From Rhodothermales bacterium (GTDB taxonomy: Bacteria; Bacteroidota; Rhodothermia; Rhodothermales; DATKEJ01): a stretch of DNA of 64,000 nt. A program made the translations under genes and the position numbers. This document shows, piece after piece, positions 1 to 64,000 of the stretch. The notes below the pieces were generated by a model. It saw only the letters and a list, made by a program, of their open reading frames with translations. It was not told the origin of the DNA and did no database searches. The DNA lies in the NCBI GenBank assembly GCA_965250215.1, contig CBDFNN010000004.1, positions 4,443,403-4,507,402 of the forward strand, in the 5' to 3' direction. Position 1 is the first letter of the stretch. Every line of letters begins with the position of its first letter.

Positions 1-74
1 GTGTAAACGGATTCCGGCGAGGTCTTGCAAGAGAGGAGACCGAGCGCGAGAATTAACAGAGCTTTAGTTTTCAT
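1..74 (-). CDS. N-terminal fragment of a lipoprotein; the gene runs off the window start
   Basis: Reverse complement of 1..74 reads MKTKALLILALGLLSCKTSPESVYT. This is a signal peptide with an LLSC lipobox-like Cys. The ATG is rc of 72..74. Confidence 0.45.
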   Translation of the reverse strand, partial: MKTKALLILALGLLSCKTSPESVY

Positions 75-155
75 GGCTACTTGGGTATACGCAAAGTTAG
101 AGAATCAGAACGCCAGATTGTCATATTTCAGAATCTGATGTTCTGGTGTTCTGAT

Positions 156-1124
156 CTAGCCCCAGGTCTCGAAGCCACCATATCTAGTCCAGCAGTAGAA
201 GACGTAGCCGACGAGATATAAGAAGCCTTCGATGCGAGTTACCGCCAGTGGCATGAAGAGACGTAGGGTCACAAACAATGCGATTCCCCAAAAAACGCCT
301 AGATCAACAATAGTAATGTTGCCCATCGACAATGGGACAACTATCGCTACCAATCCAAGAACGCAGAGAATGTTGAAAATATTCGATCCCACTGCATTGC
401 CTGTCACAAGATCTGAGGAACCTCTTAAAGTAGCTGCAACTACAGTAAACACCTCCGGTAAACTTGTGCCAATAGCCATAATAGTCAGTCCAACAACGGC
501 TTCAGAGACTCCCATCAATAGCGCCAATTCTGACGCACCTCCGACGAACAAGTCAGATCCAACTACCAATCCACCAAGCCCGCCAAGCAATAAAACAATC
601 GGTTTCCAAAACACTTCGGACTTAGCCTCCTCCACATCCAACTCGAAATCCTCTTCGAGTTTGCCCGCTTTCATTTTTCGATTCGTACTAAAACCAGTAT
701 GAAGAATGTATCCAAGCAATCCTGCAAAAAGGACGGCGCCCTCCCATCGAACTAAACTTCCATCGGCGAGGAAGACTACAAGAAGAGTTGAGGCAAATAA
801 GGCAATCGGTGCATCCTTCTTAGTAAGCTGTGGGTCTATTTCAAATGGCTTGACCAGGGCAGCGATTCCCAGCACGAGTAATATATTGGCTATGTTCGAT
901 CCAATATTGTTGCCGATCGCCATATCTGTAAAACCCTCACTTGCTGCTTTTAAGCTGGTTACAAGTTCTGGCGTAGATGTGCCAAAGGCTACGATCGTTA
1001 GTCCAACTACAAGAATAGGTATGCCAAAGCGTAGTGCAATATGCGACGCGCCGCGAACAAAGATTTCGGCTCCAAAGATCAAAAGAATCAAGCCAGCTAT
1101 GAGGAAAAATATAGGTTCGAGCAT
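156..1124 (-). CDS. Ca2+/Na+ antiporter, CaCA (YrbG-like) family
   Basis: 322 aa polytopic membrane protein. It carries two alpha-repeat motifs (GTSTPELVTSL and GTSLPEVFTVV) typical of sodium/calcium exchangers. Confidence 0.85.
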   Translation of the reverse strand: MLEPIFFLIAGLILLIFGAEIFVRGASHIALRFGIPILVVGLTIVAFGTSTPELVTSLKAASEGFTDMAIGNNIGSNIANILLVLGIAALVKPFEIDPQLTKKDAPIALFASTLLVVFLADGSLVRWEGAVLFAGLLGYILHTGFSTNRKMKAGKLEEDFELDVEEAKSEVFWKPIVLLLGGLGGLVVGSDLFVGGASELALLMGVSEAVVGLTIMAIGTSLPEVFTVVAATLRGSSDLVTGNAVGSNIFNILCVLGLVAIVVPLSMGNITIVDLGVFWGIALFVTLRLFMPLAVTRIEGFLYLVGYVFYCWTRYGGFETWG

Positions 1125-1131
1125 GCTCTGG

Positions 1132-1509
1132 TTACTCGTCTAGCTTTTCTGGCTGATCTAGCTTTTCCATCTCTTCAGGCAAGCTTGGCTGATCTGGCGA
1201 GTCTTTCTTGTCCTGAGTGTCAAGCCCTAACAAACTGTCCTCCACGATCTCAAAACCTGGGGCACCTTTCAAAGCATCTTGTCTGCTGGCTGAAATTTCA
1301 TTTTTAATGAGCTCCATTTTTCTCAAGACCTCAGGGTCAGCTTGCTGGGTCGAAACGATGTAGGCAATTAGTCCGGCAAAGGAAAAAACTCCCACAATAA
1401 GGAAACTGATGAAAAAGCGCGAAGGCCATGTAGAAAGCGTCACCTTTCCTGGGGCACCACCGGTTCGTTCGTGTTCAGATCGTATTTCCTCCGTCGATTT
1501 AGCTTGCAT
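1132..1509 (-). CDS. hypothetical single-pass membrane protein with an acidic C-terminus
   Basis: 125 aa ORF with one TM helix (FFISFLIVGVFSFAGLIAYIV). Its start overlaps the pepT stop by 11 nt. No recognisable family. Confidence 0.4.
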   Translation of the reverse strand: MQAKSTEEIRSEHERTGGAPGKVTLSTWPSRFFISFLIVGVFSFAGLIAYIVSTQQADPEVLRKMELIKNEISASRQDALKGAPGFEIVEDSLLGLDTQDKKDSPDQPSLPEEMEKLDQPEKLDE

Positions 1510-2794
1510 TTTTTGACCAATGTCCCATCAGGGCTTTTACAAATGTCGCCGCTCGTTCAAGATTCTGAACCGTATTCCATTCATGAACCGAATGAAATTG
1601 TCGACCTCCTGTGAAAATGTTTGGAGTTGGTAAACCCAACTCAGACAAACGGGATCCATCTGTACCTCCTCTTATGCTCGTTGCCGTCAATTCAATGCCG
1701 AGCTCCTTTGCCGTCTCGAACAAATAGTCCACGGCTCGCGGATCAGAGTCATGGATATAAGCTGCCATATTTTTGTAGCTATCTTCGATTCTGAGATCGA
1801 TCTCTGCACCCGAATGTGTCGCAAGAAATTCTTCTCTTAGCTTGATTAAGAAAGATTTCCTCATCTCAAGCCCCTCTTCCTCAAAGTCGCGCAGAAGTAT
1901 TTTCACCCTGGCTACTGAAACATCACCCTCGAATTTGTGCGGATGATAATAGCCTTGTCGACCTTCCGTTGTAGATGGTCTTTCTGTTCGCGGAATTCGG
2001 CCAACAAAATCCGCAGCAATTTGCAAGGCATTTATCATTATGCCTTTGGCGTATCCCGGATGAACGTTATGTCCTTTCACAAGGAGCTCCGCTCCCGCGG
2101 CAGCAAAGTTCTCCGTATCAACTGTATCGATTTCACTTCCGTCTATCGTGTAGGCCACATCGCATGAAAGTTCGGACAAATCCAATGCTTCAACACCTTT
2201 CCCTATCTCTTCATCGATCGTGAAGCAGACTCTTATTTTTGGTCTTGGCGTATCGCTGTGAAAAAGGTCTTCAACCACTTGCATGATTATAGCAACGCCG
2301 GCCTTGTCATCACTTCCAAGTAGTGTGCTACCGTCCGTAGTGATGACATCCTCCCCAATGTGGTTTTGCAATTCTGGGTCAATCTCTTCGCTAAGGATAA
2401 CATTGCCGTCCTCGGAAAGAACGATGTCCCCTCCGGCGTAGGCATAGTGGATCTTTGCCTCGACCCCATGACCTGGCTCATCTGGAGAGGTATCTAAATG
2501 GGCGATCAGGCCCACGGTAGGCCCGGTATATTCGACTGGAAATGCCTCGAGTGTAGCAAATACGTATCCCTCAGGATTCATATAGGCGTCTTTCATTCCG
2601 ATGCCCAATAACTCCTGGACCAAAATCCTAGATAGGTCTTTCTGTTTTTCTGTCGATGGTATGCTGTCGGATGCCGGATCTGATTGCGTATCGATTTTTA
2701 CGTATTCGAGAAATCTCTTTGCGATGTTTGGGAGATCGTTTGTCAATACCTGCGAAATTTGGATTTTAGTTTTACGGAAGTGTGGGAAACCCAC
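1499..2794 (-). CDS. pepT: peptidase T (tripeptide aminopeptidase), M20B family
   Basis: 431 aa. M20 metal-binding motifs are present (HLDTSPD and GSDDKAGVA), and length and architecture match PepT. Confidence 0.8.
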   Translation of the reverse strand: MGFPHFRKTKIQISQVLTNDLPNIAKRFLEYVKIDTQSDPASDSIPSTEKQKDLSRILVQELLGIGMKDAYMNPEGYVFATLEAFPVEYTGPTVGLIAHLDTSPDEPGHGVEAKIHYAYAGGDIVLSEDGNVILSEEIDPELQNHIGEDVITTDGSTLLGSDDKAGVAIIMQVVEDLFHSDTPRPKIRVCFTIDEEIGKGVEALDLSELSCDVAYTIDGSEIDTVDTENFAAAGAELLVKGHNVHPGYAKGIMINALQIAADFVGRIPRTERPSTTEGRQGYYHPHKFEGDVSVARVKILLRDFEEEGLEMRKSFLIKLREEFLATHSGAEIDLRIEDSYKNMAAYIHDSDPRAVDYLFETAKELGIELTATSIRGGTDGSRLSELGLPTPNIFTGGRQFHSVHEWNTVQNLERAATFVKALMGHWSKNAS

Positions 2795-2911
2795 TAAGTC
2801 ATTCTACTTCTTGTCGCGTTAAACTATCCCGTATTGGCATTTGTTCGTCGCATCGATCGGATCTTGAATTGAATAGCAGAATGCAAATGGGCTCTCGTTC
2901 CAATCACAAGT

Positions 2912-3535
2912 CTACTCTAATCCTTCTTCAGAGTCAGCGATAATGTGGATCGAGAAATTTTCAGGATTTTTCCCCTCAGCCAGCGAAAAGAAGGTATTTA
3001 AACTCTCCATATCAGAGTTGAAGTTATCATTTGGGATCAGAAGATCGCCAAAAGTTATCGTTTTCGTTTTATAATCGAATGAGACGGGAAAAAGAGGAAC
3101 ATCTGCCTCTTTCGCCATGAAGTAGAAGCCTGTCTTCCATTTGTCACGCTTGGATCTTGTGCCTTCGGGGGTAATGGCCAAAGCCATTTTATCGGCGTCC
3201 TTAAAGGCCTGAGCTACCTGATCAACTACACCGAGCTTTTTATCCCTAATTACCGGAATTCCACCGAGAGCTTTCATGATTCTGCCCACTGGTGGTTTGA
3301 AGAGACTGTCCTTGCCCATCCATGATATCTTCAATTGTATCGCGGCCCTCGCTGCTATCCCAACAAAGAAATCCCAGTTAGAGGTATGTGGCGCCACGAT
3401 CATGATGAACTTTGGAACGTTCGGGATTTCGCCAGCAAACTTCCAACCCATCAGTTTCATTTGTAATCGCCCAAGAGCCTGGGAAAGGAAATTTCCCTTC
3501 CGTGGAAGCTTCGATCCAACAGTGTAATCTTTCAA
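2912..3535 (-). CDS. lysophospholipid (1-acyl-sn-glycerol-3-phosphate) acyltransferase family protein
   Basis: 207 aa with the HxxxxD acyltransferase motif (APHTSNWDF). It is a paralog of the ORF at 49770..50492. Confidence 0.7.
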   Translation of the reverse strand: MKDYTVGSKLPRKGNFLSQALGRLQMKLMGWKFAGEIPNVPKFIMIVAPHTSNWDFFVGIAARAAIQLKISWMGKDSLFKPPVGRIMKALGGIPVIRDKKLGVVDQVAQAFKDADKMALAITPEGTRSKRDKWKTGFYFMAKEADVPLFPVSFDYKTKTITFGDLLIPNDNFNSDMESLNTFFSLAEGKNPENFSIHIIADSEEGLE

Positions 3536-3572
3536 GTACTGTTACGAGTTACGGAGGCCAGATTTCAGTTGT

Positions 3573-4730
3573 CTATTCCAAGCCTTTATAGGTAAAAGCC
3601 ACTAAGGTCATATCATCTGCTTGTTCCTCCTCTCCAGCAAATAGGTCAACCTCTGTAACGATGCGCTCAATTAACTCCTCTGGCGAGTCGCCGATGTATT
3701 CGCCAAGTATTGTCGGCGAGCGCTCCTCCATGAACTCCTGTCTGTCGGCATTCTTTGCCTCAGGAATTCCATCAGTATAGAAAAGAACCGTGTCTCCTGG
3801 TTTTAGATAGGACTCTCCAGTGGAGTATTCAAAGTCACTAAGCAAACTCACGGCAGGACCTTTGCTATCTTTTAGTTCTCTTACCTCGCCGTCGGCCTGC
3901 AAAATAAGTGGCGGGAAATGGCCGGCATTGCAGTATTGAAAGCGACCACTTTCCAAATCCAATAGACTGGAAAGTACGGTGACAAACATCTTTGGAAGGG
4001 ATCGTGGAAACAGAAGTCTGTTTAGCATCCGAAGACTGTCCCCAGGCGTTTCCGATTCCTGAATGACGCCCTGCATCAATGTCGTACAGATCGCCATATA
4101 GAGTGCTGCCGATATACCTTTTCCGGAAACGTCTCCGATACTGACGGAAAGAACGTTTTCGCCTTTGAGGAAGAAATCAAAATAATCGCCACCCACGGAT
4201 TTGGCTGGTCTCATGAAAGCAGAACCAACGACCGAGGGATGTATGGGGAAATCCATAGCCAAGACGCGCTGCTGTATTTCGCGAGCTGAGTCTAATTCTG
4301 TTTTCAAGACCTTTAAGTCAGATCGTGCTTTCTTGGCCTTTTTTATTTCTAGGACATCTTTTCCAGCCTTCTGAATGGTCGCCTTCAGATCTTCGAAATT
4401 TATGGGTTTTGTGATAAAGTCATAGGCGCCATTGTTCATAGCCTGTCTAATATTGGACAGATCACTATAGGCCGTTACAACGATGGTCTTGAATGATTCT
4501 TCCAACTCTAACACTTCACCCAGCAAGGTCAATCCGTCCATTCCAGGCATATTTATGTCTGACAATATGACATCTATATCGTGATCGCCTCTAAGAAATG
4601 CCAGTGCCTCATTTCCATTTTCTTTGAACTCGAAACTCCATCCTTCATCTCGAACTTCTCGTCTGAATCGCTGACGTACGAGAGCAGCCATATCGGGCTC
4701 ATCATCAACTACGAGAATATTAAATGACAT
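3573..4730 (-). CDS. response regulator with a PP2C-type (SpoIIE/RsbU-like) Ser/Thr phosphatase output domain
   Basis: N-terminal receiver domain (ILVVDDEPDM...DVILSDINMPGMDGL). The C-terminal PP2C region includes GDVSGKG and a DxxD metal site. Confidence 0.8.
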   Translation of the reverse strand: MSFNILVVDDEPDMAALVRQRFRREVRDEGWSFEFKENGNEALAFLRGDHDIDVILSDINMPGMDGLTLLGEVLELEESFKTIVVTAYSDLSNIRQAMNNGAYDFITKPINFEDLKATIQKAGKDVLEIKKAKKARSDLKVLKTELDSAREIQQRVLAMDFPIHPSVVGSAFMRPAKSVGGDYFDFFLKGENVLSVSIGDVSGKGISAALYMAICTTLMQGVIQESETPGDSLRMLNRLLFPRSLPKMFVTVLSSLLDLESGRFQYCNAGHFPPLILQADGEVRELKDSKGPAVSLLSDFEYSTGESYLKPGDTVLFYTDGIPEAKNADRQEFMEERSPTILGEYIGDSPEELIERIVTEVDLFAGEEEQADDMTLVAFTYKGLE

Positions 4731-5092
4731 AGGAGTATTAGTAATAACTGTCGAGCATAAGGGCTGCAGTACTCTTCAACGAACGACTTAAGCCAAAACA
4801 GGCTAGATAATCTACAACAATGATTACATGGATGACATTACTCGAGCTTTTCGACTGGATTTCTCCGTTTTAACGCAATAATAATTCCAATTTTTTTATT
4901 CGCTTATCAAGCCAGACAATTTCTCGTTTATCCTAGTGTACCCCAGCGAGAGAGCTAATAACTAGTCCGAAGTGGCCGGTTTTGTTAGATTACCCCAAGA
5001 TTAAATATGAACAATCGACTGTGTTAACTTAACATTGTCCTATATTTATCGTAGTTCCACCTACTAACCGATTTCTAACGAACCACACCGCT

Positions 5093-5650
5093 ATGAAATA
5101 CTACACCCTTAAACTGAGCACGGTTCTTGCCGTCATACTACTTTTAGCCTCAAGTCCTTCCTTTGCTCAAACCGATTTAGCGACTTCCAGTGCGGCCTTT
5201 GATTCGGGTCTGAGCGATAAAGATCTCGCCCTGAAAAACGAACTATTGGCACTGGATCCTACCAATACCAAGCATATTGCAAAAGGTGCTATATACTTCT
5301 CCCAAGACCTTGCAGACGAAGGGCCTCAACCTGATGCTGACGAAGGGCCTCAACCTGATGCTGACGAAGGGCCTCAACCCGATGCTGACGAAGGGCCTCA
5401 ACCCGATATGCATGTAGTTGAAGGCGGCAGTGTGATAGTTCTTGAGCTTGTGTACGGAAAGTTAAATACAAACGTTTTGTTTGGGACTGCCGAATGGGAT
5501 AAAGTTACCATTCGCGGCACAAGAATTGTAACAAACGAACAGAAGATCGAAGTGAATCGATACTTTATTCGAACATTTACTGTTGAGGAAGGTGCGTGGA
5601 AGATTTCATCGTGGGTCGAGATGACTCTCAAATCTGATGATGAAGAGTAG
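5093..5650 (+). CDS. secreted hypothetical protein with 4x DEGPQPDA tandem repeats and a small C-terminal domain
   Basis: Signal peptide MKYYTLKLSTVLAVILLLASSPSFAQ. Four perfect 8-aa repeats are encoded by a 24-bp DNA tandem. Confidence 0.6.
   Translation: MKYYTLKLSTVLAVILLLASSPSFAQTDLATSSAAFDSGLSDKDLALKNELLALDPTNTKHIAKGAIYFSQDLADEGPQPDADEGPQPDADEGPQPDADEGPQPDMHVVEGGSVIVLELVYGKLNTNVLFGTAEWDKVTIRGTRIVTNEQKIEVNRYFIRTFTVEEGAWKISSWVEMTLKSDDEE
5315..5410 (+). repeat. 24-bp tandem repeat, 4 copies (gacgaagggcctcaacctgatgct), inside the CDS
   Basis: Direct reading: near-identical units at 5315, 5339, 5363 and 5387. Only wobble changes (cct/ccc) distinguish them. Confidence 0.9.
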
Positions 5651-5680
5651 TCGATGAGCTGGCTCATTTAGAATAGCTCC

Positions 5681-5714
5681 GGAGTCTAGCAGTCATGCTA
5701 GACTCCGCTTTGTT
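5681..5714 (+). terminator. putative Rho-independent terminator
   Basis: Stem GGAGTCTAGCA / GCTAGACTCC with a short loop, followed by GCTTTGTTT. It lies 30 nt after the stop at 5650. Confidence 0.55.
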
Positions 5715-5778
5715 TAGGGTCATGGCACTCGAATATTCATCTTTGGGGTCGATCTGAACCTTTAATAGTGACCTAACC

Positions 5779-8700
5779 TTGAAGGTAGATAGCAGACGTA
5801 ATAATGCTGAGAATCGGAGCCTGGCACTTGTTGCCAAGCTCCGATTCCTTTTATTATGGTGCTCCATCTTAGCGGTGGGCGGATCATTGGTCCACGCTCA
5901 GGATGCATCCAGATCCGGTTTAAGTCCACTCAGAAATTTCGATCCTCAGGAGTACGGATATAATTCGCAGAACTGGGATGTAACTCAGTCCGATGCGGGA
6001 CTCATCTATTTTGCCAATCGAAACGGCGTTTTAGAATTTGATGGCGCCAGTTGGAATCTGTATCCCCTTGAATCTGGCAATACAGTAAGATGTGTCACCT
6101 CGAAGGACGGTACCATCTATGCAGGTGGTAAAGGTGAATTTGGATATCTTTCTCAGGAATCCGGAAATGCTCTCAAATTTATCAGTCTTTCTACAACGAT
6201 CGAACTGGACTTTGCCGATGTATGGTCTTGTATCGCAACTGAGTACGGAGTCATCTTCCAGTCGTCCAACTATCTTTTCCTATATGACGGAGAGCGCGTT
6301 GATATCTACAACATTGCGGACGTCGCAGCCGCAGATTCTATGGAAAACCCTAGATATTATTCTCCATACACGCTTGGGGATAGGACTTTTGTCTCTCTGG
6401 GTGGAGGAAATGGAATTCTCGAATTTGACGGGGAAGGATTCACATTCATCGAGGGCTCCAATTTGCAGAGCTCGGTCCTTGGTTTATTGCCGCATGACGA
6501 CTTTGAATTCATCGCCGTCACAACGAGAAAAGGACTTTTTACTTATGACGGTGACTCCTTTTCTCCATTTGAAACTGACGACGATAACAGTTTCGTTGGC
6601 AATAATGTTTACAAAGCCACAACGCTTCCCAACGGTAATTGGGTGCTCGCTAGTACCGGCGGAGGCGGCGTTACTATTCTAAATCAGAACGGCGAAATTG
6701 TTCAGAAACTGGACTCAGAGCTAGGACCAAATCGGACCTCTTTGACAGGCATACATGCTGACCCGTCCGGCAACTTATGGATAGCATCTGAATACGGAAT
6801 GTCATTCTCGGAGGTGTCTTCTAGCTTTCTAGAATTCGACGATCGCTTAGATCTCAATGGACTTCCTAATGACGCTCTGGTTTTTGATGGCAAATTAATC
6901 GTCTCAACCAATCTAGGCGTACAAGCCCTTGATCTTACAAGCGCCAATCGAGAAGTAAATAAATTCAGCAACATCGCAGGTCTTGACCATCGGTCGGTGG
7001 AACTTCTTCACTTTGATGATCAGCTTATCACAGCAACTTATTCAGAAGGCGTCTATCGATTCATGGATGGAATAGTGACTTGGCTTGGTGGAGTCGTATA
7101 TGATATCAATACTTTAAAGAGGTCAACCAGAAACCCCAATCGTATTTTCCTAGGTTGCATAGGAGGTGTTTCATCATTCCTGTACGACAGGGGTCAGTGG
7201 ATCGACGAAGGTTATTTAGTTGAATTCTCGGGTGATGTCGGTTCTATTCTGGAGCTTCCGAACGGTGATATATTAGCGGGAACGTTTTATAAAGGAGTTG
7301 TCCTACTGCGCAAGCAAGAAGGCAGTGACTCCGTAGATGATTTTCATATAGAATATCTTGGTGAAGAACATGGTCTCAGCACCCAAGGAAGAGTTTACCT
7401 AGCACTCATTGATTCCCAGGTTAAAATCTTAACGATTGAAGGTATTCTGCAGTATGAGAACAATCGATTTGCTCTTGATCCTCAGTTTGAACGTGTCGAA
7501 AAATCGCTGGATAATAACTTCGTTTCTCTGACTCAAGGAAAGAACCGTCTTTGGGGAGCCGGTAAAAACGGTCTCTACGCTCTAGTCTTAAACGAAAACG
7601 GTCTCTACCAAGTCGATGCTTCTTTCTTGTCAGGAAGGCAAGTAAACAACTTGTCTATCGGCCAAGACGGAAACATTTGGATAACCGAAAATGAACTGAT
7701 CACTCTTTTTGACAGTCAAGCAGAAATCTTATCCCCCGAAGCTCAGACCTTGATTAGGGAAATTGAAGATTCGAGAATTGACTCTACCCTGTTCCACGCC
7801 TCCAACAATACTTCTACACAACCACTCCTAGAAATTCCGCATGAGAATAGGTCAATAATTGTACGCTTCGCGAATCTCGGCTTTGACACCAAGTTGAGCA
7901 GTTTATTCAGATTTCGACTTCTTGGGCTAGACTCAAATTGGTCCACCTGGACACAAGAAACCTCGACAGACTATCCCGACTTACCGTCTGGACTCTACAA
8001 CTTTGAAGTCGAAGGTCAAAACAACAGAGGTGGTGCAAATACGATTGCCAGTATTCCGATTAGAATAAAGGCTCCATGGTATGCTACCATCTGGGCAAAA
8101 ATTCTTTACGCAGTTCTTTCGGTCCTAATTTTGGCCGGCCTCCTTTCCGTGATGCGCAGGCGTTTCGTCGCTATGGAACGAGCCAGATCTTTCTCTCGAC
8201 TCACCGAGGCTCATGATCAACTGCAAAGATCCCACGACTCTCTTCGTCAGACACAACGACAGCTTGTTCATGCTGAGAAATTGGCTTCAATGGGCCAGCT
8301 TACTTCAGGAATTGCCCACGAGATTAAGAACCCTCTTAATTTCATTAATAACTTCGTTGAGCTCAATGACGAATTGCTTACTGAGATTAAAGAAAATCTG
8401 ATTTCCTTCAAGGACAGAAAAGTTGGAGAGGTCTATCCCGATCTGAAGGCAACCCTAGACGATATCAAGGAAAACTCTACGATAATAAAAAAGCACGGTC
8501 AACGCGCTGACCGAGTTGTCCAAAGCATGATGGAGCATGCTCGAGGTGGCGAAGGCGAGTTTTCGATAGTTGACTTCAATCAATTTGTAGAGGAATATGT
8601 CCACTTAGCTTATTTCTCAATCAAATCGAAGAAACAAGGCATCAATATCGATTTGGTTCAGGACTATGATTCCGCCTGCAAAAAGGCTCCCTTAATGACT

Positions 8701-9108
8701 CAGGAGCTTGGGCAAGTTCTCATCAACCTGCTTAACAACGCCTATGATGCCATCGCAACACGACTGGAATCGGAAAGCGATCCTGACTTCAAACCACAAC
8801 TCGTAATATCAACACGATTAGAAACCGAGACAAATTCCCATGTCTTAGAGGTTCGGGACAATGGATCCGGCATGAGTAAAAAAGTGATGGATCACATTTT
8901 CGAACCTTTCTATACGACTAAAAAAGCTGGTGAAGGAACCGGACTCGGTTTATCCTTAAGTCACGAAATGGTGACCGTTGGACATGGAGGTAGCATAGAG
9001 GTTAAATCGGAATTGAATAAGGGCACTACCTTTAGTTTGATCCTTCCATTGAAATCGCTGGAAAGTCACTATCAGACTCAGATGTCCACTCCAGAATTCA
9101 ATTCCTGA
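5779..9108 (+). CDS. sensor histidine kinase with periplasmic two-component-regulator beta-propeller and Y_Y_Y domains; no receiver domain
   Basis: 1109 aa. N-terminal signal/TM, repeated propeller blades, a TM segment (ILYAVLSVLILAGLL), HisKA (HEIKNPLNFI) and HATPase_c (GTGLGLSLS). Confidence 0.8.
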   Translation: MKVDSRRNNAENRSLALVAKLRFLLLWCSILAVGGSLVHAQDASRSGLSPLRNFDPQEYGYNSQNWDVTQSDAGLIYFANRNGVLEFDGASWNLYPLESGNTVRCVTSKDGTIYAGGKGEFGYLSQESGNALKFISLSTTIELDFADVWSCIATEYGVIFQSSNYLFLYDGERVDIYNIADVAAADSMENPRYYSPYTLGDRTFVSLGGGNGILEFDGEGFTFIEGSNLQSSVLGLLPHDDFEFIAVTTRKGLFTYDGDSFSPFETDDDNSFVGNNVYKATTLPNGNWVLASTGGGGVTILNQNGEIVQKLDSELGPNRTSLTGIHADPSGNLWIASEYGMSFSEVSSSFLEFDDRLDLNGLPNDALVFDGKLIVSTNLGVQALDLTSANREVNKFSNIAGLDHRSVELLHFDDQLITATYSEGVYRFMDGIVTWLGGVVYDINTLKRSTRNPNRIFLGCIGGVSSFLYDRGQWIDEGYLVEFSGDVGSILELPNGDILAGTFYKGVVLLRKQEGSDSVDDFHIEYLGEEHGLSTQGRVYLALIDSQVKILTIEGILQYENNRFALDPQFERVEKSLDNNFVSLTQGKNRLWGAGKNGLYALVLNENGLYQVDASFLSGRQVNNLSIGQDGNIWITENELITLFDSQAEILSPEAQTLIREIEDSRIDSTLFHASNNTSTQPLLEIPHENRSIIVRFANLGFDTKLSSLFRFRLLGLDSNWSTWTQETSTDYPDLPSGLYNFEVEGQNNRGGANTIASIPIRIKAPWYATIWAKILYAVLSVLILAGLLSVMRRRFVAMERARSFSRLTEAHDQLQRSHDSLRQTQRQLVHAEKLASMGQLTSGIAHEIKNPLNFINNFVELNDELLTEIKENLISFKDRKVGEVYPDLKATLDDIKENSTIIKKHGQRADRVVQSMMEHARGGEGEFSIVDFNQFVEEYVHLAYFSIKSKKQGINIDLVQDYDSACKKAPLMTQELGQVLINLLNNAYDAIATRLESESDPDFKPQLVISTRLETETNSHVLEVRDNGSGMSKKVMDHIFEPFYTTKKAGEGTGLGLSLSHEMVTVGHGGSIEVKSELNKGTTFSLILPLKSLESHYQTQMSTPEFNS

Positions 9109-9268
9109 TCTTGTCTAAGCTAGCACTAAAATGAGCAATGACTGGGTCAATCTCCTGTCTGAGAAACCACAGTAACTCACTGATGTAGTGTAACGCATAA
9201 GAAGAAGAGGCCACTCAGAGAGAGTAATGTTAAGGCCCAGAATTGCCCAATAAATCTCAATAGAAAAG

Positions 9269-10324
9269 ATGGATATCGCCGCAGCAGACGCTTCAATCGA
9301 GAGTGTTAAAGAGTACTACGGAAAAACCCTAAAAACACAGGACGATCTAAAGACGACGGCCTGTTGCACAGCGGACGCCCTTCCGAACTATATCAAGAAT
9401 ATTGTCGCGGAAATCGAAGACGAGGTCGTCATCAAGTACTACGGATGCGGATCCCCGCTTCCTGTCAGTTTAGAAGGCTGCACCGTATTAGATCTTGGAA
9501 GCGGAACTGGTCGAGACGTCTATGTCGCCTCTAAGCTCGTTGGTCCAGACGGATACGTGATTGGCATCGACATGACGGATGAGCAACTGGAAGTCGCCAA
9601 TCGGTACAAGGAATCCCAGACTCGGAAATTCGGCTTCGACACACCTAATGTCGAATTCAGAAAAGGCTACATCGAGGATCTCAAAGGTGCTGGTATCAAG
9701 GACAATTCTATCGATGTCGTCATTTCCAATTGCGTCCTGAATCTTTCTCCTGAAAAATCAAAAGTCTTCGAGGAAATATATCGAGTCCTCAAACCCGGAG
9801 GCGAGCTATTTTTTGCAGACGTTTTTGCGGACAGACGTATTCCGGAGGACTTACAATACGATCCGATTATCAGAGGCGAATGCCTTGGCGGTGCGATGTA
9901 CGGAGAAGATTTCCGCCGAACGATGAGCGAGATCGGCTTTGCCGATTTCAGGATCCTAAAATCCTCCCCGATAGACGTCGAGGACGAGCAGATTGCGCGC
10001 AAGCTTGGCAATATTAAATTCCGATCAGACACTGTCCGAGCTTTTAAACTAGATAGCTTGGAAGATCGATGTGAGGACTTCGGCCAAGTTGCTACCTACC
10101 TCGGCACGATTGAGGAGAGCCCCCACTCTTTTGAATTAGACGATCATCATCTATTCGAGACAGGCAGACCCATGCTGGTCTGCGGTAATTCCGCCGCGAT
10201 GCTTGAGGAGACAAGGTTCGGAAAACACTTCAGAATCGACGGCAAACGGGATACTCACTTTGGGCTTTTTGACTGCGAGCCGGCACCTGCAAACTCCGAT
10301 ACTGAAGGTGGGAGTTGCTGCTAG
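9269..10324 (+). CDS. arsM: arsenite S-adenosylmethionine methyltransferase
   Basis: SAM-binding motif VLDLGSGTGRDV. ArsM-like conserved Cys are present (ACC near the N-terminus, ISNCVLNL, RGECLGGA), and the architecture matches ArsM. Confidence 0.75.
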   Translation: MDIAAADASIESVKEYYGKTLKTQDDLKTTACCTADALPNYIKNIVAEIEDEVVIKYYGCGSPLPVSLEGCTVLDLGSGTGRDVYVASKLVGPDGYVIGIDMTDEQLEVANRYKESQTRKFGFDTPNVEFRKGYIEDLKGAGIKDNSIDVVISNCVLNLSPEKSKVFEEIYRVLKPGGELFFADVFADRRIPEDLQYDPIIRGECLGGAMYGEDFRRTMSEIGFADFRILKSSPIDVEDEQIARKLGNIKFRSDTVRAFKLDSLEDRCEDFGQVATYLGTIEESPHSFELDDHHLFETGRPMLVCGNSAAMLEETRFGKHFRIDGKRDTHFGLFDCEPAPANSDTEGGSCC

Positions 10325-10404
10325 GAGATAGTCGTCAAATCTCAGTTGCAGTCGTCAGGAAGATTAGCTGAGAGCAGCTCTAACGAAGTATATCTCCCTT
10401 ATGA

Positions 10405-10435
10405 ATTCTGAAATCTGACGACTGAAGACTGACTA
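10405..10435 (+). repeat. dispersed repeat family A (core CTGACGACTGAAG), left copy flanking the four-helix-bundle gene
   Basis: Sequence is ctgaaatctgacgactgaagactgactac. Related copies occur at 10838, 44019 and 50579. Confidence 0.8.
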
Positions 10436-10783
10436 CTTCCTCGCAAGTTTGAGCAATTTGGAAAGCATCTTCTTTACTTCAATTGTTGTGGACCTCCAAG
10501 CAGTAAACTCCTCAAGGTTGACAAGGGCAGCCTGCTTAAGAAAAATCAACTGGTACTCGACTTCGCAAGCGGAGCTAAAGGCCATCTGGAAGAAGTGAGC
10601 TTTGTCTTTTTCAGTCCTCCGTCCACATCCCTCCGCTATATTGCAGGAGACGGAGAAGGAAGATCTTCGAATCTGATTTACGAGATACCTATCATTGTAA
10701 CCGACCCGCTTTGTTGCTTGATAAATACTGAAACTTAGAGCATGCGCCTTGCGCCAGACAATTAGATTTTGAAAGTCCTGCAT
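10433..10783 (-). CDS. four-helix-bundle protein (23S rRNA intervening-sequence protein family)
   Basis: 116 aa beginning MQDFQNLIVWRKAHALSFSIYQATK, the typical N-terminus of the TIGR02436-like family. Confidence 0.8.
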   Translation of the reverse strand: MQDFQNLIVWRKAHALSFSIYQATKRVGYNDRYLVNQIRRSSFSVSCNIAEGCGRRTEKDKAHFFQMAFSSACEVEYQLIFLKQAALVNLEEFTAWRSTTIEVKKMLSKLLKLARK

Positions 10784-10837
10784 TCAATTTAATAATAAAG
10801 ACACCGCATCACTCAGTACATAACCTTCTCAGTTCTT

Positions 10838-10870
10838 CTCTGACGACTGAAGGCTGAGGGCTGACGACTA
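10838..10870 (+). repeat. dispersed repeat family A, right copy flanking the four-helix-bundle gene
   Basis: Sequence is tctgacgactgaaggctgagggctgacgactac. It is in the same orientation as the copy at 10405, and both end in gactac. Confidence 0.8.
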
Positions 10871-12561
10871 CCCTGGAAAACTCTGTTCAAATAGCAACGC
10901 GTTCTGCCGACTTCATCGCCGAGGAATACAACTCCTACATCGATGAATTCCTCCTCATCTCGGGACGGGCTCGAGAGCGATTTGAGCAAAGAGATTGGGC
11001 TGGAGCAAAACTTGACAGTGCGGCACGTCTTAAGGTCTACAATAGAAGTATTCGAGATACGACCCAAGGCCTTCGGGGTATTCTAGGGGACAACTACACC
11101 AAAAAGGAAGAGTGGGCTATCATCAAGAGAGCTTTTGGTGACCGAGCAAGGGGACATCAAGATATTGAGCTTGCAGAGACCTACTACAATTCCGTTGTGA
11201 GAAAAGTCTATTTGAGGCATCAAGCTGATCCACTCATTCAGTTCGTTGGATCTCGATATGAAAGATTTAGACACGAGCCTGCTGAGCCTATCTACTGGAC
11301 TTGCTGGTCTTCGGAAGGGACGGCAGATCTTGTCAAGAAAATTGTCAGTCGTGCTTTTGACACCGACTTATTTCGAGACCTTCAAATTGATAGTCTGAAA
11401 GCCGCAGAGCTGATTGACAAAGACCTCCGTGGAAATGAGATCGATGTAATTGAAATTCTAAAGCCCGTATTCTTTCGAAACAAAGGGGCCTATTTAGTCG
11501 GGCGCGTCATTTATAAAAATGGAAAAGCTGCACCCCTCGCGCTGGCACTCTTGCATCAGGAAGATGGAGTTTTCATTGATGCAGTTTTAGCCACACAAAA
11601 GTCCGTCGAAAACATTTTTGGCTTTACGCGATCCTATTTTCAAGTCGACTCGCCCACCCCAAATCGCTTGGTCCACTTCCTGAAGAATGTTCTTCCGCGC
11701 CACTACTCCTCAGAGTTGTACATCTCCCTCGGATTCGACAAGCATGGAAAAACCGAGCTCTTCCGCGATCTCAAATACCACCTCTCGCTAAACGAAGCCA
11801 TTATCGAGGCTCCGGGAATCGAAGGGATGGTAATGATGGTCTTTACTATGTCGACTTTCGATTACGTATTCAAGATCATCAAAGACAAATTCGAACCACC
11901 AAAAACGGTGACACACGAGATCGTCAGAGAACGCTATCAATACATATTTGTCCATGATCGCGTGGGTCGTCTGATGGATACGCAGGAGTTCAACTTCGTC
12001 AAGTTTCCAAAGGAAAAGTTTGATCCTAAATTGTTAGAGGAACTGCTCCAGAAAGCAGGAGACACGGTCATTGTTCAAGGAAATGATGTGCTTATAAAGC
12101 ATATGTACATCGAAAGGAAAGTGGTCCCTCTCAATATCTTCGTCAAGGAGTTTCCGGAAAATGACGTTGTGGATGTGGTTTCCGATTATGGGCAGGCCAT
12201 GAAGGATCTTTCGGCAGCGAACATTTTTCCTGGCGACATTTTCTTGAAAAACTTTGGTGTGACAAAGAACAACCGAGTCGTCCTTTATGACTATGATGAA
12301 GTCTGTAGAATCACCGACTGCGACTTTGACACACTCCCCGATCGGGATGATTTTGGAGGAGAAATCCATGTCGACCCGGACACTGTTTTTCCTTCTGAAT
12401 TAAGAACTTATCTCGGACTGAAGCAGCCATACCGAGCTCACTTTGAAGCGGAGCACAGCGATATTTTCACGGTTGAGTTTTGGAATCAAAGAAAGAAAGA
12501 GATTGAGGATGGCCGATGGGTTGATTTCTATCCTTACGGAAAAGAACATCGTTTGGATTAA
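10861..12561 (+). CDS. aceK: bifunctional isocitrate dehydrogenase kinase/phosphatase
   Basis: The first in-frame ATG is at 11197. The open frame upstream back to the stop at 10855 encodes a conserved AceK N-terminus (ERFEQRDWAGA, cf. E. coli QQRFEQADW). The start is therefore non-ATG or lost, and the 5' end is approximate. Confidence 0.75.
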   Translation: MTTTLENSVQIATRSADFIAEEYNSYIDEFLLISGRARERFEQRDWAGAKLDSAARLKVYNRSIRDTTQGLRGILGDNYTKKEEWAIIKRAFGDRARGHQDIELAETYYNSVVRKVYLRHQADPLIQFVGSRYERFRHEPAEPIYWTCWSSEGTADLVKKIVSRAFDTDLFRDLQIDSLKAAELIDKDLRGNEIDVIEILKPVFFRNKGAYLVGRVIYKNGKAAPLALALLHQEDGVFIDAVLATQKSVENIFGFTRSYFQVDSPTPNRLVHFLKNVLPRHYSSELYISLGFDKHGKTELFRDLKYHLSLNEAIIEAPGIEGMVMMVFTMSTFDYVFKIIKDKFEPPKTVTHEIVRERYQYIFVHDRVGRLMDTQEFNFVKFPKEKFDPKLLEELLQKAGDTVIVQGNDVLIKHMYIERKVVPLNIFVKEFPENDVVDVVSDYGQAMKDLSAANIFPGDIFLKNFGVTKNNRVVLYDYDEVCRITDCDFDTLPDRDDFGGEIHVDPDTVFPSELRTYLGLKQPYRAHFEAEHSDIFTVEFWNQRKKEIEDGRWVDFYPYGKEHRLD

Positions 12562-12698
12562 GGAACGGGGTTCGTGGAATTCCCAAACTCAGCTCAAGCG
12601 AGAATTGTGAATCTTGACCGGTCTGTAGCGCGTCTACTCCTCTTTATTTTTCTTCACTATCTAGACTTCGATAAACTCGGTAGAGCAACCACACCTAT

Positions 12699-13217
12699 AT
12701 GCGATTTTCTTTATCCCTCCTGACCTTCAGCATATTCCTCTTATTCAGCTATTCGACGATCGCGGCACAGAATCAGGGACAGCCTGCATGCTCTAGCACC
12801 GATCATTCTGGGTTCGACTTTTGGATTGGTGAGTGGAAAGTCGTGGATGCAGAGGGAAAGCATCAAGGTGACAATTCGATCGTCAAGGTTGAAAAAGACT
12901 GTGTCTTAACGGAAAGTTGGACGAGCTCGACAGGATTCACGGGCCGAAGTATGAATTACTTCGATCCTTCGGATTCAACATGGAATCAGCTTTGGCTCGA
13001 TGGTAGCGGCACTATTTTGAAACTAAAAGGACAAGCTTCAGAAGGGAAGATGGTCCTCAACTCAGATCTAAAAAAGGGCAGAGTCGGAAAAATGTTCTAC
13101 AACCAAATCACCTGGTCTCAACAAGAAGACGGAACAGTTCTTCAGCTTTGGGAGATTTTTGGAGAGGACAACCTGCTTCTTTCGACCGCATTTTCCGGTA
13201 TCTACCAAAGGAAATGA
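12699..13217 (+). CDS. secreted hypothetical protein
   Basis: 172 aa with signal peptide MRFSLSLLTFSIFLLFSYSTIAAQ. No family assigned. Confidence 0.5.
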   Translation: MRFSLSLLTFSIFLLFSYSTIAAQNQGQPACSSTDHSGFDFWIGEWKVVDAEGKHQGDNSIVKVEKDCVLTESWTSSTGFTGRSMNYFDPSDSTWNQLWLDGSGTILKLKGQASEGKMVLNSDLKKGRVGKMFYNQITWSQQEDGTVLQLWEIFGEDNLLLSTAFSGIYQRK

Positions 13218-13332
13218 CCTAGGTCCTAGTTCGTGAGATTCAGGAGCTCATCGCGAAAGGAAGGAGCAAACAGGAATGTCCTTAATTTCTATTTTAGGCT
13301 ATCTGAATCTTGCACCGGCCAACGTCCACCAT

Positions 13333-13366
13333 TCGGAACACAGAACACGGAACACGGAACACGGAA
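13333..13366 (+). repeat. heptamer tandem mini-repeat (GAACACG)n, repeat family C
   Basis: Sequence is gaacacagaacacggaacacggaacacggaaaa. An inverted copy lies at 54971..54998. Confidence 0.8.
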
Positions 13367-13378
13367 AATACCTCCCTC

Positions 13379-13663
13379 ATGCCAATTCATCTAACACATT
13401 ATACCGCCCTTGACGGGAAGGCCAACGATTTAAAGGCCGTGCTTGAGAATTTTCTACTACTCCTGCGCGATTCCGACGGATGCATCTCCTGCGAACTACT
13501 ACTCGATGTTGACGACGTAAATCACTTGACAATCAAGGACGAGTGGGAAAGTTTAGAAGCACACAAAGAGGGTCTTCATAATATCCCCTCCGACCTTCAT
13601 AGATCGGCGATGCTGCTCTTGGTCGAACGTCCAAGTGGTATTTACTTTGAAGGTGAGAGTTGA
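13379..13663 (+). CDS. antibiotic-biosynthesis-monooxygenase (ABM/Dabb)-like small protein
   Basis: About 95 aa from MPIHLTHYTALDGKANDLK. Size and pattern suggest a ferredoxin-like fold. The upstream part of ORF 13310 is repeat-derived. Confidence 0.45.
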   Translation: MPIHLTHYTALDGKANDLKAVLENFLLLLRDSDGCISCELLLDVDDVNHLTIKDEWESLEAHKEGLHNIPSDLHRSAMLLLVERPSGIYFEGES

Positions 13664-13707
13664 TAGTCAAGAATATTCCTGGTATTGTGTATCAGACCTT
13701 GTGAGGC

Positions 13708-14244
13708 CTACTGAATCGTCACCTTAAAGGATAAGTCGACATCACTTTCATCCGACAGACTTGTACCGTCCTTTACTTGCGAGTCATAGTGACTTAGAAT
13801 GACTCGAAGCTGACCCTCTGAAGGCTCTCCTGTATCAAATTGAAAGCTCAGCCCAATGGGCAAACCGTTGACGTCTTGGTCGTTTGACGTGACGTCTAGT
13901 TTTAAATCAATATCAGACTGGTAGTGGATTTGGTGCTCGTCTGATTCTTCCTCGACCTCACTCGTGATATCCTCATTGTTAACAGTGTCCTCGAATCGAA
14001 TACTGCCAACATAGTTCGTCAATGCTTCCAATATAATATCGTCAATCACAAAGCCGGTGCCATCTCCATCAGGGTCGGATGCCGTAGCTATGATCGGGTC
14101 GCGCTCGAATGCTGTCAAAGTCAAGGTCACTTTGGTTATTAATTCCTCCTCTCCTGGACCTTGAAGAGGCTCAGTGCTATCGCATGCGAAAAGACCAAGA
14201 CTGAGGACAATTGCCATTATTCCAGATAAATATGATCTCGTCAT
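13708..14244 (-). CDS. hypothetical lipoprotein
   Basis: Signal peptide plus lipobox (LGLFACDS). The protein is acidic and lies downstream of a TonB-dependent receptor. Confidence 0.5.
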   Translation of the reverse strand: MTRSYLSGIMAIVLSLGLFACDSTEPLQGPGEEELITKVTLTLTAFERDPIIATASDPDGDGTGFVIDDIILEALTNYVGSIRFEDTVNNEDITSEVEEESDEHQIHYQSDIDLKLDVTSNDQDVNGLPIGLSFQFDTGEPSEGQLRVILSHYDSQVKDGTSLSDESDVDLSFKVTIQ

Positions 14245-14368
14245 TCTTATAGTTTGATTTTATGTTTTATTTCAGCTGTTGGACTCTCTGCTCAGGAAAT
14301 GATTGCATATATCAGACATTTGGTGCTTCTGCATTATGGCCAAGGGGCTTTCCCAATAGGTGAGCAGA

Positions 14369-16672
14369 CTAACCAAATGGCACGTTTATTCTTAGGACGA
14401 CATCTCTCCCCGGATCGTCCACGAAATATCGATAACGACTTAGGTAGTCACGATATTTTGTATCGAAAATATTTCTAACGGAGACACTCATTTGCCCGAC
14501 TTTCGTTAGCCAGGGAAAGTCACTAGAAAATTCTAGATTAACCAAAGTGTAGCCGTCTGGTGGATCGCTAAAATCTACCCCCTCCGGAAATCGATCTTGG
14601 CGGAAGACCGTCGAAAATGACAGCTCGAGATTCGTCTTATATAAACGATGGAACCACGGCAAATCGTAGCCGAAACTCCCTCCTAGCCTATCAGACGGCA
14701 TATTTATCAATGGCAATTCCGCCGACGTATCTTCAGCGATAATCATACTTGTCGAGAGCCCAAGGCTCATTAAAGGAAATGGATGAAACTCTACTCTGGC
14801 ATCAAAGCCTTTTAAAAGGGCATCGGTCTGTTGATACTCAAAATTGGGATAGCTTCCTCTAATTGTTACTCGATATTGACCGGTCGGAAATACATGGATG
14901 AAATCTCTAATGCGGTTGGCATAGAGGGACAATTCTCCATGAATCAATTCTGTGTCGACTCTAGCACTAATATCCAAGCTTAATGATCTTTCGAGCTTCA
15001 AGTCGGGATTGCCTTCCTCAAACTGAGCCGTTCCATGATGTACTCCAAAGTTGTACAGTTCATTGACTGACGGCGGACGCCAAGCCGATGATAGAGTGGA
15101 AGAAAGAGAATAACTCTGGCCAAAGGATTTGATGACACCTACAATTCCTGTAATACTGGACCAAGACTTGTCATTCTTTTCGAATTTGCTTCCACCTCCT
15201 AGGTCAAGCCATGCTCCTAATTGTTTATAGTCGAAGCGGCCCCCACCCTCGATAGTCCAGCTATCAAGTATTCTCGACTCTCTCAGAAATGCACCGAGGG
15301 CGTGCGAACGATAGTTGGGTATAAGTTGGCCCGATTCACCATTTCGATTTGCTTGGTTGGTATAGGACAAACCAAGACTCCGAATGTAGTTTTCACCTAG
15401 ACTTTCGTTCTTCAGCTCTAATGAATTGGTAAGTAGATCTAGTCGAAAGGCAGCCTTTTCCGAGTTTCCCTGACCATGCGCATCAAACTCCTCTCGCCCA
15501 TTATTTTGCAAACCATAGATCAATTGAAGATGTGAATTCTGTGACCAGTCATAGTGGGCATCGACCGTCAACATATCATGAGCAATGGTCTGCTTCGGGC
15601 TCTCAATATCATAGGTAAACTCGCCAACAGAGGAAGGCCGTCCGCGTTCTATTGCACGTTCAAGATCTGCCGCGTTCCCGAAATGAGCATCAGTGAACAA
15701 GCCTAGGCTAGTCCCAAAATGACTGGCATGAATATCAACTCCGATTTCGTCACCATGATATCCTAAGCCCAAGGAGGAATTCAACTCCACGAAGCCGCTG
15801 TTAGAAATGAAATCAAGGGGCGAAGTCGAGGCCCCAGCTTTTCGACCACTAGCCTGTATTCGCCATGCGGCACCTGGAAGAAATGACATAGCAGAGCCCA
15901 GATGAAAGGAGCCCGCGACCTGCCTATTATTCTCAAATAGGTTCGTGCTAAGTCCACCAGAAATCCTCGTCTCCTCAGAGAGCTCAGCTGGGCTGACTTT
16001 AATCACTCCTCCTATGGCACCAATACCATATTCTACCCCAGCTGCGCCTCGAATTATTTCGATGGAACTGGGAGAAAAGGGATCGATTTCTGGTGCATGC
16101 TCCCCGCCCCATTGCTGGCCTTCCTGAGAAACGCCTGAATTTACAACGGTGACCCGTTGACTATGAAGACCTCGAATGACAGGCTTTTGAATCGAAGGTC
16201 CGGTAGAGATCACCGTAACTCCTGCCTGATCCTTGATTATAGATGCGAGCGACTGCCCACGTGTCAAGTCTAGCTCACGACCATCAACGACGGAAACGGA
16301 CATGGTCGCCGAGCGGATGTCAATTCTATCGCGCTCTACAACTACTTCATGCGCATGAAGAGTCGTCTCCCTAAGGATGATGTCTAGTTTGTGACTATCG
16401 TCTCCTTGAAGGATGACCGTTTCTTTCTGAGTCACATAACCAATGAATCTAAATTCGATGTGAATAGCTCCTTCTGGAAGGTTTTCAATTAAATACTTTC
16501 CATCCGGGTCGGAAACCGTTCCTCGCTCAAGAAGCGGGATGTACACCTGGACACCTGGAAGAGCTTGGCTATCTTCATCTATGATGCTGCCACTCAGACT
16601 TTGCGCAAAAAGAGAAAGTGGTATCGTGAGGAGAAAGAAGGAAAGAAGCAGCGGTAATAATCGCTTCGGCAT
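14369..16672 (-). CDS. TonB-dependent receptor with N-terminal carboxypeptidase-regulatory-like domain
   Basis: 767 aa. Signal peptide, CarboxypepD_reg-like N-terminus (GSIIDEDSQALPGVQVYI), plug and beta-barrel regions. Confidence 0.85.
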   Translation of the reverse strand: MPKRLLPLLLSFFLLTIPLSLFAQSLSGSIIDEDSQALPGVQVYIPLLERGTVSDPDGKYLIENLPEGAIHIEFRFIGYVTQKETVILQGDDSHKLDIILRETTLHAHEVVVERDRIDIRSATMSVSVVDGRELDLTRGQSLASIIKDQAGVTVISTGPSIQKPVIRGLHSQRVTVVNSGVSQEGQQWGGEHAPEIDPFSPSSIEIIRGAAGVEYGIGAIGGVIKVSPAELSEETRISGGLSTNLFENNRQVAGSFHLGSAMSFLPGAAWRIQASGRKAGASTSPLDFISNSGFVELNSSLGLGYHGDEIGVDIHASHFGTSLGLFTDAHFGNAADLERAIERGRPSSVGEFTYDIESPKQTIAHDMLTVDAHYDWSQNSHLQLIYGLQNNGREEFDAHGQGNSEKAAFRLDLLTNSLELKNESLGENYIRSLGLSYTNQANRNGESGQLIPNYRSHALGAFLRESRILDSWTIEGGGRFDYKQLGAWLDLGGGSKFEKNDKSWSSITGIVGVIKSFGQSYSLSSTLSSAWRPPSVNELYNFGVHHGTAQFEEGNPDLKLERSLSLDISARVDTELIHGELSLYANRIRDFIHVFPTGQYRVTIRGSYPNFEYQQTDALLKGFDARVEFHPFPLMSLGLSTSMIIAEDTSAELPLINMPSDRLGGSFGYDLPWFHRLYKTNLELSFSTVFRQDRFPEGVDFSDPPDGYTLVNLEFSSDFPWLTKVGQMSVSVRNIFDTKYRDYLSRYRYFVDDPGRDVVLRINVPFG

Positions 16673-16826
16673 CTTGAAAAATTATTTTAAGAAGGTCCGA
16701 CAGATTAATCGGGTCTTCCGAATTTGAGATGTGATATTTCTCACTGGTGACTTTTCGATAGAAGGCCCCAATGATTGGACTGGACGATATCCTTTCGCTA
16801 TCAACTAGCAAAGAATGGGATCGAGA

Positions 16827-17195
16827 TTAGGCCTTGGGAGGGCCACGCTGATTCACATCCAGAATCTGAAGGGATTTGGGAGATCTGTAATCGGAATAAA
16901 ATTTGCTAAGCACGTCCAAGGAAACCTGACTCTTGCTGTTGTCCTCTAGTCCCTTTTTTTTACCTATCGCGCATGCATCGCAATCAAGTTCTCCCAGATT
17001 GGTTTCAAAATGATTCGATGACGAATGTCCTTCTTTGCAAGATCTATCAATGTGATCTGCATGCAACAGCTGATGAATTGGCGGAGCAAATAGACCAAGT
17101 GAAATCACTAGGACTGTAAAGTAATGCGCTATTTTTACGGAGAGCCTAATCTGTTGTGCGTTTTGCGTTGTGAGTGGCTGATTATATCGTTGCAT
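16827..17195 (-). CDS. hypothetical small membrane protein with a His/Cys-rich segment
   Basis: 122 aa with one TM helix, then HQLLHADHIDRSCKEGHSSSNHFE...DCDAC. Immediately downstream of the radical SAM gene. Confidence 0.4.
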   Translation of the reverse strand: MQRYNQPLTTQNAQQIRLSVKIAHYFTVLVISLGLFAPPIHQLLHADHIDRSCKEGHSSSNHFETNLGELDCDACAIGKKKGLEDNSKSQVSLDVLSKFYSDYRSPKSLQILDVNQRGPPKA

Positions 17196-17331
17196 TCGGT
17201 CATTCTGTTCCGCGCGACAGCAGAAGAAGGTCGTTCGTTCTATTAAAGGCCTTTCGTCATTCCCTAGCTAGACCCCTCTTGGTCGACCCTTCGACTCCAC
17301 AAATCTTTTTCTGCTAGACCTCTAGACATCT

Positions 17332-18339
17332 CTACTCGTGGACTTCTCTAGTAAAATTTCTCCGACTCCCAAGTCGATTCGCAAGAGGTTGAGCCAAAAA
17401 CTTCCGTGTGGTATAACCGACTTTAGAAGGAAGGCTCTCCCAGAAGTATCGCCCTCCGGGTGAGGTGGCAAAACTCGGTTCAAAGTAGCAGTTAATTGTG
17501 CATCCCTTGCAAACATCAAGTCGACCTTGAGAAGCACGTTGAGTCTTCACGACATCGGAGTACCAGAGCTCTTCAAGATTTCCCGAAATAGGAATACTCT
17601 CTTCTGCCGCATGGTAACATGGCAAAAGCAGCTCATTGAAGGGTGAGATGACAATTGTGGTCGACACAGCCTTGCAAACAGGATTCTCGGGGTCGTTTCC
17701 TCCTTTTTCTCGAAGGGTAAGAAAAGCAGGGTTCAAATAGGTATAGGACTTTTTGGCAAAAGATCGAACTCTTGCCATCACCTCTTTGCTCAAGCTGTCG
17801 CCCAGTCCGTTGTATTCGAAAAGGGGATTGATCAATAGAACAATCTTATTCGGCCTGGAAATCTCATTGTAGATCCTGTCCAGCTGGTCAACGTTTTGGT
17901 TGGTGACCGTAAAAATGAGGTCGGGTCTTTCACCTATGGACAGAGCCAGATCCAATGATTCCATTAGCGAGTCGAAGCAGTCGACTTCCCGCGACTTATT
18001 ATGCTCTTCACGATCGGCCGAATCGATTGAAAAGTGAAGGAGGTCGACATCCCCTTTCATCGCCTCCGCTCGCTTGGGATACAATAGTCCATTGGTCGTA
18101 ACGGTCGTGACGAATCCCAGTTTTTTAGCCTCACTCAGCATGACGGGAAGCTGCGTGTGCAAGAGAGGTTCTCCTCCCGTGAAATCGACGATTCTTGCAC
18201 CCAGTTTTCGTGCTGCCGATAAATTCGCGCTGACATCCTCCATTTTGACCAATGGCGATGGTCTCTCCCAGATATCGCAAAAACTGCACGCAGCGTTACA
18301 GCGGTATGTCAGATAATAATTGAGGAGAACAGGCTTCAT
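17332..18339 (-). CDS. radical SAM enzyme with C-terminal auxiliary Fe-S (SPASM/twitch-like) domain, PqqE-like peptide-modifying type
   Basis: CNAACSFC (CxxxCxxC) at residues 14-21. GGEPLL and TNG motifs are present. C-terminal Cys cluster is C..x18..C...CKGCTINC. Collinear with PqqE by eye. Confidence 0.75.
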   Translation of the reverse strand: MKPVLLNYYLTYRCNAACSFCDIWERPSPLVKMEDVSANLSAARKLGARIVDFTGGEPLLHTQLPVMLSEAKKLGFVTTVTTNGLLYPKRAEAMKGDVDLLHFSIDSADREEHNKSREVDCFDSLMESLDLALSIGERPDLIFTVTNQNVDQLDRIYNEISRPNKIVLLINPLFEYNGLGDSLSKEVMARVRSFAKKSYTYLNPAFLTLREKGGNDPENPVCKAVSTTIVISPFNELLLPCYHAAEESIPISGNLEELWYSDVVKTQRASQGRLDVCKGCTINCYFEPSFATSPGGRYFWESLPSKVGYTTRKFLAQPLANRLGSRRNFTREVHE

Positions 18340-18449
18340 TTGGCGCTATTTACAAGTACTCCTTTAACAAGGCGAAAATCGATTATGGTCGGTACGTCGT
18401 CCGGAGTCTTCAGGATAGATCGAGACAATCTCAGCCGACACTTTTTCAT
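18336..18449 (-). CDS. 37-aa ORF translationally coupled to the radical SAM gene; candidate precursor or leader peptide
   Basis: Encodes MKKCRLRLSRSILKTPDDVPTIIDFRLVKGVLVNSAK. Its TGA stop overlaps the rSAM ATG (aaATGAagc). It is below the ORF-track length cutoff. Confidence 0.35.
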   Translation of the reverse strand: MKKCRLRLSRSILKTPDDVPTIIDFRLVKGVLVNSAK

Positions 18450-18583
18450 AACTTCAACATGCAAGGTTTAACTGTCGACTAGATTCTTAGATTCAACAAC
18501 CATGAGCAACCATTCCCTAGGGACGCTCGAACTCGCAAATGACTGATCTTCGAGTCCAATATACTTAAGTAACAAAGCCCAAA

Positions 18584-20370
18584 ATGAACGCTTCACGCAA
18601 GGTCCAAAGAATCAAGTTCAAACAATCAAGCTGTCTCATCTCGTCGGCAATTCTTATCGCTGCCCTGTCTTTCGCTCCTCAAAAGATGCAGGCTCAGACC
18701 CGGGACATCCACATCGAAATCTCCCTTTCGGATGCATTGCAAGCGAACGAGACAAATCCTATCGATGGGCGCGTTCTTGTGATGCTTACCCGCAACGATG
18801 AATCCGAACCGCGTTCGCAGGTTACGGCCGGCTACAAAGCAATTCCGATATTCGGTGTTGACATCAACGAGTTCGACGCGAAGGGATCGATCGTATTCGA
18901 CGGGTCGGTTTTTGGATACCCGATTGAGAGCCTCAACAATTTGCCAAGCGGACGCTACTTCGTCCAGGCGCTCATCCACAAGTACGACACCTTCCAGCTC
19001 GCCACTGGCCACACCGTCAAACTTCCGATGCCACGTGGCGCGGGCCAGAACTGGCGAAAGGAGCCCGGCAACCTTTTCAGCACTCCAGTGCCTATCGAGA
19101 TTACGGATGCTGCGGTAGAAACAATCCGCCTAACGATCGATCAGGTGAATCCGCCGATTGCCGCCGCTGAAGACACAAAGTACATCAAACATATCCGCAT
19201 CAAGAGTCAGCTGCTTTCAGATTTCTGGGGTCGCGATATGCACCTCGGGGCTCACGTCCTCGTACCACACGGCTTTGACGAAAAACCGGATGCTCGCTAC
19301 CCGCTGATGGTTTTTCATGGCCACTTTCCAGACGACTTCGGCGGTTTCCGGACTACCCCACCCGACCCCAATCTAAAAGCCGATTACAGCACGCGGTTCA
19401 GCCTCGCCGGATACAACATTATCCAGCAACAGGAAGCGTACGACTTCTATGAAAAGTGGATTAGAGACGACTTTCCGCGTTTCATTGCTGTCGAGATTCA
19501 GCACGACAATCCCTACTACGATGATTCCTACGCGGTCAACTCCGCCAATCTCGGCCCCTACGGCGACGCCATCATGAAAGAGCTAGTACCCGAGATCGAG
19601 CGGCAATTCCGCGGCATCGGCGAGGGCTGGGCTCGTTTCACCTATGGCGGTTCTACCGGCGGATGGGAGGCGATGGCGGTACAACTCTTTTATCCAGATG
19701 ACTTCAACGGAGCATTCGCTGCGTGCCCGGATCCGTTGGACTTCCGCGAGTTCGTGCAGGTGAATCTGTACGAAGACAAGAACGCATACTACTACGAATC
19801 CGAATTCCGCCCCATGGATAGGCCGGCTCGACGCGACTACCTTGGACAACTTCAAGGCACGGCGCGAGATTACAATCACCTCGAGTTGGTACTTGGAACG
19901 AAGGGACGGTCGGGTGACCAATACGATATTTGGCAGGCCGTCTATTCGCCGATGGGAGATGATGGCTATCCGAAACCGATCTATGATAAGCTAACTGGCG
20001 AGATCGATCCAGACGTCGCGGTCTATTGGAAGGAGAACTACGACCTGAACTACATTATGAAGCGTGACTGGGAAACACTCGGGCCGAAGCTCAAGGGAAA
20101 CTACACGTGTATGCCGGTGACATGGACAACTACTACCTCAACAACGGGGTCTATCTAGTTGAAGACTTTCTCGAAAGCACAATTGATCCATACTACAATG
20201 GTATTGTCGACTACGGCGACCGTGCGGAGCATTGCTGGAACGGCGACCAGGAGAATTCGAACGCGATCAGTCGGCTCCGCTATAATACTCGATATTTACC
20301 CTTGATAAAGCAAAGGCTGCGGGAGTCTGCACCAACGGGGTGGGACTGGGGTGGTAGTCTGGATCGATAA
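18584..20370 (+). pseudogene. secreted esterase (putative-esterase / enterochelin-esterase-like alpha/beta hydrolase) with a -1 frameshift near 20100
   Basis: ORF 18584..20158 ends in junk (TCMPVTWTTTTSTTGSI). The conserved continuation (HVYAGDMDNYYLNNGVYLVEDF...) is in another frame (ORF 20107..20370), and the shift lies in the gggaaact run. Confidence 0.6.
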
Positions 20371-20553
20371 TTGATTGGCTAATGATTGAGAGCTCGCTGA
20401 TCGCAATGATGAACAGGTTCTAAACATGCAATTCACTCCAGATTTCCCTTCCCAACTAGGCAGATATGGGCTTAGCGCAGACACGATGTATCTTGTCCCG
20501 GAATACGCAAACATAATTTCAATTTTAGTTCGAGATCAGCTGGTAGTATTCAA

Positions 20554-21588
20554 ATGAAAATCATATATCTCATTCTTCTCGCGCTTTGCTTTCAAAGTGT
20601 AGAGGCTCAAGGGCAGCGCTGGTCCGAACGGCGAGAGCTTGGGAGCAATTCCGAGCCTCTAAGCAAATTGAAAGTTCAGGGCAATGACTTCGTCAACCAA
20701 GAAGGTGTGACGGTCATCCTAAAAGGCTACTCATCAAGCGACCCAGATCGGCTTGCGAGCATTCGAAGATGGGACAAATCCTACTTCGAGGAATTGAAAG
20801 AATGGGGCGCGAACGTCGTCCGTTTTCCTGTTCATCCAAGGGCTTGGAGAAGCAGGGGTGAGTCAGATTATCTCTACCTCCTCGATCAGGGAATCGAATG
20901 GGCCACCGAGCTCGGGATCTATGTGATCATCGATTGGCACAGCATCGGAAATTTGGAGTCAGAGCTCTTTCAGAGTCGTCAATACAATACGACTAAGAAG
21001 GAGACCTTCGAATTCTGGACCACCATTTCGAGACGCTACGGAAAAAACTCTACGGTAGCTTTCTACGAATTATTCAATGAACCGACGGTGTTCAACGGGA
21101 AGCTCGGAGTTACAAGCTGGGATGAGTGGAAGGAACTCAACGAAGAGATGATCACCATCATTCGAGCTTACGATGCAGAAGGCATTCCTCTTGTGGCCGG
21201 CTTCAATTGGGCCTACGATCTCAGCGGAGTTCGCGACAATCCAGTCGATGCAAAGGACATCGGATATGTCAGCCATCCATATCCTCAAAAGAGAGAAAAA
21301 CCCTGGGAAGACAAGTGGACCGAGGACTGGGGATTTGTAAAAGAGAACTATCCGCTGATCCTAACTGAAATCGGCTTTGCAGGGGAAGAAGAACGAGGCG
21401 CTCACATTCCTGTCACCAGCGATGAGTCATACGGGGAGGCCATCACCGCCTATGCTGATGATAGAGGTATTTCCTACATCGTCTGGATATTCGATGCTCG
21501 ATGGTCTCCGCGGCTTTTCTCCGACTGGCAATATACTCCGACGAGGCAAGGCACTTTGTTCAAGGCTAAAATGACGGAAAAGAAGTGA
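20554..21588 (+). CDS. glycoside hydrolase family 5 (endoglucanase/mannanase-like)
   Basis: Signal peptide. GH5 catalytic motifs are present: the acid/base in LFNEP and the nucleophile in LTEIGF. Confidence 0.8.
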   Translation: MKIIYLILLALCFQSVEAQGQRWSERRELGSNSEPLSKLKVQGNDFVNQEGVTVILKGYSSSDPDRLASIRRWDKSYFEELKEWGANVVRFPVHPRAWRSRGESDYLYLLDQGIEWATELGIYVIIDWHSIGNLESELFQSRQYNTTKKETFEFWTTISRRYGKNSTVAFYELFNEPTVFNGKLGVTSWDEWKELNEEMITIIRAYDAEGIPLVAGFNWAYDLSGVRDNPVDAKDIGYVSHPYPQKREKPWEDKWTEDWGFVKENYPLILTEIGFAGEEERGAHIPVTSDESYGEAITAYADDRGISYIVWIFDARWSPRLFSDWQYTPTRQGTLFKAKMTEKK

Positions 21589-21738
21589 GGAGTGTTGAGT
21601 GTGGCTGGGATTCTGCGCGTCTCCAATCCCCAATCACAATCTTGACCAAGAATCGATCAAGATGAGCCGGCCTTCAACGAATGCGTAGGGTATATTGCCC
21701 AAGTTCTGGTTTTGAAATCTGACCTTTGACCTCTGTCC

Positions 21739-23154
21739 ATGCTCTCCACAAAATCCTCTCCCCTCGAAGTCTATACCGACGGATCTCATCTTAAAACCAA
21801 AGGTGACCTAGGCTACGGAATATGGCTTGAATACGGAGATAGAGAATATGCCCTTAGTGGTGTCAGCACCCCAACATTTCTAAAGGAGGCTTATGACATC
21901 GACGAAGCAAATGTGTCAAATCCGACGATGGAGATGGTGGCTCTCGTCAAAACCTTGGAGATCTTCGACGGACTTGGAGAGCACATAATCATCTATGCAG
22001 ATTACATGGGGGTGCAAAAATGGGTGAAAGGAGAATGGAAGGCAAAAAAACCCTACATCATCAAATTGCGGGATCGGGCTCAAGATCACATACAAAGTAT
22101 CGAAGATGCTGGTGGGTCGGTTAAACTGAAATGGGTCAAAGGGCACAATGGAAATCACGGAAACGAAATGGCCGACGAATATGCCACGATGTTGGATGAA
22201 TACGATTCGCTAACGCCATTCGTCACAGGCAAGGAATCGAAAATCAGTGCAGCCAATCCAAATCTATTTTCAGAGCCACAACCCTGGTCAAGGATTAGAA
22301 ACAAGAAACGAGAAACGATGGACGATTCTTCTGCAAACGCGTCTTATTCCACAGACAAGATCCGCAAAGCCATCGAAGATGGCATAGCCGACAGAAGCCA
22401 CTTCGACGCCTTTATCGAACTCCTAGACAAGGGCGCTGTCCGAACTGCTGAACCTAATGGCAATGGTGCTTGGTCGGTCAATGCGTGGGTCAAACAAGGT
22501 ATTCTGCTCGGATTCCGATTGGGAGAGATAGAGGCCATGCCTCTCTCTCCCCAATTCTTTGACAAAGACACCTATCCACTGAAGGAGATGAAACTGCAGG
22601 ACAAGGTCCGTGTGGTTCCGGGTGGCTCCTCAATTAGGAAGGGATGTTTTGTAGCTCCGGGAGTTGTGTGCATGCCTCCCTGCTATATTAATGTCGGTGC
22701 TTATGTCGGTGCCGGAACGATGGTCGACTCCCACGCCTTGGTTGGATCAGCGGCGCAGATCGGTAAAAATGTTCACCTTTCGGCGGGTGCTCAAATTGGA
22801 GGCGTCTTGGAGCCTATTGGTGCGATGCCTGTCATCGTAGAGGACGATGCCTTTATCGGTGCATTGTCAGGCCTATTCGAGGGCGTGCTTGTGAAATCTC
22901 AAGCGATCATTGCCTCAGGTGTAATCATCACTGCTTCAACACCTATTTTCGATCTGGTCAATGAGAAAGTCATCCGATGCGACGAGAATGGTGTTACAGA
23001 AATCCCATCAGGCGCGGTTGTTATTCCCGGTTCTCGAAAAATTGATACCGACTTCGGTCGAGAATATGGATTGACAATCCAGACTCCTCTCATTGTCAAA
23101 TATCGCGAAGATGGAGGCAGCGTTGGACTTGAACTGGAGTCTGCACTTAGATAA
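21739..23154 (+). CDS. dapD: fusion protein: N-terminal RNase HI domain plus C-terminal tetrahydrodipicolinate N-succinyltransferase (DapD)
   Basis: The first ~150 aa carry RNase HI catalytic positions (YTDGS, MEMVAL, IYADY, KGHNGNHGNEMADEYA). Residues ~195-471 are collinear with E. coli DapD, including hexapeptide repeats (NVGAYVGAGTMVDSHALVGSAAQIGKNVHLSAGAQIGGVLEP). There is no stop between the domains. Confidence 0.7.
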   Translation: MLSTKSSPLEVYTDGSHLKTKGDLGYGIWLEYGDREYALSGVSTPTFLKEAYDIDEANVSNPTMEMVALVKTLEIFDGLGEHIIIYADYMGVQKWVKGEWKAKKPYIIKLRDRAQDHIQSIEDAGGSVKLKWVKGHNGNHGNEMADEYATMLDEYDSLTPFVTGKESKISAANPNLFSEPQPWSRIRNKKRETMDDSSANASYSTDKIRKAIEDGIADRSHFDAFIELLDKGAVRTAEPNGNGAWSVNAWVKQGILLGFRLGEIEAMPLSPQFFDKDTYPLKEMKLQDKVRVVPGGSSIRKGCFVAPGVVCMPPCYINVGAYVGAGTMVDSHALVGSAAQIGKNVHLSAGAQIGGVLEPIGAMPVIVEDDAFIGALSGLFEGVLVKSQAIIASGVIITASTPIFDLVNEKVIRCDENGVTEIPSGAVVIPGSRKIDTDFGREYGLTIQTPLIVKYREDGGSVGLELESALR

Positions 23155-23313
23155 GATGTTCTTTCGACTCAATTTCGCTTTGAGTTTTTTTCGAGGTAGA
23201 GGCCGAGCACTGACTCTCTTTTCAACCGTGTTGGAGATCACACTTCACGTTTCAAAAAGAGCCATGTCTGCATTCCTGTTATGATTTATTACACGGTCCT
23301 GATAGAAATTGGG

Positions 23314-25500
23314 CTAAGCATTGCTAACGCAACCACGATTCATAGCCCTTTGCCATAGAAAGACCTGAATTGCGGCGATTGCAAATCCCCAAATACCGGC
23401 AGCGATAGGCTGACTTGTGATCACGCAAGACGCAAGAATAAATTCGAGTACTACTACGACATTGACCACGAATGTCATGAGTGATATCCACTCAATCAGC
23501 ACTCGGCAGGTGCTAGCGTCACAACTTCTGGCCCAAACGATCGACAAGTATGAGCCAAGAATGAGAGGAATCACACCGGCTAGCATCCACGAACAGGTCG
23601 GGCAAAATCCAGCGTAAATCAGAACAAATCCGAGTAGCACTAGGGCTTGCCATAGAAAGCTGAACCAATCGCACCTCGTAGGCTTGCATATCAGGATCCA
23701 AAGAGTGATGAACAAAATGAACAACACCGCACCTACAGCCATGAGACCCAATCCAAGCGCCAAAGCATAAGGAGGTGCAATAATTGGAGCTGACACTGTG
23801 GGGCAAGCGGTCATTATTGCACCCAAAAAGAAGAGACCCAAACCGATCAGCGCAAATATCTTGAATAAGATACAGGGCAGGAACACCTCTGTTGGAGGTG
23901 GGGGCGGGCAATGTTGAACTAGATGAGTAACAACATCACTACAGCCTTCTGAACTGGCTTCGAGACTAATGAGATGCTGCTCACCTTCCGCAAGTTCTAT
24001 TTCGATGCTTGTGTCCGAATCCGGCAGATCTGTATTATTGTCTCTCCATTCTAAGGAAGCGTTGTTTGGAGGCGAATCAACTTCGACGGTATAGCTTCCA
24101 GGATCTAAACAATCTGTGTCCGTGACATCTGCACCCGTGCTGTCAGTAACTTTTAGGCTGAGAGAAAAGTCACTGCAATCTTTGCAACCTTCGGGGTTAA
24201 CTCCACCACTAGCCGTGCATCCCGCTTGGGATACGGCGACCGATATAGATTTTTCATCCCCCTCTCCGATAGAGAAATCAAAGTTGGCTGCATTTGTGTT
24301 TTGATTTACTCCACCCGACGACCAACTATAGTCGATTCCCGATCCCGTTGGAGAGCTAACAATTACGGAATAGTCTCCTGGAGGTAAACAATCTAGATCA
24401 GTGACATCGTCCCCGTTTTGATTTTCGATTTTCAAGTCAACTGAAAAATCTCTACAGTCCGCGCATCCAGCGAGTGTCACGGAGCCGCTTCCAAGGCACT
24501 CCCCTGCTTGAACCGCGACCGAGATGCTTTTCGAGTCTCCTGCTACAATCGAAAGCGGGTATTCCGAGCCAGTTTCGCTACTGTCAGATTCTCCATCGAC
24601 TGACCAGTTTATGTTGTCCAGTCCAGAGGAAGGCTGTTCAATCTTTACGGTATAGTCACCTGGTGACAAGCATGGATCGATTACGTCGACTTGATTTCCT
24701 GCACCATCAAGGACTACTAATACTAAGTCAACATCGCATGCACACGTCTTGAGTTCAAAGGGTTGTTGTGAGAGACAAATCGAGTTCGGTCCAGATGATA
24801 TTTCAATACCGATTACAGCATCGCTAACCTGATCAGGAGCGGTGTAGACATGGTCAACTTCAACGCTTCGAACGCCATTTGCGTCAGGATTAGGTAACCA
24901 ACCACCTGCCTGTGAGTCCTCCCCCGGTTGGTTGTCGTCATCTGCGCCAAAAAACCATGTGTAAGTGGCGTCGGGAGAGTTCGATATTTGTGCTTCGATG
25001 TGAACAGAAAGAAGTCCATTTTCACAATCGCTAACTGTTATATCGAAGCTTACATCTGGACAACCACCCTCGTTGCATCGGATCGAATCTATTGGAAAGT
25101 CTTCCTTGCAATCTCCGTCATCTGCACATTCGACAAAGACCAATATCTTGTGTCGAGCTTCGCAAATGAAGTCACCCAGAGAGAAATCGTTATTCGCAAC
25201 CGAAAACTCGACGCTCCATAAACCATTGATGACGTCAACCGTCTTTTGGGGAGTTTGCGTACTTGTATCGTCGTTTGATACAAATACCATGACTTCGGAG
25301 CAATCTGTTGCTTGACCGGATACCGTGAGGCTAGAAATGCCTTGACCTAAATTAGCTTCTTGACCAACTAGTGGGTTTAGGGAAATGGAACATGCCATAA
25401 TTTTTTTCAGTTTCGGCCAGAAAGCCGGATTGAATGGACCCGAGATACCTATACCTAACGCTGTTTTATTACGAAAAAGATCATGGGCACACAAATTCAA
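23314..25500 (-). CDS. large hypothetical protein: Cys-rich repeated extracytoplasmic-type domains followed by a C-terminal polytopic Cys-rich membrane domain
   Basis: 728 aa. The ~85-aa repeats contain CxDC and D-rich segments. The C-terminal ~200 aa has 6-7 predicted TM helices. The start is uncertain. Confidence 0.5.
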   Translation of the reverse strand: MNLCAHDLFRNKTALGIGISGPFNPAFWPKLKKIMACSISLNPLVGQEANLGQGISSLTVSGQATDCSEVMVFVSNDDTSTQTPQKTVDVINGLWSVEFSVANNDFSLGDFICEARHKILVFVECADDGDCKEDFPIDSIRCNEGGCPDVSFDITVSDCENGLLSVHIEAQISNSPDATYTWFFGADDDNQPGEDSQAGGWLPNPDANGVRSVEVDHVYTAPDQVSDAVIGIEISSGPNSICLSQQPFELKTCACDVDLVLVVLDGAGNQVDVIDPCLSPGDYTVKIEQPSSGLDNINWSVDGESDSSETGSEYPLSIVAGDSKSISVAVQAGECLGSGSVTLAGCADCRDFSVDLKIENQNGDDVTDLDCLPPGDYSVIVSSPTGSGIDYSWSSGGVNQNTNAANFDFSIGEGDEKSISVAVSQAGCTASGGVNPEGCKDCSDFSLSLKVTDSTGADVTDTDCLDPGSYTVEVDSPPNNASLEWRDNNTDLPDSDTSIEIELAEGEQHLISLEASSEGCSDVVTHLVQHCPPPPPTEVFLPCILFKIFALIGLGLFFLGAIMTACPTVSAPIIAPPYALALGLGLMAVGAVLFILFITLWILICKPTRCDWFSFLWQALVLLGFVLIYAGFCPTCSWMLAGVIPLILGSYLSIVWARSCDASTCRVLIEWISLMTFVVNVVVVLEFILASCVITSQPIAAGIWGFAIAAIQVFLWQRAMNRGCVSNA

Positions 25501-25565
25501 TTTCGGAATCTCACTTTTGGCTGATTGAAACCGATCAAGTCAAGCGCTAAAGCGTTACCAGAGAC

Positions 25566-26192
25566 ATGCGTTTGATTGATCACCTTGTCTATTGTGTGCC
25601 TGAGCTCGAGAAAGCGTGTTCTTACCTGGCCCAAGTTCTGGGAGTCGAACCAAGTATGGGTGGTCGGCACTTGACCAAGGGCACCAAAAACGCCGTCCTA
25701 AATCTAGGAAACGCTTGCTATCTGGAAGTCCTCGCTCTTGACCAAGACAACGAAGAGAGAAATGGTCCTCGATGGATGGGAATCGATTTAATCAGCTCCC
25801 CAAGGGTAACTCGATGGAGCCTCAAGTCTCAGACTCTTTTCTCCGATTCAGAAGTATTGAAAAGCTACAATCCCAGAATGGGCGAAATTGATGGTGGCAG
25901 CAGAGAACTGGGCGGTGGTGGAATATTAGAATGGCAGATGACTCTCCCCCTTGCCGAACCAATAATCGATCTAGTTCCTTTCGTGACGCAGTGGCCTGTG
26001 ACCAGTATTCATCCCACAGAACGAATGGAAAATATCTGTTCCTTGGAATACATCCGCTTTACTCACCCAGAGCCGAAAGCCATCCAAGAAGTATTCAATC
26101 AGCTTGAAATAGAGAATAGACTTTTAAAGGGAGCGGAGCCAGAAATCAGGATCGGAATCCGAGGGCCAAAAGGATTTTTGGAATTGAAATAA
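25566..26192 (+). CDS. VOC (glyoxalase/bleomycin-resistance-like) family protein
   Basis: 208 aa beginning MRLIDHLVYCVPELEKA, which resembles a VOC N-terminus. Weak assignment. Confidence 0.4.
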   Translation: MRLIDHLVYCVPELEKACSYLAQVLGVEPSMGGRHLTKGTKNAVLNLGNACYLEVLALDQDNEERNGPRWMGIDLISSPRVTRWSLKSQTLFSDSEVLKSYNPRMGEIDGGSRELGGGGILEWQMTLPLAEPIIDLVPFVTQWPVTSIHPTERMENICSLEYIRFTHPEPKAIQEVFNQLEIENRLLKGAEPEIRIGIRGPKGFLELK

Positions 26193-26614
26193 TGCCGGCA
26201 GAAAAAACGATCACTATTATTGGAGCTGGACTAAGTGGTCTGACTCTAGCCTACCTACTCCGCGATTCGGAGTATGAGGTCCAAGTTCTTGAATCTCGTG
26301 AAAGACTTGGCGGTCGGATATTCACATCCATAAGTTCGGACGGGACACCCCTAGAAATGGGCGCCACCTGGTTCGGGTCAAAACATCTAAATTTTTCTTG
26401 GCTCTTGAACGAACTAGGAGTCGAGACTAAGGAGCAAGATTTGGGCGACCAAGCACACTATGAGTCGATTTCGACCAGTCCACCGATGTTGGTAGATCTG
26501 CCGCCTTCAGCAGATCCAACTTTCAAATTAAAAACGGGCACAGGACAGGATATATGGATGGGGCCGTTTCCAGCGCGATGGGTATTGCGGCTAGCTTACT
26601 GGAGAAATAGCTAG
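26192..26614 (+). pseudogene. N-terminal fragment of an FAD-dependent amine oxidase-type oxidoreductase
   Basis: Rossmann dinucleotide motif ITIIGAGLSGL and the ESRERLGGR motif are present. The ORF stops after 140 aa (full-length enzymes are about 450 aa), and the downstream frame does not continue the family. Confidence 0.55.
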
Positions 26615-26756
26615 CTGGCAGCTGGATATATAGTTTGTCTGCTCAGCAGTGAACAGATTGTAGAACGGATTCGCAGTGCCAGGTGCTGGCGTCACTTGCC
26701 TTAGCTGATCGGACTAGGTTACATTGACGTGGACCATCGCACTAATCAAAGACACC

Positions 26757-28262
26757 ATGACTCCCTTCAAATCGACTCTGCTCCTCTTCCTAGTCCTCGG
26801 TTTCAGCTCGCAGCTCAACTCTCAATCGCTAGGATGGTTTGAATCATCTACGGACATTGGTGATGTAGTACATGACGGAAAAGCAGAATACGATTCGAAC
26901 GCACAAGTCTACACCATCACAGGAGGTGGCGAAAACATGTGGTTCGACAAAGATGAGTTTCACTATCTGTGGCGAAAAGCCTCCGGTGACTTGTCCATCT
27001 CGGCAGACATCGAGATTCTGCCATCAGATCTTGGGGCTAATGCTCATCGAAAGGGCGTGCTAATGATCCGCAGTGGCCTGGATACCAACTCGGCCTACGT
27101 TAGCGTCGCCTTGCACGGAAACGGACTTACTTCACTTCAATATCGATATGAAAATGGAGGTCTTACCAGTGAAGTGCAGACTTCCGTCTCGGGGCCGCAT
27201 CGACTTCGTCTCGAGAAAGTAGGTGACAGTGTATGGATGTCGATCGCGGGGGAAGGCGAAGAACTCCGTTCCGCCGGTTCATCAGCCAAGGTTAAGTTGG
27301 AGGGCGAGCTCTACATCGGATTGGGAGTGTGCGCTCACGAAAAGGATCGTACAGAGACAGTTCGATTTTCCAATGTTGTTTTGACTCAGGGGACAGAAAT
27401 GAAATATGGCGAAGAGGGTGTAGAGTCAACTCTTGAAAGAATCGATATGAGTTCAGTCGCATTCGACAGACGGGCTATCTACACAACCAACAAGAGATTC
27501 GAAGCACCGAACTGGTCGATGGACAACAAACTCTACTTCAATATGGAAGGAGAGATCTACGTCATCTCCGCAGATGGAGGCGAGCCGGTCAAGCTAGATA
27601 TGGGCTTTGCCAATCGTGCCAATAACGATCACGGTATTTCCCCGGATGGTAAGACTTTCATAATTAGCGACCAGTCACAATTGGGAGGCGGCTCGCGCAT
27701 ATACACCTTACCCATTGAAGGTGGTACACCAAAATTGATCACCCCAGAAGCACCAGCCTACTGGCATGGAGTTTCACCAGACGGCCAAACTCTAGTCTAC
27801 GTTGGACAGGAGGCCGGAGTAAATGATTACGACATCTTTACTGTCCCGATTGATGGCGGTCCCAGAACTCGGATTACAAGCGCGACGGGACTTGATGATG
27901 GTCCAGACTATTCACCAGATGGTCAATTCATTTGGTTCAACTCTATGCGAACGGGCACCATGCAAATTTGGAAAATGAAGGCCGATGGAAGCGACCAAAC
28001 TCAGATGACCTTCGATGAATCGAATGATTGGTTTCCACATCCTTCTCCCGATGGAAAATGGATCGTCTTTGTCTCCTACGAAGCAGAGGTCGAAGGCCAT
28101 CCCGCCTACAAAGATGTTACACTTAGACTAATGCCGACGGAAGGAGGAGAGCCAAAGGTCATGGCGAGACTCTTCGGCGGGCAAGGCACGATCAATGTGC
28201 CGTCCTGGTCCCCAGACTCAAAGCATTTCGCCTTTGTAAGTCATCGGCTGACTAAAGAATAG
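26757..28262 (+). CDS. secreted protein with C-terminal TolB-like (PD40/WD40-like) beta-propeller
   Basis: Signal peptide MTPFKSTLLLFLVLGFSSQLNSQS. Repeated blades are SPDGKTF, SPDGQTL, YSPDGQF, PSPDGKW and WSPDSKHF. Confidence 0.7.
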   Translation: MTPFKSTLLLFLVLGFSSQLNSQSLGWFESSTDIGDVVHDGKAEYDSNAQVYTITGGGENMWFDKDEFHYLWRKASGDLSISADIEILPSDLGANAHRKGVLMIRSGLDTNSAYVSVALHGNGLTSLQYRYENGGLTSEVQTSVSGPHRLRLEKVGDSVWMSIAGEGEELRSAGSSAKVKLEGELYIGLGVCAHEKDRTETVRFSNVVLTQGTEMKYGEEGVESTLERIDMSSVAFDRRAIYTTNKRFEAPNWSMDNKLYFNMEGEIYVISADGGEPVKLDMGFANRANNDHGISPDGKTFIISDQSQLGGGSRIYTLPIEGGTPKLITPEAPAYWHGVSPDGQTLVYVGQEAGVNDYDIFTVPIDGGPRTRITSATGLDDGPDYSPDGQFIWFNSMRTGTMQIWKMKADGSDQTQMTFDESNDWFPHPSPDGKWIVFVSYEAEVEGHPAYKDVTLRLMPTEGGEPKVMARLFGGQGTINVPSWSPDSKHFAFVSHRLTKE

Positions 28263-28636
28263 TTTGCCAATTGCCGGTCGGTTTTGGTGTCAGTATTAGC
28301 GCTCACTCCAATACAGTCCTACGAGAACTGTGAAAGCTTATGACGCTTTTTAGTATCGTTCTTAGGCCTCAGCCCAGATTCGGGTATTTCAGTGACCTTC
28401 CTCTTCCGTGAGTTGTCTGATCCAAACTCAGGGAAAATGTACACGGCCTAGTTTAAGCTTATCGGCTCCCCGTAGCCCAGTTGTTTCATCCGCTCCAACT
28501 GTGTCGTGGCATCACCGACCACCAACCAAATCATCCGATCGGGTCGTAAGTACTGACTGGCCAACTGCTTGATTTTCTCCTGACTCATACCCCTCACAAT
28601 GGCTTCGCGATCCTTGACATAGTCGGCCTTCCAGCC

Positions 28637-31264
28637 CTAGTTACTCATGTTTTGTATAAGATTGAGCTTAGCCCTAGCCGTTTCGAAAGCGCGTGCATTG
28701 GATTTAGTCAGAAAGCTGCGAGTGGTTTTCAAATCCTCCGCGGAGAAAGTAGTGGGGTAGGTTTCCAGAATGTCCTTAATGGCTTGGCTTGCCTCCAAAG
28801 TGACATTGCTTCGCACACCGCTACTGATCGTAAACCGACCGTCGTCCTTTGAACCACTGAAACCGGAGCCGATGCCGTAGGTGTAGCCCTTTCCTTCTCG
28901 TAATTCTTGCGTGAGGCGAGATGCAAAACCGCCACCTCCAAGGATGTAGTTCATTACGGTGATTGGATAGTAATCATCCTCTTGCACCGCCAGACTTGGG
29001 TAGCCAATTCTCAGAACGGATTGTTTGGCTCCAGGGACATCGTAGAAGTATACCTGAGCTTTTTCTGGCTCCTTTGCTAAGGGCCATTTTGGCACCTCGA
29101 CAAGCTTGGCCGGCCATTGTTCGGCTAGTTGTTTGAGCGGGGATTGCATTTGCGCCTCATTCAGAGCACCGACTATATGCATCCGACCAATTGAAGGAGA
29201 AATATTGCTGCTGTAGTAAGCCTGCAGATCGGCCATCGTGATAGAAGCTACCGATTTCTCCGAGCCCTGTAAATCGTGGGCCCGAATGTTGTCATTGCCA
29301 TACAGCAGACTATTAAAGACCGATCTGGCGATAGCATTGGGTTCAGCCTTTCTCGCCTCGATACCACTGAGAATTTCTCGACGAATCAATTCCAATTCCT
29401 CGGCATCCCAGCGGGGTTCGAGAAGCATTTCTCGGAGTAGTGCCATCGTGGCGTCGTAGTTTCGAGCGAGAGTGTTTCCAGAGAAGCTTATACTCTCCAC
29501 ATCAGCGCGAATGCTTATGTTGGCACCTAATTTCTGAATCGCGACTTCGAGTTCGGCTGTCGTTTTGTTTGTTGTGCCCTTGGTCAGCAGCTCGGCTAGC
29601 ATATTACTAGTGCCGGTCTGGTCCAAACTCTCCAATAGCTGTCCACCATCAATTATGAGGTTGAAATTGATGAGGGGTACCTCGGTATTCTCGATTCCGT
29701 ATACCTTCAACCCGTTGCCCAGCGTGCTTTGCCAAACAGTTGGCGGAGTAGATTCCAACTCCCCGTGATAATCGGGTTCTTCAGAGCGGTCGAAAGAGGA
29801 TGGCGTTGCCTCGTACTCAGCCGCAAGGGAGGGGTCGAATGATTCCTCGGCGCCAAGTTCAATTGATTCTTCCTCCACTTCTGCCTTAGTCGATCCATTC
29901 AGGGCAAGTACGCTTGCTCCCTTAGGTACAAAGCTGGTCGCAACATAGGGTCGATCCTTCAAATAGGTTTCGTAGACCCGCTTCACATCAGCGGTGGTTA
30001 CGCCAATAATGTTCTCGATGTCCTTCTCGACAAAACCAGGATCTCCAGCGAAAACGTTGTATTGGGCCAGATTGAAACCCTTACCCAAAACGCTAGAAAG
30101 GCGGTTATAAAAACTAGTCTCCTGTCCGGCACTGATTCGCTGGAGGTCGGCCTCAGAAATACCTTCCGTCTCAAATCGGGAAAAAGCTGTCTCTATTCCA
30201 GCTAACACAGAATCCAGTGAAGTGTCCTGGAATGCGCGCACGCTGAGTTGAGCCTCGCCCGAAAGCTCGGAATTGCGAGAGAAAAAATTGACTCGAGGAG
30301 CAAGTTTTCTGTCGTCGACCAAGATTTCATTGAGGCTCGCCTCTTTCCCATCGCTGAGGTATTCAGTTAGGACGTCGAGAGCATAAGCATCTTCATGGTA
30401 AAGCTCCACTGTTGGCCACACCATGGTGAGTTGGGGAAGGCGAGCAAAATTGTCCTCATGATAGAGTTTCTGGATTCCGTCTAGCTTCCCTCTTCGTTTG
30501 GTCATCTTCGTCACTTCCTGTCCTTTTGGGATTTCGTCGAAGTACTTCTTCACCCACATCTTGGCCTGCGCAGGATCGAAGTCACCAGAAATGACCAGGG
30601 TAACATTGTTCGGCACATACCACTGGCGAAAGAACTCCTTCACATCATCTAGGGTCGCGTTGTCAAGGTCCTCCAAAGAGCCGATGACCTGCCAGTTGTA
30701 GGGATGATCGGCCGGGTACAAGTTCTTGCCTATCACATAGCCATTGTGGCCATAGGGACGATTATCGACTCCCTGCCGCTTTTCGTTTTTTACGACCTGC
30801 TTTTCTTTAGCCAAAACGGGCTCCGTCACCGTATTGATGAACCAACCAAGTTTATCCGCTTCCGCCCAAATCATTTTTTCTAGTGCGTCTTTTGGTACGG
30901 TTTGAAAGTAGTTCGTGCGGTCCCGACTCGTAGATCCGTTGGCCCCCGAACCCCCGATGCGAGCACTCATAGCATCAAGGCCACCCTTACCCAAGTTTTC
31001 CGATTCGAGAAAAAGAAGATGCTCAAAAAGGTGAGCAAAACCGGTACGGCCTTCCTTTTCCCTGGCTGAGCCGACATGTGCCGTCATCGCCACGGCAACC
31101 ACCGGGTCGGATCTGTCAACATGAAGTACAACCTCAAGTCCGTTATCTAATTCAAACTTCTCGAAGGGGATGGAGAATTTACCACTGGTTTCCGTGGTAC
31201 TGCGGTCGGAATTGCAAGCGACGAGACTTAGCAGCGCGAGGAAGCAGATTGATCTTTTGAACAT
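28637..31264 (-). CDS. M16 family zinc metallopeptidase (tandem insulinase-like units), lipoprotein
   Basis: Inverted zincin motif HLFEHLLF. Lipoprotein signal MFKRSICFLALLSLVACNS. The ORF ends at a TAG at 28637..28639. The conserved M16 C-terminus continues in frame for 62 more codons, to a TAG at 28448..28450. Confidence 0.8.
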   Translation of the reverse strand: MFKRSICFLALLSLVACNSDRSTTETSGKFSIPFEKFELDNGLEVVLHVDRSDPVVAVAMTAHVGSAREKEGRTGFAHLFEHLLFLESENLGKGGLDAMSARIGGSGANGSTSRDRTNYFQTVPKDALEKMIWAEADKLGWFINTVTEPVLAKEKQVVKNEKRQGVDNRPYGHNGYVIGKNLYPADHPYNWQVIGSLEDLDNATLDDVKEFFRQWYVPNNVTLVISGDFDPAQAKMWVKKYFDEIPKGQEVTKMTKRRGKLDGIQKLYHEDNFARLPQLTMVWPTVELYHEDAYALDVLTEYLSDGKEASLNEILVDDRKLAPRVNFFSRNSELSGEAQLSVRAFQDTSLDSVLAGIETAFSRFETEGISEADLQRISAGQETSFYNRLSSVLGKGFNLAQYNVFAGDPGFVEKDIENIIGVTTADVKRVYETYLKDRPYVATSFVPKGASVLALNGSTKAEVEEESIELGAEESFDPSLAAEYEATPSSFDRSEEPDYHGELESTPPTVWQSTLGNGLKVYGIENTEVPLINFNLIIDGGQLLESLDQTGTSNMLAELLTKGTTNKTTAELEVAIQKLGANISIRADVESISFSGNTLARNYDATMALLREMLLEPRWDAEELELIRREILSGIEARKAEPNAIARSVFNSLLYGNDNIRAHDLQGSEKSVASITMADLQAYYSSNISPSIGRMHIVGALNEAQMQSPLKQLAEQWPAKLVEVPKWPLAKEPEKAQVYFYDVPGAKQSVLRIGYPSLAVQEDDYYPITVMNYILGGGGFASRLTQELREGKGYTYGIGSGFSGSKDDGRFTISSGVRSNVTLEASQAIKDILETYPTTFSAEDLKTTRSFLTKSNARAFETARAKLNLIQNMSN

Positions 31265-31381
31265 GATTGTAGCTTGGGCTGGAAGGTGACACAAAGACAG
31301 AAGTGTTGAATTTGCTTATGCTATTATATTAGCACTTACACGGAAAAGTACCGAGCAAGTTTGCAAATGCATCATTGACTT

Positions 31382-32620
31382 CTATGAATCGTCACTCTTC
31401 TTTTCTGAAGCACTGCTTAACATCCCAGCGACGTCTATACCAGTCGAAGCCTTCAAACTCTCCAGCAGAGCCGGAGTCGATCCAGCGATCTGACTGAAGA
31501 CGGCTGGTACTCCGCCGCCGCTTGAACCAGGGCTGTCCACGACCGTGATCTTGTCGATCTTGAGATCCCTGACGGTGCTCACAACCTGCTCGATAATCTC
31601 GGGTAGCATCTGGATGAGGAAGAGTCTCTCTGCATCAGAACCGGCCGCCTTCCACAACTCCAACTTCTTGTTTAAAACCGCTACTTCGGCATCTCCATCT
31701 TCTGTGATCTTAGCTGCATTACCCTTGGCTAATTCCTCCGCCGCCTTTCGCTGGGCCTCGGCTAAAACGATAACCTCGCTTCGCTGGCGTTTTTCGGCGA
31801 GCATTATTTCCTCTTCAGCCAATTCCTGTTCTGCCTTCGCCTGTGCAAGCAATGCGGCAACTCCGACTTTCGCCTCCTCTGCCTCCGCCAAGGCAGCTAG
31901 CCTAGCTCGCTCCATACGAACCTCGTTCTCGGCTCGGATGACATTTTTGTCGGCCTTTGCTTGAGCCAATTTGGCATTCTCCGTGTTCTCGGCTTCTACA
32001 ATTTCTGCTCGAGCCACGATCTGTGCGGTCTGTTGCCTACCGATGGCATCGAGATAGCCTCTGTCGTCTTCGACATTCTGAATCTTCAAAGTATCGAGTT
32101 GAATACCTAGTGCAGTCATATCAATGTCTGCTTCTTCGATCAAGCTCTTCGCAAATTTTAGTCGGTCTTCATTCACTTCCTCCGGTGTAAGGAGAGAGAC
32201 AACTCCTCTAAGGTTTCCCTCCAAGGTCTCCTTCGCGATCTGAGCGACATCCTCCCTCGACTTTCCAAGCAATCGCTCTAGGGCATTGTTCAGCGCAATT
32301 CCCGAGCCCGCAATCTTTACGTTAGCGACCCCTTTCACATTCAAAGGAATTCCTCCCTTTGAGTAGGCGTTCTGAACAATGAGATCCAAGGGGATCGATG
32401 TCAATTCTATGCGATCAACTTTCTCAAGAATCGGAATCTTAAAACCCCTTCCACCTTTGATGACCCGGTATCCAACTTTCGATCCGTCTCCAAGCGTCCG
32501 TTGCTTTCCGCTGAAAACCAAAACCTCGTTCGGTTGACATATTTTAAGATTGGCGCTGATAATCCCGATGACGACGAGAATTCCGACGATGATTATTCCG
32601 GCAATAATGAAGGGCTCCAT
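31382..32620 (-). CDS. flotillin-like SPFH/band-7 protein (YqiK-like)
   Basis: 412 aa with an N-terminal TM helix, an SPFH domain, and a long Ala/Glu-rich coiled coil. Confidence 0.85.
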   Translation of the reverse strand: MEPFIIAGIIIVGILVVIGIISANLKICQPNEVLVFSGKQRTLGDGSKVGYRVIKGGRGFKIPILEKVDRIELTSIPLDLIVQNAYSKGGIPLNVKGVANVKIAGSGIALNNALERLLGKSREDVAQIAKETLEGNLRGVVSLLTPEEVNEDRLKFAKSLIEEADIDMTALGIQLDTLKIQNVEDDRGYLDAIGRQQTAQIVARAEIVEAENTENAKLAQAKADKNVIRAENEVRMERARLAALAEAEEAKVGVAALLAQAKAEQELAEEEIMLAEKRQRSEVIVLAEAQRKAAEELAKGNAAKITEDGDAEVAVLNKKLELWKAAGSDAERLFLIQMLPEIIEQVVSTVRDLKIDKITVVDSPGSSGGGVPAVFSQIAGSTPALLESLKASTGIDVAGMLSSASEKKSDDS

Positions 32621-32635
32621 AATGGTTTGTAGTTA

Positions 32636-32735
32636 GTGGTCTTGGTAGTTGGTAGTTCTTGGTCTTTAGTCCTTGGTTCTAAAATCACGACGTATATATT
32701 TCGGACAATCGGACATTCGGACATTCGGAGAATCG
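32636..32735 (+). repeat. two adjacent tandem mini-repeat arrays, (TGGTAGT)-like and (CGGACATT)n
   Basis: The first array is ttggtagttggtagttcttggtctttagtccttggttc, and the second is cggacaatcggacattcggacattcggag. Both lie in the intergenic gap between the flotillin and NfeD genes. Confidence 0.75.
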
Positions 32736-32739
32736 ATTC

Positions 32740-33294
32740 TCATGTCGGCTTGATTACATGGGCGGTTGCCCCGTCTATGGTGACAACAACAACTTCGTCT
32801 CCGACTTCAAATGAAGTACTAACTTCATCGGCTGAACTGGCGATCAACAGGGCTTCTTGACCCTTGGCCTCCAGTTTTATTTTTCCTCTCTCTTCACCTG
32901 AAAAGGGTACGATGACCTTTGCTGTCTTCCCCACGAAATCTTGATCTGTCAGATTGCTGCTCACAGATTTGTATGCAAATTTCTTGATAGTCCAGTTTCC
33001 GACAAATCCGATGAGAAATCCCAAGGCCAGAGAAATTAAAAATCGTCTAGGCTCCTCTGTTCCGTTTAGGCCCAAGAGGTATCCCGTGAGACCAAAAAAT
33101 GCGGCGAAGAGGAAGGCGAAGCGAAGACTGAGAAAATCAGCGATCGAGGCAATAGCCCCTCCACCATCTATATCGAGGTCCACATCCATGTCGCCATCAA
33201 ATTCGACTTCAACATCTGTACCCAATCCTCCTAATAGAGAAAGAAGTACAAAAAAACCGCCTACAGCTAGGCAGATGAGATATATCGTTCCCAT
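32740..33294 (-). CDS. NfeD-like membrane protein (YqiJ-like partner of the SPFH protein)
   Basis: Membrane N-terminus and a C-terminal OB-fold-like beta domain. It sits in the conserved position upstream of the flotillin gene. Confidence 0.7.
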   Translation of the reverse strand: MGTIYLICLAVGGFFVLLSLLGGLGTDVEVEFDGDMDVDLDIDGGGAIASIADFLSLRFAFLFAAFFGLTGYLLGLNGTEEPRRFLISLALGFLIGFVGNWTIKKFAYKSVSSNLTDQDFVGKTAKVIVPFSGEERGKIKLEAKGQEALLIASSADEVSTSFEVGDEVVVVTIDGATAHVIKPT

Positions 33295-33705
33295 TTTAGT
33301 GTCCTTTTACTAATGTTCTTATTTATTAAGGTATTTTACGGAAGCGCTTCCAAATAGTTACGCCTATTAACAATTATGACTTAACTAATCTCACTCAGCA
33401 TTTGTCAATATCGATCCTCTAGGCTGTCTACACATTAAGGAAGTCCGTGCTTTATTGAGAAATATATAGCATGAATCGCGCCTTAACTCTCTTCGCGATT
33501 CTAAGACTTCAGCAAGATAGTGCTCAGTTCGAGTAGGGAGCGTGGAAGTCAAGTCAGGCATAGCTTATAAACAGGCAATCCTAGATGTTTGGTGTTCTGG
33601 GATGGTAATCTATTTTACAAGCACCATGTAATCCAGAGACAATGTCGCAATTGATCTATTTCGACATATATTGTCGCTTAGTGTATTAGGCCTCTCACCT
33701 CACCT

Positions 33706-34761
33706 ATGGCAAAATCACGACATACTGAGCGGATCATTCCCTTTCGTTCGAAGGATGGATTTCAGTGCAATCTAGTTCATGTAACTCGAACTCAGCCTCC
33801 GACAAAATCGCCGATTTTATTGGTGCATGGAGCTGGAGTGCGCTCTCGAATATTTCAGGCTCCCGTCAGAGAAACGATTGTTGATGCACTCCTAGAAGAT
33901 GGATATGACGTCTGGATGGAGAATTGGAGAGCCAGCTTGGACCTTGAACCAAATCTCTGGAACCTGGATCGAGCGGCAATCAATGATCACCCTGCTGCTG
34001 TCGCAAAAGTGCTTGAAGAAACAGGAGCTGAAACGATCAAAGCTCTCATTCACTGTCAGGGCTCGACTAGTTTCGCAATGTCGGCCGTTGCTGGACTCGT
34101 TCCTCAAGTGGATACCATTCTGAGTAATGCCGTGTCCCTTCACCCAGTTGTCCCAAAACTCTCCGGATTCAAATTAAAATATGTTTCTCCTCTGGTTGCG
34201 CTGACAAGTAGGTATCTGAATCCACAGTGGGGTGAACATGCACCGGGAATTATGCCAAAACTTATCAATGCAGTAGTTGAGGCCACACACCACGAATGCG
34301 ACAACGGTGTCTGTAAACATGTCAGCTTTGCCTATGGGAGTGGCTTTCCGGCTCTATGGAGCCATGAGAATCTGAACGATGAAACCCACGAGTGGCTGAA
34401 AAAGGAATTCGCTTGGGTCCCCTTCAAATTCTATAAACAGATCACGAAATCTGTACGCAAGGGCCATCTGGTTTCCATGCGAGACTCAAGAGGAACACTC
34501 CCTCTCTCTTTCATCAAGGAGAAACCAAAGACCGACGCCCGCTGGATATTTTTCGCTGGCGAAAACAACAAATGTTTCCTTCCGGAGAGTCAAACAAGGA
34601 CCTTCGATTTCATGAATCATCATGATCCTGGCAGACACTCTCTCCAACTGCTTCCCGGATATGGACATCTCGATGTGTTCATGGGAAAGGATGCAGGAAA
34701 AGATGTATTCCCCATAATGATCGAAGAGCTGAATCGAACAGCTCTACCCAATTCTGCTTAA
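33706..34761 (+). CDS. alpha/beta-fold hydrolase
   Basis: 351 aa. The oxyanion region LLVHGAGV and the core pattern match an esterase/lipase-like fold. Confidence 0.5.
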   Translation: MAKSRHTERIIPFRSKDGFQCNLVHVTRTQPPTKSPILLVHGAGVRSRIFQAPVRETIVDALLEDGYDVWMENWRASLDLEPNLWNLDRAAINDHPAAVAKVLEETGAETIKALIHCQGSTSFAMSAVAGLVPQVDTILSNAVSLHPVVPKLSGFKLKYVSPLVALTSRYLNPQWGEHAPGIMPKLINAVVEATHHECDNGVCKHVSFAYGSGFPALWSHENLNDETHEWLKKEFAWVPFKFYKQITKSVRKGHLVSMRDSRGTLPLSFIKEKPKTDARWIFFAGENNKCFLPESQTRTFDFMNHHDPGRHSLQLLPGYGHLDVFMGKDAGKDVFPIMIEELNRTALPNSA

Positions 34762-34786
34762 TAAATCACTGACAACGAGCAATAAC

Positions 34787-35659
34787 ATGGCCATTCCAGA
34801 TCGAGTACACAGACAGAAAGGACGACACGCTAGAGTAGACGGAATCCCCTTTCATCTGCCGGTGAATTCCAGTGTTTCTCCAGTCCTGATGGCCGGATTC
34901 AAAATCAATGCAGAGAAAGCCGCAGAGCTTCTGCCGGGAAATGAATTGCATCCCGTTAGGATCTCGAAAAACAAGGCGCTCTTGATTGTTACCGTCATCG
35001 ATTATCGGGAGACAGACATTGGAAAATACATCGAGTATAGTATCGGAATAGGATGCACACACGGACGAAAAAAGGCGGCACCTCTACTGCCCGGATTGTT
35101 CATGGGCACCTATCAAACGGGGCAATACGTCTTCGATCTTCCGGTTAGTTCTGAGATCTCTACAAAAGGAGGTAAAGGAATTTGGGGCATGCCCAAGCAT
35201 CAGGCAAACCTCGATTTCATTATCACCGACGACACGGTGAGTAGTCAATACGACAAAGATGGGAAGCTAGCCATGCGTATCGACATCGAGAGAAATAAAG
35301 GAGGAATTGGACTCCCGATTAGGGACATGGGCCTGATCAACTATTGCTCCTTCCGTGGTATGCTTATGAAATCCTATATTTATTTCAGCGGCAAAGGGAA
35401 GTTTGCTATAGGAAAAAAAGCGAAAGCCACCTTGACGCTCGGAGATCATCCTAATGTGCAGCCATTAAAGAATTTAGAGATTGATCCAGATCCAATGTTT
35501 ACCGCCTTTTTGCCAGACACCCACGGTGTACTTGATGACTACTTCGAATGCTGGTTCATGACACATGAAAAGCAAAGCGATCATGTACCTGAGGGACTTG
35601 AATCTGTCGCCACCCTCGGTTTGAGTGAAGACTGGCTTGAGCCACCAAATAGAGGATAA
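34787..35659 (+). CDS. acetoacetate decarboxylase (ADC)-like family protein
   Basis: 290 aa. The VTVIDYRETDIGKYIEYSIGIG segment resembles the ADC-family core. Weak assignment. Confidence 0.4.
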   Translation: MAIPDRVHRQKGRHARVDGIPFHLPVNSSVSPVLMAGFKINAEKAAELLPGNELHPVRISKNKALLIVTVIDYRETDIGKYIEYSIGIGCTHGRKKAAPLLPGLFMGTYQTGQYVFDLPVSSEISTKGGKGIWGMPKHQANLDFIITDDTVSSQYDKDGKLAMRIDIERNKGGIGLPIRDMGLINYCSFRGMLMKSYIYFSGKGKFAIGKKAKATLTLGDHPNVQPLKNLEIDPDPMFTAFLPDTHGVLDDYFECWFMTHEKQSDHVPEGLESVATLGLSEDWLEPPNRG

Positions 35660-35763
35660 AAGCCCAACTCATAGAAACCTCTTCCCAAACTGGTGAGATA
35701 CTATAAGCAATCCTGCAAACTGAAACTCGAAACGCGGAACTCGTAACCTTAACTAATATCGCA

Positions 35764-36261
35764 ATGACAAAAGGAGTCTTACTGGCTATCAGCAACGCCT
35801 ATTACCTACTGGGAACCACAATCTACGTCGGTGTAATGTGGTCACTAAAATTCTTCTGGTACCCAAGCTGGAGCACTCTCACACTAGAGAATGTCCACGA
35901 CCAGTTCATACTACCGACAACTGCTGCGACAAAATTCTTTATAATAGTAGTGCCACTCATGATGCTAGCAGGTCTTGTTCTAATCTGGCACGAACGTAAA
36001 ACCAAATTCATTTGGCTGGCCATCCTAGCCTTCCTCGGCATCATCGCCTCAACTATCATTGGCTGGTTTCTCATCATTCCTGTCAATAATGCCATCGGCG
36101 CTGGCTTGGCAGATTCTGTCGTGCTGCAAGAACATTTGCAACGATGGATGGACCTCAATACCTGGCGCTGGATAACGATCACGTTAATGTGGGTCGCATT
36201 GGTGCTATACTTTTTCCTCAAAGGAGGACTCATTCGAAAGTGGAATGGTGAGGAGGTCTAG
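35764..36261 (+). CDS. DUF1772-like (anthrone-oxygenase-like) 4-TM membrane protein
   Basis: 165 aa with four TM helices and size consistent with DUF1772. Weak assignment. Confidence 0.4.
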   Translation: MTKGVLLAISNAYYLLGTTIYVGVMWSLKFFWYPSWSTLTLENVHDQFILPTTAATKFFIIVVPLMMLAGLVLIWHERKTKFIWLAILAFLGIIASTIIGWFLIIPVNNAIGAGLADSVVLQEHLQRWMDLNTWRWITITLMWVALVLYFFLKGGLIRKWNGEEV

Positions 36262-36263
36262 TC

Positions 36264-36671
36264 ATGGAAAAATTAGTTTATAGGCTTATTACCCTCATCG
36301 CCATTGCGACTGCTTTGAGCGGATTAGCTCAGATGCTGATGCCAAAATATGTTCTGTTCTTTTTGGATGGCGATACGGGGTCGGCAAACGCACACTCCTT
36401 TGCGATCATTGGGATGTTCATGCTGCTATTTGGATCGGCATTGACCCACGCGCTAATCAGTTCGGTACATCATCCTGTTGTTGTGCTTTGGGCAGGTTTA
36501 CAAAAGTTGGGAGCCTTCGTCGCCGTTGCACTTGCCGTACAAAATGGTTTGTTTTCTAATCTCGCTCTGGGTGTCGCCATTTTTGACCTCGTATCTGGCA
36601 TCCTCATTCTTTGGTATTGGTCGAAAATCAGAAAACAAACGGGAGAAAAGCGCACACTTCAGCTCATATGA
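36264..36671 (+). CDS. hypothetical 4-TM membrane protein
   Basis: 135 aa hydrophobic protein. Its stop overlaps the patatin start (ATGA). Confidence 0.45.
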   Translation: MEKLVYRLITLIAIATALSGLAQMLMPKYVLFFLDGDTGSANAHSFAIIGMFMLLFGSALTHALISSVHHPVVVLWAGLQKLGAFVAVALAVQNGLFSNLALGVAIFDLVSGILILWYWSKIRKQTGEKRTLQLI

Positions 36672-38170
36672 AACGCTCTTTGATATTAGCAGGCGGCGGC
36701 ATGCGAGTAGCCTATCAGGCTGGTGCCATCAAAGCCCTCCTTGATAGCGGTCTTACGTTTCATCATATCGATGGTACATCTGGAGGCATCATGAATGCAG
36801 CGATGATGCTTTCGGGTCTAAATCCGGACGAAATGTGTCGCAGATGGAGAACACTGAAGGTCAAGGATTTTGTATCGCTTCTTCCCATACATGAGTATAT
36901 CAAAGGCCCGGCAGCTCGGGCCATGGGAGATGCAGATGGGGTTATTGAAAAAGTCTTTCCTCATTTGGGAATCGACTGTGAGGCGATCCGTGCGCAAAAT
37001 GCCGTTCGCGGCACCTTCAATGTTTGCAACTATGACGACAAAACTGTTGAAGCCATTCCCCATGGCGAAATAGCAACGGAACTGTTGGTAGCCGGTATGT
37101 CGCTTCCGATTTTCATGCCCATGGTCCAGCATAATGGAAGGCAATACATCGATGCTGTTTGGATAAAGGACGCCAATCTAATGGAGGCCGTCAGACGGGG
37201 ATCTGAAGAAATATGGCTAGTGTGGATAATCGGAAATACCAGTTCGTACCAAGACGGTTGGTTTGATCAGTACGTCCACATGATTGAAATGAGTGCCAAC
37301 GGAGCACTCAATTCAGAACTGCAACAGATAGCGGAACTGAACGAGCGAATCTCTCGGGGAGACTCGCCTTATGGACAGACTTCTGCCATAAAGCTGCATA
37401 TAGTAAAACCGCATTACGCATTGCCTCTCGACCCAGATTATTTTTTTGGGAAAATCAATGCCGACCAGCTGGTCTCGATGGGTCATCTCGACGCCTCTCG
37501 GTATCTCAACTCTAAAACGTCAAATGGAGTGGCACTCAATAAAAACAGCATCAAGATGAACAGTGAAACGAAACCTGGAATGCGCTTTCGCGAGATGATG
37601 AAAGGTCCATTTGAAATGGGTCAAAACGATCCAAATTCAACATCCACTGATGCTCCGATATTGGAATTGCACGCCTCTATTCAAATCGACGACATGGATA
37701 GTTTTGTGACAGATCGGGCTCATTCCGGAGGCCTTGTTGGAAGGATTGAGTATCCGCCTCTTGGCGAGAATTTGCTTTCCTCGTCGGGCATTTTCAACCT
37801 CTTTTCTCCTAGCGATTCTCCAGACACTAAACTTATGATCTACGAGATGGGTTTTCAGGCCTCGGGTCAGGAATACTATTTTGCTGGCAAGAAATTAGTT
37901 CACGACGATCCCGGCTTCGATCTCTGGTCAGACACGACTACTCTATTTGCGAGAATACACAAGGGAAGCGATAGTTCTGGTGAAGTTATTGCCGCCGGTA
38001 CAATCAAAATATCGATCTCCCAGCTAATCAAAATGGTTTCGAGCATGACTGCAACTAATCCAGACGGTGTCATGGACAAACTAGCCGTCAAGGCCAAATT
38101 TGGAAAGCTGTTCTTGGGTGAGCTTTGGACACAGTATATAAGTCACTCATACGACGAGGAAGATGGGTAA
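36668..38170 (+). CDS. patatin-like phospholipase with C-terminal extension domain
   Basis: GGGMRVAYQAG oxyanion/Gly-rich motif, GTSGG (GxSxG nucleophile) and a DA(V/I) region. The likely start is MKRSLIL. Confidence 0.8.
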   Translation: MKRSLILAGGGMRVAYQAGAIKALLDSGLTFHHIDGTSGGIMNAAMMLSGLNPDEMCRRWRTLKVKDFVSLLPIHEYIKGPAARAMGDADGVIEKVFPHLGIDCEAIRAQNAVRGTFNVCNYDDKTVEAIPHGEIATELLVAGMSLPIFMPMVQHNGRQYIDAVWIKDANLMEAVRRGSEEIWLVWIIGNTSSYQDGWFDQYVHMIEMSANGALNSELQQIAELNERISRGDSPYGQTSAIKLHIVKPHYALPLDPDYFFGKINADQLVSMGHLDASRYLNSKTSNGVALNKNSIKMNSETKPGMRFREMMKGPFEMGQNDPNSTSTDAPILELHASIQIDDMDSFVTDRAHSGGLVGRIEYPPLGENLLSSSGIFNLFSPSDSPDTKLMIYEMGFQASGQEYYFAGKKLVHDDPGFDLWSDTTTLFARIHKGSDSSGEVIAAGTIKISISQLIKMVSSMTATNPDGVMDKLAVKAKFGKLFLGELWTQYISHSYDEEDG

Positions 38171-40031
38171 AGTCCGCATTAACAAACCGCTGGAAACCAA
38201 GCATATTTCGAATGATCCTCAATTAGGTGAAGGATGTCCTGAAACTCCCAAGTCTGAAAGTGAAATGGGATTTGAACGGCGCGATATGGTAGACTGGTTT
38301 TCCCCCAAGCAACTCATTCGAGCTGGGGTTAAGTCTGGTCTTTCCGAGATTTTCGGGGCCTTCGCGGATAGGCGGGAGATACAGGCAGCTCTGGCGAAGG
38401 ACAACAAGATTTTCGATTTCTCTAGTTGCCAGAACGATTTCTGGTTCGACTACGTGGCCGATCTCGGCGATGGCTTCGATAGCACCTACACTGTTGCTAG
38501 AGCACTTGGCCAGCAACGACTGAAACTTTCCCAGCCCGCAAAACCTGCACCAGAGCATGACACTCCTCGTGGTCGACTTCTAATAATGGGTGGAGACGAA
38601 GTCTATCCAGCAGCAAGTCCTTTGGAGTACCGCAACAGAACCGTGGGACCTTACCGAGCGGCACTTCCATGGGTCTCAGATCTTGGAGACGGGCCTCCTT
38701 CTCTATTTGCCATCCCTGGCAATCACGATTGGTATGATGGCCTTACATCTTTCATCCGTCAGTTCTGTCAAAATAGATGGATTGGTGGCTGGAAGACTGA
38801 ACAAGAGAGAAGCTATTTTGCGATCGCTCTTCCTCACAATTGGTGGCTATGGGGAATCGATATTCAATTGGAATCGGACATTGATCAACCACAGCGTGAC
38901 TATTTCTGCGAGCTAGCTCAGAAGCAAATGACGGAGGGTTCAAATATCATCCTATGCACCGCTCAACCGACGTGGGCCTTGACAGGAATGGGAGATCAAG
39001 ATGCCCAAAATAAATTAGACTGGTTTCTTGATTTCACAACGAAGGAGACAGGACACAAGATCAAGGTTTTTGTCGCGGGCGATCTACATACTTACGGAAG
39101 GTGGGCAAGTGACGATAACGATACACAATATTTCGTGGCTGGAGGCGGCGGTGCCTATCTCTACCCCTCGCACGATCTCCCTGAAGTACTGAAACTAAGA
39201 CGTCACGACGGAAGCGGAGAAGAAGAAATAGAAACGGAAATAAAATCGCGATTCCCCAGTGTATTTAAATCGCGAATGCGATCTCTTTGGGGTTTAACAT
39301 TTCCTTTTAAGAATATCAGATTCACTCTCTTTCTGGGCTTTTTCTATCTGTTCTTTGCGTGGATTGTTCAAAGTGCCAGTAAATTTCAACAGCTCAGCGA
39401 AGCTTCAACTCTTTTAGATAACCTAAAAGATCACGGCTATTTTTGGCAAGGCTTTAAGGACTCGTCTCTAAGTATCCTCGAAACTTTGAAACACGCACCT
39501 GCAAGTGTCTGCATATTGCTCTTGATGATTTTCGGGTTCTACGCATTTGCTAGTTCGACATCTCGTGTCACGAAGATCGTAATGGGCCTAGTGCACTCCA
39601 TGCTTCATCTCGGGTTATTGGTTTGGTCTATATCGGCATTCGCAACAGCCAATCTTGTCGATCTTGGATTAGAGCTGGATTCTTGGAGGCAGATAGCCCT
39701 GTTTTCTGCTGAAATGTTTTTGGTTGGCGGCCTATTAGGAGGAGGAGTCATTATGGCCGTCTATCTGGTTGCCTCAAACATATTCTGGGGCGCGCACACT
39801 AACGAGGTCTTTCTTGGCCAGCGCTCAACTGCATTCAAAAATTTCCTCCGATTTAAGATTGACAAAGCAAGTGGAGACCTGAGCATATTTCCTGTTGGTA
39901 TTCCCTCGGTACCAAAAGACTACGTCCTAGACCCTGATGCCCTTAACGGTGATTCTTGGTTCAAGTCTAAATCGACGGAAATAGAAGATCTTGTTGAACT
40001 CATCGAAGCCCCTATTAATATTGCCAGATAA
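38163..40031 (+). CDS. calcineurin-like metallophosphoesterase fused to a C-terminal multi-TM domain
   Basis: Motifs GDLGDG, GGDEVYP and GNHDW. The C-terminal ~250 aa has 5-6 TM helices. The start overlaps the patatin stop by 8 nt. Confidence 0.7.
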   Translation: MGKVRINKPLETKHISNDPQLGEGCPETPKSESEMGFERRDMVDWFSPKQLIRAGVKSGLSEIFGAFADRREIQAALAKDNKIFDFSSCQNDFWFDYVADLGDGFDSTYTVARALGQQRLKLSQPAKPAPEHDTPRGRLLIMGGDEVYPAASPLEYRNRTVGPYRAALPWVSDLGDGPPSLFAIPGNHDWYDGLTSFIRQFCQNRWIGGWKTEQERSYFAIALPHNWWLWGIDIQLESDIDQPQRDYFCELAQKQMTEGSNIILCTAQPTWALTGMGDQDAQNKLDWFLDFTTKETGHKIKVFVAGDLHTYGRWASDDNDTQYFVAGGGGAYLYPSHDLPEVLKLRRHDGSGEEEIETEIKSRFPSVFKSRMRSLWGLTFPFKNIRFTLFLGFFYLFFAWIVQSASKFQQLSEASTLLDNLKDHGYFWQGFKDSSLSILETLKHAPASVCILLLMIFGFYAFASSTSRVTKIVMGLVHSMLHLGLLVWSISAFATANLVDLGLELDSWRQIALFSAEMFLVGGLLGGGVIMAVYLVASNIFWGAHTNEVFLGQRSTAFKNFLRFKIDKASGDLSIFPVGIPSVPKDYVLDPDALNGDSWFKSKSTEIEDLVELIEAPINIAR

Positions 40032-40034
40032 GCT

Positions 40035-41606
40035 ATGTATGATGCCATCGTTATTGGAAGCGGATTCGGAGGGGCGGTAACTGCCTGCCGTCTAACCCAA
40101 AAAGGAATGAAGGTTTTAGTCTTGGAAAGAGGGCGTCGTTGGTCTCCATCGAACTATCCGAGAAAACCGGGGGACGATTGGGTCTTTGATCCTGATGAGC
40201 CAGAGCGACAAAATGGATGGATGGACTTACGTTTTTTTAAGGACATGATCGTCGCTCAAGGTGCCGGTGTTGGCGGTGGAAGTTTGATCTATGCAAATGT
40301 ACTGGTAGACCCACCAGATCACATTTTTAGACAAGGTTGGCCTGCCGAAATCAACTTGGATGAACTCCAACCCTACCTTGATCGAGTTGGGAAAATGATG
40401 GGCGTACAAACAATTCCTGACGGCCAGCTTACCGCTCGTTACAAACTCATGAAAGAAGCGGCGGAGAAGACAGGTGATCAAAACCGATTCATGAAGCTGC
40501 CCTTAGCGGTTACATTCGATCCTAACTACTCTCTTGATCAAGACGATCCCTTCAATCACGAGAACTCAAAGACGTGGACCAATCTTCACGGCCGAGAGCA
40601 AGGCACGTGCGTTCATTTAGGTAATTGTGATATCGGTTGCGATGTCAAAGCGAAAAACACACTAGATCTGAACTATCTAGCTGAAGCGGAAGACGGCGGA
40701 GCCGAGATTCGACCAGGGCAACTTGCGACATATATCGAACCTTGCAATGGTGGATATGAGGTTCACATCCGAGGTCTTTTGGGAGATAAAAAGTGGAAGA
40801 AGTATTCGGAGAAAGGTGCAAAGGTTATCATCGCAGCGGGTTCACTGAACTCAACAGAAATCCTTCTTCGCAGCAAGTCTCAATACAAGACTCTTCCCCA
40901 TCTGAGTGACTTCTTGGGAAAAAACTGGTCTTCTAACGGCGATTTCCTCACGCCTGCTTTTTACAAGAATCGGAAGATATCCCCATCTCAGGGACCAACT
41001 ATCACCGCAGCAATCGACTATCTCGATCCTGAATCTGGCCGCGAACAGTACTTTATTGAAGATGGCGGTTTCCCTGATCTATTAGGAAACTACATTGAAG
41101 GTCTTTGGGGTCGAAAACTCAAGAAGGCCAAGAAATACAAAGAAACTCTAGCGGAGCTGCAAGAAGTCAGTCGCGGCCGAAATCCTTTGGAGAATATGAT
41201 GCCTTGGTTTGCACAAGGAATTGACGCCGCCGATGGTGAATTATTTTTGGGTCGAAAATGGTATGCTCCATGGAAGAGAAAGCTGAAATTGGATTGGGAC
41301 ATCGCTCGATCTGAAGGAGTTATCGAAGCCATCATCGAGCAACATCGCAAATTTGCCATCGCAACTGAGGGAGATCTTTGGGTACCACCAACTTGGAGCA
41401 TCCTTAAAAACCTCGTGACGCCTCATCCTCTCGGTGGTTGTAATATGGGCACGACCTCCACAAATGGGGTTGTAAATCATTTAGGTGAAGTATTCGGATA
41501 CCCGGGTCTCTACGTCGCCGATGGAGGCATTATACCAGAGGCCGTTGGCCTTAATCCTTCGAGGACCATTGCCGCTTTAGCGGAAAGAATTTGCGAAAAC
41601 ATGTAG
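40035..41606 (+). CDS. GMC family FAD oxidoreductase (cholesterol-oxidase-like)
   Basis: N-terminal YDAIVIGSGFGGAVTA Rossmann motif and a GMC C-terminal region. Starts 3 nt after the upstream stop. Confidence 0.8.
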   Translation: MYDAIVIGSGFGGAVTACRLTQKGMKVLVLERGRRWSPSNYPRKPGDDWVFDPDEPERQNGWMDLRFFKDMIVAQGAGVGGGSLIYANVLVDPPDHIFRQGWPAEINLDELQPYLDRVGKMMGVQTIPDGQLTARYKLMKEAAEKTGDQNRFMKLPLAVTFDPNYSLDQDDPFNHENSKTWTNLHGREQGTCVHLGNCDIGCDVKAKNTLDLNYLAEAEDGGAEIRPGQLATYIEPCNGGYEVHIRGLLGDKKWKKYSEKGAKVIIAAGSLNSTEILLRSKSQYKTLPHLSDFLGKNWSSNGDFLTPAFYKNRKISPSQGPTITAAIDYLDPESGREQYFIEDGGFPDLLGNYIEGLWGRKLKKAKKYKETLAELQEVSRGRNPLENMMPWFAQGIDAADGELFLGRKWYAPWKRKLKLDWDIARSEGVIEAIIEQHRKFAIATEGDLWVPPTWSILKNLVTPHPLGGCNMGTTSTNGVVNHLGEVFGYPGLYVADGGIIPEAVGLNPSRTIAALAERICENM

Positions 41607-41690
41607 TCTGTAGACTGAATCATACTTGAAATATCGAAAGCTAGCTGAGTCTTTGGGTCTTGTATTATCCCTGTATCATTACGGAGGTCC

Positions 41691-43136
41691 TTGCTATCTT
41701 TCGACATGAAAATCATGAATCGCATTACGAGCTTTCTAGTAGTCTTGTCTTTCCTAACGATCGACCTTTCAGCGACGGATCTCGAGATAAAGAACACACG
41801 CGTTGCAAATCGAGACAATGTTGCCCAAACACCGGTCAGCGTTCTCTTCGATTTGAAGTGGGAGAATGCATGGCACAACGATCGTAATCATGATGCCGTT
41901 TGGGTCTTCATGAAGTTTGGTGGTTCCTACAACAACCATGTCAAAATCGCCAAGGATGGCCATCGCATCCTCCAGAATCGAATCTCTAACTTCTTGGTCC
42001 ATATCGAAGTATCCGAGGATCAAATGGGCTTCTATATTCGACCAACTGAAAAATATCGGGGACCGATTGATTTGAAGCTTCAAATCCGAATCGACACCAC
42101 TGGAATTAAACCATCCAGAAGTCAACTAACACAGCTAAAGGTCAATGGTTTGGAGATGGTTTACATCCCACAAGGAGCCTTCAGTGTCGGTAGTCCAGAC
42201 GAAGAAGCCATAGAGCGAGCTGCACTATACGAGAGCGATGCCCAAGGAAAGTCTCGCGGCAGCTATCGAATAGATAGCGAAGCAGCCATCGAGATCGGAC
42301 CAAAGGCCGGTTCATTGTACTACTGGAGCGAGCGGGCACTTTATAATGGCGATCAAGAAGGACCTATCCCAGCCTCTTTTCCAAAGGGATTCAACTCCTT
42401 TTACATCATGAAATATGAATTGACACAGGGTCAGTATGCTGATTTTCTAAACGATCTTCCCGCAGCATGGACCTCTACTCGATCTCCCATTGGAGGACGT
42501 GACTATTACAAAAAACGAGGAGGAATTCGAATCGTGGATGGCATCTACGTGGCAGACACTAGCAAGAGACCGATGAATCAAATCAGTTTTACAGATGGAT
42601 TGGCTTATTCGGATTGGGCTGGTCTTCGACCTATCACAGAGCTCGAATTCGAAAAATCCGCGAGAGGCACAGTCGAAGCAAGTCCGGCGGATTTCCCCTG
42701 GGGCAATAATAACTACGACCAACTTGAACGATACGTCACGGAAGACGGTGAACTCGAGATGGCAAATGGAAACAAGGAATCAGAACTCAAGGAATCCAAG
42801 AGGCCAGTTTTTGGCGCATCCTTTTATTGGGTGATGGATTTGAGCGGAAGTGTTTGGGAAAAAGTGATCACTATCGGCAATCCAATTGGGCGGATGTTTG
42901 AGGGAAGTCACGGAGACGGAAAATTGAGTTTCGGCCATGCAACCAACTCGGATTGGCCATCAAGCGATGATGAAGTCGGCGGCTTTGGCTATAGGGGAGG
43001 AGGGTATTATGAGCTAGGGACTGTTCTTTCCGATTTTAATCCACATTCTCCGATCGGATATCGCTACTATGGCGCTTGGTCTGGTGGTCCCAGATCGATA
43101 GCTTATGGATATCGGGCAGGCCGGACGGCAGGCTAG
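41691..43136 (+). CDS. secreted protein with FGE-sulfatase (SUMF1/EgtB-like) domain
   Basis: Signal peptide. FGE-like motifs include MVYIPQGAFSVGSP, ISFTDGLAYSDWAGLRPITELEFEKSARG and GSVWEKV. The TAG stop is the first unit of a GGCTAGAG repeat. Confidence 0.65.
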   Translation: MLSFDMKIMNRITSFLVVLSFLTIDLSATDLEIKNTRVANRDNVAQTPVSVLFDLKWENAWHNDRNHDAVWVFMKFGGSYNNHVKIAKDGHRILQNRISNFLVHIEVSEDQMGFYIRPTEKYRGPIDLKLQIRIDTTGIKPSRSQLTQLKVNGLEMVYIPQGAFSVGSPDEEAIERAALYESDAQGKSRGSYRIDSEAAIEIGPKAGSLYYWSERALYNGDQEGPIPASFPKGFNSFYIMKYELTQGQYADFLNDLPAAWTSTRSPIGGRDYYKKRGGIRIVDGIYVADTSKRPMNQISFTDGLAYSDWAGLRPITELEFEKSARGTVEASPADFPWGNNNYDQLERYVTEDGELEMANGNKESELKESKRPVFGASFYWVMDLSGSVWEKVITIGNPIGRMFEGSHGDGKLSFGHATNSDWPSSDDEVGGFGYRGGGYYELGTVLSDFNPHSPIGYRYYGAWSGGPRSIAYGYRAGRTAG

Positions 43137-43160
43137 AGGCTAGAGGCTAGAGGCTAGAAA
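43131..43160 (+). repeat. 8-bp tandem repeat (GGCTAGAG) x ~3.7
   Basis: Sequence is ggctagaggctagaggctagaggctagaaa, overlapping the stop codon of the FGE-like gene. Confidence 0.85.
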
Positions 43161-43193
43161 AATTATAAGATCAAGAACAAAAACCAAGTAATA

Positions 43194-43634
43194 ATGAAAC
43201 GCAAAGCAGAAGCCGTCTGGAAAGGAAGTGGACTGGAAGGAAAAGGAAGTCTCAACACTCCTAGCGGAGTCTTTAAAGATCAACCCTATTCCGCCGCCTC
43301 TCGATTTAAGAACGAGGACGGAAAGGATGGCACGAATCCAGAGGAGTTGATCGCAGCAGCGCACGCTGGTTGTTTCAATATGGCTTTGAGTTTTGGATTA
43401 GGCGGCGCCGGCTATACACCGAGTGTTTTGCACACTGAAGCCATTGTCACCATTGAAAAGCAAGAAGAGGGAGGCTGGGCTATTGAAGGCATCGAGCTGA
43501 ATCTCACTGCGAAGATCCCAGATATCTCCGAGGGGGAGTTTTTGGCACTGGCTCACGCTGCGGAAACCGGTTGCCCGATTTCGAAGGCATTATCAGCGGT
43601 ACCGTTAAAACTGAATGCCGAATTGCTAGACTGA
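43194..43634 (+). CDS. OsmC/Ohr family peroxiredoxin-like protein
   Basis: 146 aa with the OsmC-type conserved Cys (AAAHAGCFNMAL) and a C-terminal region consistent with the family. Confidence 0.75.
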   Translation: MKRKAEAVWKGSGLEGKGSLNTPSGVFKDQPYSAASRFKNEDGKDGTNPEELIAAAHAGCFNMALSFGLGGAGYTPSVLHTEAIVTIEKQEEGGWAIEGIELNLTAKIPDISEGEFLALAHAAETGCPISKALSAVPLKLNAELLD

Positions 43635-43639
43635 GAACA

Positions 43640-43700
43640 GGGTTGCGGTTTGCGGTGTGCCGAAAGAAGGACTTGGTCGCGGTGTGCGGAGTGCGGAGAT
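43640..43700 (+). repeat. dispersed repeat family B (GGGTTGCGGTTTGCGG...), copy 1
   Basis: Sequence is ggttgcggtttgcggtgtgccgaaagaagg...gcggtgtgcggagtgcggag. A similar ~50-bp copy lies at 50495..50545, and an rc partial at 53375..53400. Confidence 0.75.
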
Positions 43701-43794
43701 TCGACTATCTAAAATCCGACGTCAAAGATAATCTCTCAATCCTACTGAACATGGAACACGGCAAACTGAACACCACGCCTCCGAAAGCTAACGA

Positions 43795-44001
43795 CTAAAG
43801 AGTACTCAGTGACGGAGGAAGGTTATTCCTAGCCCATTCTTTGTTCGGCTTTTCTCCCATTTCGAAGACGAGATTTCCGCCTTTGACGATGTCGCTATGG
43901 CGGATCCACCCCTGATCAAATGGCTGTCCATTCAGACTCGCAGATTGGATGTACTTGTTTTCTGCTGATACATTCCGAGCCTCGATTTCGAAAACCTTCC
44001 C
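43795..44001 (-). pseudogene. C-terminal remnant of a GH92 alpha-mannosidase
   Basis: Encodes GKVFEIEARNVSAENKYIQSASLNGQPFDQGWIRHSDIVKGGNLVFEMGEKPNKEW, which is a GH92 C-terminal signature. There is no upstream coding continuation; the N-terminus of ORF 43795..44091 is junk derived from repeat A. Confidence 0.55.
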
Positions 44002-44018
44002 GCTATCAAGCTCTTCCT

Positions 44019-44050
44019 GACGACTGAACGCTGAAGGCTGACGACTATAA
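44019..44050 (+). repeat. dispersed repeat family A copy
   Basis: Sequence is cctgacgactgaacgctgaaggctgacgactat. Confidence 0.8.
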
Positions 44051-44791
44051 ATACTCAAACAGCATCTCCAACATCTCGGGCCGGCCGGCATAGATCGGAA
44101 AAGGCACGACTTCGCCTCCTAGCCACATAGAAATATCGAAGTCCGTGCCATCGGCTAAGACAACCTTTCCCCCATTTTGCCGAACCATCGCGATGCCCCC
44201 AGCGATGTCCCAAGGAAATACTCCTTCTAACCAGACGGCATCTACACCGCCGCTGGCCAAGTATGAAAGATGTGCTGCACCGGATCCAAAGCAATTGATC
44301 TGTCCAGGAAAATTGGCAGCTATCCGTCGGGTCCTGTGGGATACCGTTGTCACAAATACTAAGGTCTCGTTGTGCAATGGTCTGACCTTCTTCATCTGCA
44401 CGCGAGTGCCGTTCATAAATACGCTTCCGCCTTCTGTGTGATACATTTGGTCGATCACAGGCATGTAGAAGTATCCTTCTTTTTCTTTGCCATCCTCGAT
44501 CAGTCCAATGGCCATGCCCCAGACCGGAAAGCCACCGACGAAGGACGCCGTCCCATCAATAGGATCCACAATCCATTGTCGATTTCCCGATCTCGCTTCT
44601 TTCCTTTGCCCCTCCTCTTCGCCAATGATTCCATCCTCCGGAAAATGTTTTTCAAGTTGCTCCACTATAAAAGCCTGGACAGCCAAATCTGCTGCCGTGA
44701 CGTAGGTCCGATTGCCTTTCATAGAAGGTTCTACTTTTCGATAATGACTTAAAGCAATCGATCCAGCTTCTTTTATTATTTCTTGTATCAC
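44045..44791 (-). CDS. inositol monophosphatase family protein (SuhB/IMPase-like)
   Basis: Motifs WIVDPIDGT and EE...metal-binding, plus WDIAGG, typical of the IMPase family. Confidence 0.8.
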   Translation of the reverse strand: MIQEIIKEAGSIALSHYRKVEPSMKGNRTYVTAADLAVQAFIVEQLEKHFPEDGIIGEEEGQRKEARSGNRQWIVDPIDGTASFVGGFPVWGMAIGLIEDGKEKEGYFYMPVIDQMYHTEGGSVFMNGTRVQMKKVRPLHNETLVFVTTVSHRTRRIAANFPGQINCFGSGAAHLSYLASGGVDAVWLEGVFPWDIAGGIAMVRQNGGKVVLADGTDFDISMWLGGEVVPFPIYAGRPEMLEMLFEYL

Positions 44792-44978
44792 GAGAAGGTG
44801 ATGGGTTTTGTGTCGTGCGTTCCTACGTGACCTTAGCTAAACTGAGATTGACACGAGGCCGAGAGTTTGAAACCAGGGTTAGCGAAACATAATGAACAAA
44901 TTTCCGCAAGTTAAGGAGCACTTGAAAAGGAGATACAGTAGACAAGTTATAGTATCTCTAGTTTGAATCAATTGAACT

Positions 44979-46286
44979 TTGCGAAAAGCTCTTTTCATAT
45001 TTCTGAAAGCCTATCTCCTGACGATAGTTTTAGTACTTCTTTTCATTTGGCTAAACACCACGTTTCAATCATTCCTAGGCCTTTTTGTTGATGTAATAAC
45101 TAGCAGAAAAGGGTTGATATTTTTCCACCTAGTGTTTCTCTTCGTCTACGTTCTGGTCCTGTTCGCACACTATTTCATGCGCGTCTATCGCACGAGAGGC
45201 TTTGCTGAGTTGACAAAGGCCGTCGCGCTGCGATTTGTGTTACCCATTGTTGCAACTACCCTCTTGATTGTGGGCCTCGTCAATATTAATTCCAAGGAAG
45301 TAGCGAGCTACGTATGGGATCATGCCGTTGAAAACAGCACCGGTCAGCCAAAAAACCTGTATGAAAAGGATGGCAAACATCGGGGTATGAGCACCTATCG
45401 ACTGACAAAAAGCAATGCAGCTACTATATCAGAATTGATTGAATCGAATATCGAATGGATTTCCATCTTTCCATATTTAGGTCAGACAGATATCCACTCG
45501 ACGGAAATAAGAGGCGTTGAGCAAGTTGGCGTTTGGTCTTCAAGAGATTCTTCTTTGGTTCAAAGCATTGACCTAGCACATCGAAAGGGTCTGCGTGTCA
45601 TGCTTAAGCCACACATTTGGCTAAGAGAGGGTTGGCGCTCAAATATAACATTTGATTCTCAGGAGAACTGGAATGCTTGGTTTGAAAACTATCGAGACAT
45701 AATGCTTCACTATGCTATGTTGGCAAAGGCATCTAATACAGAATTACTATGCATAGGAACAGAACTACGCTCGTCACTAAAAAATAAAGCTCAGGATTGG
45801 ATTGAACTGATTCAGGATATCAGGGAAATCTATTCTGGGAAATTGACCTATGCTGCAAATTGGGATGACGACCTAGAGCAAACTGACTTCTGGAGTGAGT
45901 TGGACTACATTGGAATTCAGGCCTACTATCCCTTGACCAAAGACAAGAAGCCCAGTTTGGAAACCATTCGTGATGGATGGCAAAAACACATCACCAAACT
46001 TGAGCTTATTGCTCGAACCCATAACAAATCCATCCTATTTACTGAGGTTGGATATCGCAACGATCAATATGCGACTATTGAGCCCTGGAAGTGGGGATCC
46101 ATTCTAAACAGGCTCTACAAAAGGAAGTCGGACGAAACGCAGCGATTGGCTTATGAGGCATTATTCTTAGAAGTATGGGACCAGCCATGGTTTGCTGGAT
46201 TGTATGCCTGGGAATGGTCCAGTGGAGATTTTCCGATCCATTCAAAACCCTCGGAAAATGTAATTGCCAAGTGGTACGGCAGGTAA
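44979..46286 (+). CDS. membrane-anchored clan GH-A (TIM-barrel) glycoside-hydrolase-like protein
   Basis: N-terminal TM helices, then an acid/base-like IGTEL and a nucleophile-like FTEVGY. Family not resolved. Confidence 0.45.
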   Translation: MRKALFIFLKAYLLTIVLVLLFIWLNTTFQSFLGLFVDVITSRKGLIFFHLVFLFVYVLVLFAHYFMRVYRTRGFAELTKAVALRFVLPIVATTLLIVGLVNINSKEVASYVWDHAVENSTGQPKNLYEKDGKHRGMSTYRLTKSNAATISELIESNIEWISIFPYLGQTDIHSTEIRGVEQVGVWSSRDSSLVQSIDLAHRKGLRVMLKPHIWLREGWRSNITFDSQENWNAWFENYRDIMLHYAMLAKASNTELLCIGTELRSSLKNKAQDWIELIQDIREIYSGKLTYAANWDDDLEQTDFWSELDYIGIQAYYPLTKDKKPSLETIRDGWQKHITKLELIARTHNKSILFTEVGYRNDQYATIEPWKWGSILNRLYKRKSDETQRLAYEALFLEVWDQPWFAGLYAWEWSSGDFPIHSKPSENVIAKWYGR

Positions 46287-46301
46287 TTTGCCTTTCGGTA
46301 A

Positions 46302-46370
46302 AGTTTTGGGTGATGAGTTATGGGTTATGTGTTCTATTCAAGACTAGATTTTTGAACTACTCATCACCAA
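46302..46370 (+). repeat. hairpin element, repeat family D (stem GGTGATGAGT ... ACTCATCACC), copy 1
   Basis: A perfect 10-bp inverted repeat separated by ~46 nt. The loop begins tatgggttatgtg. It lies between the GH stop and the RRM-like gene. Confidence 0.75.
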
Positions 46371-46463
46371 AGACTCAAGACCCACAACGATCCAGTGTCC
46401 GTAAGGCCTCGACTATAGCGTTATTAAGGTATAACAGCTATTCATCCTCCAAACCAAAAAGTC

Positions 46464-46703
46464 ATGCCTAAAAGAATTTACGTCGGTAATCTCCCTGTAA
46501 AAATTGATCGAGATCAAATAGAAAGCGCCTTTTCCGGACGCGGTCCTATTAAAGTTGTCAAACATGCTCAGCAGAAAGGCAAAGCACTCTTAGAGGTTAG
46601 CGGAGATCCACAAAAGTTTGTTGATCATTTTGATGGGAAATCAGTCGGGAATACCGTTGTATCTGTGACTATTCATCACGCGGAACAGGATGTCCTTATT
46701 TGA
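46464..46703 (+). CDS. small RRM-like RNA-binding protein (weak)
   Basis: 79 aa. KRIYVGNLP resembles an RNP2-like motif, but the rest is atypical. Confidence 0.35.
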   Translation: MPKRIYVGNLPVKIDRDQIESAFSGRGPIKVVKHAQQKGKALLEVSGDPQKFVDHFDGKSVGNTVVSVTIHHAEQDVLI

Positions 46704-46769
46704 GGGTATAGATTCACGCCGATCCAGCGGATCGTCTGTTGAAATGACTTTGCATAGACAGTGTAGATC

Positions 46770-47960
46770 TCACACCCGGCCTTCGGCGGGCCGGTTGAGA
46801 TGACTTGCCAATAGGCTATGAAAGTGGTGGACGCCTTTTTCCATCGTAGGTGAAAAGCGGCCGGCCTCGTAGAACCTGGACTTCAGCCCCTTGTGAACTC
46901 CCTCCACAACAAACTCGTCCTCCCTCTCAACTTTGTCTAATATTGATCCTGCACCAGAAGCCAGTTTCGACTGGTCATAGACATAAGAAATGAATGACAC
47001 TTTTGTCTTATCCATCGAGATAGGTCGAACAATATTGATCGACAGACCCCAGGGGTAGAAATTGAACATCATGTTCGGGAAGGCCCAGTAATAATAGGCG
47101 GCAACATGCCGACCAAAATCTGGGTGACCTTGGGGTAAATCGAAAACCTCCTCTCCCCCTGACGAATAGCCTATCTGGAGATTGCAGTGATCGTAGATCT
47201 CCGTCGTGTAATCGCCATAGTCTAGGACATCGTTCAGATCGCTGTGAACAAATGGGATATGGAATCCTTCGAGGTAATTGTCGCAGTAGAGCGCCCAATG
47301 ACAATTGATCAAATAGTCCTTTCCGTGACTCGTGTCAAGCTTGAATTCATTCAAAGGAAGGAATCCGACTCGCTCCTTCATTTTATCAATGACGCTAGAA
47401 AAATCGAAGGATGGATCTGGAGAGACAAAAAGATGCTGGCCCCACTCTCTGAGCTGAAATTCGTGCAGGTCATCACAGGGTCTCGGAAAATCTTCTGCCT
47501 CTTCAAACTGTGGCATCTTTCTGAACTTCCCGTCGAGCCCGAAGCGTCGCCCATGATACATGCAAATCATGTTCCTCTGCTTGGCTGGATTTTGTACAAC
47601 CAGATTTCCTCTATGTGTACATACGTTTGTAAAGCATCGAACCTTACTGTCCGAATCTCTACTCAAGACCATCGGCTCCGTCAGATAATTGTCCAGCATT
47701 ACGAAGGGATGTACCGACTCGTCCAGCGCGACCAAATCCTTATCGCCAATCCATTGCCACGACTTAAGAAAGACCTTCTCCTTAATGGCCTCGAAGACGG
47801 CTTCATCCTTATAGAAAGAGGCCGGAAGGGTTGAGGCCTTAGTGATATCTGGGTCGATTTGAAATTGGTTATGCGTGATGAGTGATGGGTATTGGGTTGA
47901 AGAAATATTATTACGTGCTAGCAAAGGTAAGAATTGAGAGAAAATAAACTCATCACCCAT
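46770..47960 (-). CDS. Rieske [2Fe-2S] non-heme iron oxygenase alpha-subunit-like protein
   Basis: Rieske motifs CTHRG...CMYHGRRF and a mononuclear Fe motif NCHWALYCDNYLEGFHIPFVH. The first ~30 codons overlap repeat D copy 2, so the start is uncertain. Confidence 0.65.
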   Translation of the reverse strand: MGDEFIFSQFLPLLARNNISSTQYPSLITHNQFQIDPDITKASTLPASFYKDEAVFEAIKEKVFLKSWQWIGDKDLVALDESVHPFVMLDNYLTEPMVLSRDSDSKVRCFTNVCTHRGNLVVQNPAKQRNMICMYHGRRFGLDGKFRKMPQFEEAEDFPRPCDDLHEFQLREWGQHLFVSPDPSFDFSSVIDKMKERVGFLPLNEFKLDTSHGKDYLINCHWALYCDNYLEGFHIPFVHSDLNDVLDYGDYTTEIYDHCNLQIGYSSGGEEVFDLPQGHPDFGRHVAAYYYWAFPNMMFNFYPWGLSINIVRPISMDKTKVSFISYVYDQSKLASGAGSILDKVEREDEFVVEGVHKGLKSRFYEAGRFSPTMEKGVHHFHSLLASHLNRPAEGRV

Positions 47961-47978
47961 AACACATCACCGATCACT
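47873..47978 (+). repeat. hairpin element, repeat family D, copy 2
   Basis: GTGATGAGTgatgggtattggg ... ACTCATCACccataacacatcaccgatcac. Same stem as copy 1, and the loop begins gatgggtat. Confidence 0.7.
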
Positions 47979-48034
47979 CTTTCTCATTATCCAATAAATA
48001 CGAAGGCCGGCAGCATTTGAACATTATGGTATAT

Positions 48035-49297
48035 TTACAAATTTAATTCCGCGAGCTTGTCTTCTATCGATTCCAATCGGTCATCTCTTTGTGTCCTAGC
48101 TAATTCAATGGCAGTTTCATAAGCTGCCACGGCGTCTTGCGTCTTCCCGGATGTAACACGCGCAAGCGCAAGACCTTCGTAGATACTTATCGAGTTTGGA
48201 TGAAAGGCATTAACACTTTCGTAGATCTCAAGGGCTTCATCAGCTCTACCGTTTTTCAGATACCATTCTGCGAAGCCTAGAACAAGACCAAGATTTAGAT
48301 TTTCGTAGTTGCTATTCAAAGCCGGCATTAATTCCTCAAACAAGGCGAAATCATCGGCTCTTTGGGCCGCCAAGATCAAGGAAAAGGCATTTGGAACATG
48401 AGGAGATCCTCCATAGCTATTTGCACGCTCTGTATAATGTTGCCGTAGAAAACCGATACCTCCCTGCCCTTTGAGACTTTCAGTGTTCGGGAAAGAAAGT
48501 TCTTCTGCTTTGTAGTCCGCATAAACCGTCATTAGGCCCGTACGCCACAACCTATAAACAGATATTCCAATTCCGTCTTGTATGTCCGGTTGAAGCATCT
48601 TGAATTCCCAATTCAAGTTTTTGGGAGCAACATTTGTCAATAGAGAATCCAAATCTTGGGCTGCTTCCCTAACCGATCGTTCATTATCCAAAACACCGAA
48701 GTAGAGAGATTTACTAATTGTTGGCTGATCTATGGCCATTTGTTCAAGGGCCCAAAGCTCTATTGTGCTCACGTCATAGCCCTGCAAATATGGACTGGCA
48801 GGAATGTAGTTTTTGAATAAATGAGGCCGATTGGCTAGGGCATGGAAAATAAATCCAGAAGTATAATGCCACCCCATAATCGTTCTGTCCTCATGCGTCC
48901 TAAACTTGCCTTCGACAAAAGGAAAAAGAATCTCCTCCATAAAATCCAGAAACAAATCAGCTTGCTTGGTCCCAAAAGCGAAATAAGCATTCGATTCATT
49001 CGAGACACCCACAATGATCGCAGCGGGCATATCGCCAAACTCCACGATTCGCTGAAAGCCTCCAACGGCAAATTTGAAATAAAAGTCACCGTGCAAGACA
49101 TAGACTACGGGATAGCGATCATTTGATGTGTCGTAGTCGTCCGGTAGCGAGACTTGGACATCCCATTGTCCACTTATTGTAATCGGTTCAAAATGATAGG
49201 TCTTGCCGATCACAACATCTTCTCCTTCTAGTTCTTGGGCAATGCCCGTCTGCACTAAAGCAGCCAGCAAGAGAAGGCCCAGTCCTATTTTTTTCAT
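48035..49297 (-). CDS. secreted esterase (putative-esterase family alpha/beta hydrolase) with C-terminal TPR repeats
   Basis: Signal peptide MKKIGLGLLLLAALVQTGIAQ and a VYVLHGD esterase-type core. The C-terminal repeats are TPR-like. Confidence 0.6.
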   Translation of the reverse strand: MKKIGLGLLLLAALVQTGIAQELEGEDVVIGKTYHFEPITISGQWDVQVSLPDDYDTSNDRYPVVYVLHGDFYFKFAVGGFQRIVEFGDMPAAIIVGVSNESNAYFAFGTKQADLFLDFMEEILFPFVEGKFRTHEDRTIMGWHYTSGFIFHALANRPHLFKNYIPASPYLQGYDVSTIELWALEQMAIDQPTISKSLYFGVLDNERSVREAAQDLDSLLTNVAPKNLNWEFKMLQPDIQDGIGISVYRLWRTGLMTVYADYKAEELSFPNTESLKGQGGIGFLRQHYTERANSYGGSPHVPNAFSLILAAQRADDFALFEELMPALNSNYENLNLGLVLGFAEWYLKNGRADEALEIYESVNAFHPNSISIYEGLALARVTSGKTQDAVAAYETAIELARTQRDDRLESIEDKLAELNL

Positions 49298-49418
49298 AAT
49301 CTAAATAATGAAGTTTTTGACATAACGAAGCTTCTTTCGGAATGACTCCAGCTTCCAAATTAGATTTTGGCTGGTGCCGCCCCGGATTTTTTTCCGACGA
49401 GGGACCACATCCCATCTA

Positions 49419-49700
49419 CTAAATCATAAAAGTATACGCTACCAGCATCTCGTCGGCGTAATCGTTCCGAGATGCACCAACAGCCAAGAGATTCCCATCA
49501 GAGGATAGGGACACCGAAGTACCGGATACGTCACCCGCCGCTTCCCCTTCTATATCTGCACCTACCTGAGTCCATGTTCCTCCTACAAAACCGTAAATGT
49601 GAACATGACCAGCTCTACCCCCAGAGCCGTCAACTTTCAGCACCTCATTGAGACTTAGGGGACAGCAAGCAGCCAGTAGCCAGCAATAATTCTCCGTCAA
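49419..49700 (-). pseudogene. remnant of an FG-GAP/beta-propeller repeat protein
   Basis: A ~60-aa fragment, GHVHIYGFVGGTWTQVGADIEGEAAGDVSGTSVSLSSDGNLLAVGASRND, typical of FG-GAP blades. No N- or C-terminal context. Confidence 0.35.
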
Positions 49701-49769
49701 TCCACAGATATCGCGTCGGCCTTATCCATTTTCGCACTATTCTAGCTCATCACCAATTGACAATTTAAC

Positions 49770-50492
49770 GTGGCATTCTATACACCACAGGCTGGAAGTC
49801 AAATTCCTCAAAAAGGAGGCTCAGCCCGCAGATTCTTTGGACGAAATTTCCTCAGGTTATGGGGATGGAAAATCGAAGGCCAATTGCCGAACGTTCCAAA
49901 GCTTGTTCACATCGTCGGACCTCACACATCGAATTGGGACTTCCCAGTAGGCGTTTTCGCCCGCATGGCCATGGGTCTCGATATGAAGTTCATGGCCAAG
50001 GAAGCTTTGTTTACCGGAGTCACGGGCGTCATCATGCGACGCATGGGAGGAATACCTGTAAGCCTACAAAGGGGACTTGGTGAAACCGATAGAATGGCTG
50101 AGGTCATTAAAAGTAGCGAGAAGTACATCCTCACTATCACTCCTGAAGGATCACGCTTTATTCGGACGACCTGGAGAACGGGCTTCTATTTTATCGCGCA
50201 CAAATCTGACATACCCATCCTTCCAGTATTCTTCGATTTCAAAAATAAAATTGTCGGCTACGGGCCTCACTTTGAAGCCAGTGGCGACTTCAATACCGAC
50301 ATGAAAATCGTGAACGATTTCTATAGCGGAATAAACGCCAAAATCCCACACAAATTTAGACTCCACCAAACCATACATCCAATCACCAATCCGGATCTTC
50401 CTGATCTACTTCCCGATTTTTCAAGAGAGGACTGGGAGCCGAACGAGGAGAATGCTACTGGGATGATAGCGGAAGAGGCAGAATCCAGATAG
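49770..50492 (+). CDS. lysophospholipid acyltransferase family protein, paralog of 2912..3535
   Basis: HxxxxD motif (GPHTSNWDF). Shared blocks with the paralog are PNVPK..I..V.PHTSNWDF, ITPEGTRS/GSR and TGFYF(M/I)A. Confidence 0.7.
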   Translation: MAFYTPQAGSQIPQKGGSARRFFGRNFLRLWGWKIEGQLPNVPKLVHIVGPHTSNWDFPVGVFARMAMGLDMKFMAKEALFTGVTGVIMRRMGGIPVSLQRGLGETDRMAEVIKSSEKYILTITPEGSRFIRTTWRTGFYFIAHKSDIPILPVFFDFKNKIVGYGPHFEASGDFNTDMKIVNDFYSGINAKIPHKFRLHQTIHPITNPDLPDLLPDFSREDWEPNEENATGMIAEEAESR

Positions 50493-50494
50493 GC

Positions 50495-50640
50495 TCGGTG
50501 TTGCGTGCTCCGAAACTGGTGGCGGGTTGCGGTTTGCGGAAAGAGCTTTAGCCTGTGGCCAATACAGAAGCGGAGTTCAATTTCTGAAGGCTGACGACTG
50601 AATTCTGAAGACTGAAAGCTGATTCCTGACGACTGCTTTC
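50495..50640 (+). repeat. composite repeat cluster: family B copy (50495..50545) followed by family A copies (50579..50640)
   Basis: The B copy is ggtgttgcgtgctccgaaactggtggcgggttgcggtttgcgg. The A copies are tctgaaggctgacgactgaattctgaagactgaaagctgattcctgacgactg. Confidence 0.8.
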
Positions 50641-50689
50641 CGAAACCCGAGGCAATACGACACCGTATCTGACGTTATAAACGTGAAGT

Positions 50690-51928
50690 ATGAAACTCGT
50701 AACTATGACGATCAGATATGTACTTGGACTGAGCTTGTTGATAAGCTTGGGATGCCAATCTCCCGCCAATTCTCAACAGGCCAGCAATCAAGAAGTAGAT
50801 TCGCCAGGAATTCAGAACATCTCGGACCGAGCCCAAACGAGGGATCGCGACTTGGCTCTTGCACAAATTGCCAATAGTCGATCAACAGCTATCACTCAGG
50901 CCGTTAATCACGTTTCCCCAGCCGTCGTAAGTGTCACCTTGACCGGAACAGAGCGCGTCGCCTACCGAGACAATTTTATGGATATCTGGTCTCAGTTCAT
51001 GGGCCAGCGTCCTAGGACTCAATATGCCGATCGTCAGGTAAATAGCCTTGGTTCCGGATTCCTAATTTCCAACGACGGCTATATCGTGACAAACGATCAC
51101 GTGATTGGACCGAAAAGACGTCAAGGTGTGGTTGATTCCGACATAGAAATAATTGTCTCCTTTTCTGACGGCAGTAAACTGAATGCTGAATTGGTCGGAT
51201 CTGACCCCGTGAGCGACATCGCACTCTTGAAGGTTAGCTCCGAGGAAATTCTTGACTACATAAATTTCGATACCTCCGAGAGCGTTCTCGTTGGCGAATG
51301 GGCCATAGCACTGGGCAGTCCTTACGGACTATTCCAAGCTTCTGAGCCAACCGTTACCGTGGGAGTTGTCAGTGGATATGGTAGAGATTTCGATCCACAA
51401 GATGGCCGGCTCTATCGTGATATGATCCAGACAGATGCGGCTATTAATCCAGGAAATTCTGGCGGACCTTTGGTAAATGCCATCGGCGATGTCATCGGCG
51501 TAAACTCTTTTATCTATTCCAGAGCGGGCGGATCTGACGGAGTGGGCTTTGCTGTCCCGGCTTACACCGTTACGGAGATCGTTACGGAGCTAAAGGAGAA
51601 TGGATTTATCGACCGAGCGCAGGCCAGCGATCTCGGAATTCAAGCGCGAGATCTTTCCACAATTAGAAATAGACGAGTCTTCGATCGCCTGAAGCTGACT
51701 GACACCCGAGGAATTATTGTCACAGAAGTTAGAGAGGATACTCCTGCAGAAAGGTCAGGTATCGAACTCTATGACGTCATTCGAGCGGTTGGCGATCAAG
51801 AGATTAGATCCGGAGCAGACTATCAGACATTTCTATCGGAATTCCGACACGGCGAGACGGTACCTCTCACCGTGATTCGAGAAGGAGAAGAGAGGATTAT
51901 TGAAGTCGCTATTGACAATACGCCTTAG
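50690..51928 (+). CDS. HtrA/DegP-family periplasmic serine protease with C-terminal PDZ domain
   Basis: Catalytic triad contexts TNDHVI, DIALLKV and GNSGGPLVN. Lipoprotein-type signal. Confidence 0.85.
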   Translation: MKLVTMTIRYVLGLSLLISLGCQSPANSQQASNQEVDSPGIQNISDRAQTRDRDLALAQIANSRSTAITQAVNHVSPAVVSVTLTGTERVAYRDNFMDIWSQFMGQRPRTQYADRQVNSLGSGFLISNDGYIVTNDHVIGPKRRQGVVDSDIEIIVSFSDGSKLNAELVGSDPVSDIALLKVSSEEILDYINFDTSESVLVGEWAIALGSPYGLFQASEPTVTVGVVSGYGRDFDPQDGRLYRDMIQTDAAINPGNSGGPLVNAIGDVIGVNSFIYSRAGGSDGVGFAVPAYTVTEIVTELKENGFIDRAQASDLGIQARDLSTIRNRRVFDRLKLTDTRGIIVTEVREDTPAERSGIELYDVIRAVGDQEIRSGADYQTFLSEFRHGETVPLTVIREGEERIIEVAIDNTP

Positions 51929-52019
51929 ATTGCCCGTCCAAGCGATTTTCCAATAAGCCTATCAAATTTTACGTGCTCTCCAGCTTTCGAAATTTTTTAC
52001 TGCTCAACACCCCTACTCT

Positions 52020-52134
52020 AGACTCCTCGACCTCCCCTGTGCCCCTGTTCTCCCGTGCCCCTATTCCCCCGAGCCCCCGTGCCCCTGAGCTCCTCAGCCC
52101 CCGTGCCCCTGAGCCCCCGAGCTCCCGAGCCCCC
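52020..52134 (+). repeat. tandem mini-repeat array (CCCGTGCCCCTGAGC-like, ~15-21 bp units)
   Basis: ctcccgtgcccctattcccccgagcccccgtgcccctgagctcctcagcccccgtgcccctgagcccccgagctcccgagcccccgtgcccc. Both strands give artefactual ORFs (SPRAPE / GARGL). Confidence 0.8.
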
Positions 52135-53187
52135 GTGCCCCTGAGCCCCTTTCTTCTCCTCCTTCTTTTTACCCAAGCCTGTCTCCCAGGCAGCCCCTCT
52201 GAACCGAAAGCACTATTCCCAGCCGACTCTCTTTCCAGAAGCATCGCCGAATCCTTACCGGTTGAGGGCATGGAGCTTCTATGGGAAAAAACTCGAGAAT
52301 CTGATGCATTTGGTCATCTTAGTGCAGTTCGATTTACAGAGTCTAAAATATTCCTCAGCGATCTAGAAAATGGAAGGGTTCTGAGCTACAATTTGGATGG
52401 CGATCTGGAAGACTTCGAACTGGATCAACCGCTGAGTTTTCCTTATCTCCTACAGGCAAAATCAGATAGTCTTGTAATCTTCAATGCTGGAAATCCATCC
52501 ATAGACTGGTACATAAAAGGCGAGCATTCACGGACAACGAGCCTACCTGCATTCGGCGAGGGCAAGTCACTCACCTACTTCCCTTCCGTGTACCGAGATA
52601 AGATCTTCCTCAAAACCCAGCCAGAGAAAGGGCAATCGGAGTTATATCAACTCGACCAGGTCAGCGGAGAGATCGAAGACAGTACGATGCTAGCTGGACC
52701 CTCTTGGATTCATAAGGGCTTTCTCAGATCAAATGATAGCGAGCTCCTTAGCATCTCCTCCTACTATCCCAACATTTATTTGGCCGGAACTGGATTGAGC
52801 CAGGACTCACTCAGACTTCAAGGCTTTGACACTCCCATGCTGGCGCGAATGAGAAACAAAGCGATTGGCGAAGGTGATGAAGCACCTTTGATAATTTCCT
52901 CAGCGGTGCTCAAGGATTCTCTCTTCTTCGTCACCAACCTAAGACCCGGTTGGGCTCGGGTGGATGTCTATGACAGGAAGGGTCTTCTCCAAAACATTCT
53001 TGAAGAGGAGTTACCTCCTGCCCCTACAGACTATAACACTCTTGATATAGACGTTATGAGAGATGGTGACGACTATTTGATAGCTCTGATAGCTGTCAAG
53101 CAAGTCCACAAGACTATCTCTATAGAGTATCACGCCAAGCTCAGTCTTTTTCGCTGGAATAGAAGAATGCTTGCTAATTCCAAATAA
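52135..53187 (+). CDS. hypothetical lipoprotein, probably beta-propeller-like
   Basis: An in-frame GTG at 52135 gives MPLSPFLLLLLFTQAC, a canonical lipoprotein signal. The upstream part of ORF 51973 is repeat-derived. Confidence 0.5.
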   Translation: MPLSPFLLLLLFTQACLPGSPSEPKALFPADSLSRSIAESLPVEGMELLWEKTRESDAFGHLSAVRFTESKIFLSDLENGRVLSYNLDGDLEDFELDQPLSFPYLLQAKSDSLVIFNAGNPSIDWYIKGEHSRTTSLPAFGEGKSLTYFPSVYRDKIFLKTQPEKGQSELYQLDQVSGEIEDSTMLAGPSWIHKGFLRSNDSELLSISSYYPNIYLAGTGLSQDSLRLQGFDTPMLARMRNKAIGEGDEAPLIISSAVLKDSLFFVTNLRPGWARVDVYDRKGLLQNILEEELPPAPTDYNTLDIDVMRDGDDYLIALIAVKQVHKTISIEYHAKLSLFRWNRRMLANSK

Positions 53188-53466
53188 TTGTAGAGACCAG
53201 AGAAGGTGAGATTTTTTCTCTTGGACCATAATATTTGGGATTCTGCCAAGGTGAGGCCGCTCGAAAAAGACGTCGGTGCTGCTGCGAGGCACTTGTCTTC
53301 ATTTGGAGGAAACTTGGACACAAGAGAGAATCCTAACCAACATGGAATATTGCCCGAGCTACTAGCGCTGACACACTACTCGCAACCCGCAACCCGAAAC
53401 TTATTACCCAACTTTGTCTTGGCTCTAATGTCTATTTTCAAATCCATCTAATACCCATTTCGCTGC

Positions 53467-54972
53467 ATGTCAAAACGACTTTTGTCAATCAAAACCCTTG
53501 GAGAATTGAGGGAAGCGGGATATCAGGTCCGTAGTGTAAAGGACGAATTGCGAGAGAATCTGATTGCACGACTCGATAGTGGAAAGCCGATCTTTCAGAA
53601 TATTATTGGCTTTGATGACACTGTTATTCCAGCCGTAGAAAGGGCTCTCCTATCCAAGCATAATTTCATCCTATTGGGCCTTCGCGGACAAGCAAAGAGC
53701 CGGATGATTAGAATGCTTCCGGAACTACTGGACGAATATATCCCATACATTGGAGGCACAGATCTCAACGAAAACCCATTCAACCCTGTCACTAAAATGG
53801 GAAAGGAGTTGGTCGACTCTAGAGGAGACGATACGCCTATATCTTGGTTGCCTAGCTCGGAACGCTTTGGAGAGAAGTTGGCTACTCCAGATACATCAAT
53901 GGCAGATCTAATCGGCGACATTGATCCGATAAAAGCAGCTACTAGAAAGCTGACCTACGCCGATGAAGAAGTCATCCACTTTGGCATCATCCCCCGCATC
54001 AATCGTGGTATTTTCGCGATTAACGAATTGCCAGATTTGCAACCTCGAATCCAAGTCGGTCTTTTGAACATAATGGAGGAAAGCGATGTTCAGATCAGAG
54101 GATTCAACATTCGCATCCCGCTCGACATCCTCATGGTTTTTACAGCCAATCCAGAAGACTACACAAATAGAGGAAGCATAATTACTCCTCTCAAAGACAG
54201 AATCGATAGCCAAATTCTTACACACTATCCTAAGACCTTGGATCTCGGAATTCAAATTACAGACCAGGAGGCATGGCAAGAAAGGGGAAGTAGCGTCAAT
54301 GTGAATCTGCCTCACTTTTTCAGGGAGATAATCGAACAAATAGCAATCGAGGCTCGAGCAAGCGAATACATCGATCAGAAATCTGGAGTCTCTGTAAGAC
54401 TGACCCGATCCGCTCTAGAAAATCTCATCAGCGCAGCCGAACATCGAGCACTGAAGAATCGCGAAAAAGAAACGACGGTAAGACTTAGTGATCTGACGGC
54501 TCTTGAGACCGCTATCTCCGGTAAAGTCGAGCTCGTTTACGAAGGCGAGCAAGAGGGAGTTCAAAATGTAGCACGTTCTCTGATCGGACGAGCTGTCAAG
54601 TCCATCTTCAAAAACCATTTCCCAGATCCAAGCGAGAAAGAGGAAGGAAAGAAGGCCTACAATGCCATCGTGTCTTGGTTTTCAAGAGGAAATTCTCTGG
54701 AGCTCTCCAGCGACTTGACCTTCGCCGATTACGCGAAGACACTTGACGGAATTGATGGCTTGAAAGACTTTGTTCTCAAGCACACCAAAACGGATAAAGC
54801 CCCTGAAATAGCTACAATGATGGAGTTCGTTCTTGACGCCTTGCATCAGCATTCGATGCTCGGAAAGGAATGGTATGACTCGTCTACGAGCTACAAAGAT
54901 CTAATGGGATCGATGTTTTCCTCATTCTCAGACACCAAGTTTGGAGAAGAGGACGACCTGGACTTTAACTAG
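53467..54972 (+). CDS. ChlI/BchI-like AAA+ ATPase (Mg-chelatase subunit I family) with C-terminal extension
   Basis: Walker A GLRGQAKS is collinear with ChlI GDRGTGKS. Walker B/sensor block INRGIFAINELPDL is present, and ANPEDY aligns with ChlI GNPEE. Confidence 0.65.
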   Translation: MSKRLLSIKTLGELREAGYQVRSVKDELRENLIARLDSGKPIFQNIIGFDDTVIPAVERALLSKHNFILLGLRGQAKSRMIRMLPELLDEYIPYIGGTDLNENPFNPVTKMGKELVDSRGDDTPISWLPSSERFGEKLATPDTSMADLIGDIDPIKAATRKLTYADEEVIHFGIIPRINRGIFAINELPDLQPRIQVGLLNIMEESDVQIRGFNIRIPLDILMVFTANPEDYTNRGSIITPLKDRIDSQILTHYPKTLDLGIQITDQEAWQERGSSVNVNLPHFFREIIEQIAIEARASEYIDQKSGVSVRLTRSALENLISAAEHRALKNREKETTVRLSDLTALETAISGKVELVYEGEQEGVQNVARSLIGRAVKSIFKNHFPDPSEKEEGKKAYNAIVSWFSRGNSLELSSDLTFADYAKTLDGIDGLKDFVLKHTKTDKAPEIATMMEFVLDALHQHSMLGKEWYDSSTSYKDLMGSMFSSFSDTKFGEEDDLDFN

Positions 54973-54998
54973 AGACCGTGTTCCGTTTTCCGTGTTCA
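54971..54998 (-). repeat. repeat family C, inverted copy
   Basis: agaccgtgttccgttttccgtgttc, which is the rc of gaacacggaaaacggaacacggtct. It matches 13333..13366. Confidence 0.75.
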
Positions 54999-55110
54999 GT
55001 CTTCCGAATTCCATTGGTCGGGCAAGGCTATTCTGAAAACGAGATCCGAGATACCAAACTCGAATCTCTCCGTCAACCAGAGTCCAGCTTGGCCCTGATT
55101 TCTATTCCTG

Positions 55111-55425
55111 TCAGCAGCAAGATCTTGCTTGATCACGTCCTTTTTGAATCGGAGGACAGGGATAGTCACCGTATGAACAGAAGACGCAGCAGTCTCCTTC
55201 TTTCGGTTTAAGTATAATCTTACAACTAGGACACTCCCAGAAAAACTGACATGAATTTGTGGACATCTCCTCTGTTGACTTGTGGCCACATTCAGGACAA
55301 GTAATTTCTGACTTCAGCCTGATCTCTTTCGCATCCATTAATTCGTTCTTTTGATCCACCTCCTTGTTTACCGACTCTACAGTTATCGACGCCGCGACTT
55401 GCACACCGCTATAACAAAATTTCAT
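55111..55425 (-). CDS. small Cys-rich zinc-ribbon protein
   Basis: CPECGH...CPSCK...GDCCVFCSYGDYPCPP. Overlaps the GT2 gene end by 4 nt. The start is uncertain. Confidence 0.45.
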   Translation of the reverse strand: MKFCYSGVQVAASITVESVNKEVDQKNELMDAKEIRLKSEITCPECGHKSTEEMSTNSCQFFWECPSCKIILKPKEGDCCVFCSYGDYPCPPIQKGRDQARSCC

Positions 55426-56150
55426 TTTGTTATAGCATATTTCCCCATCGTATAGACAATCTTCAGAAAAGCCTTAACCGATCCTTTGAAGGTCCCCGTA
55501 ATCTTCGGCACGCCGATCCTTTTCCTATACCGAACTGGTACCTCTTTGTATCGCAGCCCAGCCCTAACCGCTTTGATCTGCATCTCAATAGTCCAGCCGT
55601 AATTCTCGTCGACCATGTTCAGATCCTTCAAATCCTTATATCGAATCGCGCGGAAAGGCCCAAGATCAGTAAACCTACCACCCCAAAATATCCGAAGGAT
55701 CTTGGCCGCAAGCCAGTTACCAAAAACAGAAGTCGATCCGATCGCATCATTGTCTCGGGTCTCCGTCATTCTCGTACCCAAGACAAAATCATATTCGTCA
55801 TCCAAGATGGGTTGGACGATATCTCTTATTTCCTCGGGATAGTCACTATAGTCTCCATCCAAAAAGACGACAATATCTGGCGGATTCTTGTCGACTTCTG
55901 CGATACCAGTCAAACATGCCTTACCGTATCCTTTCTGATCTTCTCGGACGGTTTTTGCGCCAGCTGCCTCGGCCACTTCGGCGGTCCTATCGATGGAGCC
56001 GTTGTCTACCACGATTACTTCGTCCACCAAATCCCTAGGAATGTCACCGACTACCAATCCGATGGATGGCTCCTCGTCAAGTGCGGGTATGATTACGCTG
56101 ATTTTCTTTTTCATACTATTTTGACTAGCAAATACACATTGCGTTACCAT
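55422..56150 (-). CDS. GT2 glycosyltransferase, polyprenol-phosphate mannose/glucose synthase (DPM1-like)
   Basis: ISVIIPALDEE, VIVVDNGSIDRT and the DGDYSD (DxD) motif. The likely start is MKKKISVII. Confidence 0.75.
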   Translation of the reverse strand: MVTQCVFASQNSMKKKISVIIPALDEEPSIGLVVGDIPRDLVDEVIVVDNGSIDRTAEVAEAAGAKTVREDQKGYGKACLTGIAEVDKNPPDIVVFLDGDYSDYPEEIRDIVQPILDDEYDFVLGTRMTETRDNDAIGSTSVFGNWLAAKILRIFWGGRFTDLGPFRAIRYKDLKDLNMVDENYGWTIEMQIKAVRAGLRYKEVPVRYRKRIGVPKITGTFKGSVKAFLKIVYTMGKYAITK

Positions 56151-56186
56151 TCCAGACTCTAGCTCCTAGTATCCATCCTCTAGTAT

Positions 56187-57035
56187 CTATTGTCGATCTA
56201 AAACATTTATGTCCGACAACACCTCCGTAGCCACAGTCCATGGCTGTTCATAGCTCATTACCGATCCAACAAATCCGAGGCCACTCGAGACATTAGATTC
56301 CAGCTGAGTTGTACCGATCCAGTCGGCGCTCTTAAATCGGACCTCAAGCTTCACCTCACGAAGAGGTATCGCAGCATTAACATAGCCGGCTTCGGCTCGA
56401 ATGTCCTCAAAGTCTCGCTCAAGTCTAACAATCACTCGCCAGCCGTGCTCAAGATTCGAAAGAAAACGATTGAAATAATCAAACTTCTTTTCAAATAGGG
56501 CCCCGTTTGGAAATGCAGTGATGTAGGTCACTGTAACTCGATCTACAACGGCATCCACTCGGGAGATATTGAGGCTTTGCTCCCAAGTACCTGCATTGGT
56601 CTCGTTAGCTGGAGTGGGAGACATGCTTGGGTCCTCCGGGATTGCAGTGGTCGCCTCTGTGTCAACGAGTCCAGCTCCACTTGCTCTCAATGTGTAGTTC
56701 GTCGCCTTTTCTGGTCGGAAATTGGCCCAATAAAGTAATGCCCTATTTCCATTAACTGTGGTCACAACAGAGTCAGACCATACCTGCTCAAGTCCGGTAT
56801 CTAGAGCTGTCGAAAAAAGGTTGGGCCTAGGTAAATCTTCCTCCAAAAACTGAGTCTCACGTCGAGGTTCAACACGCACAAATTGCGTGTCCGCTGCCGT
56901 GTCAAGAAAGCCAAAAAGCCCAAAACTGGCATCGGTCTCCGTGAAGGGTTGAATTGTATTGTCGCAAGATGCCAGCGGAATAAGCAAGAAGCAAAGAATA
57001 ATGCGAAGTCGATATTTACCAATCAGGAGAATCAA
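56187..57035 (-). CDS. DUF4249-like lipoprotein partnered with the upstream TonB-dependent receptor
   Basis: Lipobox LIPLASCDNT. 282 aa, immediately downstream of the receptor and overlapping it by 4 nt, which is the conserved Bacteroidota arrangement. Confidence 0.55.
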   Translation of the reverse strand: MILLIGKYRLRIILCFLLIPLASCDNTIQPFTETDASFGLFGFLDTAADTQFVRVEPRRETQFLEEDLPRPNLFSTALDTGLEQVWSDSVVTTVNGNRALLYWANFRPEKATNYTLRASGAGLVDTEATTAIPEDPSMSPTPANETNAGTWEQSLNISRVDAVVDRVTVTYITAFPNGALFEKKFDYFNRFLSNLEHGWRVIVRLERDFEDIRAEAGYVNAAIPLREVKLEVRFKSADWIGTTQLESNVSSGLGFVGSVMSYEQPWTVATEVLSDINVLDRQ

Positions 57036-59278
57036 TCAATATCAATTTTTAGTCCCAATGTCGGGACGATGGGCAGTTGATTAATACGCTCATTATTCCA
57101 AACATCGTAGTAAAAAAGATTCCCTCGATTGTAGGCATTTATGAGCCCGGCCAAGAATTTCCCTTTCATCTGATTGAATCTGAAACGTCGTTCCAGAGTG
57201 ACATCTAGACTGTGATAAGCCGGCAAGCGTCCTTTGAATGGCTCACCAAACACAAGCCTATTTTCTCCATCGATTGTATGGAATCCCTGATTGGTTTGTA
57301 TGGGACTTATGTTGTTAAAGAATCCGGAAACCTGTGTAAAAGGCAAACCTGAGCCGTATTGAAAGCGCAGGGCCACGGAATAATTTCCCTTTGTATATCT
57401 GCCGATCAGATTCATGATGTGTCTACGATCATGTGGAGGACGGAATGAATCGGTGCCACTTTGGCCACCTGAAAACTGATATCCTTCGTCATTTGGATTG
57501 TACCAAACTGAGCCGAGGGAGTAGCTCGCAAACATGTAGACCGAGGGTTTGATTACCTCGGCGCGAAACTCAATACCTGAGGCGGTACCAGATCCCTGCT
57601 GCCGGAGCAAGGGATCGCTTGGCATGATCAAGTTTTCCAAAGACTTTCTGTAGACCTCGATGCCCGTGTTAAGCCAGGGAAATAGATTGGCAGACCATGC
57701 TCCAATAAAATGAATAGCTTGGGGAATGCCTTCGAATACTGGGGTTGTTGACCAGACTGTGAAGACGTTGGCTACATCTCGCCTGTCGGCAATTCCCACG
57801 ACCTCTTGCCTGTATAGACCCGTTGCAATGGAGAATAGATGTTGTGAAAGCGGTCCATCCTTGGTCTGATACTCCATTCTCAGCCGGGGTTCGACGGAGA
57901 TGTAGGAGCGACTCGGAAATCCGTGAATGCGGACTCCGGTATTTATGAGAAGATCTGGACCCAGTTTGAATTCACCCTCGGCAAAAATGCCCCCCTCTGT
58001 GATAAACTCTTTGAATGGAAGCTGCTCTGGCAATTGATATCGGAAACTGAGCGATCGAGTAAATATACCCAATCGAAATTCCGTCTCACCTAGTAAATAC
58101 AGGAATCGAATCGAGGCATTGGTGCCGGAGACCGAGGAATATCGATCGGCAAATCCTGCAGGACCAAACTCGTTATTCAATTCAGAATGGGAGACCGATA
58201 GTTCAGTTACAACAGGAAAATCGGCGGGGAGGAAGAAGTATTTCGCACCGACAGCCGAATTGGTCCACTTAGTTCGAGTTGTTTCATCAGAGACGTTGCC
58301 AAGATTTCCTTCGTCGAAGGAGCGAAGAAAGGTGAAAGAGGCGCTACTAGTTTGGTTCAAATAGGCATGCGCCTTGAATAACTGGTCCCCAAATCGATAC
58401 GGCAGCTCCTGGTTGATGAGACCACTTCCCAATCGCTCGATAACGGATTCCCTGGCCGAGGCCAGAAATGAGACTTTGCCTTTGCTGATCGGACCCTCCA
58501 GTCGAATGCTCGAAAGAAAGGGGGCCATGGATACGCCGGCTTTGAAATCCTTTTTGTCTCCATTACGCGAAGCAACATCTATTACAGACGAAAGCCTTCC
58601 CCCATATTGAGCGCTAAATCCTCCAGCGTAGACATCGGCATAGGAGATGACGTCGGAAGGAAAGGCAGAATAAAAGCCGAGAATGTGAAATGGTTGATAG
58701 ACGGGAATGCCATCAATCATAACAAGGTTTTGCGTAGGCGTGCCACCTCTTACAAAAAGCTGTCCACCACGGTCGCCGGACGAAGTGACCCCAGGCATGG
58801 TCAAGAGAGCGGACATTAAATCGCCCGAGACGTCGGGGGTTGGGATTCGATCAAGATCACCGGGCGTAATCGAGCGAACACCTGCAGAAGTAATCCGATT
58901 TCGACTTCCCTCGGCAAAGACCTCAACTGATTCAAGCGCTTCTGTCCCGCCGAAAAGTGTCAATTCTAATCTCTTTTCATCGCCAAAAACCACATTAAGG
59001 GAATCGATTCTCGATTTGTAACCAACAAATGAGGATTTCAAAACATAGTTACCGGGACTCAATCGAGAGAAAAGAAATTCGCCATCGGAATCGCTAACAG
59101 CTCCCAATCGCAATCCACTTTCTGAAGACAATACGACATTTACACCAGGAGCTGGCCAATATTCGCCATCCAAGCGAACAAGGCCTCCGATACTTGCGTA
59201 CTGAGCCGACAAATTAGGCGCAATTATTCCAAGGAACAGTGCGCTTATTATCCAGAAAGTTGTACGGCGAAAGATCAT
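57032..59278 (-). CDS. TonB-dependent receptor with CarboxypepD_reg-like N-terminal domain
   Basis: 748 aa with signal peptide, GGLVRLDGEYWPAPGVNVVL, plug and barrel regions. Confidence 0.85.
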   Translation of the reverse strand: MIFRRTTFWIISALFLGIIAPNLSAQYASIGGLVRLDGEYWPAPGVNVVLSSESGLRLGAVSDSDGEFLFSRLSPGNYVLKSSFVGYKSRIDSLNVVFGDEKRLELTLFGGTEALESVEVFAEGSRNRITSAGVRSITPGDLDRIPTPDVSGDLMSALLTMPGVTSSGDRGGQLFVRGGTPTQNLVMIDGIPVYQPFHILGFYSAFPSDVISYADVYAGGFSAQYGGRLSSVIDVASRNGDKKDFKAGVSMAPFLSSIRLEGPISKGKVSFLASARESVIERLGSGLINQELPYRFGDQLFKAHAYLNQTSSASFTFLRSFDEGNLGNVSDETTRTKWTNSAVGAKYFFLPADFPVVTELSVSHSELNNEFGPAGFADRYSSVSGTNASIRFLYLLGETEFRLGIFTRSLSFRYQLPEQLPFKEFITEGGIFAEGEFKLGPDLLINTGVRIHGFPSRSYISVEPRLRMEYQTKDGPLSQHLFSIATGLYRQEVVGIADRRDVANVFTVWSTTPVFEGIPQAIHFIGAWSANLFPWLNTGIEVYRKSLENLIMPSDPLLRQQGSGTASGIEFRAEVIKPSVYMFASYSLGSVWYNPNDEGYQFSGGQSGTDSFRPPHDRRHIMNLIGRYTKGNYSVALRFQYGSGLPFTQVSGFFNNISPIQTNQGFHTIDGENRLVFGEPFKGRLPAYHSLDVTLERRFRFNQMKGKFLAGLINAYNRGNLFYYDVWNNERINQLPIVPTLGLKIDID

Positions 59279-59331
59279 AAAGAGATAGTGAGCCCTCTAG
59301 CGGCTGGCGGTTACTACTTTCAATAGCATTA

Positions 59332-59715
59332 TTGGATTCTAAATATATGAGTAGGAAGAGTATCGTATTGACGGTAGCAGGACTGTTAGTAGCCTGGGTA
59401 GTGGTGGATGCCCTCGGGGTTTTCGATAACTCGGACTTTACAGCGATTCCTCATGGAAGCCACGACCACTATGTACCAAAAGTTCGCGATGAAGGAATAG
59501 GGGCTGATAATTGCCCTACTCGTGCGCCCGAATCTGACGAATTTATCTCCACACAGTGTCAGATAATTCGTGTCGTTGACAGCCAGGGAATTTCCTACTA
59601 TGTCCCCGACAATATTCAGGCAGGAATTCCATTTGATCAACTCCCAAGCAGAGCACCAGGACCGGGTGAAATAATAACTCCACTTGGCCTACTACAGAAA
59701 GCAGAAAGCCCTTGA
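59332..59715 (+). CDS. hypothetical small membrane-anchored protein
   Basis: 127 aa with an N-terminal TM helix and an HGSHDHY motif. Confidence 0.4.
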   Translation: MDSKYMSRKSIVLTVAGLLVAWVVVDALGVFDNSDFTAIPHGSHDHYVPKVRDEGIGADNCPTRAPESDEFISTQCQIIRVVDSQGISYYVPDNIQAGIPFDQLPSRAPGPGEIITPLGLLQKAESP

Positions 59716-60365
59716 TGCAGATTCGAAACATATTTCTCCTTCTCCTTTGTATTTCTTTTGTCGCTTGTGACGAGTCTGATCCGAAAGAATCAATGGAGAC
59801 TGGATCGGAGATTGCAAACTCGGAAGACTCAATTCCTCAAGATGTTGTCTCAAGCCCTCCTGGCAACGAGACGGCCACGAGATCTCCAAATCGGAGCGCT
59901 CGAGAGCTTAAGAAGGAGCCTGCAGATTTAGTCACGAAATTCCAGTATGCCTATTTTGAGCGGAGATTTGACGACTTCCATTCACTCCTTAGTGAAAAAG
60001 ATCGAAAGGCACGTCCCCTCCGAATAATGGAATCTGAGTTCAACGACATGACACTCGGCGAGGACATTATGACGACCTACATATTGGGCTCAAGCGACTA
60101 TCATGCTGACTCTACCTACACGATATCGCCTGATAGCATCGTAGTATTCGGAGCTTCAACAGCGCCCTTACTTGAAAATGTGCAGCGCGAGGTATCGGTC
60201 GTGCTTAGAGATGTTGGTGAAGACGAAGAGTACGGCATGCTATTGTCCCTGCTCACAGAGCGATTAAAACTTAGAGGCGGTAAAAAAGAAAGACTTAGTA
60301 CGGAGCACCTCGTCGTCCGCGAAAATGGTGTGTGGCGGATACGAGTTGGGTTTGATGCGGAATAG
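59712..60365 (+). CDS. hypothetical lipoprotein
   Basis: MMQIRNIFLLLLCISFVACDE lipobox. 217 aa. Confidence 0.5.
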   Translation: MMQIRNIFLLLLCISFVACDESDPKESMETGSEIANSEDSIPQDVVSSPPGNETATRSPNRSARELKKEPADLVTKFQYAYFERRFDDFHSLLSEKDRKARPLRIMESEFNDMTLGEDIMTTYILGSSDYHADSTYTISPDSIVVFGASTAPLLENVQREVSVVLRDVGEDEEYGMLLSLLTERLKLRGGKKERLSTEHLVVRENGVWRIRVGFDAE

Positions 60366-61875
60366 TCAAGTCCTCATCTTGACTCTTTTTCTGCTGGGCC
60401 TCGCGGCAGACTCCAGCTATGCCCAGTCTGAATGCATCGATGGTGTCGCCGACAATCAATACAGTTGCAAGAATGTTGATCTCCTCGCACATATAGAGAG
60501 GATCGAATTAGCCAGCCTGCTTCCCGGTCAGGAAATTGTCAGACACAACGATATTTGGGGTTGGACGGATAGCTTGAGCGGTCGCGAATTTGTCTTGGCT
60601 TGCAGAGAAAACGGTGTTGCCTTTATTGAAATTAGCGATCCAAGCAATCCAGAATATCTTGGCGATCTCCCTTTCCACATAGACGGAAGAGCATCGCGAT
60701 GGCGGGATATTAAGACTTTTAAGAATTACGCTTACATCGTTGCCGACGGAGCAGGAGATCACGGAGTCCAGATATTCGATTTGAGTCAACTCCTGAACAT
60801 CACAGATCCACCGGTACTTCTGGAGGAAACGGCTCACTACTACGGCCTTGCCTCGGCACATAACATTGTGATCAATGAAGCGAAAGAAACGGCCTATGCC
60901 TCGGGCGTAAGCTCGGGCCAACAGACCTGCGGTGGTGCCTTGCATGTGATGAACCTAAGCGATCCGCTCAATCCGACTTTTAGTGGCTGCGTCCAAGTTG
61001 CCGGTACAGGTATCTTTGGATCTGGATATACCCACGATGCTCAATGCGTCGAATACCAAGGACCGGATCTTGATCACAACTCAGCCTCTATTTGCATTCT
61101 TTTCAGTGAGACATCGATCTCAATAGTAAACGTCGACAATCCAATTGACCCAAGAGTCATCTCGATCATCGAATATCCCCAGGCTCAATACGCCCACCAA
61201 GGCTGGCTCTCGCATGACCACAAAACGCTTTTTGCCGACGACGAGCTTGACGAAATTCGTCTCGGACTCACCAAAACTAGAACGCTGATTTTCGATCTAA
61301 CTGATCTCGACAATCCAGACTTAATCATGGAGCATGAGGGCAGACTCGCAACGATTGATCATAACCAATATGTTCGTGGCGGCTTTCTCTATCAATCGAA
61401 TTACACAAGCGGTCTGACCATCTGGAACGTCTCAGATCCATCAAGTCCTCAACTGGAAGGCTTCTTTGACACCTTCCCTATGGATAATGACGTGAACTTC
61501 AATGGCTCGTGGAGTAACTATCCCTTTTTCCCGAGCGGTACGATCGCGGTCAATGATCGGGACACAGGATTATTCCTTCTCTCAACACCAACGATTGAAC
61601 ACAGTGCGCCAAACAGTTCTTTACTCGTTCAAGACCCTTATCCAAATCCCGCGAGGGATATTGTAAATCTTAGACTAGTCTCCTCAGAAGCTCAGCTAGG
61701 TGAGCTAAGCATCTTCAATATGATGGGCCAAGAAGTCTATCGGACAAAACTGCAGTTGTTTGAAGGCAATAGTCATAGCTATCGAGTTCCCGTAACGGGA
61801 TTTGCAAAAGGAGCCTACATATTGTCTATTAGGACTCAGGACGGGCAGGTGGATTCAAAAGTGATTGTCCAGTAA
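60355..61875 (+). CDS. secreted protein with LVIVD/choice-of-anchor-B-like repeats and T9SS C-terminal sorting domain
   Basis: Signal peptide MRNSQVLILTLFLLGLAADSSYAQS. The C-terminal ~80 aa (YPNPARDIVNLRL...GAYILSIRTQDGQVDSKVIVQ) matches the Por/T9SS CTD pattern. Confidence 0.7.
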   Translation: MRNSQVLILTLFLLGLAADSSYAQSECIDGVADNQYSCKNVDLLAHIERIELASLLPGQEIVRHNDIWGWTDSLSGREFVLACRENGVAFIEISDPSNPEYLGDLPFHIDGRASRWRDIKTFKNYAYIVADGAGDHGVQIFDLSQLLNITDPPVLLEETAHYYGLASAHNIVINEAKETAYASGVSSGQQTCGGALHVMNLSDPLNPTFSGCVQVAGTGIFGSGYTHDAQCVEYQGPDLDHNSASICILFSETSISIVNVDNPIDPRVISIIEYPQAQYAHQGWLSHDHKTLFADDELDEIRLGLTKTRTLIFDLTDLDNPDLIMEHEGRLATIDHNQYVRGGFLYQSNYTSGLTIWNVSDPSSPQLEGFFDTFPMDNDVNFNGSWSNYPFFPSGTIAVNDRDTGLFLLSTPTIEHSAPNSSLLVQDPYPNPARDIVNLRLVSSEAQLGELSIFNMMGQEVYRTKLQLFEGNSHSYRVPVTGFAKGAYILSIRTQDGQVDSKVIVQ

Positions 61876-61894
61876 GGAAGAAAAACGTTTCTTG

Positions 61895-61975
61895 TCTCTC
61901 GTCTCTCGTTCTTTTCGCTACTCCCCCCTCCTCACTCCTCACTGCCCCCTCCTACTCCTCCAATTGCTCTCCTTC
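61895..61975 (+). repeat. tandem mini-repeat tract (TCTCG and CTCCTCA(C) units)
   Basis: tctcgtctctcgttcttttcgctactcccccctcctcactcctcactgccccctcctactcctcc. Overlaps the 3' end of the accC ORF call. Confidence 0.7.
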
Positions 61976-63426
61976 GGAGCACTTACAACCTTAGCTTGCT
62001 TGGTCCCAGTGCCATCTCTCAAGAGCGCGCCAGCAATTACAAAAAGTAATTCGTCTTCCAGCTCAGTTTCCGGCTCGAAGTATTTGTCAACAAACTGTGT
62101 TGTATAGTGACCCTCAACGAAGGCCGGGTGTGCCATAACAAATCGACAAAAACTCAATGTCGTTTCGACACCTGCGATCTGATATTCCGATAGAGCTCGA
62201 GACATCTTAGAAATCGCCCTTTGCCGAGTGGGAGCGTGAACTACAAGTTTTGAAATCATAGGATCGTAGTATCTCGATATTTCCTGCCCCTCTCTAACTC
62301 CGGCCTCAACCCTAACTCCAGGTCCTCCAGGAGCTCGGTGAATTCGCAACGTGCCAGGACTAGGCATAAATCCCGTATTTGGATCCTCCGCATAGATGCG
62401 GCACTCAATCGAATGTCCATTTCTTTCGACCTCGTCTTGACTCAGACTCAAGGGCTTCCCTTCCGCGATGTTGATCTGTTCCCGTACTAGGTCTACACCC
62501 GTAATCTCTTCCGTCACAGGATGCTCCACCTGAAGTCGCGTATTCATCTCCATGAAAAAGAAGTCTTCCTTGTCATCGACAAGAAATTCGATAGTACCAA
62601 CACCCAGATAATCACAAGCTCGAGTCGCTAGAATCGCGGCTTCGCCCATTTTTTGTCGGGTTTCTTCACTCAACCATGAAGATGGGGCCTCCTCGATTAC
62701 CTTTTGATGGCGTCTTTGAATCGAGCATTCTCTCTCCATCAAGTGAATTACATTACCGTGCTGGTCCGCAGCAACTTGGAGCTCAATATGGCGGGGTCGC
62801 TCAAAAAACCGTTCGATGTAGACACGCCCATCGGAAAAAGCGGATTTAGCCTCTCGCTGGGCGGCCTCGATATTCGCCTGCAATTCTGAACCTTCTCGAA
62901 CAATGCGCATGCCCTTCCCTCCTCCTCCAGCTGCGGCCTTGATAAGAATTGGATAGCCGATTTCCTCTACCGCCTCCATGGCTTCCTCAGAATTTGCGAT
63001 TGCGTCCAAGGTCCCAGGTGGAGTTGCTACACCATGCTCGGCCATTAGTAGGCGAGCTTTGGTTTTATCTCCCATGATCCTTATGGATTCTGCGCTGGGT
63101 CCGATGAATATCAATCCAGCAGCTTCACAGGCAGCAGAGAATTCGGCATTCTCTGATAGAAATCCGTAGCCAGGATGAATGGCGTCTGCACCAGCCATTT
63201 TTGCCGCCTCAAGTATCTTATCTACACGGAGGTAGGACTCAGAAGAGGCAGCTGGCCCTATGTTGATCGCCTTGTCCGCCATCAATACATGAGGAGCTTG
63301 GGCGTCGGCGTCGGAATAGACGGCAACACACTCGATACCCATTTCCCTGAGGCTGCGAAATATTCGAATAGCGATCTCTCCGCGGTTGGCGACTAGAACC
63401 GATCCTATTTTATTCTCTTTCTTCAA
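61939..63426 (-). CDS. accC: biotin carboxylase (acetyl-CoA carboxylase subunit)
   Basis: N-terminus IGSVLVANRGEIAIRIFRSLREMGI, ATP-grasp and biotin-carboxylase C-terminal domains. The last ~30 codons are repeat-derived, so the true stop may lie earlier. Confidence 0.85.
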   Translation of the reverse strand: MKKENKIGSVLVANRGEIAIRIFRSLREMGIECVAVYSDADAQAPHVLMADKAINIGPAASSESYLRVDKILEAAKMAGADAIHPGYGFLSENAEFSAACEAAGLIFIGPSAESIRIMGDKTKARLLMAEHGVATPPGTLDAIANSEEAMEAVEEIGYPILIKAAAGGGGKGMRIVREGSELQANIEAAQREAKSAFSDGRVYIERFFERPRHIELQVAADQHGNVIHLMERECSIQRRHQKVIEEAPSSWLSEETRQKMGEAAILATRACDYLGVGTIEFLVDDKEDFFFMEMNTRLQVEHPVTEEITGVDLVREQINIAEGKPLSLSQDEVERNGHSIECRIYAEDPNTGFMPSPGTLRIHRAPGGPGVRVEAGVREGQEISRYYDPMISKLVVHAPTRQRAISKMSRALSEYQIAGVETTLSFCRFVMAHPAFVEGHYTTQFVDKYFEPETELEDELLFVIAGALLRDGTGTKQAKVVSAPKESNWRSRRGQ

Positions 63427-63650
63427 ATTAGCTTATGCAACTCTGCTTGACTTGCCCGTATAGAATTTTGTGCCTTTTGGTAGTATGTTAGCGCCATCCG
63501 GCACACATTATTAATCGTTAGCCAAGCTTGCTGGCAGCGCGATAACAATTTCAGAAACTAGATTATCTACTAGCTAATCCCTAATTCTTATCGGCCAGTA
63601 TTCAATCTTCCACGAGGATTTGTCTCCACCATAATCAATTTGTTAACCCT

Positions 63651-64000
63651 CTGAATCTTCCTGATCACTATAGCACCCTTGGAATAAAGACCTCCGCTCG
63701 GAAGGATGAGATCAAGAAAGCCTATCGGATGAAGGCTAGAGAATGGCATCCAGACCGAAACCCTGACAATCCCAAGGCGGAAGAGGAGTTCAAGCGCGTT
63801 CAAAATGCCTATGAAGTCCTTTCCGACCCCATGAAAAAGGGTCGTTATGATTTGTACCGACGAAATCCCTTTTTTCGAAGCACAGGCCCATCGCAACAGG
63901 ATGAGAGTCACTACGAAGAGAAGGACGGCTTCGATATCGCTTTCGATTTTCTAGATGACCTCTTTGACAAACTCTTCGGAGTCAACGAGAGTCTCTCGGA
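63651..64000 (+). CDS. J-domain (DnaJ-like) protein, partial at the window end
   Basis: DHYSTLGIKTSARKDEIKKAYRMKAREWHPDRNPDN...FKRVQNAYEVLSDP, with the HPD motif. There is no in-frame ATG between the upstream stop at 63582 and the J domain, so the start is unclear. Confidence 0.6.
   Translation, partial: MNLPDHYSTLGIKTSARKDEIKKAYRMKAREWHPDRNPDNPKAEEEFKRVQNAYEVLSDPMKKGRYDLYRRNPFFRSTGPSQQDESHYEEKDGFDIAFDFLDDLFDKLFGVNESLS

Follow-up and report, generated by a model that had tools for sequence, protein, structure and literature searches.

The window, that is the whole 64-kb stretch of DNA that was analysed, contains a short module between two protein-coding genes. The module is about 555 bp long (10321-10875) and fills the whole spacer, from the stop codon of an ArsM-like methyltransferase gene to the start region of aceK. 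A gene for a small four-helix-bundle protein is placed between two arrays of degenerate heptamers in inverted orientation, one of the TCAG type and one of the CTGA type, and a third array, also CTGA-type, lies immediately past the stop codon of this gene. The left neighbour (9269..10324, plus strand) is an ArsM-like SAM-dependent methyltransferase whose stop codon, TAG at 10322-10324, sits at the base of the left arm. It matches Pfam Methyltransf_31 (E 1.4e-33), and its best NCBIfam match, PRK11873, scores 199.6 bits, under the cutoff of 263. The right neighbour is aceK (10861..12561, plus strand). The location between arsM and aceK, given in a first-pass annotation of this DNA, is thus correct.

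The left terminal arm (10321..10362) holds an inverted heptamer array at 10327-10358 that is TCAG-type on the plus strand and, read on the minus strand, has TGA in all three frames. It is followed by a spacer of 49 nt (10359..10407), which is the loop of a local hairpin between the left arm and the internal array. The internal CTGA-type array (10408..10437, plus strand) overlaps the stop codon of the four-helix-bundle gene, cta at 10433-10435. The gene runs on the minus strand (10433..10783) and encodes 116 aa, identical to protein P0001. Between the gene and the right arm is a segment at 10784..10832; a sigma-70-like match at 10769-10796, on the plus strand and facing aceK, is a consensus match only. 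The right terminal arm (10833..10875, plus strand) holds a CTGA-type array at 10838-10870 and has TGA in all three plus frames, immediately ahead of aceK.

The right array abuts the N-terminus of aceK, where no canonical start codon exists. The aceK frame is open from 10858 and can be aligned with full-length AceK from about 10873, and no ATG, GTG or TTG start is found in the open frame before 11197. Near such arrays gene starts can be mis-called; here aceK is annotated 109 codons short. The promoter scan found no minus-strand match for the four-helix-bundle gene, the terminator scan no intrinsic terminator at the arrays, and Rfam only noise-level C/D-box matches and no known RNA family in 10250-10950. 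Further, there is no convincing target-site duplication in the window, and the ORFs scanned within about 10 kb include no gene for a transposase, integrase, recombinase or reverse transcriptase. Identity to the nearest homologue is 45% for AceK and 51% for the four-helix-bundle protein.

That the 116-aa product is a four-helix-bundle protein, as first described, is confirmed by PF05635 23S_rRNA_IVP (E 2.1e-28, 99.1 bits, cutoff 33.8) and by TIGR02436 'four helix bundle protein' (E 1.6e-28, 99.1 bits, cutoff 24). Genes of this family were first discovered in the intervening sequences of ribosomal RNA. Many homologues also match PF22296, which we regard as the bAvd family. In diversity-generating retroelements Avd is the accessory protein, a four-helix-bundle torus of five subunits which binds nucleic acid (cf. 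PMC10053308). The PDB relatives 2GSC and 2RLD have five chains each and are pentamers (PMC4990558). The window protein keeps the family-conserved NIAEGCGR, but it has substitutions at F27, P28, E31, G70 and D84-L85 and lacks one residue. To judge from these departures from conserved residues, it may be decaying.

The two outer arms share a complementary stretch of about 40 nt, with which they close the predicted fold around the gene. In the minimum free energy fold of 10318-10885 the closing stem is formed by 10321-10362 and 10833-10875 on both strands (z = -2.9). The duplex of the left arm with 10828-10880 is predicted at -57.5 kcal/mol, while that of the left arm with the internal array is at -32.2 kcal/mol; because of this difference we infer that the gene is bounded by inverted repeats, inside which the left 'direct' copy is an additional array. 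Folded locally, the left arm and the internal array give a hairpin of -35.9 kcal/mol on the plus strand and -39.4 kcal/mol on the minus strand.

The first-pass annotation had seen the gene as bracketed by two copies of a repeat in the same orientation. These copies are real and agree at 18 of 19 positions (10414-10432 and 10839-10857), but the starts given for them, 10413 and 10838, are 1 nt too low. They are two of the module's three arrays, the internal one and that of the right arm. The third, inverted array at 10327-10358 had been missed, and it is this array that pairs best with the right one, so the bracketing by direct copies does not hold.

The repeat consists of degenerate heptamers in tandem, (CTGAnnn)3-7, with units such as CTGACGA, CTGAAGG, CTGAGGG and CTGAAGA; the exact unit TAACTGA is absent. 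In the window CTGACGACTGAAG is found exactly at 10415 and 10840 and with one mismatch at 44017 and 50591. When up to two mismatches are allowed there are 7 matches, compared with 1.77 expected, and none of 100 shuffles reaches this count. There are also 13 occurrences of TGACGACT (2.1 expected) and 4 runs of at least three CTGAnnn units (0.005 expected). This enrichment over shuffles and expectation rules out a chance low-complexity match.

In total the window has 24 period-7 arrays, compared with about 1 in shuffles, and therefore an array in nearly every second intergenic spacer. They belong to at least six heptamer families, while the same 64 kb hold one four-helix-bundle gene. The 'repeat family A' of the first description is thus real, but it is one of at least six such families and is not specific to a cassette. 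Two of the four forward CTGA-class arrays in the window, and the sole inverted one, surround the four-helix-bundle gene. A CRISPR-like or integron-like reading of the arrays was dropped because the units are 7 nt long, contiguous and spacer-free; no integrase is found among the scanned neighbours.

Two arrays of the CTGA type are solo. One (44017..44050, plus strand) lies between the stop of an inositol-monophosphatase-family gene (44048-44791, minus strand), whose stop codon it abuts, and a truncated GH92 remnant (43798-44016, minus strand). The other has seven units (50584..50635, plus strand) and lies 55 nt upstream of the ATG of a trypsin-like/PDZ protease gene (50690..51928), with a GGTTGCG array (50518-50540) next to it. 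Both had been noted before, at 44019 and 50579, and both are present, though at the positions given here; the earlier remark that they have no associated gene is not wholly accurate. A Rieske-type oxygenase gene (46770-47960) in the window is also flanked by arrays.

To see the gene family as a whole we used 66 metagenomic loci with full flanks, from a locus search built on a 12-sequence alignment, and counted an array if it was at most 130 nt from the gene. A period-7 array is present upstream in 53, downstream in 58 and on both sides in 48 of the 66 homologues, compared with 8, 7 and 0 of 76 neighbouring control ORFs. Of all arrays in the homologue loci, 144 of 197 are within 130 nt of the gene. 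When periods were scanned over the 66 homologues, period 7 came out in 52 and 54, and every other period in at most 10.

The sequence of the unit varies between homologues; period 7 and the complementarity of the arms hold. The inverted score of the two arms of one locus has a median of 14, compared with 7 for arms from different loci (p = 4e-19). In contrast, the direct-repeat score of the two flanks has a median of 8, which is background (7 across loci), so direct repeats, which had been proposed as the boundary, are not a boundary across the family. Among arrays of the same core class, complementarity is modestly higher within a locus than across loci (14 versus 12, p = 0.004). Homologues on viral contigs have flanking inverted heptamer repeats in 10 of 10 cases when inspected by eye; the period-7 detector, run on nine of them, found arrays upstream in 8, downstream in 5 and on both sides in 5. 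Balneola homologues have the same layout, with the gene within arrays. Inverted heptamer packaging is the rule for the four-helix-bundle gene family and encloses most of its members across many groups of bacteria.

Stop codons are found in all three frames of 77 of 113 arms when these are read outward and of 32 of 113 when they are read inward; for random heptamers the fraction is 30%. The enrichment is limited to outward-reading arms of the CTGA, CTAG and CTAA classes. Neither the viral GCCGA, ACTCTCC and AATTCCC classes nor the 19 other arrays of the window have three-frame stops. Among the mismatches between arms, G.T (56) and A.C (62) are equally common, and therefore there is no sign of selection for pairing in the gene-sense RNA. 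The complementarity of the arms could come from an origin by inverted duplication, or could act at the DNA level.

In homologous operons of Nostoc plasmids the arrays and the gene are present or absent together, as one block of about 420 bp at a stop-to-start junction. The empty sites have only the stop, 3 nt and the ATG; gene and arrays are both missing. Filled and empty sites are found at three junctions of one operon, and the junctions carry two different paralogues with two different array classes. At another junction of this operon array hairpins that lack an ORF are present in some plasmids and absent in others, which indicates that gene-less relatives exist. Modules of this kind come and go in Nostoc plasmids as entire units, precisely where a stop and a start codon meet. 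The idea of an insertion cassette, put forward in the first-pass annotation, therefore survives in that gene and repeats behave like discrete insertion units, with inverted and not direct repeats as the boundary.

The same block, at 78-81% identity, is also found alone, in plasmids where the flanks are unmatched in a DNA search. At Nostoc site 1 about 10 nt of the target are repeated (ggttctag-gtt), and this sequence resembles an array unit. A separate observation is that in Nostoc PCC 7120 the gene adjoins an ISL3 transposase gene.

Arrays are also found without the gene. A contig scan with CTGACGACTGAANNCTGA gave at least 120 loci, all in other phyla. Among the matches listed, 3 of 120 array loci have a four-helix-bundle gene within 8 kb, and arrays therefore outnumber genes. 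Solo arrays make up two thirds of the CTGA arrays sampled among the matches listed, and the arrays thus have a life independent of the gene. In general the sampled arrays have 3-6 units, with the core kept at period 7 and three variable positions in each unit, and solo ones are found directly upstream of start codons. Ordinary genes, thiE-like and rplT, are flanked by arrays in other genomes. The CTGA repeat is thus not specific to the cassette but belongs to a class of heptamer arrays that is very widespread in intergenic DNA.

In our reading the arsM-aceK spacer region is probably an element of the same type as the intervening sequences (IVS) of 23S rRNA, but free-standing. In a host transcript that runs through the module, the arms would pair and the insert would be extruded as a side branch. 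By analogy with the rRNA IVS of Coxiella and Leptospira, this side branch would probably be a substrate for RNase III. The outward stops would terminate translation that leaves the insert. With extrusion and outward stops together, an insertion would be tolerated in rRNA helices and at tight junctions between operon genes.

A 23S rRNA IVS with an S23p/IVS-protein ORF is found in helix 45 of Coxiella burnetii and in Leptospira (PMC4990558). The Coxiella IVS has a PF05635-family ORF, tandem GACAGAT heptamers ahead of this ORF and a 28-bp terminal stem, and RNase III cuts at the first repeat (PMC4990558). The window element resembles these IVS in its PF05635 protein and in size (about 555 nt, compared with 428 nt), in the long stem that terminal inverted repeats make around the ORF, and in the tandem heptamers beside the ORF, through which the stem runs. 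Further, a sporadic distribution that suggests horizontal transfer is shared by the IVS and, in the Nostoc plasmids, by homologues of the window module. However, the window element is flanked by protein-coding genes and is not part of an rRNA helix, its unit is CTGAnnn instead of GACAGAT, and it adds a third array with an extra local hairpin.

It is unlikely that the module is instead a cassette bounded by direct repeats, with the solo arrays as its footprints or empty attachment sites. The direct repeat would then come from a target-site duplication, or from a circular molecule of gene and array that recombined into a resident array. The near-identical 19-nt repeat agrees with such an origin, and the order TCAG arm, loop, CTGA array, gene, CTGA array recurs at other loci (L121, L127 and L199, with four-helix-bundle genes, and L092, with a thiE-like gene). 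The repeated target at Nostoc site 1 fits as well, and so do the window arrays that lie at rearrangement junctions, namely beside the GH92 remnant and where the aceK start was lost. However, over the 66 homologues the direct score of the flanks is at background while the inverted score is not, and the distal array of the window is a far better pairing partner for the inverted copy than the proximal one. No recombinase is found within 10 kb, and the gene accompanies only the 3 of 120 listed array loci mentioned above.

We also regard it as improbable, although compatible with an IVS-type element, that the arrays are operator sites. A toroidal pentamer would bind single-stranded heptamers, one core per subunit, much as TRAP binds GAG repeats. 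The protein would control its own mRNA and also act in trans on genes with solo arrays ahead of their start codons, for example aceK and the 50690 protease. A constant core at period 7 with three variable positions per unit agrees with this, as do the usual 3-6 units and the pentameric relatives 2GSC and 2RLD. Further, arrays farther off in a locus are somewhat more similar to the arrays of its local gene than to those of other loci (mean score 11.4 versus 7.3, p = 0.004). However, homologues that are 80% identical can differ in core, and protein identity is hardly higher within (0.56) than between core classes (0.51), a mostly negative result on protein-to-core specificity. The CTGA, CTAG and CTAA cores interchange, which is more like 'any stop codon' than a binding site. 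In favour, both the sampled loci and earlier work (PMC4679880) have solo arrays immediately ahead of start codons, and paired MTYCTGA x5 sites in Geobacter have been ascribed to an unidentified regulator (PMC2700814). On the other hand, one such gene in 64 kb would have to be set against at least six array families, and the presence or absence of whole blocks is left unexplained.

That gene and arrays are adjacent by coincidence, the arrays being generic intergenic terminators or translation-reset signals, would agree with an array in nearly every second spacer and with arrays around ordinary genes, but it is highly improbable given the share of CTGA-class arrays, with the only inverted one, at this gene, the arrays on both sides of 48 of 66 independent homologues and of none of 76 control genes, and the Nostoc empty sites, which lack both.

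Tandem heptamers have been known since 1990 as the STRR of cyanobacteria. Direct repeats of the intergenic heptamer TAACTGA are described in Beggiatoaceae, Cyanobacteria and Bacteroidetes (MacGregor 2015, PMC4679880); they are mainly placed forward just ahead of starts or reverse just past stops, their indels come in steps of 7 nt, and a role in rearrangement is suspected (PMC4679880). The window arrays resemble them in being tandem, intergenic and built on a CTGA core (rotation of CTGATAA gives TAACTGA), and those at aceK, 50584 and 44017 may be placed likewise. The window units differ in being degenerate, with CGA, AGG, GGG, AGA and others after CTGA. MacGregor 2015 makes no mention of the four-helix-bundle/IVS family and has almost no inverted pairs (PMC4679880). 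In Geobacter metallireducens, paired MTYCTGA x5 sites were read in 2009 as binding sites of a global regulator (PMC2700814). These sites, too, consist of heptamers around a CTGA core, with about five units in tandem and mostly as inverted pairs, but they have no described associated gene.

The window protein is related to Avd by family; however, no diversity-generating retroelement is indicated, as the ORFs scanned within about 10 kb include no reverse transcriptase. With MITEs and REP/REPIN the module shares being short, intergenic and bounded by inverted repeats, with and without an ORF. It differs in that its arms are tandem heptamers, free in sequence and fixed in period, that its cargo is neither a transposase nor a RAYT, and that a target-site duplication is not clear in the window.

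More tentatively, and we think it possible rather than likely, four-helix-bundle genes with inverted arrays form one very large class of small mobile modules across phyla, with orphan arrays and hairpins as derivatives or landing sites and the pentamer as a 'ruler' of period 7. If this is true, stop/start junctions and rRNA helices would be the insertion sites of these modules, the orphans would include STRR, the TAACTGA repeats, the Geobacter CTGA sites and the 24 arrays of the window, and the pentamer would make, maintain or use heptamer arrays.

The general link between this gene family and the orphan heptamer repeats appears to be undescribed. The packaging connects a gene family and a kind of 7-base repeat that both lack an explanation, two puzzles that have been treated separately, and it provides testable hypotheses: processing by RNase III, termination in three frames, binding by a pentamer and insertion driven by microhomology.

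The minus-strand ORF 10433..10783 (116 aa) is, by its sequence, a clear member of the 23S-rRNA-IVS or four-helix-bundle family: profile searches match it to Pfam PF05635 (23S-rRNA-IVS, E 2.1e-28) and to TIGR02436 (four-helix bundle, E 1.6e-28). The solved structures among its sequence relatives are 2GSC and 2RLD, with five chains deposited in each. The identical protein is recorded from a 4.53-Mb contig (P0001), and the next homologue shares only 51% identity. P0001 deviates at the near-invariant family positions F27, P28, E31, G70 and D84-L85 and has a one-residue deletion relative to the family, with the ORF intact; these deviations may reflect relaxed constraint.

According to the first-pass annotation, copies of a repeat flank this gene and further copies occur in the window. 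This observation holds, since CTGACGACTGAAG has exact copies at 10415 and 10840, is enriched over shuffles, and the two copies around the gene are alike at 18 of 19 bases; the copies are real, although their starts had been given 1 nt too low. One-mismatch copies are found at 44017 and 50591, and at two or fewer mismatches there are 7 occurrences vs 1.77 expected, a number that none of 100 shuffles reaches. The core TGACGACT occurs 13 times in the window vs 2.1 expected. The repeat consists of degenerate heptamers in tandem, (CTGAnnn)n, and the plus strand carries four such runs vs 0.005 expected: an internal one at 10408-10437, a right one at 10838-10870 and solo arrays at 44017-44050 and 50584-50635. 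A fifth CTGA-family array, inverted and overlooked in the first-pass annotation, lies at 10327-10358, directly past the stop codon of the arsM-like gene.

Arrays with a period of seven are frequent in the window: there are 24, from at least six unit families (including CGGAACA, GGTTGCG, AGGCTAG and GGTTATG), vs about one in shuffles; for comparison, periods 5-11 give 0-8 arrays. Examples are found at 13331-13370, 43126-43161, 46302-46335, 47863-47979, 50518-50540, 53376-53401, 54975-55012 and 61886-61953. Among these families only CTGA has stops in all three frames. Several families are present in both orientations, and in one of them 47863-47899 and 47947-47979 make up a hairpin where the gene of a Rieske-type oxygenase has its 5' end. 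Longer tandem repeats are seen within ORFs at 5311-5407 (24 nt x 4, 97% identity) and at 52034-52150 (a 16/24/32-nt CCCCTGTGCCCCTGAG-type array).

At the arsM-aceK locus, a stem forms between 10321-10362, the inverted array plus flanks, and 10833-10875, the right array plus flanks. The MFE fold of the complete intergenic region is closed by this stem on the plus strand (z = -2.9) and also on the gene-sense strand. The left arm duplex reaches -57.5 kcal/mol with the distal array vs -32.2 kcal/mol with the proximal one, which had earlier been taken as the left copy. Because the left arm pairs with the distal array and closes the fold, the layout is read as a TCAG-type arm, 49 nt, the internal CTGA array, the reversed gene, 49 nt and a CTGA-type arm; together these occupy the entire arsM-aceK spacer. 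The stop codon of the gene lies within the internal array, and each terminal arm, read outwards, contains TGA in all three frames. No ORF scanned out to about 10 kb matches a transposase, integrase or reverse transcriptase family. In our judgement the locus is probably a free-standing IVS-type module. A sigma-70-like consensus match (TTGAAA-16 nt-AATAAT, 10769-10796, plus strand) lies within the four-helix-bundle gene, at its 5' end, and is directed at aceK across the right array.

The same architecture is conserved across the family. We retrieved 80 metagenomic homologue loci by protein patterns only, and counted arrays around 66 four-helix-bundle genes with full 130-nt flanks and, as controls, around 76 ORFs from the same loci. 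An array is found upstream of 53 genes and downstream of 58, on both sides of 48 and on neither side of 3, while the controls have 8 upstream, 7 downstream and none on both sides. At these loci 144 of 197 arrays lie within 130 nt of a four-helix-bundle gene, and period 7 alone is enriched (52 and 54 of 66, vs at most 10 for every other period). The unit class varies by locus (CTGA 44, CTAG 8, CTAA 8, CTCA 5, and others), yet within a locus one flank is the reverse complement of the other: their best ungapped score has a median of 14, vs 7 for flank pairs from different loci (p = 4e-19) and 8 for same-locus flanks in direct orientation. Within the TCAGC class the score is 14 within a locus vs 12 across loci (p = 0.004). 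Stops in all three frames are present in 77 of 113 outward arms vs 32 of 113 inward arms and 30% of random heptamers.

Inverted heptamer repeats are also seen by eye at ten of ten IMG/VR viral-contig homologues, again with differing units (GCCGAnn, ACTCTCC, AATTCCC); for nine of these the period-7 detector finds arrays upstream of 8, downstream of 5 and on both sides of 5. In two Balneola genomes the module is inserted antisense within a macAB-like operon (L201 and L202, 9880-10451), with the membrane-fusion gene on one side and the ABC ATPase gene on the other; here the AGCT-core array downstream, bordered by an A-run and a T-run, folds back on itself and resembles a bidirectional terminator. 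One 6-kb metagenomic locus (L166) carries two paralogues, at 673-1062 and 3001-3360, whose flanking repeats belong to different classes (GAGTTGCTTG-like and TCAGC).

The association from gene to flanking arrays is overwhelming; it does not run equally from array to gene. A scan for CTGACGACTGAANNCTGA across 185,579 species genomes gave at least 120 loci, and those listed, nearly all of them CTGAnnn arrays, come from Acidobacteriota, Chloroflexota, Planctomycetota, Armatimonadota, CPR, Deinococcus, Bacteroidales and others. Among the matches listed, the right end of the array usually lies where a gene on the reverse strand stops or one on the forward strand starts, and an inverted partner is found on the left of 40 of 123 arrays but on the right of only 2. 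For 38 of the 40 the distance to the partner is 9-135 nt, and the pair makes up a hairpin without an ORF. A four-helix-bundle gene is present in the 8-kb piece at only 3 of 120 listed loci, at one of them in the hairpin loop, and at other listed loci the enclosed genes are ordinary ones, for example thiE-like and rplT.

A conserved operon common to Nostoc conjugative plasmids allows filled and empty sites to be compared. At the junction of a 441-nt and a 288-nt gene, NZ_CP046704 and NC_010632 carry a 38-nt TCAG array, the gene, whose last codons are a CTGA array, and 16 nt; the junction in four further plasmids consists of a stop, 3 nt and ATG, without any array. At the right junction about 10 nt of target are repeated (ggttctag-gtt), a sequence that is itself array-unit-like. 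At the next junction NZ_CP046706 holds a different paralogue between GGGGAAA/TTTCCCC arrays, and the other plasmids are empty. A third junction has ORF-less inserts of 240-290 nt with inverted TCAG/CTGA heptamer arrays in two plasmids (L205, 1230-1520; L208, 530-870) and nothing in two others (L207, L209), where it measures 10-16 nt; at the empty site of L209 the upstream gene already ends in the array-unit-like aattcaggag. These filled and empty sites show that the module is gained and lost as a block, which supports the gist of the first-pass annotation, an insertion unit of gene and repeats, although with other boundaries than it had drawn. Taken as a whole, that annotation is confirmed in part as an observation and supported in part as an interpretation.

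The element of the first junction alone (query 946-1366, arrays plus ORF) matches Trichormus, Aulosira and Scytonema plasmids at 78-81% identity, while in that search by blastn the flanks of these copies do not match; at the one such locus inspected (Trichormus, L206) the neighbouring genes are different. Plasmids gamma and alpha of Nostoc PCC 7120 (L203 and L204) encode an identical four-helix-bundle protein (WP_010994075.1) beside a whole or fragmentary ISL3 transposase gene. The gene is followed by a CTTCTGC x 4-5 array and by a sequence that recurs inverted further upstream at the gamma-plasmid locus and that may be an IS terminal repeat. This arrangement on two plasmids suggests that an IS can carry the gene along as a passenger.

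In the window, the aceK frame can be aligned to full-length homologues (570-590 aa) from about 10873, but from the in-frame TGA at 10855-10857, inside the array, to GTG 11197 it contains no ATG, GTG or TTG; the only candidate starts are CTG 10861, CTG 10873 and ATA 10891. The protein of the source annotation (P0097) has 454 aa, which leaves it 109 codons short. Either the array replaced the start codon, or it supplies a CTG start. At 43798-44016 there is a C-terminal GH92 remnant (Pfam positions 411-464 of 464), whose truncated end adjoins the solo array 44017-44050 exactly and whose stop lies within a degenerate two-unit array (CTAACGACTAAAG, 43788-43800); an inositol-monophosphatase-family gene has its stop codon in the other end of the solo array. 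The aceK start and the GH92 remnant thus indicate that arrays mark rearrangement junctions in the source genome.

The type example of the family, the Coxiella 23S rRNA IVS, combines a terminal stem of 28 bp with GACAGAT heptamers, two to three in tandem, ahead of the S23p ORF; RNase III cuts at the first repeat, and the repeat number varies between strains (PMC4990558). By analogy, the arms would pair on any transcript crossing the module, so that the insert is extruded, and RNase III would probably cut the arm stem as in rRNA. The outward stops would end translation leaving the insert right at the boundary of the neighbouring gene. With the insert extruded and cut and translation terminated, both tight junctions and rRNA helices would tolerate an insertion. 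This mechanism is tempered by the equal numbers of G.T and A.C mismatches in the arms (56 vs 62), by close homologues with different array cores, and by the majority of genomic arrays being solo among the matches listed.

CTGA-core heptamer arrays have been published as TAACTGA direct repeats, mainly just upstream of start codons and with their function given as unknown, in a paper that makes no mention of 23S, S23 or four-helix proteins (PMC4679880). In Geobacter, paired MTYCTGA x5 sites were attributed to an unidentified regulator (PMC2700814). The gene family itself has been noticed within cas loci and CPR rRNA insertions, and among strain-unique genes. A general link between the family and inverted heptamer arrays was not found in the openly searchable full-text literature, and as far as this search reaches the family-wide link is undescribed. 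The link between gene and array makes two long-standing questions testable.
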